A stretch of DNA of 64,000 bases. It comes from Candidatus Falkowbacteria bacterium. Its GTDB lineage: Bacteria > Patescibacteriota > Patescibacteriia > Patescibacteriales > UBA12465. Each line of letters begins with the position of its first letter. Position 1 is the first letter of the stretch. Location: positions 2,625 to 66,624 of the forward strand of contig JBAXPN010000003.1 of the NCBI GenBank assembly GCA_037132255.1, written 5' to 3'. Positions 1 to 64,000 of this stretch are shown one piece after another. Below the pieces are notes generated by a model, which worked only from the letters and a program-made list of their open reading frames with translations, made no database searches and was not told the DNA's origin. Made by a program: the position numbers and the translations under genes.

Positions 1-2
1 TT

Positions 3-386
3 AAAGTCGGTGAATTAGTTGTTAATCATCGTCCTAGAAAAACAGGAAAGACTAAATATAATTGGCGCCGAGGTGTTAAGGGTATCCTTGATATGTTTGC
101 GGTTTGGTTTTGGAAAAAATATTCCAATCGTCCGCTGCATTTATTTGGAAGCTTAGGGCTAATCTTGATGGCGACTTCATTCTTCGCTGGGATGATGGCT
201 CTTTATGGAAAAATATTTTTAAATAGAGATTTATCTAATACCTCCTGGACAGATCTTTCAATGTTTGGATTTTTTATGGGCGTAATGCTTTTCATCTTTG
301 GGCTATTAGCCGACATTCTCTCCAAGAATTATTTTGCAATTCATCATGAAGAAGCATATAGCGTTAAAGAGGTGATTGAAAAATAA
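3..386 (+). CDS. Glycosyltransferase family 2, C-terminal fragment (5' end lies outside window)
   Basis: Frame is open from base 3. Translated VGELVVNHRPRKTGKTKYNWRRG resembles the conserved R-x-G-x-(S/T)KY region of GtrB/ArnC/DPM1-like GT2 enzymes and is followed by two hydrophobic helices. Confidence 0.7.
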   Translation, partial: KVGELVVNHRPRKTGKTKYNWRRGVKGILDMFAVWFWKKYSNRPLHLFGSLGLILMATSFFAGMMALYGKIFLNRDLSNTSWTDLSMFGFFMGVMLFIFGLLADILSKNYFAIHHEEAYSVKEVIEK

Positions 387-391
387 AATTT

Positions 392-652
392 ATGAATTTA
401 ATAGAAACAATCAAATCGGCAGCCAAAGAACATTTGATTTTAAAAATAATTTATAGAGACAGGAATGGCTTGATTGATGCTTGGCGTTATATAGAACCTT
501 ATTCTTTCAGCCATGATGATGGAGAAACCGGGTTGTTTGCCTGGGATATAGAGAAAGCCAGTATACGTCGGTTTTTATTAGATCGTATAATTGAAGCCGA
601 ATTAACCAATCGTTATTATAACCCAAGATATAAAATTGAGATTGTATGGTAA
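392..652 (+). CDS. Stand-alone WYL-domain protein (86 aa)
   Basis: ILKIIYRDRNG..WRYIEPYSF..GLFAWDIEKASIRRFLLDRI follows the WYL-domain pattern (beta-rich core ending in R-F-x-hydrophobic-D-R-I). No HTH or other domain is present. Confidence 0.6.
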   Translation: MNLIETIKSAAKEHLILKIIYRDRNGLIDAWRYIEPYSFSHDDGETGLFAWDIEKASIRRFLLDRIIEAELTNRYYNPRYKIEIVW

Positions 653-1458
653 ATAAAAAATTAAAAATAAATAAATCAACCGTTGCTTTTATTGACTGGG
701 CTAATGTTTATGGTTGGAAAAAGACTTTAGGCTGGGAGGTTGATATTGACAAATTATTCGCTTTTTTAAATGGATATAGCAAAATTATATCTAAAAATTT
801 TTACTTTGGCATTGAAAAAGGACAAACCCAATCTGAAAATTTTATGATCAAAGTTCAAACTATCGGTTTTACGGCTGTTAGCAAAGAGGTGAAATGGACA
901 CCGGTGTCTTTAGAATCATCCCATTTTAAAAAAATTGTGAAAGACTTATTCGATGTTTTAGATGATATTAAAAATAATAATAGCGAGTTTTCTAATAAGC
1001 TTTATGATTTAACGAAAAAAATAGACAGCTTACAGCAAGCCAAAACAAATCATGATTCCATCACAGTCGCCGATGGTCAAGAAGTAAAAGAGATTTATGA
1101 TTTAATTGAAGAACTGGATAATGATTTAAAAAAATTAAATATAACTATTGATTCTTTGCAGTCAACTTTAAAAATCCCTGTTTTAAGAAGAAAATGTGAT
1201 TTTGATGTGGAAATTGCCAGAGACGCTCTAAATCTTTTAAATACTTATGAAGTTTTTATGCTTTGGAGCGGAGATGGGGATTATGCGGCCTTAACTGAGG
1301 ATTTATTAAAAAAGGGGAAGAAGGTAGTCGTCATTTTTGCGCCCGGTCACAAAGGCAAAGAATATGATGGCATTACTGATAGCATAAAAACTGGAAAAAT
1401 AAACGGTAGTCTTTTTCTGTGTCCGGTGAATAAGTTAAAAGGGTTATTACAAAAATAA
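646..1458 (+). CDS. NYN/LabA-like (PIN-fold) predicted ribonuclease with internal coiled-coil insert
   Basis: N-terminal VAFIDWANVYGW and C-terminal KCDFDVEIARDAL..MLWSGDGDYAAL..GKKVVVI match the NYN/LabA Asp motifs. Its start overlaps the WYL gene stop (ATGGTAA). Confidence 0.6.
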   Translation: MVNKKLKINKSTVAFIDWANVYGWKKTLGWEVDIDKLFAFLNGYSKIISKNFYFGIEKGQTQSENFMIKVQTIGFTAVSKEVKWTPVSLESSHFKKIVKDLFDVLDDIKNNNSEFSNKLYDLTKKIDSLQQAKTNHDSITVADGQEVKEIYDLIEELDNDLKKLNITIDSLQSTLKIPVLRRKCDFDVEIARDALNLLNTYEVFMLWSGDGDYAALTEDLLKKGKKVVVIFAPGHKGKEYDGITDSIKTGKINGSLFLCPVNKLKGLLQK

Positions 1459-1482
1459 ATCCGAGGCGTTAGCCTCGGATTT
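1457..1482 (+). terminator. Intrinsic terminator after the WYL-NYN pair
   Basis: Perfect 11-bp stem AAATCCGAGGC / GCCTCGGATTT with GTTA loop, immediately after the stop codon. Confidence 0.7.
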
Positions 1483-1557
1483 ATAGATATCTTGATGAAC
1501 CTAAATTCAATCAAGCGTGATTAATCAAAGTATAGCATAATATTTATAATTGTCAAC

Positions 1558-2529
1558 ATGACAGATCAATCAGAAAATAGAACTATTCTTGTCACCGGTA
1601 GTGCCGGTTTTATCGGCTTTCATACCGCTAAGCGTCTTTTAGAAGCCGGGATAAGAGTTATTGGGGCTGATAACTTTAACGACTACTATGACCCGAGCCT
1701 TAAGGAGGCTAGAAATGCCATTTTAGAGGGTTTTAGTAACTTTAAGTTATACCGGGGAGATTTAAGTGATGAAAGCTTTGTGGGGCAGATTTTCACCGAG
1801 AACAGAATAGATAAAATCTGTCACTTAGCGGCTCAAGCTGGCGTTCGTTATAGTTTAGAAAATCCCAGAGTATATATAAAATCAAATATCGTCGCTTTTC
1901 TAAATATTCTTGAAGCGGCCAGAAATTATAAGATCAAGGATTTAGTTTATGCTTCTTCTAGCTCAGTTTATGGTAATAATAAAAAAGTACCCTTTTCAGT
2001 TGACGATTCAGTCGATAAGCCAATTTCATTATATGCGGCGACCAAGAAAGCCGATGAACTGATGGCTCACACCTATTCTCACCTCTTTGGTATAAATACT
2101 ACCGGTTTACGTTTTTTTACTGTCATCGGCCCATATGGGCGTCCAGATATGTCCCCAATCTTGTTTGCTAGCGCTATTTCTAAAGGCGAGGCTATCAAAG
2201 TCTTTAACTTTGGTAAGATGAAGCGGGATTTTACTTATATTGATGATATCGTTGATGGTATCGTCTTAGCGCTTGAAAAAGTAAATGGTTATCAGATATT
2301 TAATTTAGGTAATAATAAGCCGGTTGAATTAGAATATTTTATTAGTTGTATTGAAAAAGAATTAGAGAAGACAGCTATTAAGAAATATTTAGAATTACAA
2401 CCAGGGGATGTTTTAGAGACATATGCCGATATTGAGCATACTAAAGAAATATTAGGTTGGGAACCCAAAATTACCACCGAAGAAGCGGTGCATTTATTTG
2501 TGGAGTGGTATAAGGAATATTATAGATAA
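1558..2529 (+). CDS. NAD-dependent epimerase/dehydratase, UDP-glucuronate 4-epimerase-like
   Basis: N-terminal Rossmann motif VTGSAGFIGFH, the YYDPSLKEAR segment typical of the Cap1J/LpsL subgroup, and the YAATK catalytic YxxxK. Confidence 0.8.
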   Translation: MTDQSENRTILVTGSAGFIGFHTAKRLLEAGIRVIGADNFNDYYDPSLKEARNAILEGFSNFKLYRGDLSDESFVGQIFTENRIDKICHLAAQAGVRYSLENPRVYIKSNIVAFLNILEAARNYKIKDLVYASSSSVYGNNKKVPFSVDDSVDKPISLYAATKKADELMAHTYSHLFGINTTGLRFFTVIGPYGRPDMSPILFASAISKGEAIKVFNFGKMKRDFTYIDDIVDGIVLALEKVNGYQIFNLGNNKPVELEYFISCIEKELEKTAIKKYLELQPGDVLETYADIEHTKEILGWEPKITTEEAVHLFVEWYKEYYR

Positions 2530-2555
2530 TTATGTATAAAAATATTTAAATAATA

Positions 2556-3668
2556 ATGAAAAAACTCCTAGTTTTAAATTACGAATTTCCGCCATTAGGA
2601 GGAGGTGCTAGTCCCGTAAGCTATGAAATAGCAGAGCGTCTGTCAGAAACAGGCGATTTTGATATTGACGTTGTTACAATGGGCTATAAAGACTTACCAA
2701 AATATGAAGAGATAAATAGTAATTTTAGAATACATAGGGTTAAATGTTTAAGAAGTAAAAAAGAGCTTTGTCATCCTTGGGAGCAGGCAACTTATTTGAT
2801 TTCAGGTTGGTTTAAATGCAAAGAATTACTTAAAAATAATAAATATGATATTTGTCATTGTCATTTTATTATACCGACTGGTGTTTTAGCTTTGAAATTA
2901 AAAAAGAAATTTTGTTTGCCTTATATTATTACTAGCCATGGTAGTGATGTTTTGGGATATAATGCAAGATTTAAAATTTTGTATCCTTTTTTAGTAAAGC
3001 CTTGGAAAAATATTTTAGATAATGCTAATAAAATTATTTCCCCATCAAATTTTCTTAAAGCCGAAATATTAAAAGTTTATCCCAAATTAAATAATGAAAA
3101 GATAGAAGTAATTCCCAATGGCTTTAATACCAATAAATTTAAGCCACAAGAAAAGAAAAAATATATTTTTTCATCCGGTAGGTTATTAGTAAACAAAGGT
3201 TTTCAATATCTAATTCAAGCAGTATCCGATGAAGATATTAGTTATGAAGTGCATATTGCTGGTGATGGCCCAATGATGGCCGAGCTAAAAAAATTAGCAG
3301 AAAAATCAAAAACAAAAATAATTTTTCATGGTTGGCTTGATAATAACGGTCAAGAGTATAAAGATTTGTTAGAACAGGCAGCAATATACGTTTTAGCTTC
3401 AGAGAAGGAAAATGCTAGCATAGCTTTACTAGAAGCTATGAGCGCTGGTTGTGCAGTTTTTACAACCAATGTTTCTGGGTGCCCAGAGACAGTCGGAAAT
3501 GCTGGGTTATTAATAAATCCCAGAGATGCTAATGATTTAGAGATAAAATTGAATATCGTTGTTAATGATGATAATATGTTGGTTAAATTACAAAAAATAG
3601 CAGGAGAGAGGGTAAAAGTCATTTACGACTGGAATATTGTGTTAAAAGAATATATAAAAGTTTTATGA
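2556..3668 (+). CDS. Glycosyltransferase family 4 (GT-B fold)
   Basis: N-terminal EFPPLGGGAS and C-terminal E-x7-E-like region (SEKENASIALLEAMSAGCAVFTT). Confidence 0.8.
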   Translation: MKKLLVLNYEFPPLGGGASPVSYEIAERLSETGDFDIDVVTMGYKDLPKYEEINSNFRIHRVKCLRSKKELCHPWEQATYLISGWFKCKELLKNNKYDICHCHFIIPTGVLALKLKKKFCLPYIITSHGSDVLGYNARFKILYPFLVKPWKNILDNANKIISPSNFLKAEILKVYPKLNNEKIEVIPNGFNTNKFKPQEKKKYIFSSGRLLVNKGFQYLIQAVSDEDISYEVHIAGDGPMMAELKKLAEKSKTKIIFHGWLDNNGQEYKDLLEQAAIYVLASEKENASIALLEAMSAGCAVFTTNVSGCPETVGNAGLLINPRDANDLEIKLNIVVNDDNMLVKLQKIAGERVKVIYDWNIVLKEYIKVL

Positions 3669-4759
3669 ATAAAAAAATAAAAATTTGTTTTATTTCAAGG
3701 TCAGCATATCCATTATTTAATCCTATTTGCAAAGCTACATTTGGCGGCGCAGAGGTTGATTTATATACAATTGCCAACTCGTTATCCGAAGATTCTTTAT
3801 TTGATGTGACTTTTATTGTTGGTGATTTTGAACAAAAATCAGTAGAAAAAGTTGGCAATATTCAACTTTTTAAGAGTTATCGATTTGAAGAGAATAAGTT
3901 ACTCCAAATGTTTAAATTGATTGTAAAAATAATAAAGTTAGATGCGGATTTTTATATACAGGAAGGCGCAAGTGGTGGCACGGGAATTATTTCTTTGGTA
4001 TGTAAAATTATCAATAAAAAATTTATTTATCGTACAGCTTCCGATATAGATTGTAACGGAGATTTCATTAAAAATAATTTTGTAGAGGGAATTTTTTATA
4101 AATGGGGGTTGTTTCATGCAAGTAAAATAATTACACAAAATGAGTCAAATAAGAAACAACTTAAAGACATTTTTAATTTAAACAGTGTTGTAATTAGGAA
4201 TGGAATGAAAATACCTAAAATTTTAAAAAATGACAGAAATACCATACTTTGGATTGCTCGTAGCGAGAAATTAAAGCAACCTTTTATTTTTTTAGAGATT
4301 GCTAAAGAATTTTCGAAAGAAAAATTTATTATGATTTGCCCAGAAGCAAATTTTAATAGCGTAGATGTTACAGAATTAAGAAAAAAAGCATCAGAAATTA
4401 CGAACCTTACTTTTATACAATCTGTACCATTCGTTGATATAAATAATTATTATTGTAATGCAAAGATTTTTATCAACACTTCTATATATGAAGGATTTCC
4501 GAATACTTTCGTTCAGTCTGCCATTAATGCTGTTCCAATAATTACCTTAAATGTTGATCCTGATAATTTTCTTCAAAAATATAAAAATGGATTTTGTGCG
4601 CATGGTAATTTTTCAAAAATTATCTCAGAAATAAAAAGAATATTAAATAGCCAGAATGAATGGACTAATATGAGCATTAATGCATATAATTATGCTTTAA
4701 ATAATAATGATATTAATAAGATTATTCTTGAATACAAAAAAATTTTTACTAAAATGTAA
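3665..4759 (+). CDS. Glycosyltransferase, GT-B fold (GT4-like)
   Basis: FGGAEV near the N-terminus and C-terminal YEGFPNTFVQSAINAVPIIT. 4-nt overlap with the upstream GT4 gene. Confidence 0.7.
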   Translation: MNKKIKICFISRSAYPLFNPICKATFGGAEVDLYTIANSLSEDSLFDVTFIVGDFEQKSVEKVGNIQLFKSYRFEENKLLQMFKLIVKIIKLDADFYIQEGASGGTGIISLVCKIINKKFIYRTASDIDCNGDFIKNNFVEGIFYKWGLFHASKIITQNESNKKQLKDIFNLNSVVIRNGMKIPKILKNDRNTILWIARSEKLKQPFIFLEIAKEFSKEKFIMICPEANFNSVDVTELRKKASEITNLTFIQSVPFVDINNYYCNAKIFINTSIYEGFPNTFVQSAINAVPIITLNVDPDNFLQKYKNGFCAHGNFSKIISEIKRILNSQNEWTNMSINAYNYALNNNDINKIILEYKKIFTKM

Positions 4760-4766
4760 GACTAAA

Positions 4767-6038
4767 ATGATTAATTTAATAAAAAATAATTTTAAAAAAC
4801 ATAGTGAGACAATCAATAATTTTACGTGGAGATGTCTACAAATATTTGGTAAACAAGGGGTGACATTTTTAATTTTTGTATTATGTTCAAGGTTACTTAC
4901 CCCTTATAATTTTGGTATCTATAACTATATTCTTGCAATTATATTCTTCTTAGTCATGTTTGGAGATTTTGGTATTTCGACTGCTACTTCAAAATATGTA
5001 GCTGAGTATAATATTGTTAATAAAAATAAATTAAAAGCTGTTTTGTTTAATTCAGGATTGATAATATTTATTATAACATCTGTAATTACTATAGTAACTG
5101 TATCCATAGGATCTTTTTACTTGAAAGATAAGTATACTTATTTTTTATGGCTGCTTCCGTTAATTTTTTTGTCTCCGATGACTTCCTTGTATGACGGAAT
5201 TTACAGAGGGTTAAAGAAATTTAAGCAACTGGCTATAATCTCGTTAGCCATCGGTTTTGTTTCTATTCCTTTTGTTTATTTTATGGTAAATAATTATGGT
5301 TTAGTTGGCGCATTATTTTCTCAAAATATTTTTTATTTAAGTCTTTTGGCGGGGCTTTATTTTGGATATAGCGATTTTCATTTTAAATTTAACAAAGAAG
5401 TTATAAAAGAAATTGGAAAATACAGTTTTACTTACGGGGTAGCCGTAATAGGGTATTACTTATTTTCAAGAGTAGACATTCTAATACTTGGCCATTATGG
5501 ATTTATTAAAGAAATAGCAGTTTATGAGATTATTAATAAAATTTTTATGATTCTATTAATCCCGTTTTCCATAATTGGGCAAATTATTGGCCCTAATTTT
5601 ACAGAATTTTATATAAAAAAACAGTACAATAAAATTTATTATAAACTAAAAAAATACATCATACTATCAATTGTTAGCGGCTTTATATTTGGAGTATCGA
5701 CTTATTTTATATTACCTTATATTATAAAATTATTCTTTTTTAATTATTATAATAATATATTTTCATTAATATTTTTTCCATGTGTAATAATATATTCTCT
5801 ACAAGTTTATGCAACTTATATTAATTCGGGAATTATTGTTTCTACCGGACATGCTAAATTAATGACCTATCTAAATTTATGGTTAGGTATACTAAATTTA
5901 ATTTTAGCATTAGTATTAATTAGATTGTTTGGTTTTGTCGGTGTTATATATGCAACTATGATATCTTTAATAATTGGAATTATAATTTTGCATACGCAAT
6001 ACTTCTATATAATAAATAAATTAAATAACGATGAATAA
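4767..6038 (+). CDS. Polysaccharide flippase, Wzx/MOP superfamily
   Basis: About 12 predicted TM helices with a typical O-antigen-transporter N-terminus. I prefer the ATG at 4767 over the ORF-track start at 4707, which overlaps the previous gene. Confidence 0.7.
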   Translation: MINLIKNNFKKHSETINNFTWRCLQIFGKQGVTFLIFVLCSRLLTPYNFGIYNYILAIIFFLVMFGDFGISTATSKYVAEYNIVNKNKLKAVLFNSGLIIFIITSVITIVTVSIGSFYLKDKYTYFLWLLPLIFLSPMTSLYDGIYRGLKKFKQLAIISLAIGFVSIPFVYFMVNNYGLVGALFSQNIFYLSLLAGLYFGYSDFHFKFNKEVIKEIGKYSFTYGVAVIGYYLFSRVDILILGHYGFIKEIAVYEIINKIFMILLIPFSIIGQIIGPNFTEFYIKKQYNKIYYKLKKYIILSIVSGFIFGVSTYFILPYIIKLFFFNYYNNIFSLIFFPCVIIYSLQVYATYINSGIIVSTGHAKLMTYLNLWLGILNLILALVLIRLFGFVGVIYATMISLIIGIIILHTQYFYIINKLNNDE

Positions 6039-6969
6039 TAATTTAAAAGTATCTATTATTATGTCCGCCTATAATGCGGAAAAGTATATAGCAGAGTCAA
6101 TAGAGTCTATTTTAAACCAATCCTTTAAAGATTTTGAATTTATTATATTTGATGACGGGTCTACTGATGATACAAAAAAAATCATCAGAACTTATGCTAA
6201 AAAAGATAATAGAATAATTCCTGTATATAATAACAAGAATATAGGTTATATTGGGTTTATTAGAAATTTAAATAAGGGAATGAATATGGCGAAATGTAAG
6301 TATATTGCAAGAATGGATGCGGATGATATTTCGTTACCAAAACGACTAGAGAAGCAGTTGGATTATTTAGAAAATAATAATGATATTTTTTTGATTGGCA
6401 CATCTGTAAATATAGTTGATGAAAATGGGATAATAATAAGGAAGAATGTTTTTTACATTGATCCTGAAAAAATGCTTCCTATTAAAAATTGCATATATCA
6501 CCCCACTATTATGTTTAGAAATGATAACAGTATAACTTATAGAGAAAAAATTCTTTATTGTGAAGATTATGATTTATATTTAAGATTAATTACTTTAAAT
6601 AAAAAAATAGTAAATTTAAAAGAGACACTACTAAATTATAGAGTTATTGAGCAATCAGTTTCACGAACAAAGGCGGCTTTACAACAATTTTATAGTGAAG
6701 AAGCAAAAACTTTATACTTAGAAAGGAAAAAAATCGGTCATGATAACTATGATTCATTTAATTCTGATAAAGTTGAATTAGATATATTTTCAAAAAAATG
6801 TTTATTAATTGAAATAAAATCGTGTTCTTATATTAATAACTACATAGAAGTTAATAGGCTTTGCAAAAGTTATTTTATTAATCATGGTTTTAATAGTAAT
6901 ATATTTTTATATTATTTACTAAGTTTATTGCCTCAAAAAATTATTAATTTTATTAAGTGTTTTAAATAA
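6031..6969 (+). CDS. Glycosyltransferase family 2
   Basis: VSIIMSAYNAEKYI..FDDGSTDDT..ARMDADDIS: the GT2 DxD/DAD signature. Confidence 0.85.
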   Translation: MNNNLKVSIIMSAYNAEKYIAESIESILNQSFKDFEFIIFDDGSTDDTKKIIRTYAKKDNRIIPVYNNKNIGYIGFIRNLNKGMNMAKCKYIARMDADDISLPKRLEKQLDYLENNNDIFLIGTSVNIVDENGIIIRKNVFYIDPEKMLPIKNCIYHPTIMFRNDNSITYREKILYCEDYDLYLRLITLNKKIVNLKETLLNYRVIEQSVSRTKAALQQFYSEEAKTLYLERKKIGHDNYDSFNSDKVELDIFSKKCLLIEIKSCSYINNYIEVNRLCKSYFINHGFNSNIFLYYLLSLLPQKIINFIKCFK

Positions 6970-6971
6970 AA

Positions 6972-8936
6972 TTATAAACTAGACCAGCTATAAATTTCAA
7001 AACCGTTATCGGCTATAACTAATTTAAAATTAGCTAAATGGAATTTAGCGTCTAATGGAAAATTAGTGGAAGTTCTTGTTATGTAAACACCTTTTTTAAA
7101 GTTTTTGACAGTGCTTTCTAAATCATAAACTTGCCAATAATCGTTATCCAAAAAAACATTTTTACCTATATCATATTTAAAGCTACCCTTGTCTGAAAAA
7201 AATCGATTACCATCAATATTAATATCAAATTGTAAAAGAAGCCAAGCGGGATCAAAATTGTTAAGAATAATTGGCTCAGATGAATTTATTAGTTTTTTTT
7301 CTTTTATTAAATTCATAAAATCAAGGGCATCCTTACGTGTTCCTGTTGATGTTGGGCGAGCCGAGTCATTATATGGCCAGTTTGTCACTAAATCATGATT
7401 CGCGGCATGTTTAATATTTGAAGGATTAATAAATAAATTAATCAATAGTAGCGCGATAAAAATACGTAAAATATAAAATTTATTAATAGTTTTGGTAAGT
7501 ATGTAAATTACTGTTGAGAATATTAAAATATAAAAAGGATATATTATGAATGAATATCTAGTGGGTACATAGCTTAAAGTATTTTGATATTTGAATATGA
7601 AAACCGCAAGCATACATATAAAAGTAAAATACGAAACACTTAAAAAACGATTTTTTATTATAAAAATGGGAACCAAGAAAAGTAGTATTAGAAAAAATTC
7701 TGGTATAGGAAATAAAGAAAACCATTGCATTGGGAACTGAATTGTTGGTAGAAAAAAAGAATGGAACCAGTATAAATCAAATCCTAGCAAATGAAAGCCT
7801 GGTAAAAAGTATTGAACTAAAAAAGCAAATAAAATCAGCCAAAAAACAAAAAAGGCAATTAAATAATATTTGAATCGTTTTTTCTTGTTATGATTGTTTA
7901 TTACTAAACACGGGATAGCCGCGAAAATAATAGCAAGAATTGTTAGTAAAATAGTATAATTATTTACAAGATGACTATATAGATATAGTAAGATAGAAAT
8001 AGATGATAAAGATATAATTAAAAATTTGTTAGAACGATTTTTTTTGATCAAAGTAAAAATAAAAATAAAAGCAAGCAGAGAAATAAAGAAATTTTCTGAG
8101 TATTCTCTTATCATGGTCGACTCTTCTATTGCCACTGGAGAAATAGATAACAAAAAAGCACATATGATGCCAACCTTTTTATTAATAAAAGTTCCAAGTA
8201 AATACATTAAAAAAATGGAAATTGTACCAATAACTGCTAGAGCTAGTCTTGCGGCAAATAATGTTGGTCCAAATAATTTGAACATAAATGCAATTAAATA
8301 TGTTAGTTGCAAATTACGCTCATAAAAAAAATGGCCATTATCATAAAAAGCTTTTCCTGAACTCAAATTAAAAAGATCGCTACCTTGAATATAATTTAGA
8401 TTCCAGACTCTTAGAACAAAACCCAGTAATAGTATAAACATTAATATAAACGTATAAGACAATTTCTGTTTATATATTTTTTTATTTTCTATTTTTGACT
8501 CATTACTATAATCATTTGTAATTTTTTGCACGATTTCTTTTCTGTTATTATAAAGAAAAATAAAACCCAAAAAAAAGGAAATGAAAATTAATATTAGATT
8601 AAGATTGGGAATTAGATGTAAATCAAGTTTTGAAGAAAAATTTAAATTAGAAATGATTATGATAAATAAACTTGCTATGAATATCGGAGGGTAAAATTCT
8701 AAAATAATTTTCTTAGTTATATTTTTATCGTCTAATTTTTTAAACCACAAAAAGAAAACTAAAAATCCCGACACTAATTCTGTGTATAAAATAGTCTCAT
8801 TATTTAAAAAGTTAAATCTTAGTCCACAAATATTTATTAATAACGAAATTAAAAATAAAGATAAGCAAAAAGGTCTTGTAAAATTTTTTGAAGCTATGCT
8901 AAGATTATTTATTACTTTATTTTTGAACGGCATCAA
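6972..8936 (-). CDS. GT-C fold membrane glycosyltransferase (ArnT/PMT_2-like) with extra N-terminal TM extension
   Basis: More than 12 TM helices. The central region LFGPTLFAARLALAVIGTISIFLMYLLG..LLSISPVAIEES resembles the PMT_2/ArnT core. Globular C-terminal domain. Confidence 0.55.
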   Translation of the reverse strand: MMPFKNKVINNLSIASKNFTRPFCLSLFLISLLINICGLRFNFLNNETILYTELVSGFLVFFLWFKKLDDKNITKKIILEFYPPIFIASLFIIIISNLNFSSKLDLHLIPNLNLILIFISFFLGFIFLYNNRKEIVQKITNDYSNESKIENKKIYKQKLSYTFILMFILLLGFVLRVWNLNYIQGSDLFNLSSGKAFYDNGHFFYERNLQLTYLIAFMFKLFGPTLFAARLALAVIGTISIFLMYLLGTFINKKVGIICAFLLSISPVAIEESTMIREYSENFFISLLAFIFIFTLIKKNRSNKFLIISLSSISILLYLYSHLVNNYTILLTILAIIFAAIPCLVINNHNKKKRFKYYLIAFFVFWLILFAFLVQYFLPGFHLLGFDLYWFHSFFLPTIQFPMQWFSLFPIPEFFLILLFLVPIFIIKNRFLSVSYFTFICMLAVFIFKYQNTLSYVPTRYSFIIYPFYILIFSTVIYILTKTINKFYILRIFIALLLINLFINPSNIKHAANHDLVTNWPYNDSARPTSTGTRKDALDFMNLIKEKKLINSSEPIILNNFDPAWLLLQFDINIDGNRFFSDKGSFKYDIGKNVFLDNDYWQVYDLESTVKNFKKGVYITRTSTNFPLDAKFHLANFKLVIADNGFEIYSWSSL

Positions 8937-10032
8937 GTTTTATTTGTTTAATTATTGAAGCGGTCGGTAGATTCGATCTGAAAAAAATTGTTAAGGATTC
9001 GCTATTTTCTGTTTTAAATTTTATTTTTGTTTGTGGAAGAAAAATATTTTTTGAAATAATATTAACTTTATATAAATTACCTCTAAAATAAGGACTGGTT
9101 CCATAGTTGTGAGATGTCCAACCAAAACTTAAATCATTTTTTCCGTTGTAATCAGTCCAAATTTTATCTGGTCCAAGATATGCGCGGACACTAAATTGTC
9201 CGTCGACGAATAATTCTATATAACCATTGATATCTGACGAGAAATAGATCGCCATTAGAGAATGTTTTTTATTAAAAAATTTTTTGTCTATGGGAATCTT
9301 AATATTATAAAATTGCCCATCTTTATTATTGACCCGACCAATCTGGAAACTTACACTTTCTTTATTCTGCCATAATTCCCAGTTATAATGTCCGACTATT
9401 TGTTGCCCGTCGCTAGAATCATCTGTTGGCAGCCATTCCGCATAAACCGTAAATGCTCCATCTTCAAACATGTCACTAGAACTTGCTATCTCTAATCTGG
9501 CTGTGCCATCTAAATAAGTTGCCCCATCAAATAAGAAGGCTTTTTTATTTTTGTTTACTAAATCTCCCGGCACACCTTTAGTAAAATCCCAAGATTTATC
9601 CCACTGGACCGAATTTGGATCAAAGTCTAAATAAGGAGGGATAAGCGAAACGCCCTCGCCTTCTACTTCAACGGTAATTTCGGCGTCTTTTAAAACTACA
9701 TTAGGCTTAAAAACCGCCGTGGCCATACCAGTTAGTTCTCGATAAGTTGTGCCATCGGGGTTAGTTTTTCGCCCTGAGAGGTCTTGTGATGGCTCTAAAT
9801 AGAACTCAGAAACGGTGGTGTCGTTAGCTGAACCGACATTAATGATAAAAGTTTTATGATAACCAAAGGGGAGGAAGTTTATGTATAAAACATAAAGCAA
9901 AAAACCCAAGGGAAGAGCATAACCTAAAAACCTAGCCCAAAAAATAGGATCTTTGAGAAGTTTTTTAGTGTTTTGTTTATTAATACTTTTAAAAGTGTCT
10001 TTAACTCTGTTTTTTAAAATTGGTAAACCCAT
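8917..10032 (-). CDS. Membrane-anchored LamG/concanavalin-A-like lectin domain protein
   Basis: One N-terminal TM helix, then FDGATYLDG..FTVYAEWLP..HSLMAIYFSS..IELFVDG typical of Laminin_G_3. Overlaps both flanking GT-C genes. Confidence 0.55.
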   Translation of the reverse strand: MGLPILKNRVKDTFKSINKQNTKKLLKDPIFWARFLGYALPLGFLLYVLYINFLPFGYHKTFIINVGSANDTTVSEFYLEPSQDLSGRKTNPDGTTYRELTGMATAVFKPNVVLKDAEITVEVEGEGVSLIPPYLDFDPNSVQWDKSWDFTKGVPGDLVNKNKKAFLFDGATYLDGTARLEIASSSDMFEDGAFTVYAEWLPTDDSSDGQQIVGHYNWELWQNKESVSFQIGRVNNKDGQFYNIKIPIDKKFFNKKHSLMAIYFSSDINGYIELFVDGQFSVRAYLGPDKIWTDYNGKNDLSFGWTSHNYGTSPYFRGNLYKVNIISKNIFLPQTKIKFKTENSESLTIFFRSNLPTASIIKQIKLDAVQK

Positions 10033-11513
10033 ATTTTTGAATAACTGTTTTTCTCGTTGGAGAAGAAGAGTTTTAAATTATTTTGAATATAACTAACTAT
10101 ATCCGGGCTGATCTTGCCGTCTATGGCCATATAATCAAAGATGATATAACCGTGCTTAGTATTTGTGATATTCTTTAATTCGTCCAGATTATTTATTACC
10201 TCGGCATTAACATAGTATTCTTTATTTTGTTTAATGGTCTTGTTGGTGTCTTCCATGCCTAGATAATCATATCTAATCCAATAACCGGGTTGATTTAAAA
10301 ATATCTTGTTAAAATGAGGGTGGCTTGAAATTACTATCTCATCAGGTTTAAGATTCTCTTTGATTTTGGCATAAGCCAAATTAAAGTCCGGCTGTGGGGT
10401 ATAGGCATAATAAGGACGATTAAACTGACTTGGATCGTCAGCCTCTAAAAAATAAAAATTTTTAGGGAAGATTACGCCTTCACCAGTAATAAAAAAGACT
10501 AAAACAAACAAAAACCAGCTAATAGTTTTCAGATAACTATGCTTTATTTTGTCGGTTATGTCAATAGCTACTATTGCCCCTATTATATAGAAGGCAACTG
10601 TGGTGTGAAAAAGATAGCGGTAATGAACTATGTCGCTAAAGAAAGACAAAAAGACTAGATAGATTAGAAAGGGCAGGGCAATTAGAGTGATTTGTTTTTT
10701 CTGTTCTTTCTCAGCATTAAAATAGCCAAAGATACCTATTAAGATAAATGGCCAGTAGTTTCTTAAATAAAAGCTTAGATAGTAGGGAAGATTATAATTA
10801 AGCGAGACGTTTTGGATAGCGTGAGCGATAAAATGAAGACCAAGGCCAAATTCAGCAAAAATAAGAACAGCTACTAAGGCCAAGCCAGAGATAATTATAT
10901 TTTTCTTATTTAATTTACCCTCTAATAAATACCAAGCCAACATAATCATCGGCAAAATATAAGCTAGTTTGTGGGTAGCGATAGCTAACAGAGTAAATAG
11001 AATGGACAGGGAAAAATTAAGTATTCTTTGTTTGTTGTTTTTGGCTTTTATGAATAGATAGAATAGTAGCAGAGCTAACCAGAAAAAAACTTCAAGCATC
11101 GTATACCACCGGGCCTGTTGAGACCAGGCAATCTGCCAGTAGGAAAAAGCGACAAAAAAGGACGAAAGCAGGGCGGCCTTCTGATTCTTAAAAATAGTTT
11201 TGGTTAAGAAATAGGTAAGGAGAATGAAAAAAAGACCAAAGAAGGCTGATAAGAAGCGATAAGACCAAGCATTTTGTCCGGCCACTTGAGCAATTTGCGC
11301 TGTTGGATAACAGTAAAGAGGGCAGAAATATTTTTCACCGGAATCAAGAATGCTGGATCCGTTTACGTAGCCATTTTGCGTACCCGAAATGACAGCGTTA
11401 ATTGTGTAGCCCTCGTCCATCCAATATGATTGATTGCCGAGATGGTAAAATCTTAAAAATAGGCCAAAAAATAATATAAAGCCTAAAATTAATATTGTAT
11501 TTGTTTTTTTCAT
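10014..11513 (-). CDS. GT-C fold membrane glycosyltransferase (ArnT/PMT family 39/83-like)
   Basis: YWMDEGYT (DE motif in the first loop), multiple TM helices, soluble C-terminal domain. Confidence 0.7.
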   Translation of the reverse strand: MKKTNTILILGFILFFGLFLRFYHLGNQSYWMDEGYTINAVISGTQNGYVNGSSILDSGEKYFCPLYCYPTAQIAQVAGQNAWSYRFLSAFFGLFFILLTYFLTKTIFKNQKAALLSSFFVAFSYWQIAWSQQARWYTMLEVFFWLALLLFYLFIKAKNNKQRILNFSLSILFTLLAIATHKLAYILPMIMLAWYLLEGKLNKKNIIISGLALVAVLIFAEFGLGLHFIAHAIQNVSLNYNLPYYLSFYLRNYWPFILIGIFGYFNAEKEQKKQITLIALPFLIYLVFLSFFSDIVHYRYLFHTTVAFYIIGAIVAIDITDKIKHSYLKTISWFLFVLVFFITGEGVIFPKNFYFLEADDPSQFNRPYYAYTPQPDFNLAYAKIKENLKPDEIVISSHPHFNKIFLNQPGYWIRYDYLGMEDTNKTIKQNKEYYVNAEVINNLDELKNITNTKHGYIIFDYMAIDGKISPDIVSYIQNNLKLFFSNEKNSYSKIWVYQF

Positions 11514-11536
11514 TTTTATTGTTTAATATACTATCC

Positions 11537-11565
11537 AGTTTACGGATTTCTTGGTTTTTTGTCAA
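11537..11565 (-). promoter_or_regulatory. Sigma70-like promoter TTGACA-17-TAAACT for the 10014..11513 operon
   Basis: Read on the minus strand. The -35 lies in one arm of a 10-bp inverted repeat shared with the divergent promoter. Confidence 0.45.
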
Positions 11566-11599
11566 TTTTTGGGGCAATTTTGGATAATTATTTTTGCTA

Positions 11600-11628
11600 T
11601 TGACAAAATTAGCATCTTAGCCTAAGAT
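11600..11628 (+). promoter_or_regulatory. Sigma70-like promoter TTGACA-17-TAAGAT for 11729..12685
   Basis: Consensus -35, 17-nt spacer, plausible -10. Confidence 0.45.
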
Positions 11629-11728
11629 TAAGCTATAAATAATTTAATTAGAATTTAATAAAAATTTAAATAAAATTAGTAATTTACTTACTAATAATTT
11701 CTTTTTAAAATTATCTTATTTTAAAAAT

Positions 11729-12685
11729 ATGCAAAAAAAGAATTTAATAAAATCTAGCGTAGCAGTAGCCTCTTTAGTTGTTGCTTCCATGTTTGGTTTC
11801 TCTGCCGCTTTTGGTTATGGTGGTGGAGGTGGAGCCTCATATAGTGCTCCAGCACCGGCAGTCACTGCTATTGGAGTGCCCTTAACGATTGGTTCTTCTC
11901 AAGAAGGAGTGGCTACTAACAATCTTGGCAACGGAATAGTTGTTCAAGTAGCGGTACCAAAAGGCGCTGTAACTGGGCAAACAACTTTTAAAACAGAATT
12001 AGGCCAAGTAGGCGAAAATCAACCGACCGGATCATTTATGGTTGGTGGTCAAGTTTTTAATATCACTGCCACTGACATTAATAATAATTCAGTTACCAGT
12101 TTCTCGAACAACCTCACTATTACTTTACAAATTCCTGGCCTTCCCGCTGATGTTTCTGATTTAGGAGTTTATTGGTTCAACACTTCTACTAATGCTTGGG
12201 TTTTAGTTCCGGGCGCAATCTTCAACACTGCTTCAGGTAAAGTTACTTTCTCAGTTAATCATTTAACTAAATTTGCTGTTTTGAGTTCGAAGGGAACACC
12301 AGCAACTATCTCCATAAGTCCGGCCGTGATTAAACAAGTTCTAGGCGAAAAGAAGTATGCTGATGGAACATTGTTAAAGGGAACCAACCACCGAATTTAT
12401 GTTGTTAAAGGCAATGCTATTCAATATATCTCTACTTTGAAAGAATTAGCTAAATATCGTGGCCCAGTTTTAAAGGTTAGCGATGAGGTTATTTCTTCTT
12501 TCTCTAAGGCTGCTGTCTTAGGCGCCAAGAAATATGCCAACGGTACTTTAGTTAAAGCTAAGGGCGACGCTAAAATCTACGTGATTAAAGATGGAAAGAA
12601 AGTTCATATCAAGTCTCTAGCTGAATTAAGACAGCAAAAGGGTAAAACTTTAACTGTTGAGGCTAGCGAGTTAAATAATTACTAA
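11729..12685 (+). CDS. Secreted protein with C-terminal tandem ~55-aa repeats
   Basis: Signal peptide (MQKKNLIKSSVAVASLVVASMFGFSAAFG), Gly run, beta-rich middle, then two copies of KKYA(D/N)GTL(L/V)K..IYV(V/I)K. Confidence 0.6.
   Translation: MQKKNLIKSSVAVASLVVASMFGFSAAFGYGGGGGASYSAPAPAVTAIGVPLTIGSSQEGVATNNLGNGIVVQVAVPKGAVTGQTTFKTELGQVGENQPTGSFMVGGQVFNITATDINNNSVTSFSNNLTITLQIPGLPADVSDLGVYWFNTSTNAWVLVPGAIFNTASGKVTFSVNHLTKFAVLSSKGTPATISISPAVIKQVLGEKKYADGTLLKGTNHRIYVVKGNAIQYISTLKELAKYRGPVLKVSDEVISSFSKAAVLGAKKYANGTLVKAKGDAKIYVIKDGKKVHIKSLAELRQQKGKTLTVEASELNNY
12349..12682 (+). repeat. Intragenic tandem duplication (two ~55-codon units)
   Basis: KKYADGTLLKGTNHRIYVVKGNAIQYISTLKELAKYRG versus KKYANGTLVKAKGDAKIYVIKDGKKVHIKSLAELRQQKG. 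Confidence 0.6.
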
Positions 12686-12704
12686 TATTTTCTAGTCGTA
12701 AAAA

Positions 12705-12740
12705 AAGAACCTCGTCTTAAAAAGATGGGGTTCTTTTTTG
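12705..12740 (+). terminator. Intrinsic terminator
   Basis: About 12-bp stem AAGAACCTCGTC / GATGGGGTTCTT (with G-U pairs) followed by a T run. Confidence 0.75.
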
Positions 12741-12822
12741 TATATTTGAATAATACTGGATTCTATATCTCAACTATTATTAGCCACCCAAGTCCGAAAA
12801 CTGTCTCTCCAAGCGAGCAAAT

Positions 12823-12850
12823 AAAAATACACCCAAGTGGGTGTATTTTT
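12823..12850. terminator. Bidirectional-type terminator hairpin
   Basis: AAAA-ATACACCC-AAGT-GGGTGTAT-TTTT. It lies 85 nt after the previous terminator, with no annotated gene between them. Confidence 0.6.
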
Positions 12851-12953
12851 ATTTATCTGAGAACACGCAAGGATTCGAACGGAGTTGCGTTAACTAGTAG
12901 ACGTTCAGCAGGTCGAGGTGGAAATGATTGTCCCTGTTTTTGAAGCTAGTATG

Positions 12954-12962
12954 TGATATAAT
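12954..12962 (+). promoter_or_regulatory. Extended -10 element TGaTATAAT, 6 nt upstream of the ATG at 12969
   Basis: Direct reading. The geometry implies a leaderless or near-leaderless transcript. Confidence 0.5.
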
Positions 12963-12968
12963 GCTAAT

Positions 12969-13604
12969 ATGATAAATATAATACTTACTCTCGTTGTTAT
13001 CGCTTCGCTTTGGTCTATTTGGGGATTTTTTGGTTCTCGTGTCGAGCGGACAGATTATTCTGTAGTCAAGAGAATGAAGGGTTACGAAATAAGGGAATAT
13101 CCTGCACATATTGTAGCGCAGACAAAGGTTCAGGGCCAACATGGAAGATCCATGAGTAGTGGCTTTAGAATTGTTGCTGGCTATATTTTTGGCGGAAACA
13201 CAAAAAAAGAACGTATTGCTATGACAGCGCCGGTAGTCGCCCAAAAAGGAGAAGGTTCTAATGTGTTAGAAAGTATTGCCATGACCGCGCCAGTAGTAGC
13301 AACTACCGAGGGTAACTCACAGTTGATATCTTTTGGTATGCCTCGCTCATATACGCTTGAAACATTACCAATACCGAATGATTCAAGAGTAAAAATAGTA
13401 ATGGTTCCTGCTAAGAAATATGGAGTTATGCGATTCTCTTGGTATCGCTCGGATGTGCGAATTAAACGTCTGCAGCAAAAATTAATCTTAGCGCTTACAC
13501 GTGACGGATTAACATCGATAGGGAGCGCTTCCTATGCTGGATACAATGCACCTTGGACGCCACCATGGATGACACGAAATGAAGTGTTGGTTGAGTTAAA
13601 ATAG
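12969..13604 (+). CDS. SOUL heme-binding protein family
   Basis: N-terminal anchor, YEIREYP, GYIFGGN, and a duplicated IAMTAPV motif characteristic of SOUL/HEBP. Confidence 0.75.
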
Positions 13605-13620
13605 AAGTAAATTTAATCAA

Positions 13621-13977
13621 ATGAATATACTTTCCAGAAATGAAAAAAGAGTGATAGTTAATAAAGGCACGGAAGCACCATTTTCTGGAGAATACGTGAA
13701 CACTAAGGCCAGGGGGATTTATGTTTGTCGTCAGTGTGAGGCGCCACTTTATGATTCTAAAGATAAATTTGAATCCAGCTGTGGCTGGCCAAGTTTTGAT
13801 GATGAAATAAGAGGCGCCATAAAGAGAGTTTTGGATGCTGATGGCTTTAGGACTGAAATAATGTGCGCCCGATGCGGTGGACATTTAGGTCACGTATTCG
13901 ATGGCGAACATTTAACAGAGAAAAACATTCGTTACTGCGTAAATTCTATTTCAATGAAATTCATTCCTAGTAAATAA
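13621..13977 (+). CDS. msrB: Peptide-methionine (R)-S-oxide reductase
   Basis: [32 protein letters not shown]: SelR/MsrB Zn-Cys and catalytic motifs. Confidence 0.95.
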
Positions 13978-13981
13978 ATAT

Positions 13982-14470
13982 ATGAGCAAAAAAATAGTAT
14001 TAGCTGGTGGTTGTTTTTGGGGTATGGAGGAACTAATTAGGAAGCAACCGGGCGTAGTTAATACCAGCGTTGGTTATACTGGTGGAAATATCAAAAATCC
14101 TAGCTACGAGAACCACGAAGGTCACGCTGAAGCAGTTGAAATAGAATATGACTCCGAAATAACTTCATATAATAAGCTACTCGATTTTTTCTTTCAAATT
14201 CACAACCCTACTACTTTGAATCAACAAGGTAATGACATTGGTTCTTCTTATCGATCAGCAATATTTTTTGGAAACGAGGAAGAAAAAAGAGAAGCGGAAA
14301 ATTTTATAGAAATTGTAAATAAGTCAAAGCGCTGGAAAAATCCCGTGGTGACAAGTTTGGAGCCACTACAAATTTTTTACCCAGCGGAAGACTATTATCA
14401 GGATTATCTGCAAAAGAATCCTGGTGGCTATACTTGCCACGCTATTTATTTTGATAGTTACTTAAAATAA
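13982..14470 (+). CDS. msrA: Peptide-methionine (S)-S-oxide reductase
   Basis: GGCFWG active-site motif near the N-terminus; conserved GYTGG and HNPT regions. Confidence 0.95.
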   Translation: MSKKIVLAGGCFWGMEELIRKQPGVVNTSVGYTGGNIKNPSYENHEGHAEAVEIEYDSEITSYNKLLDFFFQIHNPTTLNQQGNDIGSSYRSAIFFGNEEEKREAENFIEIVNKSKRWKNPVVTSLEPLQIFYPAEDYYQDYLQKNPGGYTCHAIYFDSYLK

Positions 14471-14482
14471 TTTTATTTTTTT

Positions 14483-15427
14483 ATGATAAATAATGGATTA
14501 AGAAAAAAGTATAATCAAGCGCTTATTTTATTATTGTTAATTCTCTTTGTCGTTAATATGATTACGGGAATAATTAAAATTCCTGAAATACAGAGATATT
14601 TTCTGTTTATTTATAATTATATTTCTGCCGCTCAAATGTCCTGGTTGCATGATTATTCTGGTTTGGGGCTAGCCATGCTAATTATTGTCCACCTTGTTGT
14701 TAAAAGAAGATGGCTCGGAGATTTATTAAAACTAAACTTTAAAATTTCGACGAAATTATTTAGTACTTTATTTATTATTGTTGTTGCCGGCTTATTTTTA
14801 GGCGTCGTTTATTATGTTAAAGTTAATGACATTATTAATAGAAAAACGACAAATCTTTCAGCCGTTGAGATCAAAGAATATAAAGGTGAAAAATTAGGCT
14901 CCATCGATGATTTTAGAGAGAATTCAATTAAGGGGGTCCAATATGTTAACAGAGATACTTATAAATTAGAAATCACGGGATTAATTTCTAATCCTATTGA
15001 TTATAGTTATGATGATATTTTGAAATTGCCGTCATATCAGAAAGTGGTGAAGCTTGATTGCGTTGAGGGTTGGAGTGTAAAGGCTTTATGGGAGGGCATT
15101 CTCGTCAAAGATATTCTAAAAAATTTAAATATAAAACCAGAGGCTAAAACAGTCATTTTCTATGCGAGTGACGGATATTCTACCTCTTTCCCATTAGATT
15201 ATATTTTGAATAACGATATTATAATGGCCGACAAATTAAATGGTGTTTACTTGCCGCCCGAAAGAGGTTTTCCATTTCAATTAGTTGCCGAGCAAAAATG
15301 GGGCTATAAATGGATAAAATGGATAACTAAAATTGAGTTATCTAGCGATACGAATTATAAAGGATTTTGGGAAAGTCGTGGTTATAATAACGATGGTAGT
15401 TTGGATGGATCAAAATATGCGCGTTAA
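14483..15427 (+). CDS. Fusion of a 4-TM domain (DUF4405-like) with a molybdopterin-dependent oxidoreductase domain (YedY/MsrP/sulfite-oxidase fold)
   Basis: N-terminal TM helices with His residues, then LDCVEGWS..YASDGYS..LPPERGFPFQLVAEQKWGYKWIKWITKIEL typical of Oxidored_molyb. Confidence 0.7.
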   Translation: MINNGLRKKYNQALILLLLILFVVNMITGIIKIPEIQRYFLFIYNYISAAQMSWLHDYSGLGLAMLIIVHLVVKRRWLGDLLKLNFKISTKLFSTLFIIVVAGLFLGVVYYVKVNDIINRKTTNLSAVEIKEYKGEKLGSIDDFRENSIKGVQYVNRDTYKLEITGLISNPIDYSYDDILKLPSYQKVVKLDCVEGWSVKALWEGILVKDILKNLNIKPEAKTVIFYASDGYSTSFPLDYILNNDIIMADKLNGVYLPPERGFPFQLVAEQKWGYKWIKWITKIELSSDTNYKGFWESRGYNNDGSLDGSKYAR

Positions 15428-15503
15428 ATTAATAAATATCTTGTGAATGCGTAATTAGCAACGCTATTTCTAATCTTTCTGTGTAGATAAAGAAACATCA
15501 ATA

Positions 15504-15530
15504 AAGAGGCATTTTGTCTCTTTTTTTATT
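15504..15530 (+). terminator. Intrinsic terminator after the msr block
   Basis: AGAGGC-ATTTT-GTCTCT (one G-U pair) followed by a T7 run. Confidence 0.55.
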
Positions 15531-15666
15531 AGCGCTGGCGGTTCTCATACCAGTATAATTAGTGTATAATATCAAATGAATACCTTAAGAGAAAAGCTTC
15601 TATTCGCCGTTCTTTAGAAGCAAAAAATTGATGATATTCAATTTTTATAATTATTATTTACTTACT

Positions 15667-18600
15667 ATGTATAAAAAAAATATAAACTACATTAAATTGA
15701 TAATATTTTCTGTTTTTTTTCTATTTGCCCCTTTTTCCTTAAACGCAGCTACTTCGTTAACTGATGATTTTACTGGCACCACAATAAATACAGGAAAATG
15801 GACGGAGTATGATACTGGCGGAATTGGCGGGACAGCTGGTAATGTCCAGCAGAATGACGTCTTAACTATTACTGGCGACGGATCATGGAATCATAATGGC
15901 TTAAAGTCTGTCCAGACTTTCGACAGAACTTACGGCGATGTTACAATCGAAGGCGATTGGCAATTGAAAAATTCTTGTGCTACGGATTCCGCCCCCTCCG
16001 TTGCAGTTATGTATGGCGATTGGGTAAATGGAATTCAGCAGTCTGGGACGCTTTCATTAATTTATTTTAGTGGTAAATTTGCTTTATATAATTCATCGAC
16101 TACTTATAATCTTGCAACTCAGATAACTTGTGTCGCGAATACCACGATTCATTATAAATTTGTAATTAGACAAGTCGGAGGCGTTGACGTCTATCTGAAT
16201 GGTAGCGCGACCCCTAATGGGTCTCTTACTATAGCCCAGGCTCCAAATACATTCACTAATAAATACATTCTTTTGCAGCAAAAAAGTAACACTATCCCCG
16301 CGAATGGCAATTCAACAATTACTCTCGATAATTTACTTGTTGCAACCAGCGATGCTCCAGCGGCTCCTGCTAATTTAACAACCACTCCTGCATCCGGCCA
16401 AGTAGCTCTTAGCTGGACAGCTCCAGCAAACGGAGGTAGTACTATTACCGATTATATAATTCAATATAAACTTTCTTCTGAACCCTCTGTTTGGGCTACT
16501 TTTGCTGACGGGACCTCAGCCGCAACCACAACAATTATAAGTGGTCTTTCTAATGGTTTATCGTATGATTTTAGAGTTTCGGCTATAAATGGAATAGGAA
16601 CAGGTAGTTTTTCAAGCGTTGTTTCATCTATCCCAAATCTTTATGTTCCGTCTGCACCTCCTGGTTTAATCGCTAGTTTTAATTCTAATAATCGAATTAA
16701 CTTATTATGGACTACACCTATAACAGATGGTGGAGCAAATATTACTGATTATTTAGTAGAATACAAATTAACGTCAGAGCCTACAGTTTGGACTACTTTT
16801 GTGGATGGAGTATCAACATCAACCACATCTGTGGTCACTGGTCTTACTGGCGGCGCAACTTATAATTTTAGAGTTTCGGCGATAAATTCAGTTGGCACAA
16901 GTTCAAACTCAAATATTGTGACTAAGAAAGCTGGAGCCTACTTACTTTACGATGATTTTACTGGGACAACTATAGATACGAATAAATGGATAGAGTACGA
17001 TTCAGTGGCGAGCGGCGGAACAGCCGGAAAAGTTCAGCAGAATAATGCGCTTAGCATGATCGGTACGAGTAATTGGACTACTAATGCTTTAAAATCTGTC
17101 CAGACTTTTGATCGAAGTATTGGCGACATAGTTATAGAAACAGATTGGACAATTAGCGATTGTTCCTCGGTAACGGCTGTCGGTGGAATTTCCTATGGCG
17201 ATTGGGTGACGAATGGCACGGTTGCCAATAATACCCTGATGCTCCAGTTCAGTAATGGGACGTTTAAATTATTTCATTGGCCATCGGCTATTTCGTCGTC
17301 TGCGTCATGCACGAGCGGCGTGCCTATCCATATAAAGGAAGTTATTTATAAAGCTGGCGGCATGGATGTATTTTTAAATGGTAGCAGCACGGCCAGCGTT
17401 TCTCTTAGTGTAATAAATGCCCCCTCCACATTTAATAACCAGCCAATATCATTCCAGCAATTTAATGCTTTAAATTCATTCTTTGATAATTTAACAGTTT
17501 CAAATACCGGTTATACGATTCCGGATAAAACAGTTGGCTTATTATCAACCCCACGAGATAATAGTGTCGAATTATCTTGGACAACTCCGGCAAATGGAGG
17601 TAGCGCCATTACTGACTATCTCATACAATATAAACTTTCTTCTGAGCCATCTGCTTGGATAACTTTTGTTCATGATGCCTCGTCCTCTTCGGCCGCTTTC
17701 GTTACTGGACTTACTAATGGCCAGAGCTATGATTTTAAAGTTTCAGCTTTAAATATAAATGGAATAGGTACAAGTTCTGATATTACAACTGCTGTTCCAG
17801 TCTCAAGTGTTCCATCTGCTCCGAGAAGTTTATTAGCAACTAACACAATAAGCAGCCAGATAAATTTATCTTGGAACGTGCCTATAACAAATGGTGGGGC
17901 GAGTATCTCAGATTATTTAATAGAATATAAATTAAGCTCGGAGCCAACTGTATGGACAACTTTTCCCGATGGAGTATCATTGGCAAGTTCGACGATCGTC
18001 ACAGGGCTGACTAATGGTTTATACTATGACTTTAGGGTTTCCGCTATAAATAGTTATGGGGTTGGGACAAATTCTTCTATAGTTACAAAAGCGGCCGTTA
18101 ATCCGACTTCAGTTCCACCTGTTGCAAGTTCAGTCGCTATTGTTGGTCAATCTCATGTTTCCGAATATTTACTTGGTTCATATGTTTACTCCGATGAAAA
18201 TGCAAATCCGGAAGGGCTAACAACTTATCGTTGGCTAAGGGCTAATACTTTGGGTGGAGCTTATTCGCCAGTCTCCGGAGCGACAAATATTAACTATACG
18301 GTTAGTACTGACGATTTAAATAAATATTTAAAACTCGAAATTACCCCAGTTTCAACTGTGACCCCATTTACCGGAACGCCGGTTTTGAGTAATGCCATCG
18401 GACCAATTTCAGCGCCCACTTATATTTATCACATATTATCTACGGGGCAAAGTTTATCTTTGGGCGTTGCTGGTACTCCGACTCTTTCTACTTCGCAGCC
18501 GTATAATAATAAAATGTTAAATGGTACAAATTTTACAGCTCTTGTTGAGGGAAGCGCCGAAACACCTGCGAGTGCAATGGGCAATGGAATTACTTTTGTA

Positions 18601-21477
18601 AATGGACAACAAATAGTTGTGACGAAACATGGCGTCGGGGGCACTGCCTATTCTGGACTTAAAAAAGGAACAACCCCGTATGCCAATGGTATACAACAGG
18701 CAATAGACGTTAGGAACGCAGCGACCCTTCTGGGAAAAACATCGCAAGTACTGGGCGTGACTGTCGTTCACGGAGAAACTGATAACGCTGGTGGCAATGC
18801 CCCTTATTATGAGGGTTATTTGGTAGAGTGGCAGCAGAATTATGAGGCGGATATTAAAGCTATAAATGGTCAAGTCGGGACAATACCTTTATTTACTGAT
18901 CAAATGGATTCCTGGACGACTCAAGGACATGCTACTTCCGGTATTCCGATTGCCCAACTTGCTGCCGCAGAAGATTATCCGGGAAAAATAATTCTCGTTG
19001 GTCCTAAATATTTTTTAACTTATGCAAGTGGACCGCATCTAACTAATACTAGCTATAGATGGTTAGGAGAATACTATGCGAAAGTTATTAAGAAAGTTTA
19101 TTTTGATAAAATTTCCTGGAGACCGCTTTCACCCGACTCCGTTAATTTAATTGGAAACGTAATCTACGCAAAATTTCATGTACCGACTGGGTCGCTCGCT
19201 TTTGATACAACGCTTGTCAAGCAAAAAAGTAACTATGGTTTTGAATATTACGACTCCGCTTCTTCAACTTCAATTAATTCGGTTGAAATTATTAATTCAG
19301 ATACCGTAAAAATAACTCTAAGTAATAGTCCAACCGGAACTAATCAGAGATTGCGTTATGCCTACACTGGAGTAGCATCTTCGGACGCTGGCGCGCAACC
19401 AGATGGTTCACCTCGCGGAAATTTACGGGATACAGATCCAGAAATTTCTCTTTCCGGTAATACTCTTTATGATTGGGCTGTTAATTTTGACAAAGCGATT
19501 GCTTCTACGTCAGATACTAATTTGCCGGTTGTTACTGAATTTAGTTTGCCTGCAACATCCAGCTCTTTGACAGTAAATATTTCTTCATTTAAAGCCACCG
19601 ACGATTATTCGGTTACCGCTTATTTATTAACCGAGTCTTCTTCAACTCCTTTGTTGGGAGATTCTGGTTGGCTACCCGCAGCGCAAACAAATTATACATT
19701 TTCTACCCAAGGAACGAAGACCCTGTATGCTTGGGCGAAAGATGAGGCTGGTAATATCTCAAATGCAATGAGCGCATCAGTTTTAATTTTATTGCCGGCA
19801 ACAAGGTTTACATTTAGTGGCCCAGCATCAGGTTACGTAAATAGTGTTTCGACAAATTTTACAATTACTCCGGATAATTCATATACCGGAACAATTACAA
19901 TCGCCGCATCAGGGTCAGGTAGCACTGGTATGGCAAATATTATTTTAACTTTTGTGAATTCACAAAGTCCTCAAACATTCACAATCACACCTATTAGCGA
20001 AGGAACCGTTATTCTAACGCCAACTAATAGTGGGGGCTTGGCTAACCCATCAAACATAACTTACTCTGCTAACGCAATCCCGCCAGGGGCACCAGCAATC
20101 TCGTCCTTAACCGCAAATAATATAAATTCTAGTGATATAAATATTTCGTGGCTTACTGATACTTTATCATCGAGTAAGCTTGAATATGGCTTAACAAATA
20201 ATTATGGAAATACTACGACTGAAACTGACACCTCTCCTAGAGTAACTCAGCATAGTGTAAATTTGGGCAATTTATCATCTTGTGTTACATATTCTTACCG
20301 TGTACGCTCAAAAAACTCTTTATTAAACGAAACAATAAGCTCTGGTAGCACCTTCACGACTGGCGGCTGCACCGCTTCCTCGACTGTTTCGGAAAATATA
20401 AGCTCTCAAATTGATAAAACGATTGGCGGCACATTAATTTTAGAAGATGTTAATTCGCATGGTTTAACGTTAACAATCCCTGTTGGCTTCGCTACATCCA
20501 GCGCTAATTTTCAAGCTCACCAATTGAATAAAGATACGGTGCTAGAAACTATTTTTACTCCAAGCGGAGTATTCTCAGCCGGCGATTACGTTTATGAATT
20601 AAAAGCCATGTCCGGTATCGCTAATGTCATTTCAGTTTTTGACACCCCGTTAACAATTACAATCGCATATGACGCAAGCGATATTTCCGGTTTAGACGAA
20701 TCAAGTCTTAAAATATATCGCTGGGATAGCGGTGCTTGGACGCAGTTAAACAATTGTACAGTCGATACGAGAGCTAAAATAGCAACTTGCGAAACAAACC
20801 ATTTTTCAACTTTTAGTCTTTTTGGTCAAAAAATAGTAAATAATAGTAATCCCGTTTTGCAAACGGGGAATTCTATGCCGATCTCTTGGACGCTTGCACC
20901 ATTAACTCCGGTTGGTGGATTTCGGGTAAGCGCCGATAGCCCAACCAACAACCATGAAATTAATTTAAATTTTGTTGCGGGCGATGATACTGATAAATTA
21001 GCTATCTCCAATTTTTCCGATTTTAGAAATGCTAGTTTAGAATTATTTACTAAAACTAAAATTTGGGATATCTGTGCCGGATTAGAAGCTTGTAGCTATG
21101 GCTTTCACAATGTTTATGTTAAGTTTTATACTAAATACGGTGTAAGCTCAGATATTGTTAACGCGACGGTTAATTATAAGTCGTCAATGCCGAGTACGAT
21201 AGATAACAACAAGCCAAGCGTTTCTGTGAAAAAAATGCAATTTACTAAAGACTTGAAACAGGGGCAAAAAAATAACGATGTAAAATTATTACAGCAATTT
21301 TTAAATTCCATAAATTATTTGGTTGCTAAATCTGGCGCTGGTTCAAAAGGTAAAGAAACAACTTTTTTTGGTTCGGCGACTAAGGCTGCCTTAATTATAT
21401 TTCAAAAAACTAATAATATAGTGCCCGCCAGTGGTTTGTTTGGACCAATGACCAGAAAATTAGTTAACAGTAAATAG
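15667..21477 (+). CDS. Giant secreted multidomain surface protein: 2 x (ConA/LamG-like + 2 FN3), beta-sandwich repeats, SASA/SGNH-like carbohydrate esterase, further Ig/FN3 domains, C-terminal peptidoglycan-binding domain
   Basis: Signal peptide starts at MYKKNINYIKLIIFSVFFLFAPFSLNA (ATG 15667; the ORF track extends to 15628). FN3 motifs (W..P..GGS.ITDY.I.YK). STGQSLSLG and VVHGETDNAG resemble the sialate-O-acetylesterase GQSN / QGE(S/T)D motifs. The C-terminal NNDVKLLQQFLN..GPMTRKLV resembles PG_binding_1. Confidence 0.75.
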   Translation: MYKKNINYIKLIIFSVFFLFAPFSLNAATSLTDDFTGTTINTGKWTEYDTGGIGGTAGNVQQNDVLTITGDGSWNHNGLKSVQTFDRTYGDVTIEGDWQLKNSCATDSAPSVAVMYGDWVNGIQQSGTLSLIYFSGKFALYNSSTTYNLATQITCVANTTIHYKFVIRQVGGVDVYLNGSATPNGSLTIAQAPNTFTNKYILLQQKSNTIPANGNSTITLDNLLVATSDAPAAPANLTTTPASGQVALSWTAPANGGSTITDYIIQYKLSSEPSVWATFADGTSAATTTIISGLSNGLSYDFRVSAINGIGTGSFSSVVSSIPNLYVPSAPPGLIASFNSNNRINLLWTTPITDGGANITDYLVEYKLTSEPTVWTTFVDGVSTSTTSVVTGLTGGATYNFRVSAINSVGTSSNSNIVTKKAGAYLLYDDFTGTTIDTNKWIEYDSVASGGTAGKVQQNNALSMIGTSNWTTNALKSVQTFDRSIGDIVIETDWTISDCSSVTAVGGISYGDWVTNGTVANNTLMLQFSNGTFKLFHWPSAISSSASCTSGVPIHIKEVIYKAGGMDVFLNGSSTASVSLSVINAPSTFNNQPISFQQFNALNSFFDNLTVSNTGYTIPDKTVGLLSTPRDNSVELSWTTPANGGSAITDYLIQYKLSSEPSAWITFVHDASSSSAAFVTGLTNGQSYDFKVSALNINGIGTSSDITTAVPVSSVPSAPRSLLATNTISSQINLSWNVPITNGGASISDYLIEYKLSSEPTVWTTFPDGVSLASSTIVTGLTNGLYYDFRVSAINSYGVGTNSSIVTKAAVNPTSVPPVASSVAIVGQSHVSEYLLGSYVYSDENANPEGLTTYRWLRANTLGGAYSPVSGATNINYTVSTDDLNKYLKLEITPVSTVTPFTGTPVLSNAIGPISAPTYIYHILSTGQSLSLGVAGTPTLSTSQPYNNKMLNGTNFTALVEGSAETPASAMGNGITFVNGQQIVVTKHGVGGTAYSGLKKGTTPYANGIQQAIDVRNAATLLGKTSQVLGVTVVHGETDNAGGNAPYYEGYLVEWQQNYEADIKAINGQVGTIPLFTDQMDSWTTQGHATSGIPIAQLAAAEDYPGKIILVGPKYFLTYASGPHLTNTSYRWLGEYYAKVIKKVYFDKISWRPLSPDSVNLIGNVIYAKFHVPTGSLAFDTTLVKQKSNYGFEYYDSASSTSINSVEIINSDTVKITLSNSPTGTNQRLRYAYTGVASSDAGAQPDGSPRGNLRDTDPEISLSGNTLYDWAVNFDKAIASTSDTNLPVVTEFSLPATSSSLTVNISSFKATDDYSVTAYLLTESSSTPLLGDSGWLPAAQTNYTFSTQGTKTLYAWAKDEAGNISNAMSASVLILLPATRFTFSGPASGYVNSVSTNFTITPDNSYTGTITIAASGSGSTGMANIILTFVNSQSPQTFTITPISEGTVILTPTNSGGLANPSNITYSANAIPPGAPAISSLTANNINSSDINISWLTDTLSSSKLEYGLTNNYGNTTTETDTSPRVTQHSVNLGNLSSCVTYSYRVRSKNSLLNETISSGSTFTTGGCTASSTVSENISSQIDKTIGGTLILEDVNSHGLTLTIPVGFATSSANFQAHQLNKDTVLETIFTPSGVFSAGDYVYELKAMSGIANVISVFDTPLTITIAYDASDISGLDESSLKIYRWDSGAWTQLNNCTVDTRAKIATCETNHFSTFSLFGQKIVNNSNPVLQTGNSMPISWTLAPLTPVGGFRVSADSPTNNHEINLNFVAGDDTDKLAISNFSDFRNASLELFTKTKIWDICAGLEACSYGFHNVYVKFYTKYGVSSDIVNATVNYKSSMPSTIDNNKPSVSVKKMQFTKDLKQGQKNNDVKLLQQFLNSINYLVAKSGAGSKGKETTFFGSATKAALIIFQKTNNIVPASGLFGPMTRKLVNSK
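15757..18117 (+). repeat. Intragenic tandem duplication of a ~396-codon module (lectin-like domain + 2 FN3), period 1188 nt
   Basis: The DDFTGTTI(N/D)T.KW.EYD motif recurs at 15763 and 16951. FN3 segments are visibly similar at nucleotide level (for example ~16444 versus ~17608). Confidence 0.8.
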
Positions 21478-21514
21478 AAGTTTCTTAACTATTTCTTAAT
21501 TAAATAAAAATAAT

Positions 21515-21913
21515 ATGTTTATCAAGCTTTATTTAATTGCTTTGCCGGTATTTTTAGCTATTGATATGTTTTGGCTCGGGCTAGTTGCGAAAGGTTTCTA
21601 TGCTAAACAACTTGGTTATCTAATGAAAACGAATGTTAGCTGGGTGCCGGCCATATTATTTTATTTGCTTTTTATTGTTGGCCTTGTAGTCTTTGTTATT
21701 ATTCCTGCGCTTGATAAAAATTCATGGAAGGAAGCCCTAGTATTGGGAGCACTATTCGGTTTGATTACTTATGCGACTTATGATTTAACTAATCTGGCGA
21801 CAGTAAAAAGTTGGCCTCTATTAGTTACCTGTATTGATTTACTTTGGGGCGCAGTTTTGTCGGCGGCGGTTTCTATAATTACCTACTTAATCGCAACTAA
21901 AATTGGCTTATGA
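21515..21913 (+). CDS. Small 4-TM membrane protein (DUF2177-like)
   Basis: 132 aa. The N-terminal LAIDMFWLGLVAKGFY pattern is recalled from DUF2177. Overlaps the next gene by 4 nt. Confidence 0.5.
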   Translation: MFIKLYLIALPVFLAIDMFWLGLVAKGFYAKQLGYLMKTNVSWVPAILFYLLFIVGLVVFVIIPALDKNSWKEALVLGALFGLITYATYDLTNLATVKSWPLLVTCIDLLWGAVLSAAVSIITYLIATKIGL

Positions 21914-22689
21914 ATTACTATCTAATACTCGCCCTCATTCTTTTTGTCTACATGAGTTGTTGGTTTATTATTTCTATCCTTAGAAAAAGAAATGATATTG
22001 CTGATGTTGCCTGGGGTCTTGGTTTTGTAATTTTAACTTGGTCATCTTTTTTTATCGCAGAAAATTATAGCATTCGCAGTCTACTCGTAAATAGTTTGGT
22101 TAGTATTTGGGGTTTTCGTTTAGCCTGGCATATCTATACTCGTAATAAAGGGAAGGCAGAAGACTATCGATATTTAGCCTGGAGGAAAGAATGGGGAAAG
22201 TGGTTTTATCTGCGTTCATATTTTCAGGTCTATCTTTTACAAGGAATATTTTTATTCTTAATCGTCTCACCAGTTTTATTTATCAATCATAATATAGGTC
22301 AGCAATTTAATTTTTTTGATGGGCTTGGTCTTCTCATTTGGCTAACAGGTTTTTTCTTCGAAGTTGTCGGGGATGCGCAGCTGGCAAGTTTTATTAGTAA
22401 CCCTACCAATAAGGGGAAATTAATGCAGACTGGTTTATGGAAATATAGTCGTCATCCTAATTATTTTGGAGAGGTGACACAGTGGTGGGGCTTGTGGTTA
22501 GTCACCTGCAGTCTTCCTGGCGCTTACTTAAGTATCATTGGGCCTTTAACAATAACATTCCTTATCCTAAAAGTTTCTGGAGTACCTTTGCTCGAAAAGA
22601 AAATGGCGGAAAATTTGGCTTTTGCAGAATATAAAAAAAGAACGAGTGTTTTCTTTCCGCTACCACCATGTATAATGCGCTCTAGTTAG
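21910..22689 (+). CDS. DUF1295 / steroid-5-alpha-reductase-like membrane protein
   Basis: YSRHPNYFGE motif and a multi-TM architecture. Confidence 0.7.
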   Translation: MNYYLILALILFVYMSCWFIISILRKRNDIADVAWGLGFVILTWSSFFIAENYSIRSLLVNSLVSIWGFRLAWHIYTRNKGKAEDYRYLAWRKEWGKWFYLRSYFQVYLLQGIFLFLIVSPVLFINHNIGQQFNFFDGLGLLIWLTGFFFEVVGDAQLASFISNPTNKGKLMQTGLWKYSRHPNYFGEVTQWWGLWLVTCSLPGAYLSIIGPLTITFLILKVSGVPLLEKKMAENLAFAEYKKRTSVFFPLPPCIMRSS

Positions 22690-22748
22690 GAACCATCTGC
22701 GGACAGTTTATTAAATAGCAATAAAATTAGGATCTAAGCTCAAATATA

Positions 22749-22776
22749 ACTAGTGCCGAATAGGCACTAGTTTTTA
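22749..22776 (+). terminator. Intrinsic terminator
   Basis: ACTAGTGCC-GAATA-GGCACTAGT followed by TTTTT. Confidence 0.8.
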
Positions 22777-22816
22777 ATTTGTATAAATAAGTTCTTGCAC
22801 TCATCAGCTTCTAGCA

Positions 22817-22846
22817 TTGACAGTATCAGAGATATTATGCTATATT
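22817..22846 (+). promoter_or_regulatory. Strong sigma70-like promoter TTGACA-18-(TGc)TATATT
   Basis: Consensus -35 and a TG-extended -10, lying between two terminators. Confidence 0.6.
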
Positions 22847-22852
22847 ATTTGT

Positions 22853-23226
22853 TCCTTTAACAATTAAACAAATAAAAAATAATAAATAATGAATTTAACA
22901 GTCTTTAAAATTCACGAAGGTCTCCGTGCCCTAAAAGTTACGGTATTACATCGTCAGGGTGGCCGCTGGTATAGCGCGGAAATCAGTCTTCTCTGTCACG
23001 GACTTATGACCGAGGTCAGTTCTCACCCCAGTTTCCCGGGATATCTTGTCCTTTTCGGACATTATACAAAGGAAGAAACTCTGGCAGCAATTATGGGCGG
23101 ACAAGCCTATTCCGCAACCCCACTTATTGGAGTCGAGGATCGCCGCTTGCCCTTTAGACCGGGCTTTATTTAAGTCTAAAAAACAAAAATCAAATTCACG
23201 CCGCTCTAACAATCAGCGGCTTTTTT
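22853..23226 (+). ncRNA. Candidate structured RNA of unknown class (alternative: compositionally foreign 94-aa ORF at 22889..23173)
   Basis: Own promoter and own terminator. A GC-rich core (about 22912-23165) sits in an AT-rich genome. Long ORFs are open in two + frames and one - frame over the same bases. Several hairpins and mutually exclusive pairings are present. Confidence 0.4.
23200..23226 (+). terminator. Intrinsic terminator closing the GC-rich locus
   Basis: GCCGCT-9 nt loop-AGCGGC followed by TTTTTT. Confidence 0.8.
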
Positions 23227-23250
23227 ATTCTTAAAATGTCGTTTTTGGGC

Positions 23251-23256
23251 TATAAT
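23251..23256 (+). promoter_or_regulatory. TATAAT -10 box, 7 nt upstream of the ATG at 23264
   Basis: Direct reading; leaderless geometry. Confidence 0.45.
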
Positions 23257-23263
23257 TATAGAT

Positions 23264-23845
23264 ATGAAATTCATTTCTCAGGTTTACGAAAAACAAGCAT
23301 TTAAAAATATTTCCTGCGTCGGGCAAAATATGTCTGACAAGGATTTTTCTGACTGCAGTTTCGAAAAATGTGATTTTAGTGAATGCAATTTTTCGAATAC
23401 ATCTTTCAACTCGTGTTCGTTTTTCGGTTGCAACCTGACAAACATGAAAGTTAATAATTGCAGTTTTCAAGGAGTTCTTTTTGAAAAAAGTAAATTGCTA
23501 GGAACGCGATTTTCAACTCTCGATTCTTTATTAATTGGATGGACTTTTAAAAGTTGTGTAATTACAATTTGTGACTTTGGTGATTTAAGTATTAAGGATA
23601 GTAAATTTATTGATTGCGACATAAGGGAGGCAGATTTCATAAATACAAATTTAAGCGGCTCAGATTTTTCTGGTTCGAGTTTAAGTTTATGTAAATTTCA
23701 TAATACAAATTTAGAAAAGGTAAATTTTATTGGTGCTCGAGATTATTATATAAATCCAGTTGATAATAAGTTAAAAGGTTCTCGTTTTTCTTATCCTGAA
23801 GTTTTATCCTTGTTGGATGGTTTTGGCGTTAAAGTTGAATTTTAA
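23264..23845 (+). CDS. Pentapeptide-repeat protein
   Basis: Runs of A(D/N)LxX-type repeats: FSDCSFEKCDFSECNFSNTSFNSCSFFGCNLTNMKV. Confidence 0.85.
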   Translation: MKFISQVYEKQAFKNISCVGQNMSDKDFSDCSFEKCDFSECNFSNTSFNSCSFFGCNLTNMKVNNCSFQGVLFEKSKLLGTRFSTLDSLLIGWTFKSCVITICDFGDLSIKDSKFIDCDIREADFINTNLSGSDFSGSSLSLCKFHNTNLEKVNFIGARDYYINPVDNKLKGSRFSYPEVLSLLDGFGVKVEF

Positions 23846-23885
23846 ATAGTGTATTTTTAGATAATAAATTTTTATAATATTTTGT

Positions 23886-26237
23886 ATGAAAAATAGAAAA
23901 ATTAGTTTAATTATTTTTGCTTTTATTCTTATTTCTGTGGCGACGATTTCTGGAGCTTATTGGTTCCTTCATCCTTCTCGAGTTAAAGAAGCGGCAACGG
24001 CCAGTAACGACGTATCTCAAATTAAGATTGAGCCTAACGAGCCTAATATTGGCTTTACTCCAAGCTATCAGGAAGAACGCACTCCGCTGGCTGAGGTTTC
24101 TAATTATTTAGCCCTTAAAACAAAGTATGGGCTAGCGCTTTCTGTAGCCCAGGAGAAATATCTAAATGACAATCGCTTTTTACTAATTGATTTTAATCAG
24201 GTCCCATTTTTAAAGGAGGGAATTAATTTTGATCAGTGGTTAGCGTCTTATGATTCTCTTGGCGGTGGTTCAATTTACGACCGAAAGCCGGAAGACTCTT
24301 TATTAATTAATTCTGATATTGTTTTACATGCCTATCATAAATATTTTGAATTAACACTTGAACAGTTAGAGCAGAACGAACTTAATTCTTCGCTTGGCGA
24401 ATTTCTATCCGCTCTTCATTCTAATTTAGCTGCGGCCGCTGCAAAAAGTAACGGCGAGCTAAAAACACGCTACCAGAATTTAGAAGCACAAATAGTTTTA
24501 GCTCGAGTTTTGTATGATAATAAAAATTCTGCTAAACCATCTTATTTTTCAAATCCTGAAGAAGAGCAAAAATATTATGAACAAGATAAAAGCGTAGATT
24601 CCCTGGAGAACGCCGAAAAGATATTATCAAAATATTCAAACGATTTGCCAAGTAGTCTCGTTGAGGGTATAAAAATAGATTTGGCTGGTATTTATGCGGC
24701 GAAAGAAATTGGCGCCTCACCTCTTTTTAAACAATACGATGACCAGATTAAAACCGACTATACCCAATTTACGCCACGTAGCCACTATGCAAAGAATTCA
24801 TTCCTAAGATCATATTTTAGAACGATGATGTATCTTGGGAGAAGTAGTTATTTACTTAAGAGTGATCTCGGGATTATAGATGCTAATTTATTAGTAAAAC
24901 AAATGAGTCTTAAAAATGGAAATCCTGCAGCCCCATTTGATTTTTGGCAAAGAATTACAAATGTAACCAATTTTTACGCCGGACAAAGCGATGATTTGTC
25001 TTATAAAGAATGGCTTGAGTTTGAGAAGGGTGTACTTGGCTCAGATATTAGTTCCGATGAAACCCTAATTGCTCCGGAGAATGTAAAAAAGTTAGCCGAG
25101 AATATCGATAAACTACGAATGCCGAAAATATTGTCTGACGTAATTATTGATGAAAATATTGCTTCGAAAACTAAAGCCGATTTATTACGTCAGTCTCTTT
25201 CGTTCCGCGTTTTTGGGCAAAAGTTTTCTTTTGATGCTTGGATATTAAATGACTTAACAGCCGGTCAAGAAAAAACAGAAGTTAAACTTCCTTCAACCCC
25301 GTCTGCTTTATTTGTGCCCGCTGCCTTTAACGATACCAGAGCGATCGAACATGTAAAGAATTTTCTTCTTAATGAAAGTGGCTTTAATTCGGGCGATGTT
25401 AGCAGCTTTTTAACGAAAATGGATTTAAAAAAGAAGGATATTACGAAAGTCAAAGAGAAAGAATGGTTTGAATCTCTCGGTAGCTCGTGGCTCTATGTGC
25501 TTGGTTCATTAGCGCATAATTATGGCAGTCACTATCCTTTATATATGCAGGCCCCCTCATACCTCGATAAACAAATCCAAACCTTCTTGGGTTCATTTGC
25601 CGAACTTAAACATGACACCCTTCTATACGTAAAACAAAGTTATGCCGAGCTTGGAGCGGGCGGAGAAGAGCGGCCGATTCCGCCAATTGTTAAAAGTTTT
25701 GTTGAGCCGAATTTAGAATTTTGGAATAGGTTTAATAAATTATTAAACCGCACGGATGAGCTTTATAGAGATAATAATTTATTCAAGGATAACGAGGCAT
25801 ATGATCGCTTGCGTCAGTTCAAGGATATGTCTCAACTCTTTACTAAAATGGCTGAGAAGGAATTACGCAGCGAAGTGATAACTGATGATGAATACGAATC
25901 TCTAAGAACAACTAAATTCTCATTCATGGCTCAACCTTTTAGTCCCTTGAATCCAGATGAGGACTCAGGTAAAACTGCCTTAATAGCTGATATTCATACT
26001 GATATGCTCCAGTCGCAAATTCTTTACGAAGCAACTTCCAAGCCTTATTTCATGATAGCTCTTGTCGGCAACGAAAGCTCACCACGCGCAGTCGCTGGCC
26101 TAGTTTATAACCACTATGAGCTCACCGATAAGATCGGAAAGCGCTTAACGGATGAAGATTGGAAAAATAGAGTTTATTCGGATACTAGTTTATTGCCGCA
26201 GAAAAATTTTTGGTATCAGTCTCTAATTATTAAATGA
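23886..26237 (+). CDS. Membrane-anchored DUF3160-like protein
   Basis: N-terminal TM helix. FTPRSHYAKNSFLRSYFRTMMYLGR resembles the conserved DUF3160 PRGHY..YFRAMMWLG block (recalled from memory). Confidence 0.5.
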   Translation: MKNRKISLIIFAFILISVATISGAYWFLHPSRVKEAATASNDVSQIKIEPNEPNIGFTPSYQEERTPLAEVSNYLALKTKYGLALSVAQEKYLNDNRFLLIDFNQVPFLKEGINFDQWLASYDSLGGGSIYDRKPEDSLLINSDIVLHAYHKYFELTLEQLEQNELNSSLGEFLSALHSNLAAAAAKSNGELKTRYQNLEAQIVLARVLYDNKNSAKPSYFSNPEEEQKYYEQDKSVDSLENAEKILSKYSNDLPSSLVEGIKIDLAGIYAAKEIGASPLFKQYDDQIKTDYTQFTPRSHYAKNSFLRSYFRTMMYLGRSSYLLKSDLGIIDANLLVKQMSLKNGNPAAPFDFWQRITNVTNFYAGQSDDLSYKEWLEFEKGVLGSDISSDETLIAPENVKKLAENIDKLRMPKILSDVIIDENIASKTKADLLRQSLSFRVFGQKFSFDAWILNDLTAGQEKTEVKLPSTPSALFVPAAFNDTRAIEHVKNFLLNESGFNSGDVSSFLTKMDLKKKDITKVKEKEWFESLGSSWLYVLGSLAHNYGSHYPLYMQAPSYLDKQIQTFLGSFAELKHDTLLYVKQSYAELGAGGEERPIPPIVKSFVEPNLEFWNRFNKLLNRTDELYRDNNLFKDNEAYDRLRQFKDMSQLFTKMAEKELRSEVITDDEYESLRTTKFSFMAQPFSPLNPDEDSGKTALIADIHTDMLQSQILYEATSKPYFMIALVGNESSPRAVAGLVYNHYELTDKIGKRLTDEDWKNRVYSDTSLLPQKNFWYQSLIIK

Positions 26238-28033
26238 AAAAAAGAATAATATATTTAATTTCCCTACTTGTTTTGGTGATTATTACCGTAGGTTTTTTCG
26301 TATTCTTTAAACAATCAAAAAATGGGGAAGTAGAAAAAAATATTCCGGGTGAAATAAATCAAGTTCGCCCGATTGGTATGCTATATAGTGATGCCTCGCC
26401 ATATTTATCAGCGATTAGATTGGCCAAAAATGTAATAGCCACAAGTTCTGTTTCTGGGCTAATTGTTCCGCATCACTTACTGGCGAAAGATTTAATGGCC
26501 GACACCTTCGCTTACGCCTCAAAAGGAAATTATAAACTTATTGTTCTTTTAAGCCCCGATCATTATAGTGCCGGCAAGACAAAAGTTTCGGTAACTGAGC
26601 GTAGCTTTTCAACTGTTTTTGGCGAGATAAGTTCGGACTCGGAATTAGCAAAAAAACTTAAAGAATCGCCGTACGTATCGGAAGAAAATTTTTTTTATCG
26701 CGAACATGGCCTGCAAGCGGAGTTGCCGTTTATTAAGTATTATTTTCCCGATGCAAAGTTGCTTGCTATTACTTTTAAGCCCGGCATTTCTCAACTAGAG
26801 CTTGACCGTCTAGTCTCTGTTCTGGGCAGGGAACTTCCACTGGACTCTTTGATTATTCAGAGTACTGATTTTTCCCACTACTTAAGTTCTGCTCAGGCGG
26901 TGGAGAAAGACACAGAAACCATTAAAGTTCTTAAACAAAACGATTGCGAGAAAATATTAAGCCTCAATCAGCCAGAAAATATTGATTCCTTGGCGGCCGC
27001 TTACGTTCAAGCATCATTACAAAGAAATGTATTTCAATCGTCAATAAGTATATTGAATCATAAAAATTCTCAAGATTATACAGCTGAAAAAATTTCCTCA
27101 TCGACTAGCTATGTCTCGGCTGCTTATATACAAAGTATTAAAAACGAAAAATTTGTTGAGCCCGCTGAAAGTATAAAATCAAATAATGCAGAATTAATTT
27201 TTGTTGGTGATATAATGCTTTCGCGCTATATTGGTGAGCTGATGAGTAAAAAAGAGGATTATAGTTTTCCTTATAAGGAAATTAAACCATTTTTGTCGGA
27301 GGCGGATTCGGTGTTTGGTAATTTAGAAAGTCCGATTTCAGATAAAGGAAAATCTACGGGAAGTTTGTATCCATTTAGAGCTGATCCTCTTGTAGTGCTT
27401 GGTTTAAAAAATGCCGGCTTCACTGTTATGTCTGTAGCGAATAATCACGCCTTTGATTATGGCCGAGAGGCTTTTACTGATACGCTTAAAAATATTAAAA
27501 ACGCTGGAATCTCTTACGCGGGCGGAGGAGTAAATTTTATGGAGGCTCATAATGGCGCCTATCAGGAAATTAATGGTGTTAAAATAATATATCTCGCTTA
27601 TACTGATTTATTAGCTAAGAGTGACGCTGCGAATGATACAGCGGCTGGCGTGAGTTACCTTGATATTAGTCAAATGGTTAAGGATATAAAAGTAGTAAAA
27701 GAAAAAGCAGATTTAGTTATTGTTTCATTCCACTGGGGGAGAGAATATGAAACGACGCATAACGCCCATCAAGAAGAAATTGCTCGGGCTGCTATTGAGG
27801 CGGGCGCTTCTTTAATTATTGGGCATCACCCGCATGTCGCGCAGGACCTAGATTTGTATAAAAATGTTTATATTGCTTATAGTTTAGGAAATTTTATTTT
27901 TGATCAGAATTTTTCTCCGGAAACAAGTTCTGGTTTAGCGCTTAAAGTTACTATAAAAAATAAAAAGGTTAGTAATGTGGCAACTGAAACAATTTTGTTT
28001 AATCATAATTTTCAGCCCTATATAAAAAAATAG
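26234..28033 (+). CDS. Fusion protein: MEMO1/AmmeMemoRadiSam-B-like domain + CapA/PGA_cap metallophosphatase-like domain, N-terminal TM anchor
   Basis: N-terminal half: GLIVPHH..LLSPDH..EHGLQAELPF..QSTDFSHY (MEMO pattern). C-terminal half: FVGDIMLSR..GNLESP..VANNHAFDYG..SFHWGREY..GHHPHV (CapA pattern). Confidence 0.7.
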   Translation: MKKRIIYLISLLVLVIITVGFFVFFKQSKNGEVEKNIPGEINQVRPIGMLYSDASPYLSAIRLAKNVIATSSVSGLIVPHHLLAKDLMADTFAYASKGNYKLIVLLSPDHYSAGKTKVSVTERSFSTVFGEISSDSELAKKLKESPYVSEENFFYREHGLQAELPFIKYYFPDAKLLAITFKPGISQLELDRLVSVLGRELPLDSLIIQSTDFSHYLSSAQAVEKDTETIKVLKQNDCEKILSLNQPENIDSLAAAYVQASLQRNVFQSSISILNHKNSQDYTAEKISSSTSYVSAAYIQSIKNEKFVEPAESIKSNNAELIFVGDIMLSRYIGELMSKKEDYSFPYKEIKPFLSEADSVFGNLESPISDKGKSTGSLYPFRADPLVVLGLKNAGFTVMSVANNHAFDYGREAFTDTLKNIKNAGISYAGGGVNFMEAHNGAYQEINGVKIIYLAYTDLLAKSDAANDTAAGVSYLDISQMVKDIKVVKEKADLVIVSFHWGREYETTHNAHQEEIARAAIEAGASLIIGHHPHVAQDLDLYKNVYIAYSLGNFIFDQNFSPETSSGLALKVTIKNKKVSNVATETILFNHNFQPYIKK

Positions 28034-28106
28034 TTCATAAAAAAATATGACAGATAAAAAACATATAATTATTTGTTAATCATACATATTAAACCTTTTC
28101 GACAAA

Positions 28107-28136
28107 CAAAGATACACCCTAATTGGTGTATCTTTG
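28107..28136. terminator. Bidirectional terminator between convergent genes
   Basis: Perfect 12-bp stem CAAAGATACACC / GGTGTATCTTTG with a 6-nt loop. Confidence 0.8.
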
Positions 28137-28166
28137 TTTAGATAAGGATTCCGTCTTACCTAGATA

Positions 28167-29135
28167 TTAATCTTTGTCGTTATGTCCTGAGTTTCCTTTG
28201 CCCATTTTATTATCATGCTCTTTGTCATTTTTATTTTCGTTTTCGTTATTTCTTTTATCAGCATGAATTTTTTTATCTTTGGTAGTTATTGATACTGAGT
28301 TTGATGCTGGGGAGGTGCTTCCGGCGGCATTAAACGCAACTACTGTATATGAATATGTTGTTCCGGCTACTATTGAAGAATCCATGAAGTTACGATTTCG
28401 AGATGTGCCGACAACAATACCATCTCTTAAAACTCTATAACCCTTAACGCTTGCGTGGTTGATTGGCGCATCCCAAGTCAATTTAATTTTTTTATGATCC
28501 TTAAGGTCAGCTCTTAAACCAGTCGGGGTATTAAGAGTAATAGCGCTGCTTACAGCAGTCGTTGTTGCGGTCACCGAGCTAGAAGTAGCAGATACATTTC
28601 CATTAGCATCAAAGGCGCTAACGTTAAAAATGTATGAAGTCGAAGAAGCAAGACCGGTACTAATATAACTATTTATCGTTGAAGTTCCAACTTGAGAATT
28701 ATTGATATAAACTTTATATCCAGTAACTCCGACGTTATCGCTTGATTTAGTCCAAGTCAAATTAATTTGATTAGGATAAATTGCGGCAGCGCTCAAGTTT
28801 GTCGGCACGCTAGGTGTAGTCGTATCGATAATTAATAAATCACCGACATAGTAATTTGCCAATGCGTTATTAGCATTTACATTGCTTGCATGTTTACCAT
28901 TAAATAAACTGCTGCCGTCGATTCCACATAGACTATTAATAGCGACTTGTCCTCCGGGATGGAGTGTTAGATAACTTGTGACATTATAAACCTTGTTATT
29001 TACGATGGTCCAGCAATCCGCGGCTACATTATGTACGCCTACTTGCTGGCTTGTATATGTATTTGCGGCCAAAGCTGGGGTAGCGAAGGGAAGCAAAAAC
29101 ACAAGACCTAACAAGAGTGAAGAAAGTTTTTTCAT
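28167..29135 (-). CDS. Secreted cytochrome b5-like heme-binding domain + 2 FN3 domains + His/Asp/Lys/Asn-rich tail
   Basis: Signal peptide. VHNVAADCWTIVNNKVYNVTSYLTLHPGG matches the Cyt-b5 HPGG motif. Two FN3 repeats (W..S.DNVGVTGY.VY). Confidence 0.75.
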   Translation of the reverse strand: MKKLSSLLLGLVFLLPFATPALAANTYTSQQVGVHNVAADCWTIVNNKVYNVTSYLTLHPGGQVAINSLCGIDGSSLFNGKHASNVNANNALANYYVGDLLIIDTTTPSVPTNLSAAAIYPNQINLTWTKSSDNVGVTGYKVYINNSQVGTSTINSYISTGLASSTSYIFNVSAFDANGNVSATSSSVTATTTAVSSAITLNTPTGLRADLKDHKKIKLTWDAPINHASVKGYRVLRDGIVVGTSRNRNFMDSSIVAGTTYSYTVVAFNAAGSTSPASNSVSITTKDKKIHADKRNNENENKNDKEHDNKMGKGNSGHNDKD

Positions 29136-29174
29136 AAATTTTTTAATTAATTAATAAAACCTTTATACTATATG

Positions 29175-29201
29175 ATACAAAGCGGATTGTCTTTTGTTAC
29201 A
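29175..29201 (-). promoter_or_regulatory. ECF-type promoter candidate TGTAAC-N16-TGTAT facing the cyt-b5/FN3 gene
   Basis: Bipartite motif and spacing are identical to the element at 29229..29255 on the other strand. Confidence 0.55.
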
Positions 29202-29228
29202 TAGCGTTATATAATGATACTTACCCCT

Positions 29229-29255
29229 TGTAACATTTACCCTTAATTATTGTAT
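29229..29255 (+). promoter_or_regulatory. ECF-type promoter candidate TGTAAC-N16-TGTAT facing the sigma/anti-sigma operon
   Basis: Same motif as 29175..29201. The position fits autoregulation of the ECF sigma gene (ATG at 29271). Confidence 0.55.
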
Positions 29256-29270
29256 AAATAGATAGAAGAT

Positions 29271-29768
29271 ATGCGAAAGAATAGGGATAATTTTTTGCCT
29301 TATTATAACCAATATAAAGATAAAATATATAATTATTTTTTATATCGAGTTGGTTTTGATAAGCCCTTAGCCGAGGATTTAAGCTCGGAAGTGTTTATAA
29401 AGGCCTTAAAGAGTTTTGATGATTTTGATAAGACCAAAAAATTCCAGTCTTGGATATATATGATTGCCCATAACCATTTAGTTAATCACTATAAAATATC
29501 TGGTCGCGTCGTTCCCATAGAACCATTAGAAAATTTTCTTCATTATACTGATAGCAGCGCTGAAGAAAAGTATGAGCTCGCGAGAGTTTTAAAAATAATT
29601 GATGCAATGGAAAGCTCTGAATCAGAAATATTGCGATACAAGTTTATTGATCAGCTGAGCAATGACGAGATTGCCGAAATTCTCGAGAAGGAAGAGGGCG
29701 CCGTCAGGACGCAAATAAGTCGGAGTTTAGTAAAATTAAGAGAAATATTAAACAGTAATTCTAAATAG
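29271..29768 (+). CDS. ECF-family RNA polymerase sigma factor
   Basis: Region 2 (EDLSSEVFIKA..FQSWIYMIAHNHLVNHY) and region 4 (LSNDEIAEIL..GAVRTQISRSLVKLR). Confidence 0.85.
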   Translation: MRKNRDNFLPYYNQYKDKIYNYFLYRVGFDKPLAEDLSSEVFIKALKSFDDFDKTKKFQSWIYMIAHNHLVNHYKISGRVVPIEPLENFLHYTDSSAEEKYELARVLKIIDAMESSESEILRYKFIDQLSNDEIAEILEKEEGAVRTQISRSLVKLREILNSNSK

Positions 29769-29769
29769 T

Positions 29770-30624
29770 ATGGAAAATCTGGAAAAGCTCTTGTCGGAAT
29801 TACCGCAGAATAAATTAAGCCGACAAGCAGATTTAAAAATTAAATTTAAACTTTATAAAATTATAATCCTAAATAACTTAGCGAGTATTTTTGATTTCTC
29901 GAATTTGCGCATCTTTTCTACGAATAAGGCTTTGGGCGTGGCCGCAGTGATATTATTAATCTGTGGCACAACTTCGGTTTACGCTTATGCCAGCAATGAT
30001 ATTTTGCCAGGTAGTCAGCTCTATCCAGTTAAAATTGCGCTTGAAAAAATAGAGCAAAAAATTACAACAAATAATACAGCTAAAATCGCTAATCTAGAAA
30101 AATTTTCTGAACGTCGTCTGAACGAAGCGGTTGTTTTAAGTCAAAAAAAGCAGGAGTCCGAAAAAGAGGGCCAAAAGATAAATGAAGACATTAAAAAAAA
30201 TATTGCTACTGAGCTTAGTAACCATGAGGCGGTCGCTAATCACATTAATAATTTAGAAGAAGGGAATAATGTCGAGGCATTAATCACTGAGACTAAAAAG
30301 AATGATCAGGCAGAAATAAATTACCTTGATAAAATTGGTGAATATGCAGCGAGCAACAAGAATCAAGAAATTTTAGATAAGGTAAATGAAGCTAAGGATA
30401 AAATTAAAAAACAGGAGTATAAACGCGGTAACGGTAATGGGTGGAAAAAAGATGAGCAGTTAAATGAGGGAGTATCTAAACAGGATAAAATAAGTGAAGA
30501 TAATGCCGCACCCGCTATTAGCACGTCAACTGAAATTATAGAAGCAAATAGGAATGAAAGCTCTACTCCCGAAATAAGAAGCGACAGAGAGCGTAGACGC
30601 GAAAGAGATAATGAGGATAGATAA
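29770..30624 (+). CDS. Putative anti-sigma factor, single-pass membrane protein with DUF5667-like domain
   Basis: Begins 1 nt after the sigma gene stop. One TM helix followed by ILPGSQLYPVKIALEKIE, then a charged coiled-coil tail. Confidence 0.55.
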   Translation: MENLEKLLSELPQNKLSRQADLKIKFKLYKIIILNNLASIFDFSNLRIFSTNKALGVAAVILLICGTTSVYAYASNDILPGSQLYPVKIALEKIEQKITTNNTAKIANLEKFSERRLNEAVVLSQKKQESEKEGQKINEDIKKNIATELSNHEAVANHINNLEEGNNVEALITETKKNDQAEINYLDKIGEYAASNKNQEILDKVNEAKDKIKKQEYKRGNGNGWKKDEQLNEGVSKQDKISEDNAAPAISTSTEIIEANRNESSTPEIRSDRERRRERDNEDR

Positions 30625-30657
30625 CTCAGAAAAATATTTGAAGAGGCGTCTATTTTC

Positions 30658-30666
30658 TGATAAAAT
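30658..30666 (+). promoter_or_regulatory. Extended -10 TGaTAAAAT, 6 nt upstream of the ATG at 30673
   Basis: Direct reading; leaderless geometry. Confidence 0.4.
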
Positions 30667-30672
30667 ATCAAT

Positions 30673-31191
30673 ATGAAACTATTAAAAACTATTCAATTTA
30701 ATGATATCGCCGCTGACGAGCTCGCCGATTTCGAAATCAGAAAAGCGGCTAGGGCGGTTGTTCTTGATGAGAATAATCAGGTTGGGCTTCTTTATGTTAA
30801 AAAATATAATTATCATAAATTACCGGGTGGTGGCCTTGAAGGAGAGGAGAATATTAGTGAGGCATTAAAGAGAGAATGCCTTGAAGAAATCGGGTGTAAT
30901 ATTGAAGCCGGAGAAGAATTGGGAGAAATTATTGAATATCGCGATAAATGGGCGCTTAAGCAGCATTCGTATTGTTATCTAGCTAGAGTTGTTGGCGAAA
31001 AAGGTAAACCAGATTTTACGCAGAAAGAAATTGATTACGGCTTTGAAATAAAATGGGCGTCGCTTTCAGCCGCTATTGAGTTGTTAGAAAACGATGTACC
31101 CGAAGGATATGAGGGCCCATTTATTCATATTAGAGATAGTCTGTTTTTAGAAGAGGCATTTAAGATATTGGGAGCTAAAGATAAGGAATAA
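30673..31191 (+). CDS. NUDIX hydrolase
   Basis: Nudix box GGGLEGEENISEALKRECLEEIG. Confidence 0.85.
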   Translation: MKLLKTIQFNDIAADELADFEIRKAARAVVLDENNQVGLLYVKKYNYHKLPGGGLEGEENISEALKRECLEEIGCNIEAGEELGEIIEYRDKWALKQHSYCYLARVVGEKGKPDFTQKEIDYGFEIKWASLSAAIELLENDVPEGYEGPFIHIRDSLFLEEAFKILGAKDKE

Positions 31192-31220
31192 TTTGCAAAT
31201 AATTAATCATTATGTAAATA

Positions 31221-31250
31221 AAAAAAGGAGATTGAAAGATCTCCTTTTGT
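31221..31250. terminator. Bidirectional terminator between NUDIX (+) and purH (-)
   Basis: AAAGGAGAT-loop-ATCTCCTTT flanked by an A run and a T run. Confidence 0.75.
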
Positions 31251-31285
31251 AATGCAATTGAGTGGGAATTTTTATCCCGTGAATT

Positions 31286-32893
31286 TTAATGATTATAAAA
31301 ACCGCGGCCGATTGAATCAGGAATCATGTAAAGCGACATTTCGTTTAAATTGCAAAAATCAATAATTTTTGCGTCGTTTACTGAACCACTCGATGTGACT
31401 ATTGTAGTAACGCCGAGATTATCCAAAGCTTCAGGCCCGTCAACGAAGGGGAAGAAACTATCACTAGCTGCACTTGCTCCTGGAATCGAGTGTTTGCAAT
31501 CTTTTGCTATTTGACCAGCAAGTTTAGCTGCTCTAACGCGAGTTTGCTGTCCCACGCCGTTACCGATTAATTGACCATTCCGGACCAGCGTGATTGTGTT
31601 ACTATTTGAAGTATCACAAATTGCCTTGGCTAATAGTAAATCGCTTTCTTCGTCTATACTAAGCGCTGGCCCATATTTTTTTAAATTTGGATCGCTCAGA
31701 TTAAGGATAAAATTATAATTTGGTTGACTTAAAAAACCACCACGGACATAGCGAAATATTTCTCCACTATCAAGGCATTCATCGGTAAGGAGCTCCAAGT
31801 ATGGATTCGATAGCAAACGACATTTGCCTTTTTTTCTGGCCAAGATTTCAATTGCTCCTTCTGTGAAACCGGCCGCGATAATACCGTCTAAAAGACGTTT
31901 TTTATTTGGGCCATCGCTTACTATTATTTCGGCCTGGCTTTCGTTAATGGTGAAGTTAAACATGAGTAAGCCGCCAAAAATTGCAATTGGGTCGCCGTTG
32001 ACCATTTTTCTGATGACTTCTTCCGGGTCGTCGTCAATTGCGGCGCCACAGCAATTACCATGTTTGGCACCAAGCGCAATATTTGGTACTCCGCGCAGGT
32101 TCTTATCAAAACTTGCCGCAATGTGCGTCATAGTTTGGAGTAACCTATCAAGGTCGCACAGATTATTATAACTTGGCTTGTCACCCGCTACTAATTTAAA
32201 ATTATGTATGGCCAAAAGGTCATTGACTCCTTCATCCTTATAAAGTGCGGCCGGTGTTTGATGGCCGTTTTCACCGTATTTACAAGTTAGGTGCTTACTC
32301 CCGATAAATCCCTTATAGCCATCTTGGCTGTGATAGTTAGCTGAGATGAGACAATATTTTGCGATTGTTGCCTCAGCTTTAGCAGCTAAATAGTTGAGAT
32401 ATTCGCTCTCGTTCGGTGAGCCAGCTTTTAACCACTCGATGGTCTTTTTTCTATCTTCGGGAGCGCAAACTACAATTCGTCTTCCTTTGGCTGCTGAGCG
32501 CAGCATCGTTGGACCACCGATATCAGTTTGTTCGATTACTGATTCCGGAGTACTGTCGGCTTTTTTTATTTCTGCTTCAAGTGGGTAAAGGTCAACGCAA
32601 GCAAGGTTGATAAAGGGAATACCAAGATTCTCTAGTTCTTTGAGATCAATCAGATTGTTTTTGGCTAATAATCCAGCGTGGACTTCGCGTGATAAAGTAA
32701 CAACGCGATGACCGAGAATAGCTTCTCCGCCAACCAGCGAGGAAACATCTATAACAGCTACGCCGGCCACAGCTAAATGTTTAGCGGTACCGCCTGAGGC
32801 ATAAATGTCAAAATTCAGAGATATGAGTTCTTTGGCGAACTCGACGATACCATTTTTATGGTATACGGAAATTAAGGCAACTCTTTTTTTCAT
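31286..32893 (-). CDS. purH: Bifunctional AICAR transformylase / IMP cyclohydrolase
   Basis: N-terminal MGS-like ALISVYHKNGIVEFAKEL..ASGGTAKHL, then an AICARFT region. 535 aa is the full-length size. Confidence 0.85.
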   Translation of the reverse strand: MKKRVALISVYHKNGIVEFAKELISLNFDIYASGGTAKHLAVAGVAVIDVSSLVGGEAILGHRVVTLSREVHAGLLAKNNLIDLKELENLGIPFINLACVDLYPLEAEIKKADSTPESVIEQTDIGGPTMLRSAAKGRRIVVCAPEDRKKTIEWLKAGSPNESEYLNYLAAKAEATIAKYCLISANYHSQDGYKGFIGSKHLTCKYGENGHQTPAALYKDEGVNDLLAIHNFKLVAGDKPSYNNLCDLDRLLQTMTHIAASFDKNLRGVPNIALGAKHGNCCGAAIDDDPEEVIRKMVNGDPIAIFGGLLMFNFTINESQAEIIVSDGPNKKRLLDGIIAAGFTEGAIEILARKKGKCRLLSNPYLELLTDECLDSGEIFRYVRGGFLSQPNYNFILNLSDPNLKKYGPALSIDEESDLLLAKAICDTSNSNTITLVRNGQLIGNGVGQQTRVRAAKLAGQIAKDCKHSIPGASAASDSFFPFVDGPEALDNLGVTTIVTSSGSVNDAKIIDFCNLNEMSLYMIPDSIGRGFYNH

Positions 32894-33030
32894 GGTTACT
32901 TGTTTTTTGGGTTAATATTATGGTTTATTCTTAATCTATTGTTAAGTTACGAGAAGAATTATTGTAACATTTAGAGCTCTTTTGTCAATTATCGTTTAAA
33001 ATTAGCAGTCACTCCTTACGGCGGAAATAG

Positions 33031-33059
33031 TTGACTAAATTTACTTTAGTTGCTAAAAT
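33031..33059 (+). promoter_or_regulatory. Sigma70-like promoter TTGACT-17-TAAAAT for the efflux operon
   Basis: Direct reading, about 40 nt upstream of the ATG at 33100. Confidence 0.5.
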
Positions 33060-33099
33060 AATCAATAGTTAAATAGTATTAATTTATATTCTATATTTT

Positions 33100-34857
33100 A
33101 TGAGTATGCGTAGATTTTTTACCAGAAAAAAAATTATCTGGTCCATTATTATCATTATTGTTGCCGCCGCTGTTTGGTACTTTATTGCTAAAGGCAAGGA
33201 TGTGTCCGGCAATGTTCAAACCGCCGTTGTCATCAGCCAAAATTTAAAACAGACAGTCCTAACTACCGGTCAGGTTGTCAGCGCCACTAATTTAAATTTA
33301 AGTTTCCAGGGTAGCGGTGTCGTCAAGGAGCTTAAAGTTAAGGCAGGCGATAAAGTTAAAGCCGATGACGTTCTGGCAACTTTAAATCAGGGAAACGCTG
33401 CTGCCGCTTTAGTTAGCGCGGAAGGAGCGCTTGCTCAGGCTAACGCTAATTATCAACGGGTTTTAGCTGGAGCAACGATTGAACAGATTAGAGTTTCTCA
33501 GGAATCAGTTAACGCCGCTCAGGTTTCATATAATAATGCGAAGGCGCAACTTTTAACCGTTCAGCAATCAACTGCCGCAACAATCAGTCAGGCAGAAAAA
33601 ACTTTAGCTGATTTGCAGTCACCGATTGCGACCTCTGATAATAAGCGCTCAGCGATTATTTCTGTTATTTCTGCTCAACTTGCTTCTATCAAATCCGCCC
33701 TTGATCAACAGAATCAAATTTTAAACGATAATAATTTAAAAAATTCTTTTGGCGTGACCGATGCCTCGGCACGAGAGAATTTCAAAAACACGGTTATTCA
33801 AATCCAACCGCTTCTTAATACTGCTAATGCTAGTCTATCGACAGCGATGGCTTATAAGAGTGATGCAAATATTGATGCTGCTGTTAATGATGCTTTAAAT
33901 TTATTAAATAGTAATATTTCTTCTTTAAACTATTGCTTTGTAGCTCTTGTTAATTCGGTTCCAAGTAATGTTTTTAGCCAGGCTCAACTCGATGCTTATA
34001 AGGCAGCTATTAATGCAGCGCTAGCCAGTGAAAATCCGGGCACGACTTCAATTCGATCAGCCAGACAGGCGCTTAGTGATGCAATAACATCAACTCAAAA
34101 TGCGGTTACCAATGCTCGTTTAGCGCAAGCGCAGCAGATTTCTTCCGCTCAGAATCAAATTAATAGTGCTCAGGCTTCTTTACAGCAAGCACAAGCAAAC
34201 CTTGCCCAGCAAACCGCTCACGCAAAACCAGCTGATATCAATATTGCCCGTGCACAAATTTTATCTGCTCAGGGTCAAGTTGAATCAGCGCGCGCCAATC
34301 TAAATAATTTAGTTATTAAAGCGCCGGTCGAAGGAACAATCACTCAAGTTAATATTAAGGTGGGTGAACAGGCTAATGCTATGCAGCAAGTGATGGTTCT
34401 ACAGGATATTAGCAGTCTCCATACTGAAGCCTATGTTAGTGAAGCTAACGTCGCTTCAATTACTATTGGTCAGATAGTAGATTATACATTTGATGCTCTT
34501 GGCCCTGATAAACATTTTGATGGAAAAATATTAACGATTGACCCAGCGTCAACTGTAAATTCTGGTGTTGTTAATTATCTTGTTAAGGCATATTTACCTG
34601 TTATTCCGGAGATTAAACCGGGCATGACGGTGAACATGACTATTCTCGTTGCTAGCCGCGATAACGCCTTGGCCGTGCCAAGCAGTGCGGTTATCAATAC
34701 CGGAACACAGCATTTTGTTCGAATTATTGATGACCCAAAAAAGAATACTTATCATCAAGTCGAAGTTAATGCCGGCCTACAAGCAGATGGTGGATTAATT
34801 GAAATCAGCTCTGGTTTAGAAGCTGGGCAAACTATTGTTACTTACATCAAGCCCTAA
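33100..34857 (+). CDS. HlyD/MacA-family periplasmic adaptor with a very long Q/A/N-rich coiled coil
   Basis: N-terminal TM helix, lipoyl-like segments (VKELKVKAGDKVKADDVLATL / LVIKAPVEGTITQVNIKVGE) that bracket about 300 aa of coiled coil, and a C-terminal beta-barrel. Confidence 0.8.
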   Translation: MSMRRFFTRKKIIWSIIIIIVAAAVWYFIAKGKDVSGNVQTAVVISQNLKQTVLTTGQVVSATNLNLSFQGSGVVKELKVKAGDKVKADDVLATLNQGNAAAALVSAEGALAQANANYQRVLAGATIEQIRVSQESVNAAQVSYNNAKAQLLTVQQSTAATISQAEKTLADLQSPIATSDNKRSAIISVISAQLASIKSALDQQNQILNDNNLKNSFGVTDASARENFKNTVIQIQPLLNTANASLSTAMAYKSDANIDAAVNDALNLLNSNISSLNYCFVALVNSVPSNVFSQAQLDAYKAAINAALASENPGTTSIRSARQALSDAITSTQNAVTNARLAQAQQISSAQNQINSAQASLQQAQANLAQQTAHAKPADINIARAQILSAQGQVESARANLNNLVIKAPVEGTITQVNIKVGEQANAMQQVMVLQDISSLHTEAYVSEANVASITIGQIVDYTFDALGPDKHFDGKILTIDPASTVNSGVVNYLVKAYLPVIPEIKPGMTVNMTILVASRDNALAVPSSAVINTGTQHFVRIIDDPKKNTYHQVEVNAGLQADGGLIEISSGLEAGQTIVTYIKP

Positions 34858-34871
34858 TTAATTTAATTTCT

Positions 34872-35588
34872 ATGAATTTAATTAATGTAAAAAACTTAAA
34901 GAAGGACTATGGGAGTGACGATTTGATCACATCCGTTCTTCATGATTTAACTTTCAAGATTGAAAAAGGTGAATTTGTGGCCATCATGGGCCCATCAGGA
35001 AGTGGTAAGTCAACCCTGATGCATATTTTAAGTTTTTTGGATCGTCCAACAAGCGGTGTATATGAATTTGAAGGACGCAATACCGAAGACTTTAATGATC
35101 GTTATTTAGCCGAACTTAGAAATGAAAGAATTGGTTTTGTTTTTCAGTCATTTAATTTACTTCCGCGAACCTCAGTTCTTGATAATGTTAAATTGCCTCT
35201 TCTTTATAGTAAAAAAAAGAATCATGATCAATTGGCCAAGAAAGCGCTCGATGCTGTTGGTCTGTCGCATCGTTTGAATTATTATACGAATCAAATTTCT
35301 GGCGGCGAAAAACAACGCGTCGCTTTGGCGCGTGCTTTAGTATGCGAACCGGCGGTAATTTTCGCCGATGAACCAACTGGTAATTTAGATTCGAAATCAG
35401 GAAACACCGTCATGTATATTTTGCAGCAATTAAACGACCAAGGACATACCGTTATTTTAGTAACGCATGAAACTGATACCGCTAATCATGCAAAACGTAT
35501 TTTGCGTATTAAAGATGGTGATTTAGTTTCCGATGAATTAGTCAAAAAAAGAACAATTGCTGTCCCGGATCAGGATTTAGTTAAATAA
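34872..35588 (+). CDS. ABC transporter ATP-binding protein, MacB/LolD family
   Basis: Walker A GPSGSGKST, signature LSGGEKQRVALARAL, Walker B IFADEPTGNLD. Confidence 0.9.
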   Translation: MNLINVKNLKKDYGSDDLITSVLHDLTFKIEKGEFVAIMGPSGSGKSTLMHILSFLDRPTSGVYEFEGRNTEDFNDRYLAELRNERIGFVFQSFNLLPRTSVLDNVKLPLLYSKKKNHDQLAKKALDAVGLSHRLNYYTNQISGGEKQRVALARALVCEPAVIFADEPTGNLDSKSGNTVMYILQQLNDQGHTVILVTHETDTANHAKRILRIKDGDLVSDELVKKRTIAVPDQDLVK

Positions 35589-35603
35589 ATAAAGCGAAAT
35601 TTT

Positions 35604-36869
35604 GTGAATATTTCAGCGATTGTAAAATTAGTAATTAAGAATCTTTTGGCTCGCAAAGGGCGATCGCTTTTAACAATTCTCGGAATTGTTATTGGCGTCG
35701 CTGGTGTTATTATTATCATTTCACTCGGCGCCGGTGCCCAAAGTTTAATATTAGGACAGGTTACTAAATTAGGTAGTAACCTTTTATTTATTGAGCCGAC
35801 GAAAAATATTGAAAGTGGACGACCAATACCGGGCTTGATTATAGCTACTCTGGTTAATGGAGATGTTGATGCAATTCGAGATAAAGGGCGAGTTTCTCAT
35901 GCCAGTGTTGTTAATGCGGCTGTTAATGGACTCGCGACGGTAACTTGGGGAAACAAAACCGTTGATTCAAGTTTTTCGGGGACAGATTATTTTTATCCGC
36001 AGGTAGTAAATTTTACGATGCAGGCTGGGCAATTTTTTAATGCCCAGGAAGACCAAGGCGCAGCTAACGTTGTTGTTATTGGCTCAAGTATCAGTGAAAG
36101 TTTATTCGCCGAGTCTGGGGTCAACCCAATCGGTCAAGTTATTAAAGTTAAAAGCTCTATCCAGGCAAACGCTGGCGGAATTCCGCTTAGAGTTATTGGC
36201 GTTATCGCTCCGCGGGGAAGTTCATTTTTTCAAAATCAAGACGAGATGATTTTCATGCCTTTAACTTTGGGACAGAATCAAATTCTCGGTATCCATTATT
36301 TACAGGGAGTTTATGTTAAAGTCGATTCTTCGGAATATATCGATCAAACAATTAGTGACGTTGCTGCCGTTTTGAAACAACAACATCGTATTCAGAATGA
36401 TGCTAATATTGATTTTGCTGTTCGTAATCAAGCAGATGCTGTTAAAATATTATCAACTATTACTGATGCCTTAAAATTATTTTTAATTGCCATGGCCGGC
36501 ATCTCTTTAGTTGTTGGCGGTATTGGGATTTTAAATATTATGATGGCGACGGTCGGAGAGCGTACACGAGAAATCGGCTTGCGTAAAGCAGTCGGTGCGA
36601 CTAATGGACTTATCCGAAATCAATTTTTACTTGAAGCCAGTATGTTAACTGGTTTAGGAGGCGTCATCGGGATAATTATTGGAGTTGTGGTTTCATATTT
36701 AGTTTCTCTGCTAATGCAACATCTCGGTTATGACTGGGCGTTTATTGTTTCCTGGGTGTCGATTGTTTTAGCAGTAGGAGTATCGGTTTTGACCGGTGTA
36801 ATTTTTGGATTATTGCCGGCGTTCAAGGCCTCTAAATTAGATCCAATTGAAGCTTTAAGATACGAATAA
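35604..36869 (+). CDS. ABC transporter permease, MacB_PCD + FtsX domains
   Basis: GTG start, 4-TM FtsX topology, ERTREIGLRKAVGA motif. Confidence 0.85.
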   Translation: MNISAIVKLVIKNLLARKGRSLLTILGIVIGVAGVIIIISLGAGAQSLILGQVTKLGSNLLFIEPTKNIESGRPIPGLIIATLVNGDVDAIRDKGRVSHASVVNAAVNGLATVTWGNKTVDSSFSGTDYFYPQVVNFTMQAGQFFNAQEDQGAANVVVIGSSISESLFAESGVNPIGQVIKVKSSIQANAGGIPLRVIGVIAPRGSSFFQNQDEMIFMPLTLGQNQILGIHYLQGVYVKVDSSEYIDQTISDVAAVLKQQHRIQNDANIDFAVRNQADAVKILSTITDALKLFLIAMAGISLVVGGIGILNIMMATVGERTREIGLRKAVGATNGLIRNQFLLEASMLTGLGGVIGIIIGVVVSYLVSLLMQHLGYDWAFIVSWVSIVLAVGVSVLTGVIFGLLPAFKASKLDPIEALRYE

Positions 36870-36870
36870 T

Positions 36871-38109
36871 ATGTGGACAGCCTTTAGACAAGCGAATAAA
36901 GTATTATTAGCTAATCCGACTCGGACTGTTTTGACGACCCTGGGAATAATGATTGGTATTGCGACGGTTATTTTAGTTTTGTCTGCTGGTGCCGGCTTTC
37001 GCTCTTTAATTGATGATCAAGTTGCCTCACTGGGCACAAACACATTATTTATTGCCACAAAAATTCCTTCAGCTAATAAAAGTATTGCCGCAGCCGGAAA
37101 TGAAATTGGCGGCGGTGTTATTATTACATCTTTAGTCCAACGTGATTTAGACGATGTAAAAAAATTGCCAAATGTTTCGAATGCTTATGGTATGGTAACC
37201 GGCCAGGCAGTTGCCAGTTACCGTAATAATCAAAAGAATGTTATTTATTTAGGTTCATCAGCTACACGATTTGAAGTTGATAAAACAGCTTTAAAGTCGG
37301 GACGCTTTTTTACAGCGAGTGAAGATAATAGCGGGACGCAAGTAATTATTTTAGGAAATAAATTAGCCACAAAATTATTTAATTCTGATGAACCAGTTGG
37401 AAAATTAGTTCGTCTCGGTAATTTAAATTTTTCTGTTATTGGTGTTTATGTGCCATCTGGTGGTTTGGGTGGCGGCACAGATGATTATGCTACAATTCCG
37501 CTTGGTACAGCACAGAAAAAAATGTTGGGAATTAATTATATTATTCGCGGCGTCGTCCAAATAAAGGATTTAAATTTGAGTGATTATACGGCTAATGAAA
37601 TTACTAATCAACTACGACGTAATCACGGGATAACTGATCCGAATAAAGATGACTTTATTGTTACGACTCAAGGTCAGGTAATGGAAATATTTAATACTAT
37701 TTTTGGTGGTATTACTTCATTGTTAATTGCTATCGCCGCTATTTCCTTAATTGTTGGTGGCGTCGGTATTATGAATATTATGTATGTTGTCGTTACCGAA
37801 AGAACGGCGGAAATTGGTTTGAAGAAGGCGCTCGGCGCAAAGAATAGTGATATTCTTTTAGAGTTTATAGTTGAATCGGTCATGGTAACGGTACTTGGTG
37901 GGGCGGTGGGAATTATTTTTGGAGCTGCGCTCACATGGATACTCGCTTTCATTGCAATAAAGAGTGGTCTTGCTTGGACATTTTTTGTTCCTTGGTATGC
38001 GATTGCGATTGGCTTTGGCGTGTCGGCAGTTATTGGAATTAGTTTTGGCGTTTTGCCGGCCCGAAGTGCAGCGCGTCTTAATCCAATTGAAGCTTTAGGG
38101 CATGAATAA
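36871..38109 (+). CDS. ABC transporter permease, second MacB_PCD + FtsX paralog
   Basis: ERTAEIGLKKALGA motif and the same topology as the upstream permease. Confidence 0.85.
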   Translation: MWTAFRQANKVLLANPTRTVLTTLGIMIGIATVILVLSAGAGFRSLIDDQVASLGTNTLFIATKIPSANKSIAAAGNEIGGGVIITSLVQRDLDDVKKLPNVSNAYGMVTGQAVASYRNNQKNVIYLGSSATRFEVDKTALKSGRFFTASEDNSGTQVIILGNKLATKLFNSDEPVGKLVRLGNLNFSVIGVYVPSGGLGGGTDDYATIPLGTAQKKMLGINYIIRGVVQIKDLNLSDYTANEITNQLRRNHGITDPNKDDFIVTTQGQVMEIFNTIFGGITSLLIAIAAISLIVGGVGIMNIMYVVVTERTAEIGLKKALGAKNSDILLEFIVESVMVTVLGGAVGIIFGAALTWILAFIAIKSGLAWTFFVPWYAIAIGFGVSAVIGISFGVLPARSAARLNPIEALGHE

Positions 38110-38569
38110 AAATTATATGAAAATTAATCGAGAACAAATGCTCCACACTCTAATTGAAAAACTCCACCACGCGCTTAAGGAAATGCACGCTGGCCAGAGT
38201 TTTAATTTCGGTGAATATATTTTGAGTCGGCCGCAGGTTGTGATCCTTTTTTGTATCGCCGAAAAAGAATCGGGTGTGTCCGTTAAAGAGCTGACCATGC
38301 TTATGCAGGTAACTCCCGGCGCGGTTACTCAATTTATTGATTCTTTAGTTGAAAAGAAATTAGTTATTCGGGAGGTTGACGAAGCCGATCGCCGTTCAAT
38401 AATAATAAAATTGACACCACGAGCCAAGAAGCAATTCAAAAATTTTAAATGTTCGTACTTTTCAACTGTCGGTCAGGTCTTTGAAGATTTTAGCCTAGCA
38501 GACTTAGAGCAGTTCGGTCTTCTTTTAGAAAAAATTAAAAGTCCGGCTTTAAAAAATAAGCATATATGA
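38102..38569 (+). CDS. MarR-family transcriptional regulator
   Basis: Winged-helix region LSRPQVVILFCI..VSVKELTMLMQVTPGAVTQFIDSLVEKKLVIRE.DEADRR. Overlaps the permease gene by 8 nt. Confidence 0.8.
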   Translation: MNKNYMKINREQMLHTLIEKLHHALKEMHAGQSFNFGEYILSRPQVVILFCIAEKESGVSVKELTMLMQVTPGAVTQFIDSLVEKKLVIREVDEADRRSIIIKLTPRAKKQFKNFKCSYFSTVGQVFEDFSLADLEQFGLLLEKIKSPALKNKHI

Positions 38570-38594
38570 GTATCTATATTATCTTTAAACTTAA

Positions 38595-39227
38595 ATGACA
38601 ATTTTTCAAAAACATAAAACATATTGGATCAAAAAAACTTTTATTGCTAGCGTTATTCTAGGTTTAGTTTTAATGGCGGCCAGTGTTTTAATTAATAACT
38701 ATGCGCAGGCATTTGCTGCGAGCCATATTAGTAATTCCGTTACTGATATTTTACTTGATAATATTCCGCCGCGTGATGTCCATTTAATCTATTCCGAGGG
38801 CGCTATTATATTTGTTTTAATATTAATCGCTGTTCTTTTTTATGAACCTAAGCATACCCCTTTTGTTTTAAAAAGCATTGCTCTTTTTATAGTTATTAGG
38901 TCTCTATTCATGGTCCTTACTCATTTAGCGCCACCAGTGTCGGCCATTTATATTAATCCGACTGATTATGTGCAGAGTTTGAGCCAGGGGGATGATTTAT
39001 TTTTTTCTGGCCATACCGGCTTACCGGCTCTTTTGACTTATATTTTTTGGGAGAATAAATATCTCCGTTATCTATTTCTTGTCTGCACAATTATCGGCGG
39101 GACAGCAGTAATCCTCGGTCATCTCCATTATTCAATCGATGTTTTCTCGGCTTTATTTATTTCTTTCGGTATTTTCCATATTTCTAAAAATATATTTTAT
39201 ACGGATTATAAACTTTCATCTAAATAA
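38595..39227 (+). CDS. PAP2_C / sphingomyelin-synthase-like membrane protein
   Basis: FSGHTG and HYSIDVF motifs in a 6-TM protein. Confidence 0.6.
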
Positions 39228-39229
39228 TT

Positions 39230-40522
39230 ATGAAAATTAAATCGATTAAAGCTCTCCAAATTCTTGATTCCCGAGGAAATCCAACTCTATCTGCAACAGT
39301 TATTCTAGAGAACGAAATCAGCGGTTGGGCAGCAGTGCCAAGCGGCGCATCAACTGGAAGCTATGAAGCAGTTGAACTAAGGGATGGTGATAAAAAAAAA
39401 TATGGCGGAGCCAGTGTTCTTAAGGCGATAAATAATATTGAAAACAGAATTGCCCCAGCTTTAATCGGATGCGATGTTGAAGATCAAACTGGAATTGATA
39501 AAATAATGATTGAGCTTGATGGCACAGAGAATAAAGCGGTTCTTGGTGCAAATGCAATACTGGGCGTTTCGCTAGCAGTTGCGCGAGCGGCTGCTTCTAG
39601 TTTGAATCAAGAGCTTTACCAGTACTTAACAAAATTTAATCCTTCATTCTCTGGCGTGTATCAAATGCCAGTTCCAATGATGAATGTTTTAAATGGAGGA
39701 AAGCACGCTAATTGGGCGACTGATATCCAAGAATATATGATTTTGCCGGTTGGTGCGAAATCAATTTCTGAGGCGGTTCGAATGTGCGCTGAAATATATC
39801 AAACTTTAAAAAAAGTTTTGGAAGATAAGGGATATAGTATTAGCGTTGGTGATGAGGGCGGATTTGCTCCCGTTGTTTCCTCTAACGAAGAAACTTTTGA
39901 TTTACTAACTCAAGCGGTTGAACAAGCTGGTTATAAACTCGGGCAAGATATTGTTTTTGGGATTGACGCTGCGGCTACGGAATTTTATTCTGATGGTGTT
40001 TATCATTTGAAAAAAGAAAACAAGATAATGACGAGCGCTGAACTTATTACTTTTTATCAAGATTTAAGCAAGAGACATCCAATTTGCTCGTATGAAGATA
40101 TTCTGGCTGAAGACGATTGGGCGGGATTTAAAAATTTTACAGAAGCATTTAAACGCGAAGTTCAAGTTGTCGGCGATGATTTATATGTGACTAATGTTAA
40201 GCGCCTGGAAAGAGGAATTGCTGAAAAAACAACTAATTCAATCTTAATTAAATTGAATCAGATTGGAACCCTAACTGAGACCGTTGGCGCAATTAATGAA
40301 GCGCGCGCAAATGGCATGACGGCGGTTATTTCCCATCGTAGTGGCGAGACTGAAGATGTTTTTATAGCCGATTTAGTGGTCGCTATGGGTACAGGACAGA
40401 TAAAGACGGGCGCTCCTGCTCGAAGCGAGCGGACGGCCAAATATAACCGTTTGCTGGCCATTGAGGCAGAACTCAACGGAAAGTCGGAGTATGCTAAGTT
40501 TCCATTTCTTGCCTCGTTTTAA
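39230..40522 (+). CDS. eno: Enolase
   Basis: [18 protein letters not shown], and a conserved C-terminal SHRSGETED. Confidence 0.97.
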
Positions 40523-40573
40523 AAAAAATATGCTATAATATATTTGTATAAAAGCGTCTAGATTCGGAAGTTA

Positions 40574-40602
40574 TTGACAAAATCTTATATTTATTGTATA
40601 AT
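40574..40602 (+). promoter_or_regulatory. Consensus sigma70 promoter TTGACA-17-TATAAT
   Basis: Both hexamers are perfect with a 17-nt spacer. Followed by a GGAGGTG Shine-Dalgarno just before the ATG at 40642. Confidence 0.65.
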
Positions 40603-40641
40603 TATTTGTTAACATAAACCATAAATAAAATCGGAGGTGTG

Positions 40642-40884
40642 ATGAGAATGGCATGTATTATAACTGTTCTGGCTGTATTCACGGTAACTCTAATAGTTAT
40701 ATTAGCAGTTGTGAATTACATTCTACAAATTTACGCGGCCGACTATGCTTTTATGGCCGATCTTTACAAGATAGTGAGTGATCTTTCACTCGGTCAAGCG
40801 ATTCTTTCTTTCTATGGAATATTATTCATTTGCGCCATGTTTGCTTTTGGCGCGATGTATTCTCCGGAAAGAATCGCCGAGTAG
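40642..40884 (+). CDS. Small 2-TM membrane protein (80 aa), function unknown
   Basis: Two hydrophobic helices, a strong promoter and SD, and its own terminator. The ORF track starts at the GTG at 40639. Confidence 0.5.
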   Translation: MRMACIITVLAVFTVTLIVILAVVNYILQIYAADYAFMADLYKIVSDLSLGQAILSFYGILFICAMFAFGAMYSPERIAE

Positions 40885-40903
40885 GACGCTCAAGTCCCAA
40901 TTT

Positions 40904-40940
40904 AAAACCATTTTTCCGCAAGGCAAGATGGTTTTTTATT
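40904..40940 (+). terminator. Intrinsic terminator
   Basis: AAAACCAT / ATGGTTTT stem enclosing a CC-GCAA-GG mini-hairpin, followed by a T run. Confidence 0.7.
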
Positions 40941-41008
40941 TTTTTGAATTTTGTTATGAAATGTCTAATTATTTTGCTAAACTATAGTTAGTAGTAATTA
41001 CTATATTT

Positions 41009-43558
41009 ATGATAAATATCACCCTGCCTGAGAATATTAAAGGACTATCGACTCAAGAAGCCAAGAGCCGATTAGAAACTGACGGATATAATGAGCTGCC
41101 GAGCGAGAAGAAGCGGCGACTTTTTAGAATAATAATTGATATTTTAAAGGAGCCGATGATCTTACTCCTTATCGCTTGCATCACAATTTATATATTCACC
41201 GGCGATTTGCGAGAATCTTTAGTTTTGCTTATTTCAATTTTGTTTATTATTGTTATTACCGTCTATCAGGAAAATAAAACTGAAAGAGCTCTTGAAGCCC
41301 TTAAATCTTTAGCGAGCCCACGCGCTTTAGTTTGGCGCGATGCTAAGTTAATTCAAATCGATGGACGCGAACTAGTGCGTGATGATGTAATTTTTTTGAA
41401 AGAAGGTGACCGGGTGCCGGCCGACGGCGTCGTTGTTTTAAATAAATCTTTAAATATTAATGAATCATTATTAACTGGGGAATCGGTTCCCGTCGCTAAG
41501 AAAAATGGCGCCTCTGAACTTTTGATGGCTCGGCCGCAGGGAGATAATTCTCCTTATGTTTATTCAGGAACAATGCTGGTGTCTGGTCAGGGAATTATTG
41601 TTATTAAGGCAATCGGACACGACACTGAAATTGGAAGAATTGGAAAAATATTAGATTCAGTTGAACAAGATAAAACCCCTCTACAAAAAAATTTCGCACA
41701 ACTAGTTGAATACATATTGATTATCGCAATTATTTTATGCCTCGGGGTATTCGGATTAAATATATTAACGGCTCATGCGCTTATTCCCAGTATTCTTTCG
41801 GGGATAACTTTAGCGATGGCAATTCTCCCGGAAGAGTTTCCGGTTGTACTCGCCATTTTTTTATCTATTGGCGCTTGGCGTTTATCGCAGCATCAGGTAT
41901 TAGTCCGAAAAATGAGCGTGGTTGAAAGTTTGGGGGCAGCGACAGTTTTATGTGTCGACAAAACCGGGACCCTAACGATGAATCAGATGAAAATAGCGAA
42001 GGTATATTTAAATAATAAAAAAGAGTTAGTAGATTTAAAAAAATTATCTTTAGTTAATATAAAAGAAGCTAAAGATGAGTCTTTGCGAGAAATAATAAAA
42101 GCAGGCGCGCTTTCTAGTAATCGCCATACCTTTGATCCTCTTGAGGGGGCAATTAAAGAATTACGCCGGGTAATTTTTCATGAAGACATTTATAGTAGTT
42201 TACAATTAATTCACGAATACCCGCTATCGAGTGAATTTTTAGCTATGGCTAATGTTTGGAAAGATGGCAATAAAAATACTGCTTATGTTAAGGGATCGCC
42301 TGAACAAATAATGGCTTTAAGTAGTTTGACCGAAACGGAAATAAATGAAATAGAAATTGCCATCAAAGCAATGGCTGAAGAAGGGCTGCGTATTTTAGGG
42401 ATTGCTAGTACTGACACAGAGGGCTCCGCCAATGATTTGAAAAAAATTAAATTCAGATTTTTGGGTCTTATCGCATTTATGGACCCAATTAGACCAGCGG
42501 CAGCCCTGGCCATAAAAGAATGTTACCGCGCTGGAATAAAAGTTAAGATGATAACAGGCGATTATTCCGGAACAGCCCGGAGCATTGCGCGCCAAATTGG
42601 ACTTGAAAATCCTGAGAATGTTGTGAGTGGGGATGATTTTATAAATTTGAGTCCGGAAAAATTAAGTGAGAAAATAAAAACAAGTAGTGTTTTTGCACGG
42701 ATGATGCCGGAATATAAATTACAAATTATAAGTGTTCTGCGTCAAAGCGGCGAGGTTGTGGTTATGACCGGCGACGGCGTTAACGATGGTCCAGCGCTTA
42801 AAGCCGCTGATATTGGAGTTGCAATGGGCGAGCGCGGAACTGATGTCGCGCGCGAATCGGCCGGCATTGTTTTACTTGATGATAATTTTTCATCTCTTGT
42901 CAGTGGAGTACACGAGGGCCGAAAAATTTATGATAATTTACAGCGTGCTGTCGTATATTTAGTTTCAGTCCATATCCCGATTGCCGCCCTATCCCTTCTC
43001 CCTATTATTCTTGATTGGCCTCTGATATTTTTTCCGGCGCATATAATGTTTTTGGAATTATTGGTCGATCCGGTCTGCTCAATTGTTTTTGAAGCTGAGC
43101 CAGCAGGTACAGGGTTGATGTCGAGAAAGCCTCGTAATTCAAAGAAGTCTATTTTAAATCTTAATTATTTAATTATAAGTCTGGTTCAGGGCGCGAGCAT
43201 CCTTCTTTTTGTCTTTTCCATTTACTATCTGAGTGTATATTATGGTCTTGAGGCTGGAAAAGTTAGAGCTTTGACATTTAGTACTTTAGTTATTTCTAAT
43301 ATATTAATGATACTAGTAAATCGTTCTTGGTCGGATAGTATATTTAAAATTCTAGCGAAAAAAAATCAGTTTTTATGGCCGATCATCGGGGCGGCGAGTC
43401 TGTTTTTAATATTTTCTATCTATAACCCATTCATGATGGACGTCTTTAGCTTCTCATCTCTTAGCTTGATAGATTGGATATGGCCAATAATCTTTGCGCT
43501 TGGTCCGGCTTTAATATTTGAATTGATTAAATATTTTAGCGCTCATAAAGCAAAGTAA
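41009..43558 (+). CDS. Cation-transporting P-type ATPase (P2-type, Ca2+/Na+-ATPase-like)
   Basis: DKTGTLT phosphorylation site, TGES, MITGD, GDGVNDGPALKAADIGVAMG. The N-terminal Cation_ATPase_N pattern LSTQEAKSRLETDGYNEL. Confidence 0.85.
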   Translation: MINITLPENIKGLSTQEAKSRLETDGYNELPSEKKRRLFRIIIDILKEPMILLLIACITIYIFTGDLRESLVLLISILFIIVITVYQENKTERALEALKSLASPRALVWRDAKLIQIDGRELVRDDVIFLKEGDRVPADGVVVLNKSLNINESLLTGESVPVAKKNGASELLMARPQGDNSPYVYSGTMLVSGQGIIVIKAIGHDTEIGRIGKILDSVEQDKTPLQKNFAQLVEYILIIAIILCLGVFGLNILTAHALIPSILSGITLAMAILPEEFPVVLAIFLSIGAWRLSQHQVLVRKMSVVESLGAATVLCVDKTGTLTMNQMKIAKVYLNNKKELVDLKKLSLVNIKEAKDESLREIIKAGALSSNRHTFDPLEGAIKELRRVIFHEDIYSSLQLIHEYPLSSEFLAMANVWKDGNKNTAYVKGSPEQIMALSSLTETEINEIEIAIKAMAEEGLRILGIASTDTEGSANDLKKIKFRFLGLIAFMDPIRPAAALAIKECYRAGIKVKMITGDYSGTARSIARQIGLENPENVVSGDDFINLSPEKLSEKIKTSSVFARMMPEYKLQIISVLRQSGEVVVMTGDGVNDGPALKAADIGVAMGERGTDVARESAGIVLLDDNFSSLVSGVHEGRKIYDNLQRAVVYLVSVHIPIAALSLLPIILDWPLIFFPAHIMFLELLVDPVCSIVFEAEPAGTGLMSRKPRNSKKSILNLNYLIISLVQGASILLFVFSIYYLSVYYGLEAGKVRALTFSTLVISNILMILVNRSWSDSIFKILAKKNQFLWPIIGAASLFLIFSIYNPFMMDVFSFSSLSLIDWIWPIIFALGPALIFELIKYFSAHKAK

Positions 43559-43582
43559 TATTCTTTAAAATTTATAAATAAA

Positions 43583-43607
43583 AAAGCATTGGTTATCCCA
43601 ATGCTTT
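43583..43607. terminator. Bidirectional terminator between convergent genes
   Basis: AAAGCATTGG-TTATC-CCAATGCTTT flanked by A and T runs. Confidence 0.8.
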
Positions 43608-43618
43608 ATTGTTTTTGA

Positions 43619-44209
43619 CTAATGCGTCAGTCTAAGTTTGGCTTTTTCCAGAATTTTGATTAATTTCGGATCGTTAATATATTTTTCGTCGTTATCAATG
43701 AAGTCCTGAGCTATTACTGGTTGTCCATTTCTTTGGTAGCTGATTGCTTTTTTTATTCTTTGTAGTCGGTCTAATTGTTTTGCAATTTGAGCGCGCTGTG
43801 TTTTGTTTTCTTCAAATTCAAGCCAGAGACGAAGAATATATTTTCCGCGCGGACCTAATTGTTCACAGATTTGGGTCATGGCAAAGAATTCCTTTTCATA
43901 TTTTTTTTCTTTACTCCAGCGATGTTCGGGCGGACAAAATTTGTCAGTTCTAGCGTCGCCTACCTCATCGTCTGTTTCTGGCCAATCGTGGACTTTCAGC
44001 ATCGCAACTAATCCGTTAATGTAGGGATAATTTTTTTTGGCCATGTCGATAAGATCATCGGTATGCTCGCCGACAGTCTCCGGTTTTTCTACCTGTCTGT
44101 CTACCCAGCCGGTTCGGGGAATTTCATATTGTTTTTTTATTATGCTCAGAGCATAAGAGCGTCGTTTTTTCTTAAATTTGAATGGTGCTTGGCTATAGGA
44201 GTTTTTCAT
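43619..44209 (-). CDS. HD-domain phosphohydrolase (YfbR/HD_3-like)
   Basis: ETVGEHT and KVHDWPETD supply the H...HD...D metal ligands. Confidence 0.6.
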   Translation of the reverse strand: MKNSYSQAPFKFKKKRRSYALSIIKKQYEIPRTGWVDRQVEKPETVGEHTDDLIDMAKKNYPYINGLVAMLKVHDWPETDDEVGDARTDKFCPPEHRWSKEKKYEKEFFAMTQICEQLGPRGKYILRLWLEFEENKTQRAQIAKQLDRLQRIKKAISYQRNGQPVIAQDFIDNDEKYINDPKLIKILEKAKLRLTH

Positions 44210-44291
44210 ATGTCTGTTTTTTTTAAGGTTCTATTTTACTTTGTTTGATTGCTTATATTATAATTCCTTGGCGTATTTGTCAACGTATTCA

Positions 44292-44320
44292 TTGATTTTA
44301 GCTAAATTTTAAGCTAGTAT
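44292..44320 (+). promoter_or_regulatory. Promoter TTGATT-17-TAGTAT, with the -10 ending 6 nt before the ATG at 44327
   Basis: Direct reading; leaderless geometry. Confidence 0.45.
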
Positions 44321-44326
44321 TTATAT

Positions 44327-45085
44327 ATGGAAAAGATATATATTAAGAATCGGAAAGGGCAAAAAATCGCGGTCATTATCGAAAAATGTCAGAGTTCCCG
44401 GGGCCTAGTTTTTATAACTCATGGCCTTGGAGATTCAAAAGATTCTCCGCATATCAAAACCTTTGCTAAATGTTTTCGCGATAATAATTTTAGCCTTATT
44501 AGATTTGATACCACAAATTCATTCGGTGAAAGTGATGGCCGTTTTGAAGAGGCCTCGATTACAAATTACTATGAAGATTTAGAAGATGTGATCGCCTGGG
44601 CCAAAGATCAGTCGTTTTATCATGAGCCTTTTGTCTTATGTGGGCATAGTTTAGGAGCAACTTGCTCGGCCTTATTTGCCGAAAAATATCCGGAGAAAGT
44701 AAAAGCGTTGGCACCTATTTCTTGTGTTGTGAGCGGAACACTAAGCAAAGAACAATATACAAAAGAAGAATTGGAAGATTGGCAAAAAAGCGGCTGGCTT
44801 GTGGAGACCTGGCCAAATGGCGAAGTGCGTTTACCATGGTCGTACATGGAGGATGAAATGAAATATAATATATTGACCGATATTAATAAACTTACAATGT
44901 CGACTATACTAATTGTCGGTGAATTTGATCATTGTACTTCTCCGCGCCATCAACAAATATTATTTGACGATCTTCCTGGGCAAAAAGGAATCTATTTAAT
45001 TAAAGGAGCGCCGCACACATTTCGTAGTCCGGAACACCTGAATGAAACTTATAGTATTTTAGATAAATGGCTTAAGACTTTTTAA
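44327..45085 (+). CDS. Alpha/beta-fold hydrolase
   Basis: Nucleophile elbow GHSLGA, HG oxyanion region (FITHGLGD), C-terminal His (GAPHTF). Confidence 0.8.
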   Translation: MEKIYIKNRKGQKIAVIIEKCQSSRGLVFITHGLGDSKDSPHIKTFAKCFRDNNFSLIRFDTTNSFGESDGRFEEASITNYYEDLEDVIAWAKDQSFYHEPFVLCGHSLGATCSALFAEKYPEKVKALAPISCVVSGTLSKEQYTKEELEDWQKSGWLVETWPNGEVRLPWSYMEDEMKYNILTDINKLTMSTILIVGEFDHCTSPRHQQILFDDLPGQKGIYLIKGAPHTFRSPEHLNETYSILDKWLKTF

Positions 45086-45096
45086 TCTCAAATCAT

Positions 45097-45645
45097 ATGA
45101 GTGAATTATTAAATATTGTCGATGATAATGACGAAATTATTGGGGAGGTTAGCCGTGAAGAAATCCACCGCCTCGGTTTACGCCATCGCGAAATACACGT
45201 CTATTTTGTGACACCTTCCCGTGAGCTCATTCTTCAACACCGGGCTAAAAATAAAGACACATACCCAGATCTATTAGATGCGACAGTCGGTGGTCACGTT
45301 GAGATTGGCCACAGTTATGAGGATACTGTGTTAAAGGAATGCGAGGAAGAAACTGGAATAAAACTAGAACTATCAGATTTAATTTTTATTGATAAGATAA
45401 AGCGCGAGTCAAAAGATATTACTACCGGAAAAAATAATAAGGTCTACGGTTGTCGTTATTTGTACATCTATCGGGGCGACCTAAAAGATTTAAAAATTGA
45501 GGAGGGAAAGGCTCTCGGCTTCGAGCTTTGGCCGATAGAGAGCTTGCTGACGCTTAGCGAAGAAGAAAAGTCTCGCTTTATACCATATATTCTTGAGGTA
45601 GCCAGAACGGAATTGTTAAATATTGTGAGCAAATTAAAATTCTAG
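45097..45645 (+). CDS. NUDIX hydrolase (IDI-like subgroup)
   Basis: Nudix box GGHVEIGHSYEDTVLKECEEETGI. Confidence 0.8.
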   Translation: MSELLNIVDDNDEIIGEVSREEIHRLGLRHREIHVYFVTPSRELILQHRAKNKDTYPDLLDATVGGHVEIGHSYEDTVLKECEEETGIKLELSDLIFIDKIKRESKDITTGKNNKVYGCRYLYIYRGDLKDLKIEEGKALGFELWPIESLLTLSEEEKSRFIPYILEVARTELLNIVSKLKF

Positions 45646-45695
45646 ATTTGACATTTTATCCCAGAGCTATAAAATATGGTATTATATAAATACCT

Positions 45696-47708
45696 ATGGT
45701 TAACGGGCTCAAAATTGAAAAATGGCTTAAAGCCCTTATATTCACAGGACTGCTTGTCTTAGTGGCTATTATTTTTTCACAAAAAACTGAGCTAACGTCT
45801 GTTGATTTAGGTCGCCATCTCGAAAATGGAAAAATCGTTTGGTCAGATGCTCATGTTTTGTCACGTAATCTCTATTCATATACCGAGCCAGATACGCGTT
45901 TTATCAATCACCATTGGCTTACGGGCGTTATATATTATTTAGTATATCTTCTTGGTGGCTTTACTTTATTATCGGTTATAAATATTATTATTATTCTGGC
46001 GGCTTTTATTTTGGCTTTTAATCTAGCCAAGAAAAAAGCCGGTTTTTATATACCCGCTCTAGTCTCGATACCGGTAATTTTTTTACTCAGCGAACGCGTC
46101 GAAATTCGACCGGAAATATTTAGTTATTTTTTTCTACTTTTAACCTGGTTTGTTCTAGATAAAGCGGAAGAATTAAAAAAACCGCGCTTATTATATTTCT
46201 TAATTCCTTTATTTATACTTTGGGCAAACATTCATATATATTTTTTTATTGGGCTAGCCTTAATTGGTATAAAAGTGCTTTCAAAATTTTTACCGGTGTT
46301 TATTGAAACGGCCGGGGATATTAAAGAACGTTTAAAATCTGCCTGGCTTATTTCTAAAATATCGCTTATTAATTTCGGTCTCGTATTTTTAGCTTGTCTA
46401 TTTAATCCAAATTTTATTCGCGGTCTGCTTTATCCTTTTAATATTTTACGAAACTACGGTTATGAAATAGCGGAGAATAAATCCATTTTTTACTTAGAGA
46501 ATTTAATGGTGAACGTGAATATCACACTTTTTAAATATTTACTTTTCTTGCTTGTTTTAAGTTATGTCGCCTATTTCTTTTTCTCTAAAAAAATTAATTA
46601 CTTCGGATTACTTTTAGGACTTTTCTTTTCATTTCTTGCGCTCTTCGCTGTGCGCAATTTAGCGCTCTTTGCGCTAGCGAGTTTAATACTACTTAGTGCT
46701 AATTTGGCTTATCCCATTAATTTTCTTAAAAATAATGTTTCCTTTTTTAATCGTGAGGCGCAAGAAAAATATAAGCTTTATTTTATTGGATTCCTCCTTT
46801 TGCTCGTGCTCGGTGCGAATTTATATTTAATGCTTGATGCTAACAAGGGAAGGCGATTTATTAAAAATACTTTTGGTTGGGGCCTGGAAAAGGGCAGCGA
46901 AGATTCAATAACGTTTTATCGCGATAATAATCTCAGTGGTCCAATTTTTAATAATTATGATCTTGGTGGTGCTTTGATTTTTTGGCTTTATCCGCAAGAA
47001 AAAGTTTTTGTTGATAATCGACCGGAAGCGTATTCAAATAGTTTTTTTAATGAGATCTATCGCCCGATGCAAATGCAAAAAGATAAATGGCTAGAATACA
47101 GCGCGAAATATCAATTTAAAACAATTTACTTTTCTCATACTGATTTTACGCCTTGGGCGCAAACTTTCTTAGGGCAAACAATTGATGAAAATTGGGCCCT
47201 AGTTTATTTCGACCGCTATACGGTTATTCTTTTAAATAAAAAAAACAGTGATGCTGAGACGCTAAAGAAACTGGCTTTAAGTCCGCAAGAAGTTAGAACG
47301 CGCTTGCGTGAATTAGCTGCTGATTCTAGCTTTAAAAATAAACTTAATTTAGCTTCTTTTGCTGCTCTTATTCGTCAGGTTGATTTAGCGGAAGAAATAT
47401 ATCAGGAGTTGTTATTTACGGATCCGGAAAATCCACTGGTTCTTTCCTCGCTTGCCGGAATTTATGCTAATAGTTCTGAAAGAAATGTTCTGCTAAAAGC
47501 GAAAGAACTGTTTAACCGTGGTTTGGCCGGAGGCTACAAACTACCGGGGATATATAATCAGATTGGTTTAATCGACTGGCGGCTTGGCGATTATCCGGCG
47601 GCGGAAAAAGATTGGCACTCAGCTTTAAAACTGGAAAGAAAAAATGAGAGTGCCCTCTATTATTTGAAACAGATTGATCAGTTGAGACTAGAAGGGAGTA
47701 TAAAATAA
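45696..47708 (+). CDS. Polytopic membrane protein with C-terminal TPR repeats (possible GT-C-type glycosyltransferase)
   Basis: About 12 TM helices, a periplasmic domain, and TPR-like repeats (AEEIYQELL.., GDYPAAEKDWHSALKLE). Confidence 0.45.
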   Translation: MVNGLKIEKWLKALIFTGLLVLVAIIFSQKTELTSVDLGRHLENGKIVWSDAHVLSRNLYSYTEPDTRFINHHWLTGVIYYLVYLLGGFTLLSVINIIIILAAFILAFNLAKKKAGFYIPALVSIPVIFLLSERVEIRPEIFSYFFLLLTWFVLDKAEELKKPRLLYFLIPLFILWANIHIYFFIGLALIGIKVLSKFLPVFIETAGDIKERLKSAWLISKISLINFGLVFLACLFNPNFIRGLLYPFNILRNYGYEIAENKSIFYLENLMVNVNITLFKYLLFLLVLSYVAYFFFSKKINYFGLLLGLFFSFLALFAVRNLALFALASLILLSANLAYPINFLKNNVSFFNREAQEKYKLYFIGFLLLLVLGANLYLMLDANKGRRFIKNTFGWGLEKGSEDSITFYRDNNLSGPIFNNYDLGGALIFWLYPQEKVFVDNRPEAYSNSFFNEIYRPMQMQKDKWLEYSAKYQFKTIYFSHTDFTPWAQTFLGQTIDENWALVYFDRYTVILLNKKNSDAETLKKLALSPQEVRTRLRELAADSSFKNKLNLASFAALIRQVDLAEEIYQELLFTDPENPLVLSSLAGIYANSSERNVLLKAKELFNRGLAGGYKLPGIYNQIGLIDWRLGDYPAAEKDWHSALKLERKNESALYYLKQIDQLRLEGSIK

Positions 47709-47736
47709 AACACCGGCGCTTAGAGGTCGGTGTTTT
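47707..47736. terminator. Bidirectional terminator overlapping the 3' ends of convergent genes
   Basis: Perfect 9-bp stem AAAACACCG / CGGTGTTTT. One arm lies inside the last codons of the minus-strand GT2 gene. Confidence 0.7.
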
Positions 47737-48418
47737 TAAATTTTTCTTCAATTAAGGTCCTTATTGCGAGAAGTCCGTCACGGGCTTTTATTTTTTTGCC
47801 GTCCTGGTAGCTACGGCGCTGATAATTAATTGGTACTTCGATTATTTTATAGTTGGCTTTTAATAGTTGGGCGGTTATCTCTGGTTCAATTTCAAAGCGA
47901 CGCCCGCTTAGTTTAATTTTATTAAGGCAAGCGCTCGGCATTAATTTGAAGCAGGTCTCCATGTCTGTTAGCTGACTGCCAAAAAGAATATTAGTTAAGC
48001 TCGTTAAAAAAAAGTTGATCAGATAGTGAAAGCTTATTTTTTTATTTAAAATAAAGCGGGAGCCATAAATAACTGTCTGTTCGTCTTGGCAGCTAACAAT
48101 TTCCTTAAATAAAATAATAATATCTTCCGGGTTGTATTCAGCATCGGCATCGCAAATGATAAAATAGTCTCCGCTTATTTCTTCGAGGCCGCGTTTTACG
48201 GCCGCTCCTTTGCCCTGGTTGCTTGCTTGGTTAATTAACTTAAAATTATAGTTCTCATGCAATTTATTTAAGACCTCAACGGTGTTGTCAGTCGAGCCAT
48301 CATTAACAATAATTATCTCGGCATTCAGTTTTAAATTAAAGATTGAGGGTAGGTATCCGGCAGCAATCTTTTCCTCGTTATATACGGGGACAATAATGGA
48401 AAGAAGTTTATCGGTCAT
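47720..48418 (-). CDS. Glycosyltransferase family 2 (polyprenol-phosphate sugar synthase-like)
   Basis: LSIIVPVYNEE..VNDGSTDNT..ICDADAEY. The start lies 1 nt after the MgtA stop. Confidence 0.85.
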   Translation of the reverse strand: MTDKLLSIIVPVYNEEKIAAGYLPSIFNLKLNAEIIIVNDGSTDNTVEVLNKLHENYNFKLINQASNQGKGAAVKRGLEEISGDYFIICDADAEYNPEDIIILFKEIVSCQDEQTVIYGSRFILNKKISFHYLINFFLTSLTNILFGSQLTDMETCFKLMPSACLNKIKLSGRRFEIEPEITAQLLKANYKIIEVPINYQRRSYQDGKKIKARDGLLAIRTLIEEKFKNTDL

Positions 48419-48419
48419 A

Positions 48420-50939
48420 TTAATTTTTAACTGTCATTCTTTTATAAAACATTTGTTTGATAAATTCGACCATTAGTAAATACATCGTTACAAGAATAAA
48501 GATGGTTAAGAGTGCATACCAGGGGAGGGGAGAAAAACCAAATAATTCTCCAATGCCCTTTTGTGTTAAGAGAAATCCGAGAGCAACCGCACCGAGTGTT
48601 GTCATGAGCAGATATTTGCTCGGGCGAGACTGAAAGAAAGGAATTTTTTGTGTTCTAATGATATAAATAACAAATGTTTGCGTAGCCAATGATTCGAGAA
48701 ACCAACCGGCCTGGAAAGTCGCAACATCAAAATGGAAGACGGCGAATAAAAGGTAAAAAGTAAGAAGATCGAAGAGCGAGCTAATCGGGCCGAAAATCAT
48801 CATATATTTTTTGATGAAATTTATGTTCCAATGTTTCGGTTTTTTAAGATATTCAGTGTCGACATTATCAGTCGGGATGGCTAGTTGCGAAGTATCATAA
48901 ATAAAATTATTGAGAAGAATCTGGCCGGCGGTCATTGGAAAGAAGGGTAAGAAAAGACTAGCGCCAATTAGAGAAAACATATTGCCAAAATTTGAACTTA
49001 GAACCATAAGGAGATATTTCATGGTATTGCCGAATGTTTTTCTCCCTTCAATAACCCCCTCCATTAATTCTTTGAGACCTTTTTGAAGAAGAATAATATC
49101 GGCTGTTTCCTTAGCAACATCAACGGCGTTATAAACGGAGATGCCAACATCGGCAGATTTTAAAGAAGGCGCATCATTGATTCCGTCGCCGAGATAGCCG
49201 ACAATTAATCCGTTACGTTTTAACTCGATTATAATTTTTTCTTTTTGACTCGGAGAAAGACGAGCGCAGATAGTCGCTCCATTTATTTTTTTAAATATTT
49301 CTTCATCGCTTAAAATATTCAAATCTAATTCTTCACCGGTTACTATTCCTTTAATTTCTAAATTTAAGTCCTCACAAATTTTCTTCGTTACAAGAGGACT
49401 GTCACCGGTTAAAATTTTAATATCAACTCCGTGCTCTTTCATGAAGACAATTGTCTCTTTAACATCTTCTTTTGGCGGGTCATAAAAAGCCATGAAACCA
49501 CGTAATGTTAAGCCTGATTCTTCGGCCATTTCATAGCGGTCCTTTTTTTCCGAAATTTCTTTTTCCGCGATAGCGAGAATACGCAAACCATCAGCGCTTA
49601 ATTCCTCGTATAATTTAATCGCCTGCTGTAAAATTTCCGGGCTTAATTTATTTTTAGTTTCGCCCTTGAGATAAGTGCTGCAAATTTTAAAAATTTCTTC
49701 TGGCGCTCCTTTTGTTACCATAGTCAGGCTACCAGCTTGTTCATAAATAATCGACGAACGTTTACGATTAAAATCATAAGGCAATTCTTCAATTTTGGTG
49801 CAATCATTAATATCGATTTGTTTATGTTCAAGTATCGCTTGATCAAGAATGCTTTTAATGCCGGTTTCAAAGTAACCGTTTATATAGGCGGCGTTTAAGA
49901 CGGTTGGAGAATCGGCGCCGAATATATCGACATGTTTTATGACAGTTATTTTGTCTTGAGTAAGCGTACCTGTTTTATCGGTACACAATACATCCATCGA
50001 GCCGAAGGTCGGAATTGAATTCAGGCGCTTAACAAGGACGCCATTTTTTTCCATTTTCATCGCGCCCTTAGACATATTAACGCTCATAATCATCGGCAGG
50101 AGCTCGGGCGTAACGCCAACAGCCACGGCAAGAGCAAAAAGAAACGAGTCGAATAAGCCCTTATTTAAAATGGCATTAATAAAGAAAATAATCGCGACGA
50201 TTAAGGCGATAACGCGAATAATAAGGTAACCAAAACTCTTGATGCCTTTTTCAAAAGCGTTTTCTGTTGCGGGGCGGATAATGTTTTGCGCAATTTTTCC
50301 AAACTCAGTTTCCAGCCCGATATTAGTAACAAGGAATTCTCCAAAACCGGAAACAACATTTGTTCCAGAAAAAATAATGTTATTTTCTTTAGCATCTTTT
50401 TCAACCGGCATACTTTCTCCGGTCAGACTTGATTCATTAAGATAAAAATCATTAGCGTTAATAATTTTTCCGTCAGCCGGCGCGATATCTCCGGCGGCTA
50501 AATAAATAATATCTCCCGGAACAATATATTTAGTATCGAGTTCCTGTTTTTTGTCATCACGTAGTATTTGCGCTCGAATCGCAATCCGCCTCGCTATTTT
50601 ATCGGCTGCCTTATCGGATTTATGTTCCTGGTAAAAATTTAAGACAACACTCAAAAGAATCATCGTTAAAATAATAACCATGCTTCGGATTTCCCCAGTT
50701 GCTCCGGAGATTGAGGCGGCGCCAATTAGAATTAAGATTAAGGGGTTTTTAAAATAACTGATAAATTTTATAAGGGGACTAACCTTTTTCGCAGCCGCGA
50801 TTTGGTTATAGCCAAAAACTTTTGAGCGCTTAATAGCCTCTATTGTGCTTATGCCTTTCGGACTGGATTTACTGAGGAGAAATAGCTTATCAAGGTCTAG
50901 ATTTTTGAGCTGGTCTGAGTTTATTTTAAGATTATTCAT
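48420..50939 (-). CDS. mgtA: Mg2+-importing P-type ATPase (MgtA-like, P3B)
   Basis: CTDKTGTLTQDKI, TGES, LTGD, GDGINDAPSLKSADVGISV. N-terminal LSTIEAIKRSKVFGYNQI. Size and motifs resemble MgtA/MgtB. Confidence 0.7.
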   Translation of the reverse strand: MNNLKINSDQLKNLDLDKLFLLSKSSPKGISTIEAIKRSKVFGYNQIAAAKKVSPLIKFISYFKNPLILILIGAASISGATGEIRSMVIILTMILLSVVLNFYQEHKSDKAADKIARRIAIRAQILRDDKKQELDTKYIVPGDIIYLAAGDIAPADGKIINANDFYLNESSLTGESMPVEKDAKENNIIFSGTNVVSGFGEFLVTNIGLETEFGKIAQNIIRPATENAFEKGIKSFGYLIIRVIALIVAIIFFINAILNKGLFDSFLFALAVAVGVTPELLPMIMSVNMSKGAMKMEKNGVLVKRLNSIPTFGSMDVLCTDKTGTLTQDKITVIKHVDIFGADSPTVLNAAYINGYFETGIKSILDQAILEHKQIDINDCTKIEELPYDFNRKRSSIIYEQAGSLTMVTKGAPEEIFKICSTYLKGETKNKLSPEILQQAIKLYEELSADGLRILAIAEKEISEKKDRYEMAEESGLTLRGFMAFYDPPKEDVKETIVFMKEHGVDIKILTGDSPLVTKKICEDLNLEIKGIVTGEELDLNILSDEEIFKKINGATICARLSPSQKEKIIIELKRNGLIVGYLGDGINDAPSLKSADVGISVYNAVDVAKETADIILLQKGLKELMEGVIEGRKTFGNTMKYLLMVLSSNFGNMFSLIGASLFLPFFPMTAGQILLNNFIYDTSQLAIPTDNVDTEYLKKPKHWNINFIKKYMMIFGPISSLFDLLTFYLLFAVFHFDVATFQAGWFLESLATQTFVIYIIRTQKIPFFQSRPSKYLLMTTLGAVALGFLLTQKGIGELFGFSPLPWYALLTIFILVTMYLLMVEFIKQMFYKRMTVKN

Positions 50940-50967
50940 ATTGTATTATTACCATTCCATTATAACA

Positions 50968-51807
50968 TTATTTGCTCACTTCCAAAACTTGAGCCCGGAA
51001 TTTTTCGGCTTTTAGTGTTGAGTCTTTAATTGGCTTAATTAGACGATTTATAAGCATATTTTTGGGCTTATGCTTGATTCTGCTTAAGTTCGTCTCGGCA
51101 AGGGCACATAATCGTTTTAAGTCAGATATGATTATTGGTGCGGCAATTTGAGCATATAGCAGATTTAGGATAAGCGGAGATTTGCTTAGTTTAAGTTTTA
51201 GACGCTTTTTTCTCGCCGCCATAACTATTGGCCGGTTAGCATTTGTGATTAGACCATTTTTTAAGTCCTCAAGCCAGTTCTGACTATCATCCGCCAATTG
51301 CTTGGCAGCCAGAGCATATCGAAAGAAATTTAGAGCAGCACGCGTTCGGACTCTATGTTTTTCGAAAGACAAATAATCAAAGAGAGCAAGCGGGGCAAAG
51401 GCAAGCGCTAGAGATTTGTTAGATAAATTTTTTAGTTTATTTCTGGGCGGAATTTTACTCGCTATATTTATAATTCCATTTTTAATTTTCAGTCTCTTTT
51501 GTAACAGCTCATTACTATTGGCTCTATCGAGATTATTGAAGGTTTTTTCTAGACTTGAATAATAATTAGGCGATAAGTTTAATCGGTAGACGATCTCCAA
51601 GTATTTGCGAAAATATTTGTTGGCCATCGGTAAGTCTAGACGACCGCCCTCGTCATCATAGATATCGTCATATATATTCAAAGCGCGCCAAAGAAAAATT
51701 TGTGCGCGCTGTAATTTTGGCAATATTTTTTTAACTTTAATTTGCTCTTTTTTGCTTAGTAATTTACTGAGCCAGAGTGGCCAATAAAATACTTCTTCTT
51801 TAGTCAT
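50968..51807 (-). CDS. All-helical protein with two Asp-rich motifs (isoprenoid-synthase-like?)
   Basis: NIYDDIYDDEGG near residue 47 and QLADDSQNWLEDL near residue 183. Overlaps the kinase gene by 8 nt. Confidence 0.35.
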   Translation of the reverse strand: MTKEEVFYWPLWLSKLLSKKEQIKVKKILPKLQRAQIFLWRALNIYDDIYDDEGGRLDLPMANKYFRKYLEIVYRLNLSPNYYSSLEKTFNNLDRANSNELLQKRLKIKNGIINIASKIPPRNKLKNLSNKSLALAFAPLALFDYLSFEKHRVRTRAALNFFRYALAAKQLADDSQNWLEDLKNGLITNANRPIVMAARKKRLKLKLSKSPLILNLLYAQIAAPIIISDLKRLCALAETNLSRIKHKPKNMLINRLIKPIKDSTLKAEKFRAQVLEVSK

Positions 51808-53179
51808 TTTGTGTTGGGATATTAATTATAAAACTTGTGCCGACATTCTGCTCGCTTACTACTGCAATTTTTCCGGCGAAATCAGCCTCAACGATATTTT
51901 TGCTTGTTGCTAAACCTAGGCCAAGTCCGTGGCCATCTTGTTTTTTCGTGCTAAAAAATGGTTCGAAAATTTTATTTAAGTTTTCCTTTCTAATTCCTGC
52001 TCCCGAATCAACAACTCTTATTAGAATATTTTTATTGGTCCTCGACAATTCAATCGATATTTCTTTCTGCTTTGAGTTCTCGCAAGCATCAATCGCGTTA
52101 GCCAAGAGATTGGCAATTACTTGTCCGAATTTAAGCGCGTCGCCGCGCATCGTAATTTCTTCGTCTATCTTGAAATTGATGTTTACGTCGGCGCGTCTTG
52201 ATTTATAAGAAAGAATTTGAATTGTTTGATTAATCTCTTGATTGAGCGAGAAAACACTAATGACATTTTCGCGTGAAATTTGTTTTTTTATGCTGGCGAT
52301 TAAACTCTCCATTTTATTGGTTGCCAGGAGCGCTTGGCCAAGATAAGATTTAGCACTAATGATTTTCGAATCAGTTTCGGTTTTTATTTGCTCTAAGTTT
52401 AAAGATACGGCGGTTAGTGGATTAATTAAATCATGGAAAATCCCTGAAGAGAGGCGGCCAAATTCAGCGAGCCGGTAAAGTTGATTTATCTTCTCGGCTT
52501 GTAGTTCTTTAATCTCTTTGGTTCGCGCTTCAACTTTAATTTCCAGGGAATCACGCTCTTCCCTTAGGAGTTTTTCGCTTTCTCTAGCTCTACTAAGAGA
52601 TTGATTAATTGTTCTAATAAACAACCAGGCCACAACGGCGATTATAAAGAGCAGCACCGCATAGCTAATAGCATCTCCGATTTGAGCTGGTTCGCTACGC
52701 CAATAGTATTGGACACCGATAATTTTATGACCCTGTAGATAAGTCAGAATAATTATAAATAGGGTAATAATTGTCGTGCTAATAAAAGCGAGACGATCGC
52801 CGAGAAGAATTCCAGAAATCGTAATAATCAAAACAGCGAGTAGTAATCCCGCCGGTAAGTCTGCTCCCCAAATAAAGAAAGAATAAAACATGGGCAGCGA
52901 AAAGGCGATTAATAAAAAGCTAGCGGCCGCTTTAATATTGCCGCGCCGGCTTAAATACAATAAAAAAAATAAAAAAATAAGGATACCAATAGTTGCTCCA
53001 AGCGGGAGTCCACGTTTTTCAACATATATAATATAGTCGATTATGCGAATAAGATTGAGAATAGAAAATGAAATTAACGAAAAGACAATAATTATATTTA
53101 GGATATATTCTTGACGGCGGATATTTTCTTCATTAGATTTTGGCGTAATTTGTTTTTTTAGAAAATCTATTATTTTCAT
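51800..53179 (-). CDS. Sensor histidine kinase, polytopic N-terminal domain
   Basis: H-box SSGIFHDLINPL, N box LLANAIDA, G boxes DSGAGI / GHGLGL. I prefer the ATG at 53179 (MKIIDF) over the TTG at 53191 in the track. Confidence 0.85.
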   Translation of the reverse strand: MKIIDFLKKQITPKSNEENIRRQEYILNIIIVFSLISFSILNLIRIIDYIIYVEKRGLPLGATIGILIFLFFLLYLSRRGNIKAAASFLLIAFSLPMFYSFFIWGADLPAGLLLAVLIITISGILLGDRLAFISTTIITLFIIILTYLQGHKIIGVQYYWRSEPAQIGDAISYAVLLFIIAVVAWLFIRTINQSLSRARESEKLLREERDSLEIKVEARTKEIKELQAEKINQLYRLAEFGRLSSGIFHDLINPLTAVSLNLEQIKTETDSKIISAKSYLGQALLATNKMESLIASIKKQISRENVISVFSLNQEINQTIQILSYKSRRADVNINFKIDEEITMRGDALKFGQVIANLLANAIDACENSKQKEISIELSRTNKNILIRVVDSGAGIRKENLNKIFEPFFSTKKQDGHGLGLGLATSKNIVEADFAGKIAVVSEQNVGTSFIINIPTQND

Positions 53180-53190
53180 ATGTATTATCA

Positions 53191-53219
53191 AAACACTTCC
53201 GAGGAAAGCGGAAGTGTTT
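53191..53219 (-). terminator. Strong hairpin (terminator/attenuator) between the mini-ORF and the kinase start
   Basis: Perfect 10-bp stem AAACACTTCC / GGAAGTGTTT with a 9-nt loop. On the minus strand it is followed by a U-rich stretch and, 12 nt later, the kinase ATG. Confidence 0.55.
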
Positions 53220-53227
53220 CTTTGATA

Positions 53228-53311
53228 TTAATAGCGCCAAGGAGTCCCCGGATTTGAAGCGGCTGCTAGAATAGCTGCAAGCGTCGCTAGTTTTTTATTT
53301 ATTTTTTTCAT
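53228..53311 (-). CDS. Unannotated 27-codon ORF MKKINKKLATLAAILAAASNPGTPWRY (leader peptide or micro-membrane protein)
   Basis: ATG to TAA read by hand on the minus strand. Below the ORF-track size cutoff. Lies between the response regulator and the kinase. Confidence 0.35.
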   Translation of the reverse strand: MKKINKKLATLAAILAAASNPGTPWRY

Positions 53312-53441
53312 AATTAATAAATTTAAATTTGCCAGAGCAATTTCGACCTTTAAGGCCTTTCGGCTGATTGCTAAAAATAGTTTAGCAGGCAAGATATGAA
53401 AATAATTTAAAAAAGATAAAAAAATATTTTATCTATTTGTT

Positions 53442-54113
53442 CTATTTTTGTGTATCAATTTTATAACCACGGTTAGAGGCGGTGAAAATATAATGCTCAG
53501 TTTCATTCTCGAGCTTTTTTCGTATATTCATAATATGGACTTCGACTGTATTAGAGAAGGGATCGGCGTTTTCGTCCCAAACGTTTTCGAGAATATTTTG
53601 CCGAGACAAAAAATTTCCTTGATTAAGCATTAAATATTCGAGCAGAGAGAATTCGCGCGAAGACATCGGCACGCGAATACTATTTTTCGTTACTAAAAAC
53701 TTATCCGGATCAAGTTCAAGATTACCGAGAGTTAATACTTTGCTGCTTAGTTTACGAGGGCGGCGAAGAATAGCGCGCAGCCTGGCAAGAAGTTCAGAAA
53801 AGGGAAATGGTTTAATTAGATAATCATCGGCTCCTAAATTAAAAAGCTCGAGCTTATCATTAAGCTCACTGAGCACGGTTAGCATAATAATTGGGGTCGC
53901 GAATTTTTCCGCCCTTAATTTTCTTACGATTTCGAAGCCACTCAGACCAGGCAAATTGCAATCCAGAAGAATTGCATCGTATATTTCATTCCGAGCTAAG
54001 TCTAAAGCCTCTAAGCCGTTGGCGCTTGAGTCAACTTTAAAGCCGACATTCATAAGCGATAGGGATAGAGAGATAAGCATGTTTGGATCGTCCTCGACTA
54101 GAAGTATTGTCAT
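53442..54113 (-). CDS. OmpR/PhoB-family response regulator
   Basis: Receiver domain (ILLVEDD..DAILLDCNLPG..K), winged-helix Trans_reg_C (LSSREFSLLEYLM..VWDE..NTVEVHIMNIRKKL). Confidence 0.9.
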   Translation of the reverse strand: MTILLVEDDPNMLISLSLSLMNVGFKVDSSANGLEALDLARNEIYDAILLDCNLPGLSGFEIVRKLRAEKFATPIIMLTVLSELNDKLELFNLGADDYLIKPFPFSELLARLRAILRRPRKLSSKVLTLGNLELDPDKFLVTKNSIRVPMSSREFSLLEYLMLNQGNFLSRQNILENVWDENADPFSNTVEVHIMNIRKKLENETEHYIFTASNRGYKIDTQK

Positions 54114-54120
54114 ATATTTA

Positions 54121-54149
54121 ATTTTATAAAAATATTAATAAATTAACAA
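54121..54149 (-). promoter_or_regulatory. Promoter TTGTTA-17-TAAAAT, with the -10 ending 7 nt before the response-regulator ATG
   Basis: Read on the minus strand; leaderless geometry. Confidence 0.5.
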
Positions 54150-54190
54150 TTAAATTATCCCCACCATCGTATTAAGACGGCGGGGATATT

Positions 54191-54355
54191 TTAAGGCAAA
54201 AGAACATCCTCGAGGTCATACTTGCCGTAAGGATTTAAAGCGCAGTTTGGGCAATTTGTATTGTTTGTCCAGCATAAAGCAAGACGCCAAAGGAAAAATT
54301 TATTTAGACAGGCGTCTTTATTGAAACATTGATGATTTTTGCAATATTTACCCAT
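54191..54355 (-). CDS. Unannotated 54-aa Cys-rich ORF MGKYCKNHQCFNKDACLNKFFLWRLALCWTNNTNCPNCALNPYGKYDLEDVLLP
   Basis: Read by hand. Six Cys including CPNC. Followed on the minus strand by a hairpin (about 54152-54186). Confidence 0.35.
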   Translation of the reverse strand: MGKYCKNHQCFNKDACLNKFFLWRLALCWTNNTNCPNCALNPYGKYDLEDVLLP

Positions 54356-54490
54356 AATGTTCGTTTTTATTTATTATAATTGATGTTAAATAAAGAAAAT
54401 CTAAAGAAGTTAGTTATTTGGGGATAACCTTAGCCGAGTCAACTCGGCGGTTTGCCTTTCTGGGCGATTCGCGATACTATTATTAATAAT

Positions 54491-56605
54491 ATGAGTCCAA
54501 AAATATTCAAAATTGGCCGTAAAAGTGAATTATTAGAGGTTTTAAGAGATAAATCCTCGGATCCCTTTTCTATTAAAGAAGGGCATTTTAAGTTCGGCCA
54601 GTTAAAAGATAATTTTTACTATAGTGATTGGACCGAACAGTCCTTTTTGTCTGATACGGGACGAAAAGAGATGGTCAGTCGAACTTTTAATTTTGATAAA
54701 ATTAAATATTTCTCTTTGGTTATTTTGCTTGCCTTAGCGATTATTATCGGACGTTCGATTTGGCTACAGGTTATTAAAAATGATTATTATCGCCTACTCG
54801 CCGAAGGTAACCGATTGCGCTCGGAAACGATAGAACCAAAAAGAGGAATTATATACGCGAAAGATTTACGGCCTCTTGTTAGAAATAAGGCCAACTTTGT
54901 TTTATATTTACGTCCGATTGATTTGCCGAAAAATGAATTAATTCGTGATGATTTGATTCGAAAAATTAGTGCCATTTTAGATAGTGGTAAGGATCAGAAA
55001 AATATAACGGCGGTGGTTCGGGCGAGCGCAAGCAGTTCTTTGGATTTGGTCACAGACGAACCTTCGTTTTATCAAATAAAAGAATCTCTTGCTAAAATAA
55101 AAATGGGTTCGCTTGAATCTTATCAGCCTTTATTTGTGGCTGATAGTATTGATTATGATAAGGCTATGCTAATTTCAATCGAGCTTCCTAGTTGGCCCGG
55201 GGTATTCCTTTCTAGCAAAATTAGGCGTGAATATCTTTTACCATCAGCCACGACGACGGCGACATTTTTGGGAGAAAATAGTTTGGCTCATGTCTTGGGA
55301 TATACGGGGAAGATTAATGATGGAGAATTAAGCGAGCTCGGCAAAGAGTATTCGATGATTGATTATATCGGTAAAGCCGGCTTGGAGTATTCTTGGGAAA
55401 AAGAATTAAAAGGTAAGGCTGGCTCAAAAAATATTGAAGTTGATGCTTTAGGACGACAGAAGAAAATTATTAATGAAGTCTCTGCGCTTGATGGCTCTAA
55501 TTTACTTCTTTCGCTTGACCTTGATCTGCAAGAAAAAGCGGAGGAAATAACGCGTTCATATATTTCTAAAGCCGGTCTTCATCGTGCTTCAGTTATTATA
55601 ATGAATCCGAACAATGGTGAAATTTTAGCGCTTGTTTCTTTGCCGGCCTATGATAATAATTTATTTGCTAAAGGTATTAGCCAAAGCGACTATAATATTT
55701 TTTTAAACGATAAAGATCAGCCCCTATTTAATCGAGCTATTAGCGGTGAGTTTCCGTCCGGCTCAACGATTAAACCAATATTTGCCGCCGGCGCTCTGCA
55801 AGAAAAAATAATTACCGACACAACTAGCTTCTTAAGCAACGGCGGATTGAGAATCGGCGAATGGTTTTTCCCTGATTGGAAGGCTGGCGGGCATGGCACG
55901 ACTAATGTTCGCAAGGCGCTGGCCGAGTCAGTTAATACTTTCTTTTATTATATTGGTGGTGGTTATGGCGATTTTAAAGGTTTGGGTTTAAGCGGTTTAG
56001 TAAAATATTCGCGATTATTTGGGCTCGGAGAATTAACTGGAATCGATTTGCATGGTGAACGCAAAGGTTTCGTCCCGACTCAAGCCTGGAAAGAGGAAAC
56101 AAAACATGAACCTTGGTATATTGGCGATACTTATCATTTTTCAATCGGACAGGGAGATGTTATTGTAACTCCGCTTCAAGTCGCCAATTATACAGCGGCG
56201 ATTGCAAATGGTGGTACTCTTTATCAGCCGCATTTGGTCAGTAAAATTTTAGATACAAATAATCAGGTAGTAAAAGAAGTTGCTCCGAAAATAATTAGAA
56301 GTAACTTTATTGATCCGAATAATTTACAAATAGTCCGTGAAGGCATGAGGCAAACAATTACCGCTGGTAGCGCCCGCTCTTTAAGTATTGTTCCGGTTGC
56401 GGTTGCCGGAAAAACCGGAACAGCGCAATGGTCAACGAAAAAAGGTCCGCATGCCTGGTTTATTGGTTTCGCTCCCTATGAAAAACCAGAGTTAGTAATT
56501 ACAGTTTTAGTTGAAGAAGGTGTCGAGGGAAGTACCATGGCCGCGCCAATCGCTCGCGATATACTTAAGTGGTATTTTACGGTTCATCCGCCAATTGCCA
56601 ATTAA
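54491..56605 (+). CDS. mrdA: Penicillin-binding protein 2 (class B transpeptidase)
   Basis: TM anchor, dimerisation domain, SGSTIKP (SxxK), KTGTA. I prefer the ATG at 54491 over the TTG at 54452. Confidence 0.85.
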   Translation: MSPKIFKIGRKSELLEVLRDKSSDPFSIKEGHFKFGQLKDNFYYSDWTEQSFLSDTGRKEMVSRTFNFDKIKYFSLVILLALAIIIGRSIWLQVIKNDYYRLLAEGNRLRSETIEPKRGIIYAKDLRPLVRNKANFVLYLRPIDLPKNELIRDDLIRKISAILDSGKDQKNITAVVRASASSSLDLVTDEPSFYQIKESLAKIKMGSLESYQPLFVADSIDYDKAMLISIELPSWPGVFLSSKIRREYLLPSATTTATFLGENSLAHVLGYTGKINDGELSELGKEYSMIDYIGKAGLEYSWEKELKGKAGSKNIEVDALGRQKKIINEVSALDGSNLLLSLDLDLQEKAEEITRSYISKAGLHRASVIIMNPNNGEILALVSLPAYDNNLFAKGISQSDYNIFLNDKDQPLFNRAISGEFPSGSTIKPIFAAGALQEKIITDTTSFLSNGGLRIGEWFFPDWKAGGHGTTNVRKALAESVNTFFYYIGGGYGDFKGLGLSGLVKYSRLFGLGELTGIDLHGERKGFVPTQAWKEETKHEPWYIGDTYHFSIGQGDVIVTPLQVANYTAAIANGGTLYQPHLVSKILDTNNQVVKEVAPKIIRSNFIDPNNLQIVREGMRQTITAGSARSLSIVPVAVAGKTGTAQWSTKKGPHAWFIGFAPYEKPELVITVLVEEGVEGSTMAAPIARDILKWYFTVHPPIAN

Positions 56606-56630
56606 TATTTTTATTTGTTATATATTTATT

Positions 56631-57128
56631 ATGAATATACCATTACCAATTCATTTATTAATCCATTTCTCGCTGGCGATTTTATCTGGTTATATGGCTG
56701 GTCGTCATTTTAAAAAGCTGGAAATCGGGATACTGCTTGGTTTTATCGGTGGCTTCTTAATTGATCTTGATCATGTCTTAGAATACCTAATAGTTTTTAG
56801 CGGTCATTTTAATTTGCGATATTTTTTACAGGGAAGACAGTTTTTAGTTAGTGACCAAATTCATCTTTGGTTTCATGCTTGGGAGTACGTGCCTATTTTA
56901 ATAATTTTTGGCCTTCTTCTTAAAAAACGAAAAACTCTCGAAGTAATTGCCATTACTCTCGCTTTTGCTATGGGTATTCATTTAATAACCGATTCAATAA
57001 TTAATCGCTGTCCGCCAAAATTTTATAGCCTTGCCTATCGCGCCAGCCTAAATTTTTCTTCGCCGAAATTAATGAGTATCGATGGCTATCAGGAAAATTT
57101 AAAATTAAAACAAGAATTAGGCTTATAG
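56631..57128 (+). CDS. His-rich polytopic membrane protein (YdjM/DUF457-like metal-dependent hydrolase?)
   Basis: LIDLDHVLEY and several conserved-looking His residues. I prefer the ATG at 56631; the track start at 56511 overlaps mrdA. Confidence 0.4.
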   Translation: MNIPLPIHLLIHFSLAILSGYMAGRHFKKLEIGILLGFIGGFLIDLDHVLEYLIVFSGHFNLRYFLQGRQFLVSDQIHLWFHAWEYVPILIIFGLLLKKRKTLEVIAITLAFAMGIHLITDSIINRCPPKFYSLAYRASLNFSSPKLMSIDGYQENLKLKQELGL

Positions 57129-57159
57129 AATAACGGAATAATTAGTAAAAATAGCATAA

Positions 57160-57186
57160 TTAGCACTCTCTTGACTTGAGTGCTAA
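57160..57186. promoter_or_regulatory. CIRCE operator (HrcA binding site)
   Basis: TTAGCACTC-N9-GAGTGCTAA, a perfect match to the CIRCE consensus. Confidence 0.95.
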
Positions 57187-57199
57187 TTTTGTTTATAAT
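57171..57199 (+). promoter_or_regulatory. Sigma70 promoter TTGACT-17-TATAAT interleaved with CIRCE
   Basis: The -35 lies in the CIRCE spacer. The -10 ends 7 nt before the hrcA ATG at 57207. Confidence 0.8.
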
Positions 57200-57206
57200 G
57201 GTTTAT

Positions 57207-57899
57207 ATGATAAGCGACCGTAAAAAATTTCTACTCGAAACAATAATTAAAGAATATTTAAAAACCGCTCAGCCGGTTTCTTCTGGCGTATTAGTAGAAA
57301 AGTATAAATTAGATATTTCAACGGCAACGGTTAGAAATGAAATGATGGAACTTGAGGAGGAAGGCTATATTTATCAGCCTCATACCTCGGCGGGCCGCGT
57401 ACCGACGGAATTAGCTTATGAATTATTTTTACTCGGATTTAAGGAAGCTAAAAATAAGAAAGATTTAAAAGATTCAGAACATGATGCGCTTGAAAAATTA
57501 TTTCGCCATGACGAAACTGCTTTTCGTCAAACGGCCAAGGCGGTTGCCGAGCTGGCTAACGGCGCAGTGTTTTGGGCTTTTCATAAAAATGATCTTTATT
57601 ATACTGGTATAAGTAATCTATTTACCCAGCCGGAATTCAGTCGCGTTGATATGGTTTGCGACGTTTCCGCAGTTATTGATCGTCTTGAAGAAATTATTGA
57701 TGATATTTTTGAGGGTCTAGATTACGGGGAACAGGTATTAATCGGATCAAAAAATCCCTTTGGCAATTTTCTAAGCACGGTACTAGTTAAATATAAAAAT
57801 AATAACGCTTCGGGAGTATTTGGAATATTGGGCCCAATGCGAATGGATTATAGCCGTAACTTAGCCCTAGTTGAATTTATTAAAAAGAAATTTGAATAA
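57207..57899 (+). CDS. hrcA: Heat-inducible transcription repressor HrcA (short form, 230 aa)
   Basis: SDRKKFLLETIIKEYLKTAQPVSSGVL..STATVRNEMMELEEEGYIYQPHTSAGRVPT. Roughly 100 aa shorter than typical HrcA. Confidence 0.9.
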   Translation: MISDRKKFLLETIIKEYLKTAQPVSSGVLVEKYKLDISTATVRNEMMELEEEGYIYQPHTSAGRVPTELAYELFLLGFKEAKNKKDLKDSEHDALEKLFRHDETAFRQTAKAVAELANGAVFWAFHKNDLYYTGISNLFTQPEFSRVDMVCDVSAVIDRLEEIIDDIFEGLDYGEQVLIGSKNPFGNFLSTVLVKYKNNNASGVFGILGPMRMDYSRNLALVEFIKKKFE

Positions 57900-57900
57900 T

Positions 57901-58518
57901 ATGAAGGAATTAAAAAAAGGAATTTACCGCCACTATAAAGGAGGCGAATACCGTATTTTAAACGAAGCGCTGAGTGAAGCCACAAAAGAACCCGTGATAG
58001 TTTATCAGGATATTAGCGACGAAAAGAAAATTTGGGTCAGACCGAAGGCAATGTTTATCGAAGAAGTCGAAATTGAAGATGAAAAAAAACCGCGCTTTGA
58101 ATTTATTCAGGAAGAAGAAATTGATTCATTCGAAAATAAGTATTTACGCGCCCTTGCCGATTACCAAAATTTACTAAAACAAAGCGGCCGTGAAAAGGAA
58201 GATTTTATAAAGTATGCGTTAGCAGATTTCTTGCATAACGTTTTACCGGTATATGATCATTTAAAACTGTCGATGAATGGTTTAAGCGAAGAAGAAATAA
58301 AGAATCCATGGGCGCAAGGAGTTTCCCATGTCCTTAAACAATTCAAAGACGTTCTTGTTCAGCATGGTATCGAAGAAATAAAAACAGAAGGTGAAAAATT
58401 TGATCATGAAACAATGGAGGCGCTCGAAGGACAGGGAGATTCAGTTAAAAAAGAAGTAATGCCTGGCTATAAATTAAATGGTAAGCTTATTCGCCCTGCA
58501 AAAGTTATAGTTGAATAA
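57901..58518 (+). CDS. grpE: GrpE nucleotide-exchange factor with an N-terminal DUF1653-like domain
   Basis: N-terminal YRHYKGGEYRIL..VIVYQD..WVRPKAMF (DUF1653 pattern). C-terminal YLRALADYQN..P.YD.L..H.A (GrpE). Confidence 0.8.
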   Translation: MKELKKGIYRHYKGGEYRILNEALSEATKEPVIVYQDISDEKKIWVRPKAMFIEEVEIEDEKKPRFEFIQEEEIDSFENKYLRALADYQNLLKQSGREKEDFIKYALADFLHNVLPVYDHLKLSMNGLSEEEIKNPWAQGVSHVLKQFKDVLVQHGIEEIKTEGEKFDHETMEALEGQGDSVKKEVMPGYKLNGKLIRPAKVIVE

Positions 58519-58587
58519 TTAATTTTTAATTAATAATTCTATCTGTATCTACTGGAGCACCAGTTTTACGGAAAGAATAATAAGTCT

Positions 58588-59019
58588 ATGTCACTTATAA
58601 AATGGACCCCATTTTTATCGGAGTTTGACGACATGGATAAAGTAATGGAATCCATGTTGCCCGCCGTACGCGGCAATCAATTCGGGTATACCCCGGCAGT
58701 TGATATGTATGAAGATAAAGATAATATTATAATTGAAACGCAATTGGGCGGGATTGATTCAGAGAAAGTTGATATATCGATAGAAAATAATGTTTTGTCG
58801 ATTAAGGGTGAAAGTGAAAAGAAAAGTGAAGTCGAGGATAAGAATTATTACCGTAAAGAAATTCGTCGCGGATCTTTTTATCGCTCTATTCCTCTACCAA
58901 CAAAAGTTAATGGTGACAAGGCGACGGCTATTAATGAGGATGGAATATTAAAGATCACTATCCCAAAGGCCGCAGAGACTAAACCGAAGATAATTAAGAT
59001 TCAGTCAAAAAATAAATAA
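58588..59019 (+). CDS. Hsp20/alpha-crystallin small heat-shock protein
   Basis: Alpha-crystallin domain PAVDMYEDKDNIIIETQLGG..SFYRSIPLP..A...DGIL.I.IPK. Confidence 0.9.
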   Translation: MSLIKWTPFLSEFDDMDKVMESMLPAVRGNQFGYTPAVDMYEDKDNIIIETQLGGIDSEKVDISIENNVLSIKGESEKKSEVEDKNYYRKEIRRGSFYRSIPLPTKVNGDKATAINEDGILKITIPKAAETKPKIIKIQSKNK

Positions 59020-59033
59020 TTAAGAAAAATAAT

Positions 59034-59228
59034 ATGAAATATTTTTCTGATGTTTATAAGAAAGAAACCAAGACCTGCGCTAAAATGTTTGAAGAAAAAC
59101 AAGGCTGCGCTTGGGGAAGATGCGAAACTTGTGGCGTCGTGCCATTGCTCTATAAATTAGAAACTGGCGTTGTTGTTGACGACATGGAAGATTTAAAAAA
59201 ATTAAAAGAAGAAATTCTGAATAGCTAA
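59034..59228 (+). CDS. Small 4-Cys protein (64 aa), function unknown
   Basis: C15, C25, and CETC at positions 30-33. Embedded between hsp20 and dnaK. Confidence 0.5.
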   Translation: MKYFSDVYKKETKTCAKMFEEKQGCAWGRCETCGVVPLLYKLETGVVVDDMEDLKKLKEEILNS

Positions 59229-59254
59229 TATTCAAAATAATTATATAAAAAAAT

Positions 59255-61165
59255 ATGTCAAAAATTCTAGGAATTGATTTGGGAACGACCAATTGTGCCA
59301 TGGCAATCATGGAGGGCGGACTCCCGAAAATCATTGAAAACATCGAGGGGAATAGAACGACACCATCGGTTGTCGCTATTTCTAAAAATGCTGAACGTTT
59401 AGTCGGCCAATCCGCGAAACGTCAGGCTGTTATAAACCCAGAAAATACTGTCTATGCAGTAAAGCGCTTAATCGGTCGCCATTTTGGGGAAGACGAAGTG
59501 CAACGTGATTTAAAAAATGCGCCTTATAAAATTGTTCAGGCCGGTGAAGGTGTGAAAGTAAAAATGGGCGACAAGGATTATAGTCCTCAAGAAATCTCCG
59601 CGATGATCCTTTCTAAATTAAAAGCTGATGCGGAAGCAAAATTAGGCGAAAAGATTACTGAAGCAATTATCACTGTCCCCGCTTATTTTAATGACTCGCA
59701 AAGACAGGCGACAAAAGACGCCGGGGCAATCGCCGGTCTTGATGTTAAACGTATTATTAATGAGCCGACGGCAGCAGCGCTTGCTTACGGTTTTGATAAA
59801 AAACAAGGTCAGAAGATTGTCGTTTACGATTTAGGTGGCGGTACTTTTGATGTTTCTGTTCTTGACATTTCCGCCGATACTGTAGAAGTTAAATCAACTA
59901 ATGGCGATACTCATTTAGGTGGCGAAGATTTTGATCAGAGAATTATTAATTGGATTATTGAAGAATTTAAGAAGGACCAGGGGATAGATTTATCAAAAGA
60001 CACTTTAGCTCTTCAGAGAATTAAAGAGTCGGCCGAGAAAGCGAAGATTGAATTATCAACTGCTCAAGACACTGAAATTAATCAACCATTTATTTCCACC
60101 GACGCTAACGGCCCGAAGCATTTAGTTATGAAACTTTCACGCGCTAAACTTGAAACTTTGATTATCGATTTAGTCGAGAAAACAATTGAGCCGTGTAAAA
60201 AAGCTTTAAGTGATTCTGGTTTTCAATTAAGCGAGATTAATGAAGTTTTAATGGTTGGCGGTATGACCCGTATGCCTTTAGTGCAACAGAAGGTTAAAGA
60301 GTTTTTCGGCAAGGAACCGAACTTAACTGTTAATCCGGATGAAGTTGTCGCCATGGGAGCCGCTGTTCAGGCCGGTGTTTTGCAGGGTGATGTTAAAGAT
60401 GTCTTGCTTCTTGATGTTACGCCTTTAACACTTGGTATCGAAACTTTGGGCGGCGTTGCTACTCCGCTTATTGAAAGAAATACAACTATCCCAACTTCAA
60501 AGTCGCAAGTATTCTCAACTGCCGCGGATGGTCAAACGGCCGTCGAAATTCATATTGTTCAAGGTGAGCGTCCAATGGCGCATGACAATAAAACTTTAGG
60601 GCATTTCACTCTTGATGGTATCCCATCTGCACCACGTGGCATCCCACAGGTTGAAGTTAAATTTGATTTAGACGCTAATGGTATTTTAAATGTCTCGGCG
60701 ACCGATAAGGCGACCAGCAAACAACAGAAAATTACTATTACAGCTTCTTCTGGATTATCAAAAGATGAAATTGAGAAAATGAAGAAAGAGGCTGAGCTTC
60801 ATGCTGAAGAAGATAAAAAGAAAAAGGAAGAGGCGGAAATAAAAAACCAGGCCGACGCTGTCGTCTTCACGATGGAAAAAATGATTAAAGAGTCGGGCGA
60901 TAAGATGAAGCCAGAAGATAAAAAAGAATTGGAAGATAAAACAGCCGAACTCAAAAAATCAAAAGAAGCTGGTAACTTAGAAGAAATGAAGAAGCAAATG
61001 GAAGATATAAATGCCGTTGCGCAAAAAATTGGCGCGGCTATGTATCAACAGCCGGGAGCGGGTGCGTCTGGCGCTGATCAGGCAGGGGCCGCAGGAGCGG
61101 AAGCAGGAACGGATGAAAAAAAAGATGACAATGTTGTAGAGGGCGAAGTAGAAGAGAAAAAATAA
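59255..61165 (+). CDS. dnaK: Molecular chaperone DnaK (Hsp70)
   Basis: [16 protein letters not shown], and a full-length substrate-binding domain. Confidence 0.98.
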
Positions 61166-61179
61166 TTAGTTATTCTCAG

Positions 61180-61206
61180 GTTGCCTCTCTAATTTAGAGG
61201 GGCAAC
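61180..61206 (+). terminator. Intercistronic hairpin (partial terminator/processing site) between dnaK and dnaJ
   Basis: 10-bp stem GTTGCCTCTC / GAGGGGCAAC (one G-U pair) with a 7-nt loop and a weak U tail. Confidence 0.4.
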
Positions 61207-61223
61207 TTATTGAATAAAAAATT

Positions 61224-62312
61224 ATGTCCAAAGATTATTACGATTTATTAGGTGTTTCTAAAAATGCTTCCGCCGATGAGATTAAGACCGCTTTTCGAAA
61301 AAAAGCGCATGAGCATCATCCGGATAAAGGAGGAAATGAGGAAAAATTTAAGGAGCTTAATGAAGCTTATCAGGTTATAGGTAACGCCGAAAAACGACAG
61401 CGCTACGATCAATTCGGCGCAGCGGCTTTTAATGGTGCTAATGGAAATGGTGCCGGCGGCTACGGCGGTTTTGGTGGTTTCCAAAATAGCGGCGGTTTCG
61501 GCAATATGAATTTTGAAGATTTAGGAGATATTTTTGGCGGCTTCGGTGATATTTTTGGTTTCGGCGGCGGTCGTCAAACTAGTAAACGCCAGACACGCGG
61601 CCGAGACATGGAAATGGCTCTAAATTTAAGTTTCATGGAAGCGGCTTTTGGCCTTGAAAAGGAAATTAGTTTTGCGAAGAACGTGACTTGTAATAAGTGT
61701 CATGGAGACGGTGCTGAGCCGGGCGCAAAAGTTGATACTTGCATGACTTGTAACGGTAGCGGCAGGGTAACAAAAATTCAGCGAACTATTTTAGGAAATA
61801 TCCAAGCTCAGACGACTTGTTCAACTTGTGGCGGAGAGGGGAAAATATATAGTCAGAAATGTTCTAAATGCAGTGGAAGCGGTGTACACCATGAAACAGC
61901 TAAAATTAAAGTAAGAATCCCTGCCGGCATAAATGATAATGAATCTATTCGTTTAACTGGACAAGCCGAGGCGGGAGAAAAAGGTGCGCCAGCTGGCGAT
62001 CTGTATTTGCGCGTCTCAGTCAGTGTTCATAAAAAATTTATCCGCGAAGGATATGATATAAAAACGGAGGAAAAGATTAATATTAAACAGGCAATTCTCG
62101 GCGATAAAATAGATATTGAAACTATTCATGGAATAATGAAGCTTAAAGTTCCGGAAGGAACTCAGTCTGGGACGATCTTTAAGCTTAAAGAGAAGGGAGT
62201 AATAAAATTAAATAATCGTGGAGTTGGCGACCAGTATATAAAAGTTATTGTTAAAATTCCAAGTGCAGTTAATAAAAAGCAAAAGCAATTATTAGAAGAG
62301 TTAGGGATATAA
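61224..62312 (+). CDS. dnaJ: Co-chaperone DnaJ (type I)
   Basis: J domain with HPD, G/F-rich region, and four CxxCxGxG zinc-finger repeats. Confidence 0.97.
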   Translation: MSKDYYDLLGVSKNASADEIKTAFRKKAHEHHPDKGGNEEKFKELNEAYQVIGNAEKRQRYDQFGAAAFNGANGNGAGGYGGFGGFQNSGGFGNMNFEDLGDIFGGFGDIFGFGGGRQTSKRQTRGRDMEMALNLSFMEAAFGLEKEISFAKNVTCNKCHGDGAEPGAKVDTCMTCNGSGRVTKIQRTILGNIQAQTTCSTCGGEGKIYSQKCSKCSGSGVHHETAKIKVRIPAGINDNESIRLTGQAEAGEKGAPAGDLYLRVSVSVHKKFIREGYDIKTEEKINIKQAILGDKIDIETIHGIMKLKVPEGTQSGTIFKLKEKGVIKLNNRGVGDQYIKVIVKIPSAVNKKQKQLLEELGI

Positions 62313-62335
62313 TTATTTATTTATAATTAATTTTT

Positions 62336-63163
62336 ATGATTAAAAAATCCTTAGTTTTCGTTCCGGTCTTTGTCTTCGTGTTTTTATTAAGTGGCTGCAC
62401 TATCATTCAAGAAAAAAAACTAGATTCAAATTTTTTGGAAAATAATAAAAATAATATAAATTTAACAGGGAAAAAAGAGACTACAGTGATTACAGAGTCT
62501 CAGCCAGAAAACACAGAGTCAAAAACGACAACCAATACTAGCTCGAAAGAAGTTGAGGTTAGTGGAAAAAAAATGATTGTGTATGGTTCTGATAGTATAA
62601 AAATTATTTATCCTGAGGATAACACGAAAATTAATGTCGGAGATACCTTAACTGTAAAAGTAAATATTTCTGATTTTGAAAAACTTGATTCTTTTATGCT
62701 TATATTCCAGGGTAACACTATTTTTGAAAAACCAACGGGGCCCGTTATGGAATATAAATTTATAGTGAACGGAGAGAGTATCGAAAATCAACCTCTCGCT
62801 GTCCTCGGAAATTTTTCTGACAACGGAAAATACTTTCGGTCCGATGATTCTAAATTAATCCAAATTAACCCGCTTGAATTGATAAAAGACTTCAATGTTA
62901 AACCCGAAGTAATTATGATAGAAAAGGGTAAGACAAGGAGGCCAAATTATGAAGCCATCTTCCCAACAGCAATCTCTATGATTGGAGAGACTAATTTATT
63001 TAAAGTTTTAATAAAAGATGAAAATTTATTATCATATGATAATAAAACTAATTCGTTCACGGCCTTAGCTAAGGGCGAGACGATGGCGAAGGTAAGCTAT
63101 AGGGGGATTACTAAAAATGTATTTTTTAATATTATTCAGTATGAAAAGCCACCTATTGATTAA
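62336..63163 (+). CDS. Lipoprotein, function unknown
   Basis: Signal peptide with lipobox LLSGC, a Thr/Ser/Glu-rich linker, and beta-rich domains. Confidence 0.6.
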   Translation: MIKKSLVFVPVFVFVFLLSGCTIIQEKKLDSNFLENNKNNINLTGKKETTVITESQPENTESKTTTNTSSKEVEVSGKKMIVYGSDSIKIIYPEDNTKINVGDTLTVKVNISDFEKLDSFMLIFQGNTIFEKPTGPVMEYKFIVNGESIENQPLAVLGNFSDNGKYFRSDDSKLIQINPLELIKDFNVKPEVIMIEKGKTRRPNYEAIFPTAISMIGETNLFKVLIKDENLLSYDNKTNSFTALAKGETMAKVSYRGITKNVFFNIIQYEKPPID

Positions 63164-63220
63164 AAAATAAAAAAAGTTTTATAAAAGTTGATATATAAAC
63201 TTACTTTTATTGCCAAATTT

Positions 63221-63685
63221 ATGCCTCACATTCATGATAAAATTGATTTCACGGTAGAAGTTTTTATTGTTTATAAAGATCGAGTACTTTTACGGAAACA
63301 TGATAAATATAAAATGTGGTTGAGCGTTGGTGGTCATGTCGAATTAGATGAAGATCCTAATGAAGCTGCCCTTAGGGAAGTGAGAGAAGAAACCGGCCTC
63401 AATATTAAGTTGGTCGGCGAGGTTAAGAAATTTGCTCCGCTGGCTGGCTATAAAGAATTAATGTCCCCGCGCTTCCTTAATCGACATTATATAAACGAAA
63501 CCCATGAGCACGTCACCCTGGTATATTTTGCGACGACTGACGATAATAAAGTGATTCAAGGCGAGAAGGAGATAAGCGACGATATTCATTGGTTCACGGC
63601 GACAGAGCTTGATAACAGTCAGTATACTCTCCGGGAAAGTGTAAGATATTACGCTCAAGAGGCATTAAAGGAATTAAATGATTAA
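63221..63685 (+). CDS. NUDIX hydrolase
   Basis: Nudix box GGHVELDEDPNEAALREVREETGL. I prefer the ATG at 63221 over the TTG at 63188. Confidence 0.8.
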   Translation: MPHIHDKIDFTVEVFIVYKDRVLLRKHDKYKMWLSVGGHVELDEDPNEAALREVREETGLNIKLVGEVKKFAPLAGYKELMSPRFLNRHYINETHEHVTLVYFATTDDNKVIQGEKEISDDIHWFTATELDNSQYTLRESVRYYAQEALKELND

Positions 63686-63716
63686 TTCAGTAATAATCAG
63701 GTAAATATTTATAATA

Positions 63717-63747
63717 AAATAGGCTAAAATTGGCCTATTTTTTTATA
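63717..63747 (+). terminator. Intrinsic terminator
   Basis: AAATAGGC-8 nt loop-GCCTATTT followed by a T run. Confidence 0.8.
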
Positions 63748-63750
63748 TGA

Positions 63751-63779
63751 TTGACATTATTTTGATAATATGTTATAAT
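63751..63779 (+). promoter_or_regulatory. Consensus sigma70 promoter TTGACA-17-TATAAT
   Basis: Both hexamers are perfect. It precedes a 5' UTR of about 110 nt. Confidence 0.65.
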
Positions 63780-63897
63780 TCTTTCATAGTACAATCGCAC
63801 CTTAATAAAGAGTTAATAATATTTATCGGATTCTCTGAGCCTCTTAACGGAGGTTGAGAAAATCCCATAAATTATTATTAACCTTAAACTTTACAAA

Positions 63898-64000
63898 ATG
63901 ACACCTAAAAAAAGAATGAACCGCAATGTTCTCATTTGCCTATTATCTGGTAGCTTTTCCGTCGCGAGTGGAATGATAACATTCGCTATTCTTTTTTCGA
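63898..64000 (+). CDS. Membrane protein, N-terminal fragment (continues beyond window)
   Basis: MTPKKRMNRNVLICLLSGSFSVASGMITFAILF. The frame is open to the window end. Confidence 0.5.
   Translation, partial: MTPKKRMNRNVLICLLSGSFSVASGMITFAILFS

Follow-up and report, generated by a model that had tools for sequence, protein, structure and literature searches.

A gene for an ECF sigma factor and a gene for a secreted cytochrome b5 protein stand back to back in the 64-kb stretch of Patescibacteria DNA analysed here (the window), and the short gap between them carries the bipartite motif TGTAAC-N16-TGTAT once on each strand. The question raised by this locus is which RNA polymerase, if any, reads these two sites and to what end. 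Patescibacteria are uncultured, with small genomes and few regulators, and to our knowledge transcriptional regulation in this group, also called CPR, is almost unexplored. The earlier note on this DNA had proposed that the motifs form a promoter pair through which the sigma factor controls both its own gene and the divergent one. Comparison of related loci supports this proposal, through the motif upstream of most orthologous sigma genes, the second copy that accompanies every divergent target gene, and the covariation of the -10 element with a residue of the sigma factor. It is therefore very probable, as far as sequence comparison can tell, that the motifs are back-to-back promoters of the RNA polymerase holoenzyme formed with the adjacent ECF sigma factor, one of them (P_sig) autoregulating the sigma gene and the other (P_div) driving the Cyt-b5/FN3 gene.

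The divergent genes and the motif pair

The sigma gene (29271..29768, + strand) encodes a protein of 165 aa with the Pfam domains Sigma70_r2 and Sigma70_r4_2. Only regions 2 and 4 (r4_2/r4) are detected by Pfam, which is the composition that defines ECF (group 4) sigma factors (PMC7826278), and the protein scores 80.9 bits against the NCBIfam ECF superfamily model TIGR02937, above the cut-off of 42.9. The closest solved structures are those of a Streptomyces ECF sigma factor (6dxo) and then of SigW (5wuq, 4e-14). Nevertheless, no named NCBIfam equivalog reaches its cut-off; the model of the Streptomyces BldN family (TIGR02952) scores best, with 100.6 bits where its cut-off is 206.45, so that the sigma factor is not a member, and the models for Bacillus subtilis SigW (58.6 against 209), SigX (59.6 against 260) and SigM (51.8 against 199) likewise remain below theirs.

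Starting 1 nt past the sigma stop codon, a second gene on the + strand (29770..30624) encodes a membrane protein with a short N-terminal segment, one hydrophobic helix and an extracytoplasmic DUF5667 domain. This domain is the sole Pfam match of the protein and lies outside its N-terminal 50 residues; Pfam, NCBIfam and the PDB gave no identifiable anti-sigma domain of the class I ASD, zf-HC2, RskA or a similar type, and a sequence search for solved relatives in the PDB returned none. The DUF5667 gene directly follows the sigma gene in the related loci L004 to L039, described below, except in L033, whose DNA stops about 50 nt past the sigma gene. Every sigma ortholog of at least about 40% identity with available downstream DNA has a DUF5667 gene directly downstream. 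Position, synteny and topology thus point to a putative single-pass membrane anti-sigma factor.

On the other side of the gap lies the gene of the secreted Cyt-b5/FN3 protein (28167..29135, - strand; 322 aa), which has a signal peptide, a cytochrome b5 domain with the HPGG motif and a second His (Pfam Cyt-b5, 6.7e-17), and two FN3 domains (Pfam fn3, 1.8e-17). Its cytochrome b5 relatives in the PDB are matched at about 1e-9. Identical or near-identical copies of the locus were found in metagenome-assembled genomes of Patescibacteria.

Between the start of the Cyt-b5/FN3 gene (29135, - strand) and the sigma ATG (29271, + strand), the gap measures 135 nt. The elements of the + strand copy are TGTAAC at 29229-29234 and TGTAT at 29251-29255, those of the - strand copy TGTAAC at 29201-29196 and TGTAT at 29179-29175, and 16 nt separate the two elements on either strand. 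All the coordinates claimed for the pair could be reproduced from the sequence, as could its orientation, each copy being directed towards one of the two divergent genes. When both strands of the 64 kb were searched, these two were the only exact matches, whereas dinucleotide-preserving shuffles gave a chance level of 0.02 matches and none of 100 shuffles reached two. Allowing one mismatch added no further site in the window. In a scan of the window with a weight matrix of 36 columns built from 59 orthologous sites, the two sites scored 25.3 and 24.3 bits and nothing else reached 8 bits. A search of 28900-29500 against Rfam gave no match at E ≤1. The motif pair is real and far above chance expectation.

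Read as promoters, the two copies can be mapped onto the gap as follows. P_sig would consist of an exact TGTAACA at -35 (29229..29235, + strand), followed by a T-tract, and of TGTAT at -10 (29251..29255), 16 nt after the -35 element and 15 nt before the ATG; its transcript is predicted to start at 29262..29264, with a leader of about 7-9 nt. P_div would consist of an exact TGTAACA at -35 (29195..29201, - strand), followed by an A-tract, and of TGTAT at -10 (29175..29179), 39 nt before the Cyt-b5/FN3 ATG; its start is predicted at 29166..29168, with a leader of about 31-33 nt. These predictions follow ECF promoter geometry (PMC7776599) and were calibrated on 20 related loci with a start codon 6-7 nt past the -10 pentamer.

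The gap also contains a sigma-70-type promoter, P1 (29187..29215, + strand; TTGTCT-17-TATAAT), which is the best consensus match there (10/12). P1 lies between the two ECF-type promoters and is directed at the sigma gene, its -35 element and spacer overlapping P_div. About 17 of 25 loci have a comparable + strand promoter, often TAGACA-16-TGcTATAAT, likewise placed between the ECF promoters. The conserved sigma-70-type promoter at 29187-29215 was absent from the inventory of the earlier note.

Conservation of the motif at related sigma loci

A scan of one genome per species yielded 80 loci with relatives of the sigma factor. Orthologs were taken to be 41 of these (L004-L044), with sigma identities from 85% down to about 35%, and the other 39, covering 227 kb, were treated as distant relatives. 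In the orthologous loci the pattern of the earlier note was used unaltered as an a-priori probe. With at most one mismatch the motif occurs in the 260 nt that precede the sigma gene in 37 of the 41 loci, and the spacer is always 16 nt, so that the proposed check on orthologous sigma/anti-sigma operons comes out in favour of the motif. Exact copies upstream of sigma (≤260 nt) number 25, in 22 of the 41 loci, and only four exact copies lie elsewhere in these loci; three of them directly precede genes for secreted or membrane proteins and one precedes an ORF for a 36-aa hydrophobic peptide. The 227 kb of the 39 distant-relative loci contain no exact copy.

Alignment of the orthologous sites shows where the constraint lies. 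All 59 aligned sites share a spacer of 16 nt, which falls within the ECF range of 14-17 bp (PMC5758882), and the motif columns carry 1.6-2.0 bits, compared with 0-0.5 bits in the spacer and flanking columns. The 36 distinct sigma-proximal sites have the consensus tGtAACAtttt-N-tTGTATaaT. At -35 they show little or no variation in the G, A and C of G.AAC (1.8-2.0 bits), and at -10 the G, T and A are the same in 36 of 36. The published ECF promoter pattern combines 'AAC' at -35, a -35-proximal T-tract and 'CGT' or CGTA at -10 (PMC5758882). Both window sites carry the 'AAC', whose A and C are nearly invariant across the 59 orthologous sites. The first base of the -10 element is T or G, never C, in this clade, while GT(A) is invariant, and T/G-GTA appears from the alignment to be a variant of the ECF 'CGT' core, not another type. 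In one subclade (L015, L018-L024 and L027-L029) the sigma-proximal -35 element has degenerated to TGA.AC while the divergent copy is still TGTAAC, an arrangement that sits less well with simple autoregulation.

The second copy follows its presumed target closely. Twenty-three loci have a divergent ORF that encodes a signal peptide together with FN3 domains. In all 23 the - strand copy is found, always facing that gene and 36-82 nt ahead of the ORF start; where the divergent FN3 gene is absent, so is the copy. The consensus of this copy is TGTAACAAAa-N-tTTGTA(T/C)TA, again with a spacer of 16 nt. TGTAACA at its -35 is invariant in the 23 distinct orthologous sites (1.7-2.0 bits per position) and TTGTA at its -10 is kept in 23 of 23. 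With respect to the suggestion that the divergent promoter drives a secreted heme-binding gene, the promoter half is supported, but the heme-binding half needs to be narrowed: FN3 is the constant feature of the target, whereas an N-terminal Cyt-b5 domain is added in 13 of the 23 ORFs and missing from the other 10.

In sister and more distant sigma clades of the same phyla, TGTAAC-N16-CGTC(T) occurs upstream of the respective genes, and TGTAAC-N16-CGTCT is the classical ECF form. The difference at -10 is mirrored in the sigma protein. Where the sigma-2 position equivalent to RpoE Asn84 is Asn, the detected motifs read [T/G]GTA (37 of 37), and where it is Asp they read CGT (12 of 12). Thus C versus T or G at -13 tracks Asp versus Asn in the predicted sigma-2 specificity loop, across about two clades only, and this covariation may reflect one or a few evolutionary events. 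The position equivalent to RpoE residue 84 has been tied by experiment to -12/-13 specificity (PMC7776599).

The distance to the gene is also constrained. In 20 related loci an in-frame start codon follows the -10 pentamer at a set distance, which is exactly 6 nt in 14 of them and 7 nt in the other six; all eight loci of the CGTCT type are among the 20. This spacing is within 1-2 nt of two likely start positions given for ECF promoters (PMC7776599). Such short distances imply leaderless mRNAs in these loci.

How far the regulon extends was assessed by a scan of the 64-kb window and of the 6.5-kb related loci. Extra sites before other genes, scoring 17-28 bits with the weight matrix, were found in the related loci. 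They precede the gene of a ferric-reductase-like membrane protein in L011, genes of secreted proteins with MopE-type metal-binding repeats in L031, L033, L034, L036 and L037, the gene of a secreted DUF5667 protein in L041, that of an SLH-domain protein in L042 and that of the 36-aa hydrophobic peptide in L025. In the 39 distant loci the matrix gave three weak matches, one of them at -40 with respect to a sigma gene of the Asn type. Homologs of the ferric-reductase-like and MopE-like targets were not found in the window. The regulon appears to be local, comprising the sigma operon and, next to it, one or two genes whose products are secreted or belong to the cell surface, and the annotations of these targets are suggestive of a common metal/redox theme. 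It has been predicted that 47.8% of ECF sigma factors control three or fewer promoters and act as 'local regulators' (PMC7776599).

A partial third copy had been described upstream of an efflux operon, at 32963-32973. It consists of the heptamer TGTAACA alone, with TCAAT at the N16 position, and scores below 8 bits; the heptamer by itself occurs at chance frequency in the window (8 observed, 5.5 expected). On both grounds this copy is ascribed to chance and the claim is dropped. The efflux operon has a promoter of its own, TTGACT-17-TGcTAAAAT.

Other readings of the two sites

The two sites could be housekeeping sigma-70/SigA promoters with an odd -35 element, namely GTAACA followed after 17 nt by TATCAT on the - strand or by TATAAA on the + strand, with a TG just upstream. 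A consensus scan does return GTAACA-17-TATCAT at P_div (9/12), and in many orthologs the -10 region reads TGTATAAT, which includes a perfect TATAAT. Still, the promoters in the other intergenic regions of the window are canonical, with TTGACA-16/18-TATAAT and in several cases a TGn extended -10, and a GTAACA-like -35 occurs in its intergenic regions at these two sites only. Selection by sigma-70 would permit a drift towards TTGACA, whereas the G of the -35 is invariant over 59 diverged sites and such drift is never seen. Moreover, TG abuts the hexamer here, whereas in TGnTATAAT it stands one base upstream; in sister clades CGTCT, which is unlike a sigma-70 element, follows the same 16-nt spacer; in the 20 loci where 6-7 nt separate the -10 pentamer from the start codon, the TATAAT reading would place the start of transcription within the ORF; and the gap already has a separate canonical sigma-70 promoter in P1. 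Taken together, these points make a housekeeping origin improbable. The remark that neither element resembles TTGACA/TATAAT is too strong for the -10 element, in that TGTAT(A) overlaps a TATAAT-like hexamer.

The sites might also be ECF-type promoters that are read by another alternative sigma factor, whose gene lies in a different part of the genome. Overlapping promoter recognition among the ECF sigma factors of B. subtilis is documented (PMC5758882), and the view of this genome is limited to 64 kb. On the other hand, no second ECF sigma gene is found in the 64-kb window, the motif travels with the adjacent sigma gene in 37 of 41 orthologous loci, and in sister clades it shifts to CGTC together with the sigma-2 residue. 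Control by a sigma factor from elsewhere is accordingly judged quite unlikely.

The inverted heptamers invite a different interpretation, in which TGTTACA (29195-29201) and TGTAACA (29229-29235) form an inverted-repeat operator through which a dimeric transcription factor controls both genes. The heptamers are perfectly complementary and lie 27 nt apart. Among orthologs, however, the distance between the two -35 elements, which would be the arms of the operator, varies from 22 to 135 nt, as opposed to the fixed 16 nt from heptamer to TGTAT, and the palindromic reading is rejected because of this variation. In addition, single copies exist where the divergent gene is absent, 20 loci keep a copy at a constant distance of 6-7 nt from the ATG, and no transcription-factor gene is conserved at the locus, all of which leaves an operator very improbable.

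Chance co-occurrence in an AT-rich intergenic region, to which the mere 11 specified bases, the chance frequency of the heptamer alone and the abundance of exact 14-base versions in metagenomes might be thought to point, has a likelihood close to nil and is refuted by the retention of the motif in dozens of diverged genomes, besides the expectation of 0.02 against two copies seen in one 135-nt gap. The metagenome versions come from a scan for TGTAACA-N13-TTTGTAT, which gave at least 120 loci; among the matches listed, none of 120 is near a related sigma gene or an FN3 gene. These matches are due to chance, true sites are swamped at that scale, and the scan is uninformative.

Proposed mechanism and relation to known ECF systems

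With the two motifs taken as promoters of the adjacent ECF sigma factor, the following course of regulation can be proposed. P1 would probably provide a basal level of the sigma factor and the putative anti-sigma factor, and the DUF5667 membrane protein may hold the sigma factor sequestered and inactive until an extracytoplasmic or envelope cue releases it. Region 4 of the free sigma factor would then bind G.AAC at -35, and region 2 would bind and melt xGTA at -10, where the Asn at the position equivalent to RpoE Asn84 would accept T or G instead of C at -13. The sigma holoenzyme would fire P_sig, giving feedback with co-induction of the anti-sigma factor, as well as P_div, giving the effector. 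Transcription is predicted to start about 7-9 nt past TGTAT, which would leave the sigma mRNA nearly leaderless.

The predicted architecture is a textbook one, with an ECF sigma factor that autoregulates, a membrane protein as its partner in the same transcript, and a target promoter that faces the other way. ECF sigma factors usually autoregulate (PMC7826278), and promoters have been assigned before by the same type of inference, from a two-block motif found before a sigma operon and a divergent gene (Staron 2009; Casas-Pastor 2021; Todor 2020; PMC7776599; PMC7826278).

The closest functional analogue is the BcrS/AbcS system of Brucella melitensis (ECF16) with bcrXQP. There, too, one divergent region holds two ECF promoters with TGTAAC at -35, one of which autoregulates the sigma/anti-sigma operon while the other drives the neighbouring operon, and the regulon is small and local. 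The starts of the Brucella promoters have been mapped by 5'-RACE (PMC8315932), and RpoE7 of Sinorhizobium meliloti is arranged in the same way (PMC6180224). The -35 element is identical in the ECF16 consensus, (T/C)GTAAC-N17-CGAA, but N16 and TGTA(T) here depart from the remainder of it, which sets the present system outside ECF16. The two further differ in the anti-sigma factor (here a DUF5667 protein), in the target (here Cyt-b5/FN3) and in lineage, Alphaproteobacteria as against Patescibacteria.

Likeness to B. subtilis SigW extends to the promoter, tGAAACnTTTt-N-CGTA, which has in common with the present sites the 'AAC', the -35-proximal T-tract, the 16-nt spacer and the xGTA core (PMC5758882). 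Promoters of SigW, SigX and SigM have TGAAAC at -35 and C as the first base at -10, whereas those described here have TGTAAC and T or G, and the SigW regulon is large whereas the regulon here is apparently tiny. SigW, SigX and SigM are autoregulated, as is predicted for the present sigma factor. Several of these sigma genes also have a SigA promoter.

The BldN family came nearest both among the equivalog models and among the solved structures (6dxo). BldN has chaplins and rodlins, which are secreted proteins of the cell surface, under its control (PMC4125116), and its anti-sigma factor is a small protein with a single membrane pass that lacks a classical anti-sigma domain (PMC6101532). The putative anti-sigma factor in Patescibacteria differs from that partner in carrying DUF5667.

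The locus is thus an ordinary ECF arrangement in a poorly studied lineage. In the available parts of the ECF surveys, including the main text of the re-classification, no discussion of Patescibacteria/CPR was found; a literature search returned no mention of DUF5667 and nothing substantive linking ECF sigma factors to Patescibacteria. What is noteworthy is the CPR lineage, the T or G that replaces C at -10 in connection with Asn, and the frequency of ECF transcripts predicted to have no leader or almost none. The locus offers a testable CPR promoter motif, TGTAACA-N15-TGTAT, together with a predicted local regulon of two promoters, and a natural example of a sigma-2 loop residue (Asn versus Asp) that tracks the -13 base. 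The alignment of roughly 60 sites, drawn from diverged genomes, could serve as a basis for scanning CPR genomes and for calibrating predictions of start sites and leaderless mRNAs in them.

A wider interpretation may be put forward as a tentative possibility, more doubtful than not: the sigma/DUF5667 module could be a lineage-wide local switch of Patescibacteria for surface proteins in redox, metal binding and adhesion, operating through leaderless or nearly leaderless mRNAs and a T/G-GTA -10 element set by Asn. Its predicted targets would be the Cyt-b5/FN3 or FN3-only proteins in the clade of the window, the ferric-reductase-like protein of L011 and the MopE-type proteins in more distant orthologs. 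If true, a regulator from the candidate phyla radiation would for the first time have a defined promoter code and regulon, possibly connected with the handling of metals or electrons outside the cell or with the attachment of episymbionts to their hosts.

Sequence context of the predicted promoter pair

Besides the two hexamer and pentamer elements of the predicted ECF motif TGTAAC-N16-TGTAT, the sequence directly 3' of the -35 systematically separates two promoter classes (window 29235-29239 on the + strand versus 29191-29194 on the - strand). Sigma-proximal sites carry a T-tract after the -35 (TGTAACAtttt), whereas divergent sites carry an A-tract (TGTAACAAAa). In Bacillus subtilis, ECF selectivity is modulated by T-tracts at that position (PMC5758882).

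A sigma-70-type promoter, TTGTCT-17-TATAAT, was also found between both ECF promoters and directed at the sigma gene (window 29187-29215, + strand); of 25 orthologous loci, about 17 conserve a similar promoter. In the window, the divergent ECF promoter (29201-29175, - strand) shares sequence with the -35 and spacer of this sigma-70-type promoter, and thus the two may not be occupied at the same time. Elsewhere in the window, purH (- strand) and the HlyD/ABC efflux operon (+ strand) are separated by 32894-33099, where two canonical extended -10 promoters are present, TTGACT-17-TGcTAAAAT on the + strand and TTGACA-16-TGnTACAAT on the - strand. These two give a picture of the housekeeping promoter form for this genome.

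Variant sigma promoters and predicted leaderless transcripts

In one subclade of orthologous loci (L015, L018-L024 and L027-L029), a degenerate -35 (TGA.AC or CGCAAC) was found in the promoter of the sigma gene itself, some 35 nt 5' of the coding sequence (locus position ~2967-3001), and the divergent promoter retains a perfect TGTAAC. The distance from TGTAT to the ATG is only 6-7 nt in L015, L018-L024 and L027-L028 and 11 nt in L029, which implies that the sigma mRNA of this subclade would be leaderless. The degenerate -35 and the short distance occur together with a third feature, K/R rather than Q at the sigma-4 residue aligned with E. coli RpoE position 173. Although this locus is typical of Patescibacteria, many of the records that contain it (TPA assemblies; L005, L015, L017, L021, L022 and others) bear the title 'uncultured Gammaproteobacteria bacterium', and that of L013 reads 'Bacillota bacterium'; these titles look wrong given the AT-rich, CPR-like contigs.

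A distant Patescibacteria sigma clade (L057, L062, L064, L067, L071, L075, L076, L080, L082 and L083) carries TGTAACA-N15-CGTC(T/A), located 70-100 nt upstream of the start of the tblastn match. The pentamer lies exactly 6 nt from the start codon, so all sigma mRNAs of this clade are predicted to be leaderless. The sigmas themselves carry Asp at the RpoE Asn84 equivalent, and their N-terminus is 25-30 aa longer than that of the window's sigma.

Further motif copies and candidate targets

In the window, a 1949-aa ORF (15628-21477, + strand) weakly resembles the FN3 portion of the secreted Cyt-b5/FN3 target (25-28% identity, E 1e-7 to 2e-5). Its product is probably a large protein of the cell surface that contains FN3-like repeats, and the ORF is not preceded by a copy of the motif.

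Among related loci, L025 holds an exact copy (2592-2618, + strand) followed by an ORF for a 36-aa hydrophobic peptide (2639-2749) and a terminator-like hairpin (~2885-2918), all 5' of the sigma gene's own promoter. Five more distant orthologs without the divergent FN3 gene carry + strand copies (L031, 481-516; L033, 1327-1362; L034, 1095-1130; L036, 1121-1156; L037, 1590-1625), located 50-90 nt 5' of a same-strand upstream gene that encodes a secreted protein with 4-7 Cu-binding_MopE repeats. In L011, another exact copy (4864-4899, + strand) lies downstream of the putative anti-sigma gene and directly 5' of a gene (4900-6210) for a ferric-reductase-like membrane protein (Ferric_reduct, FAD and NAD domains), with 9 nt between TGTAT and the ATG. 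Taken together with the Cyt-b5 target, this gene hints at an extracytoplasmic redox theme.
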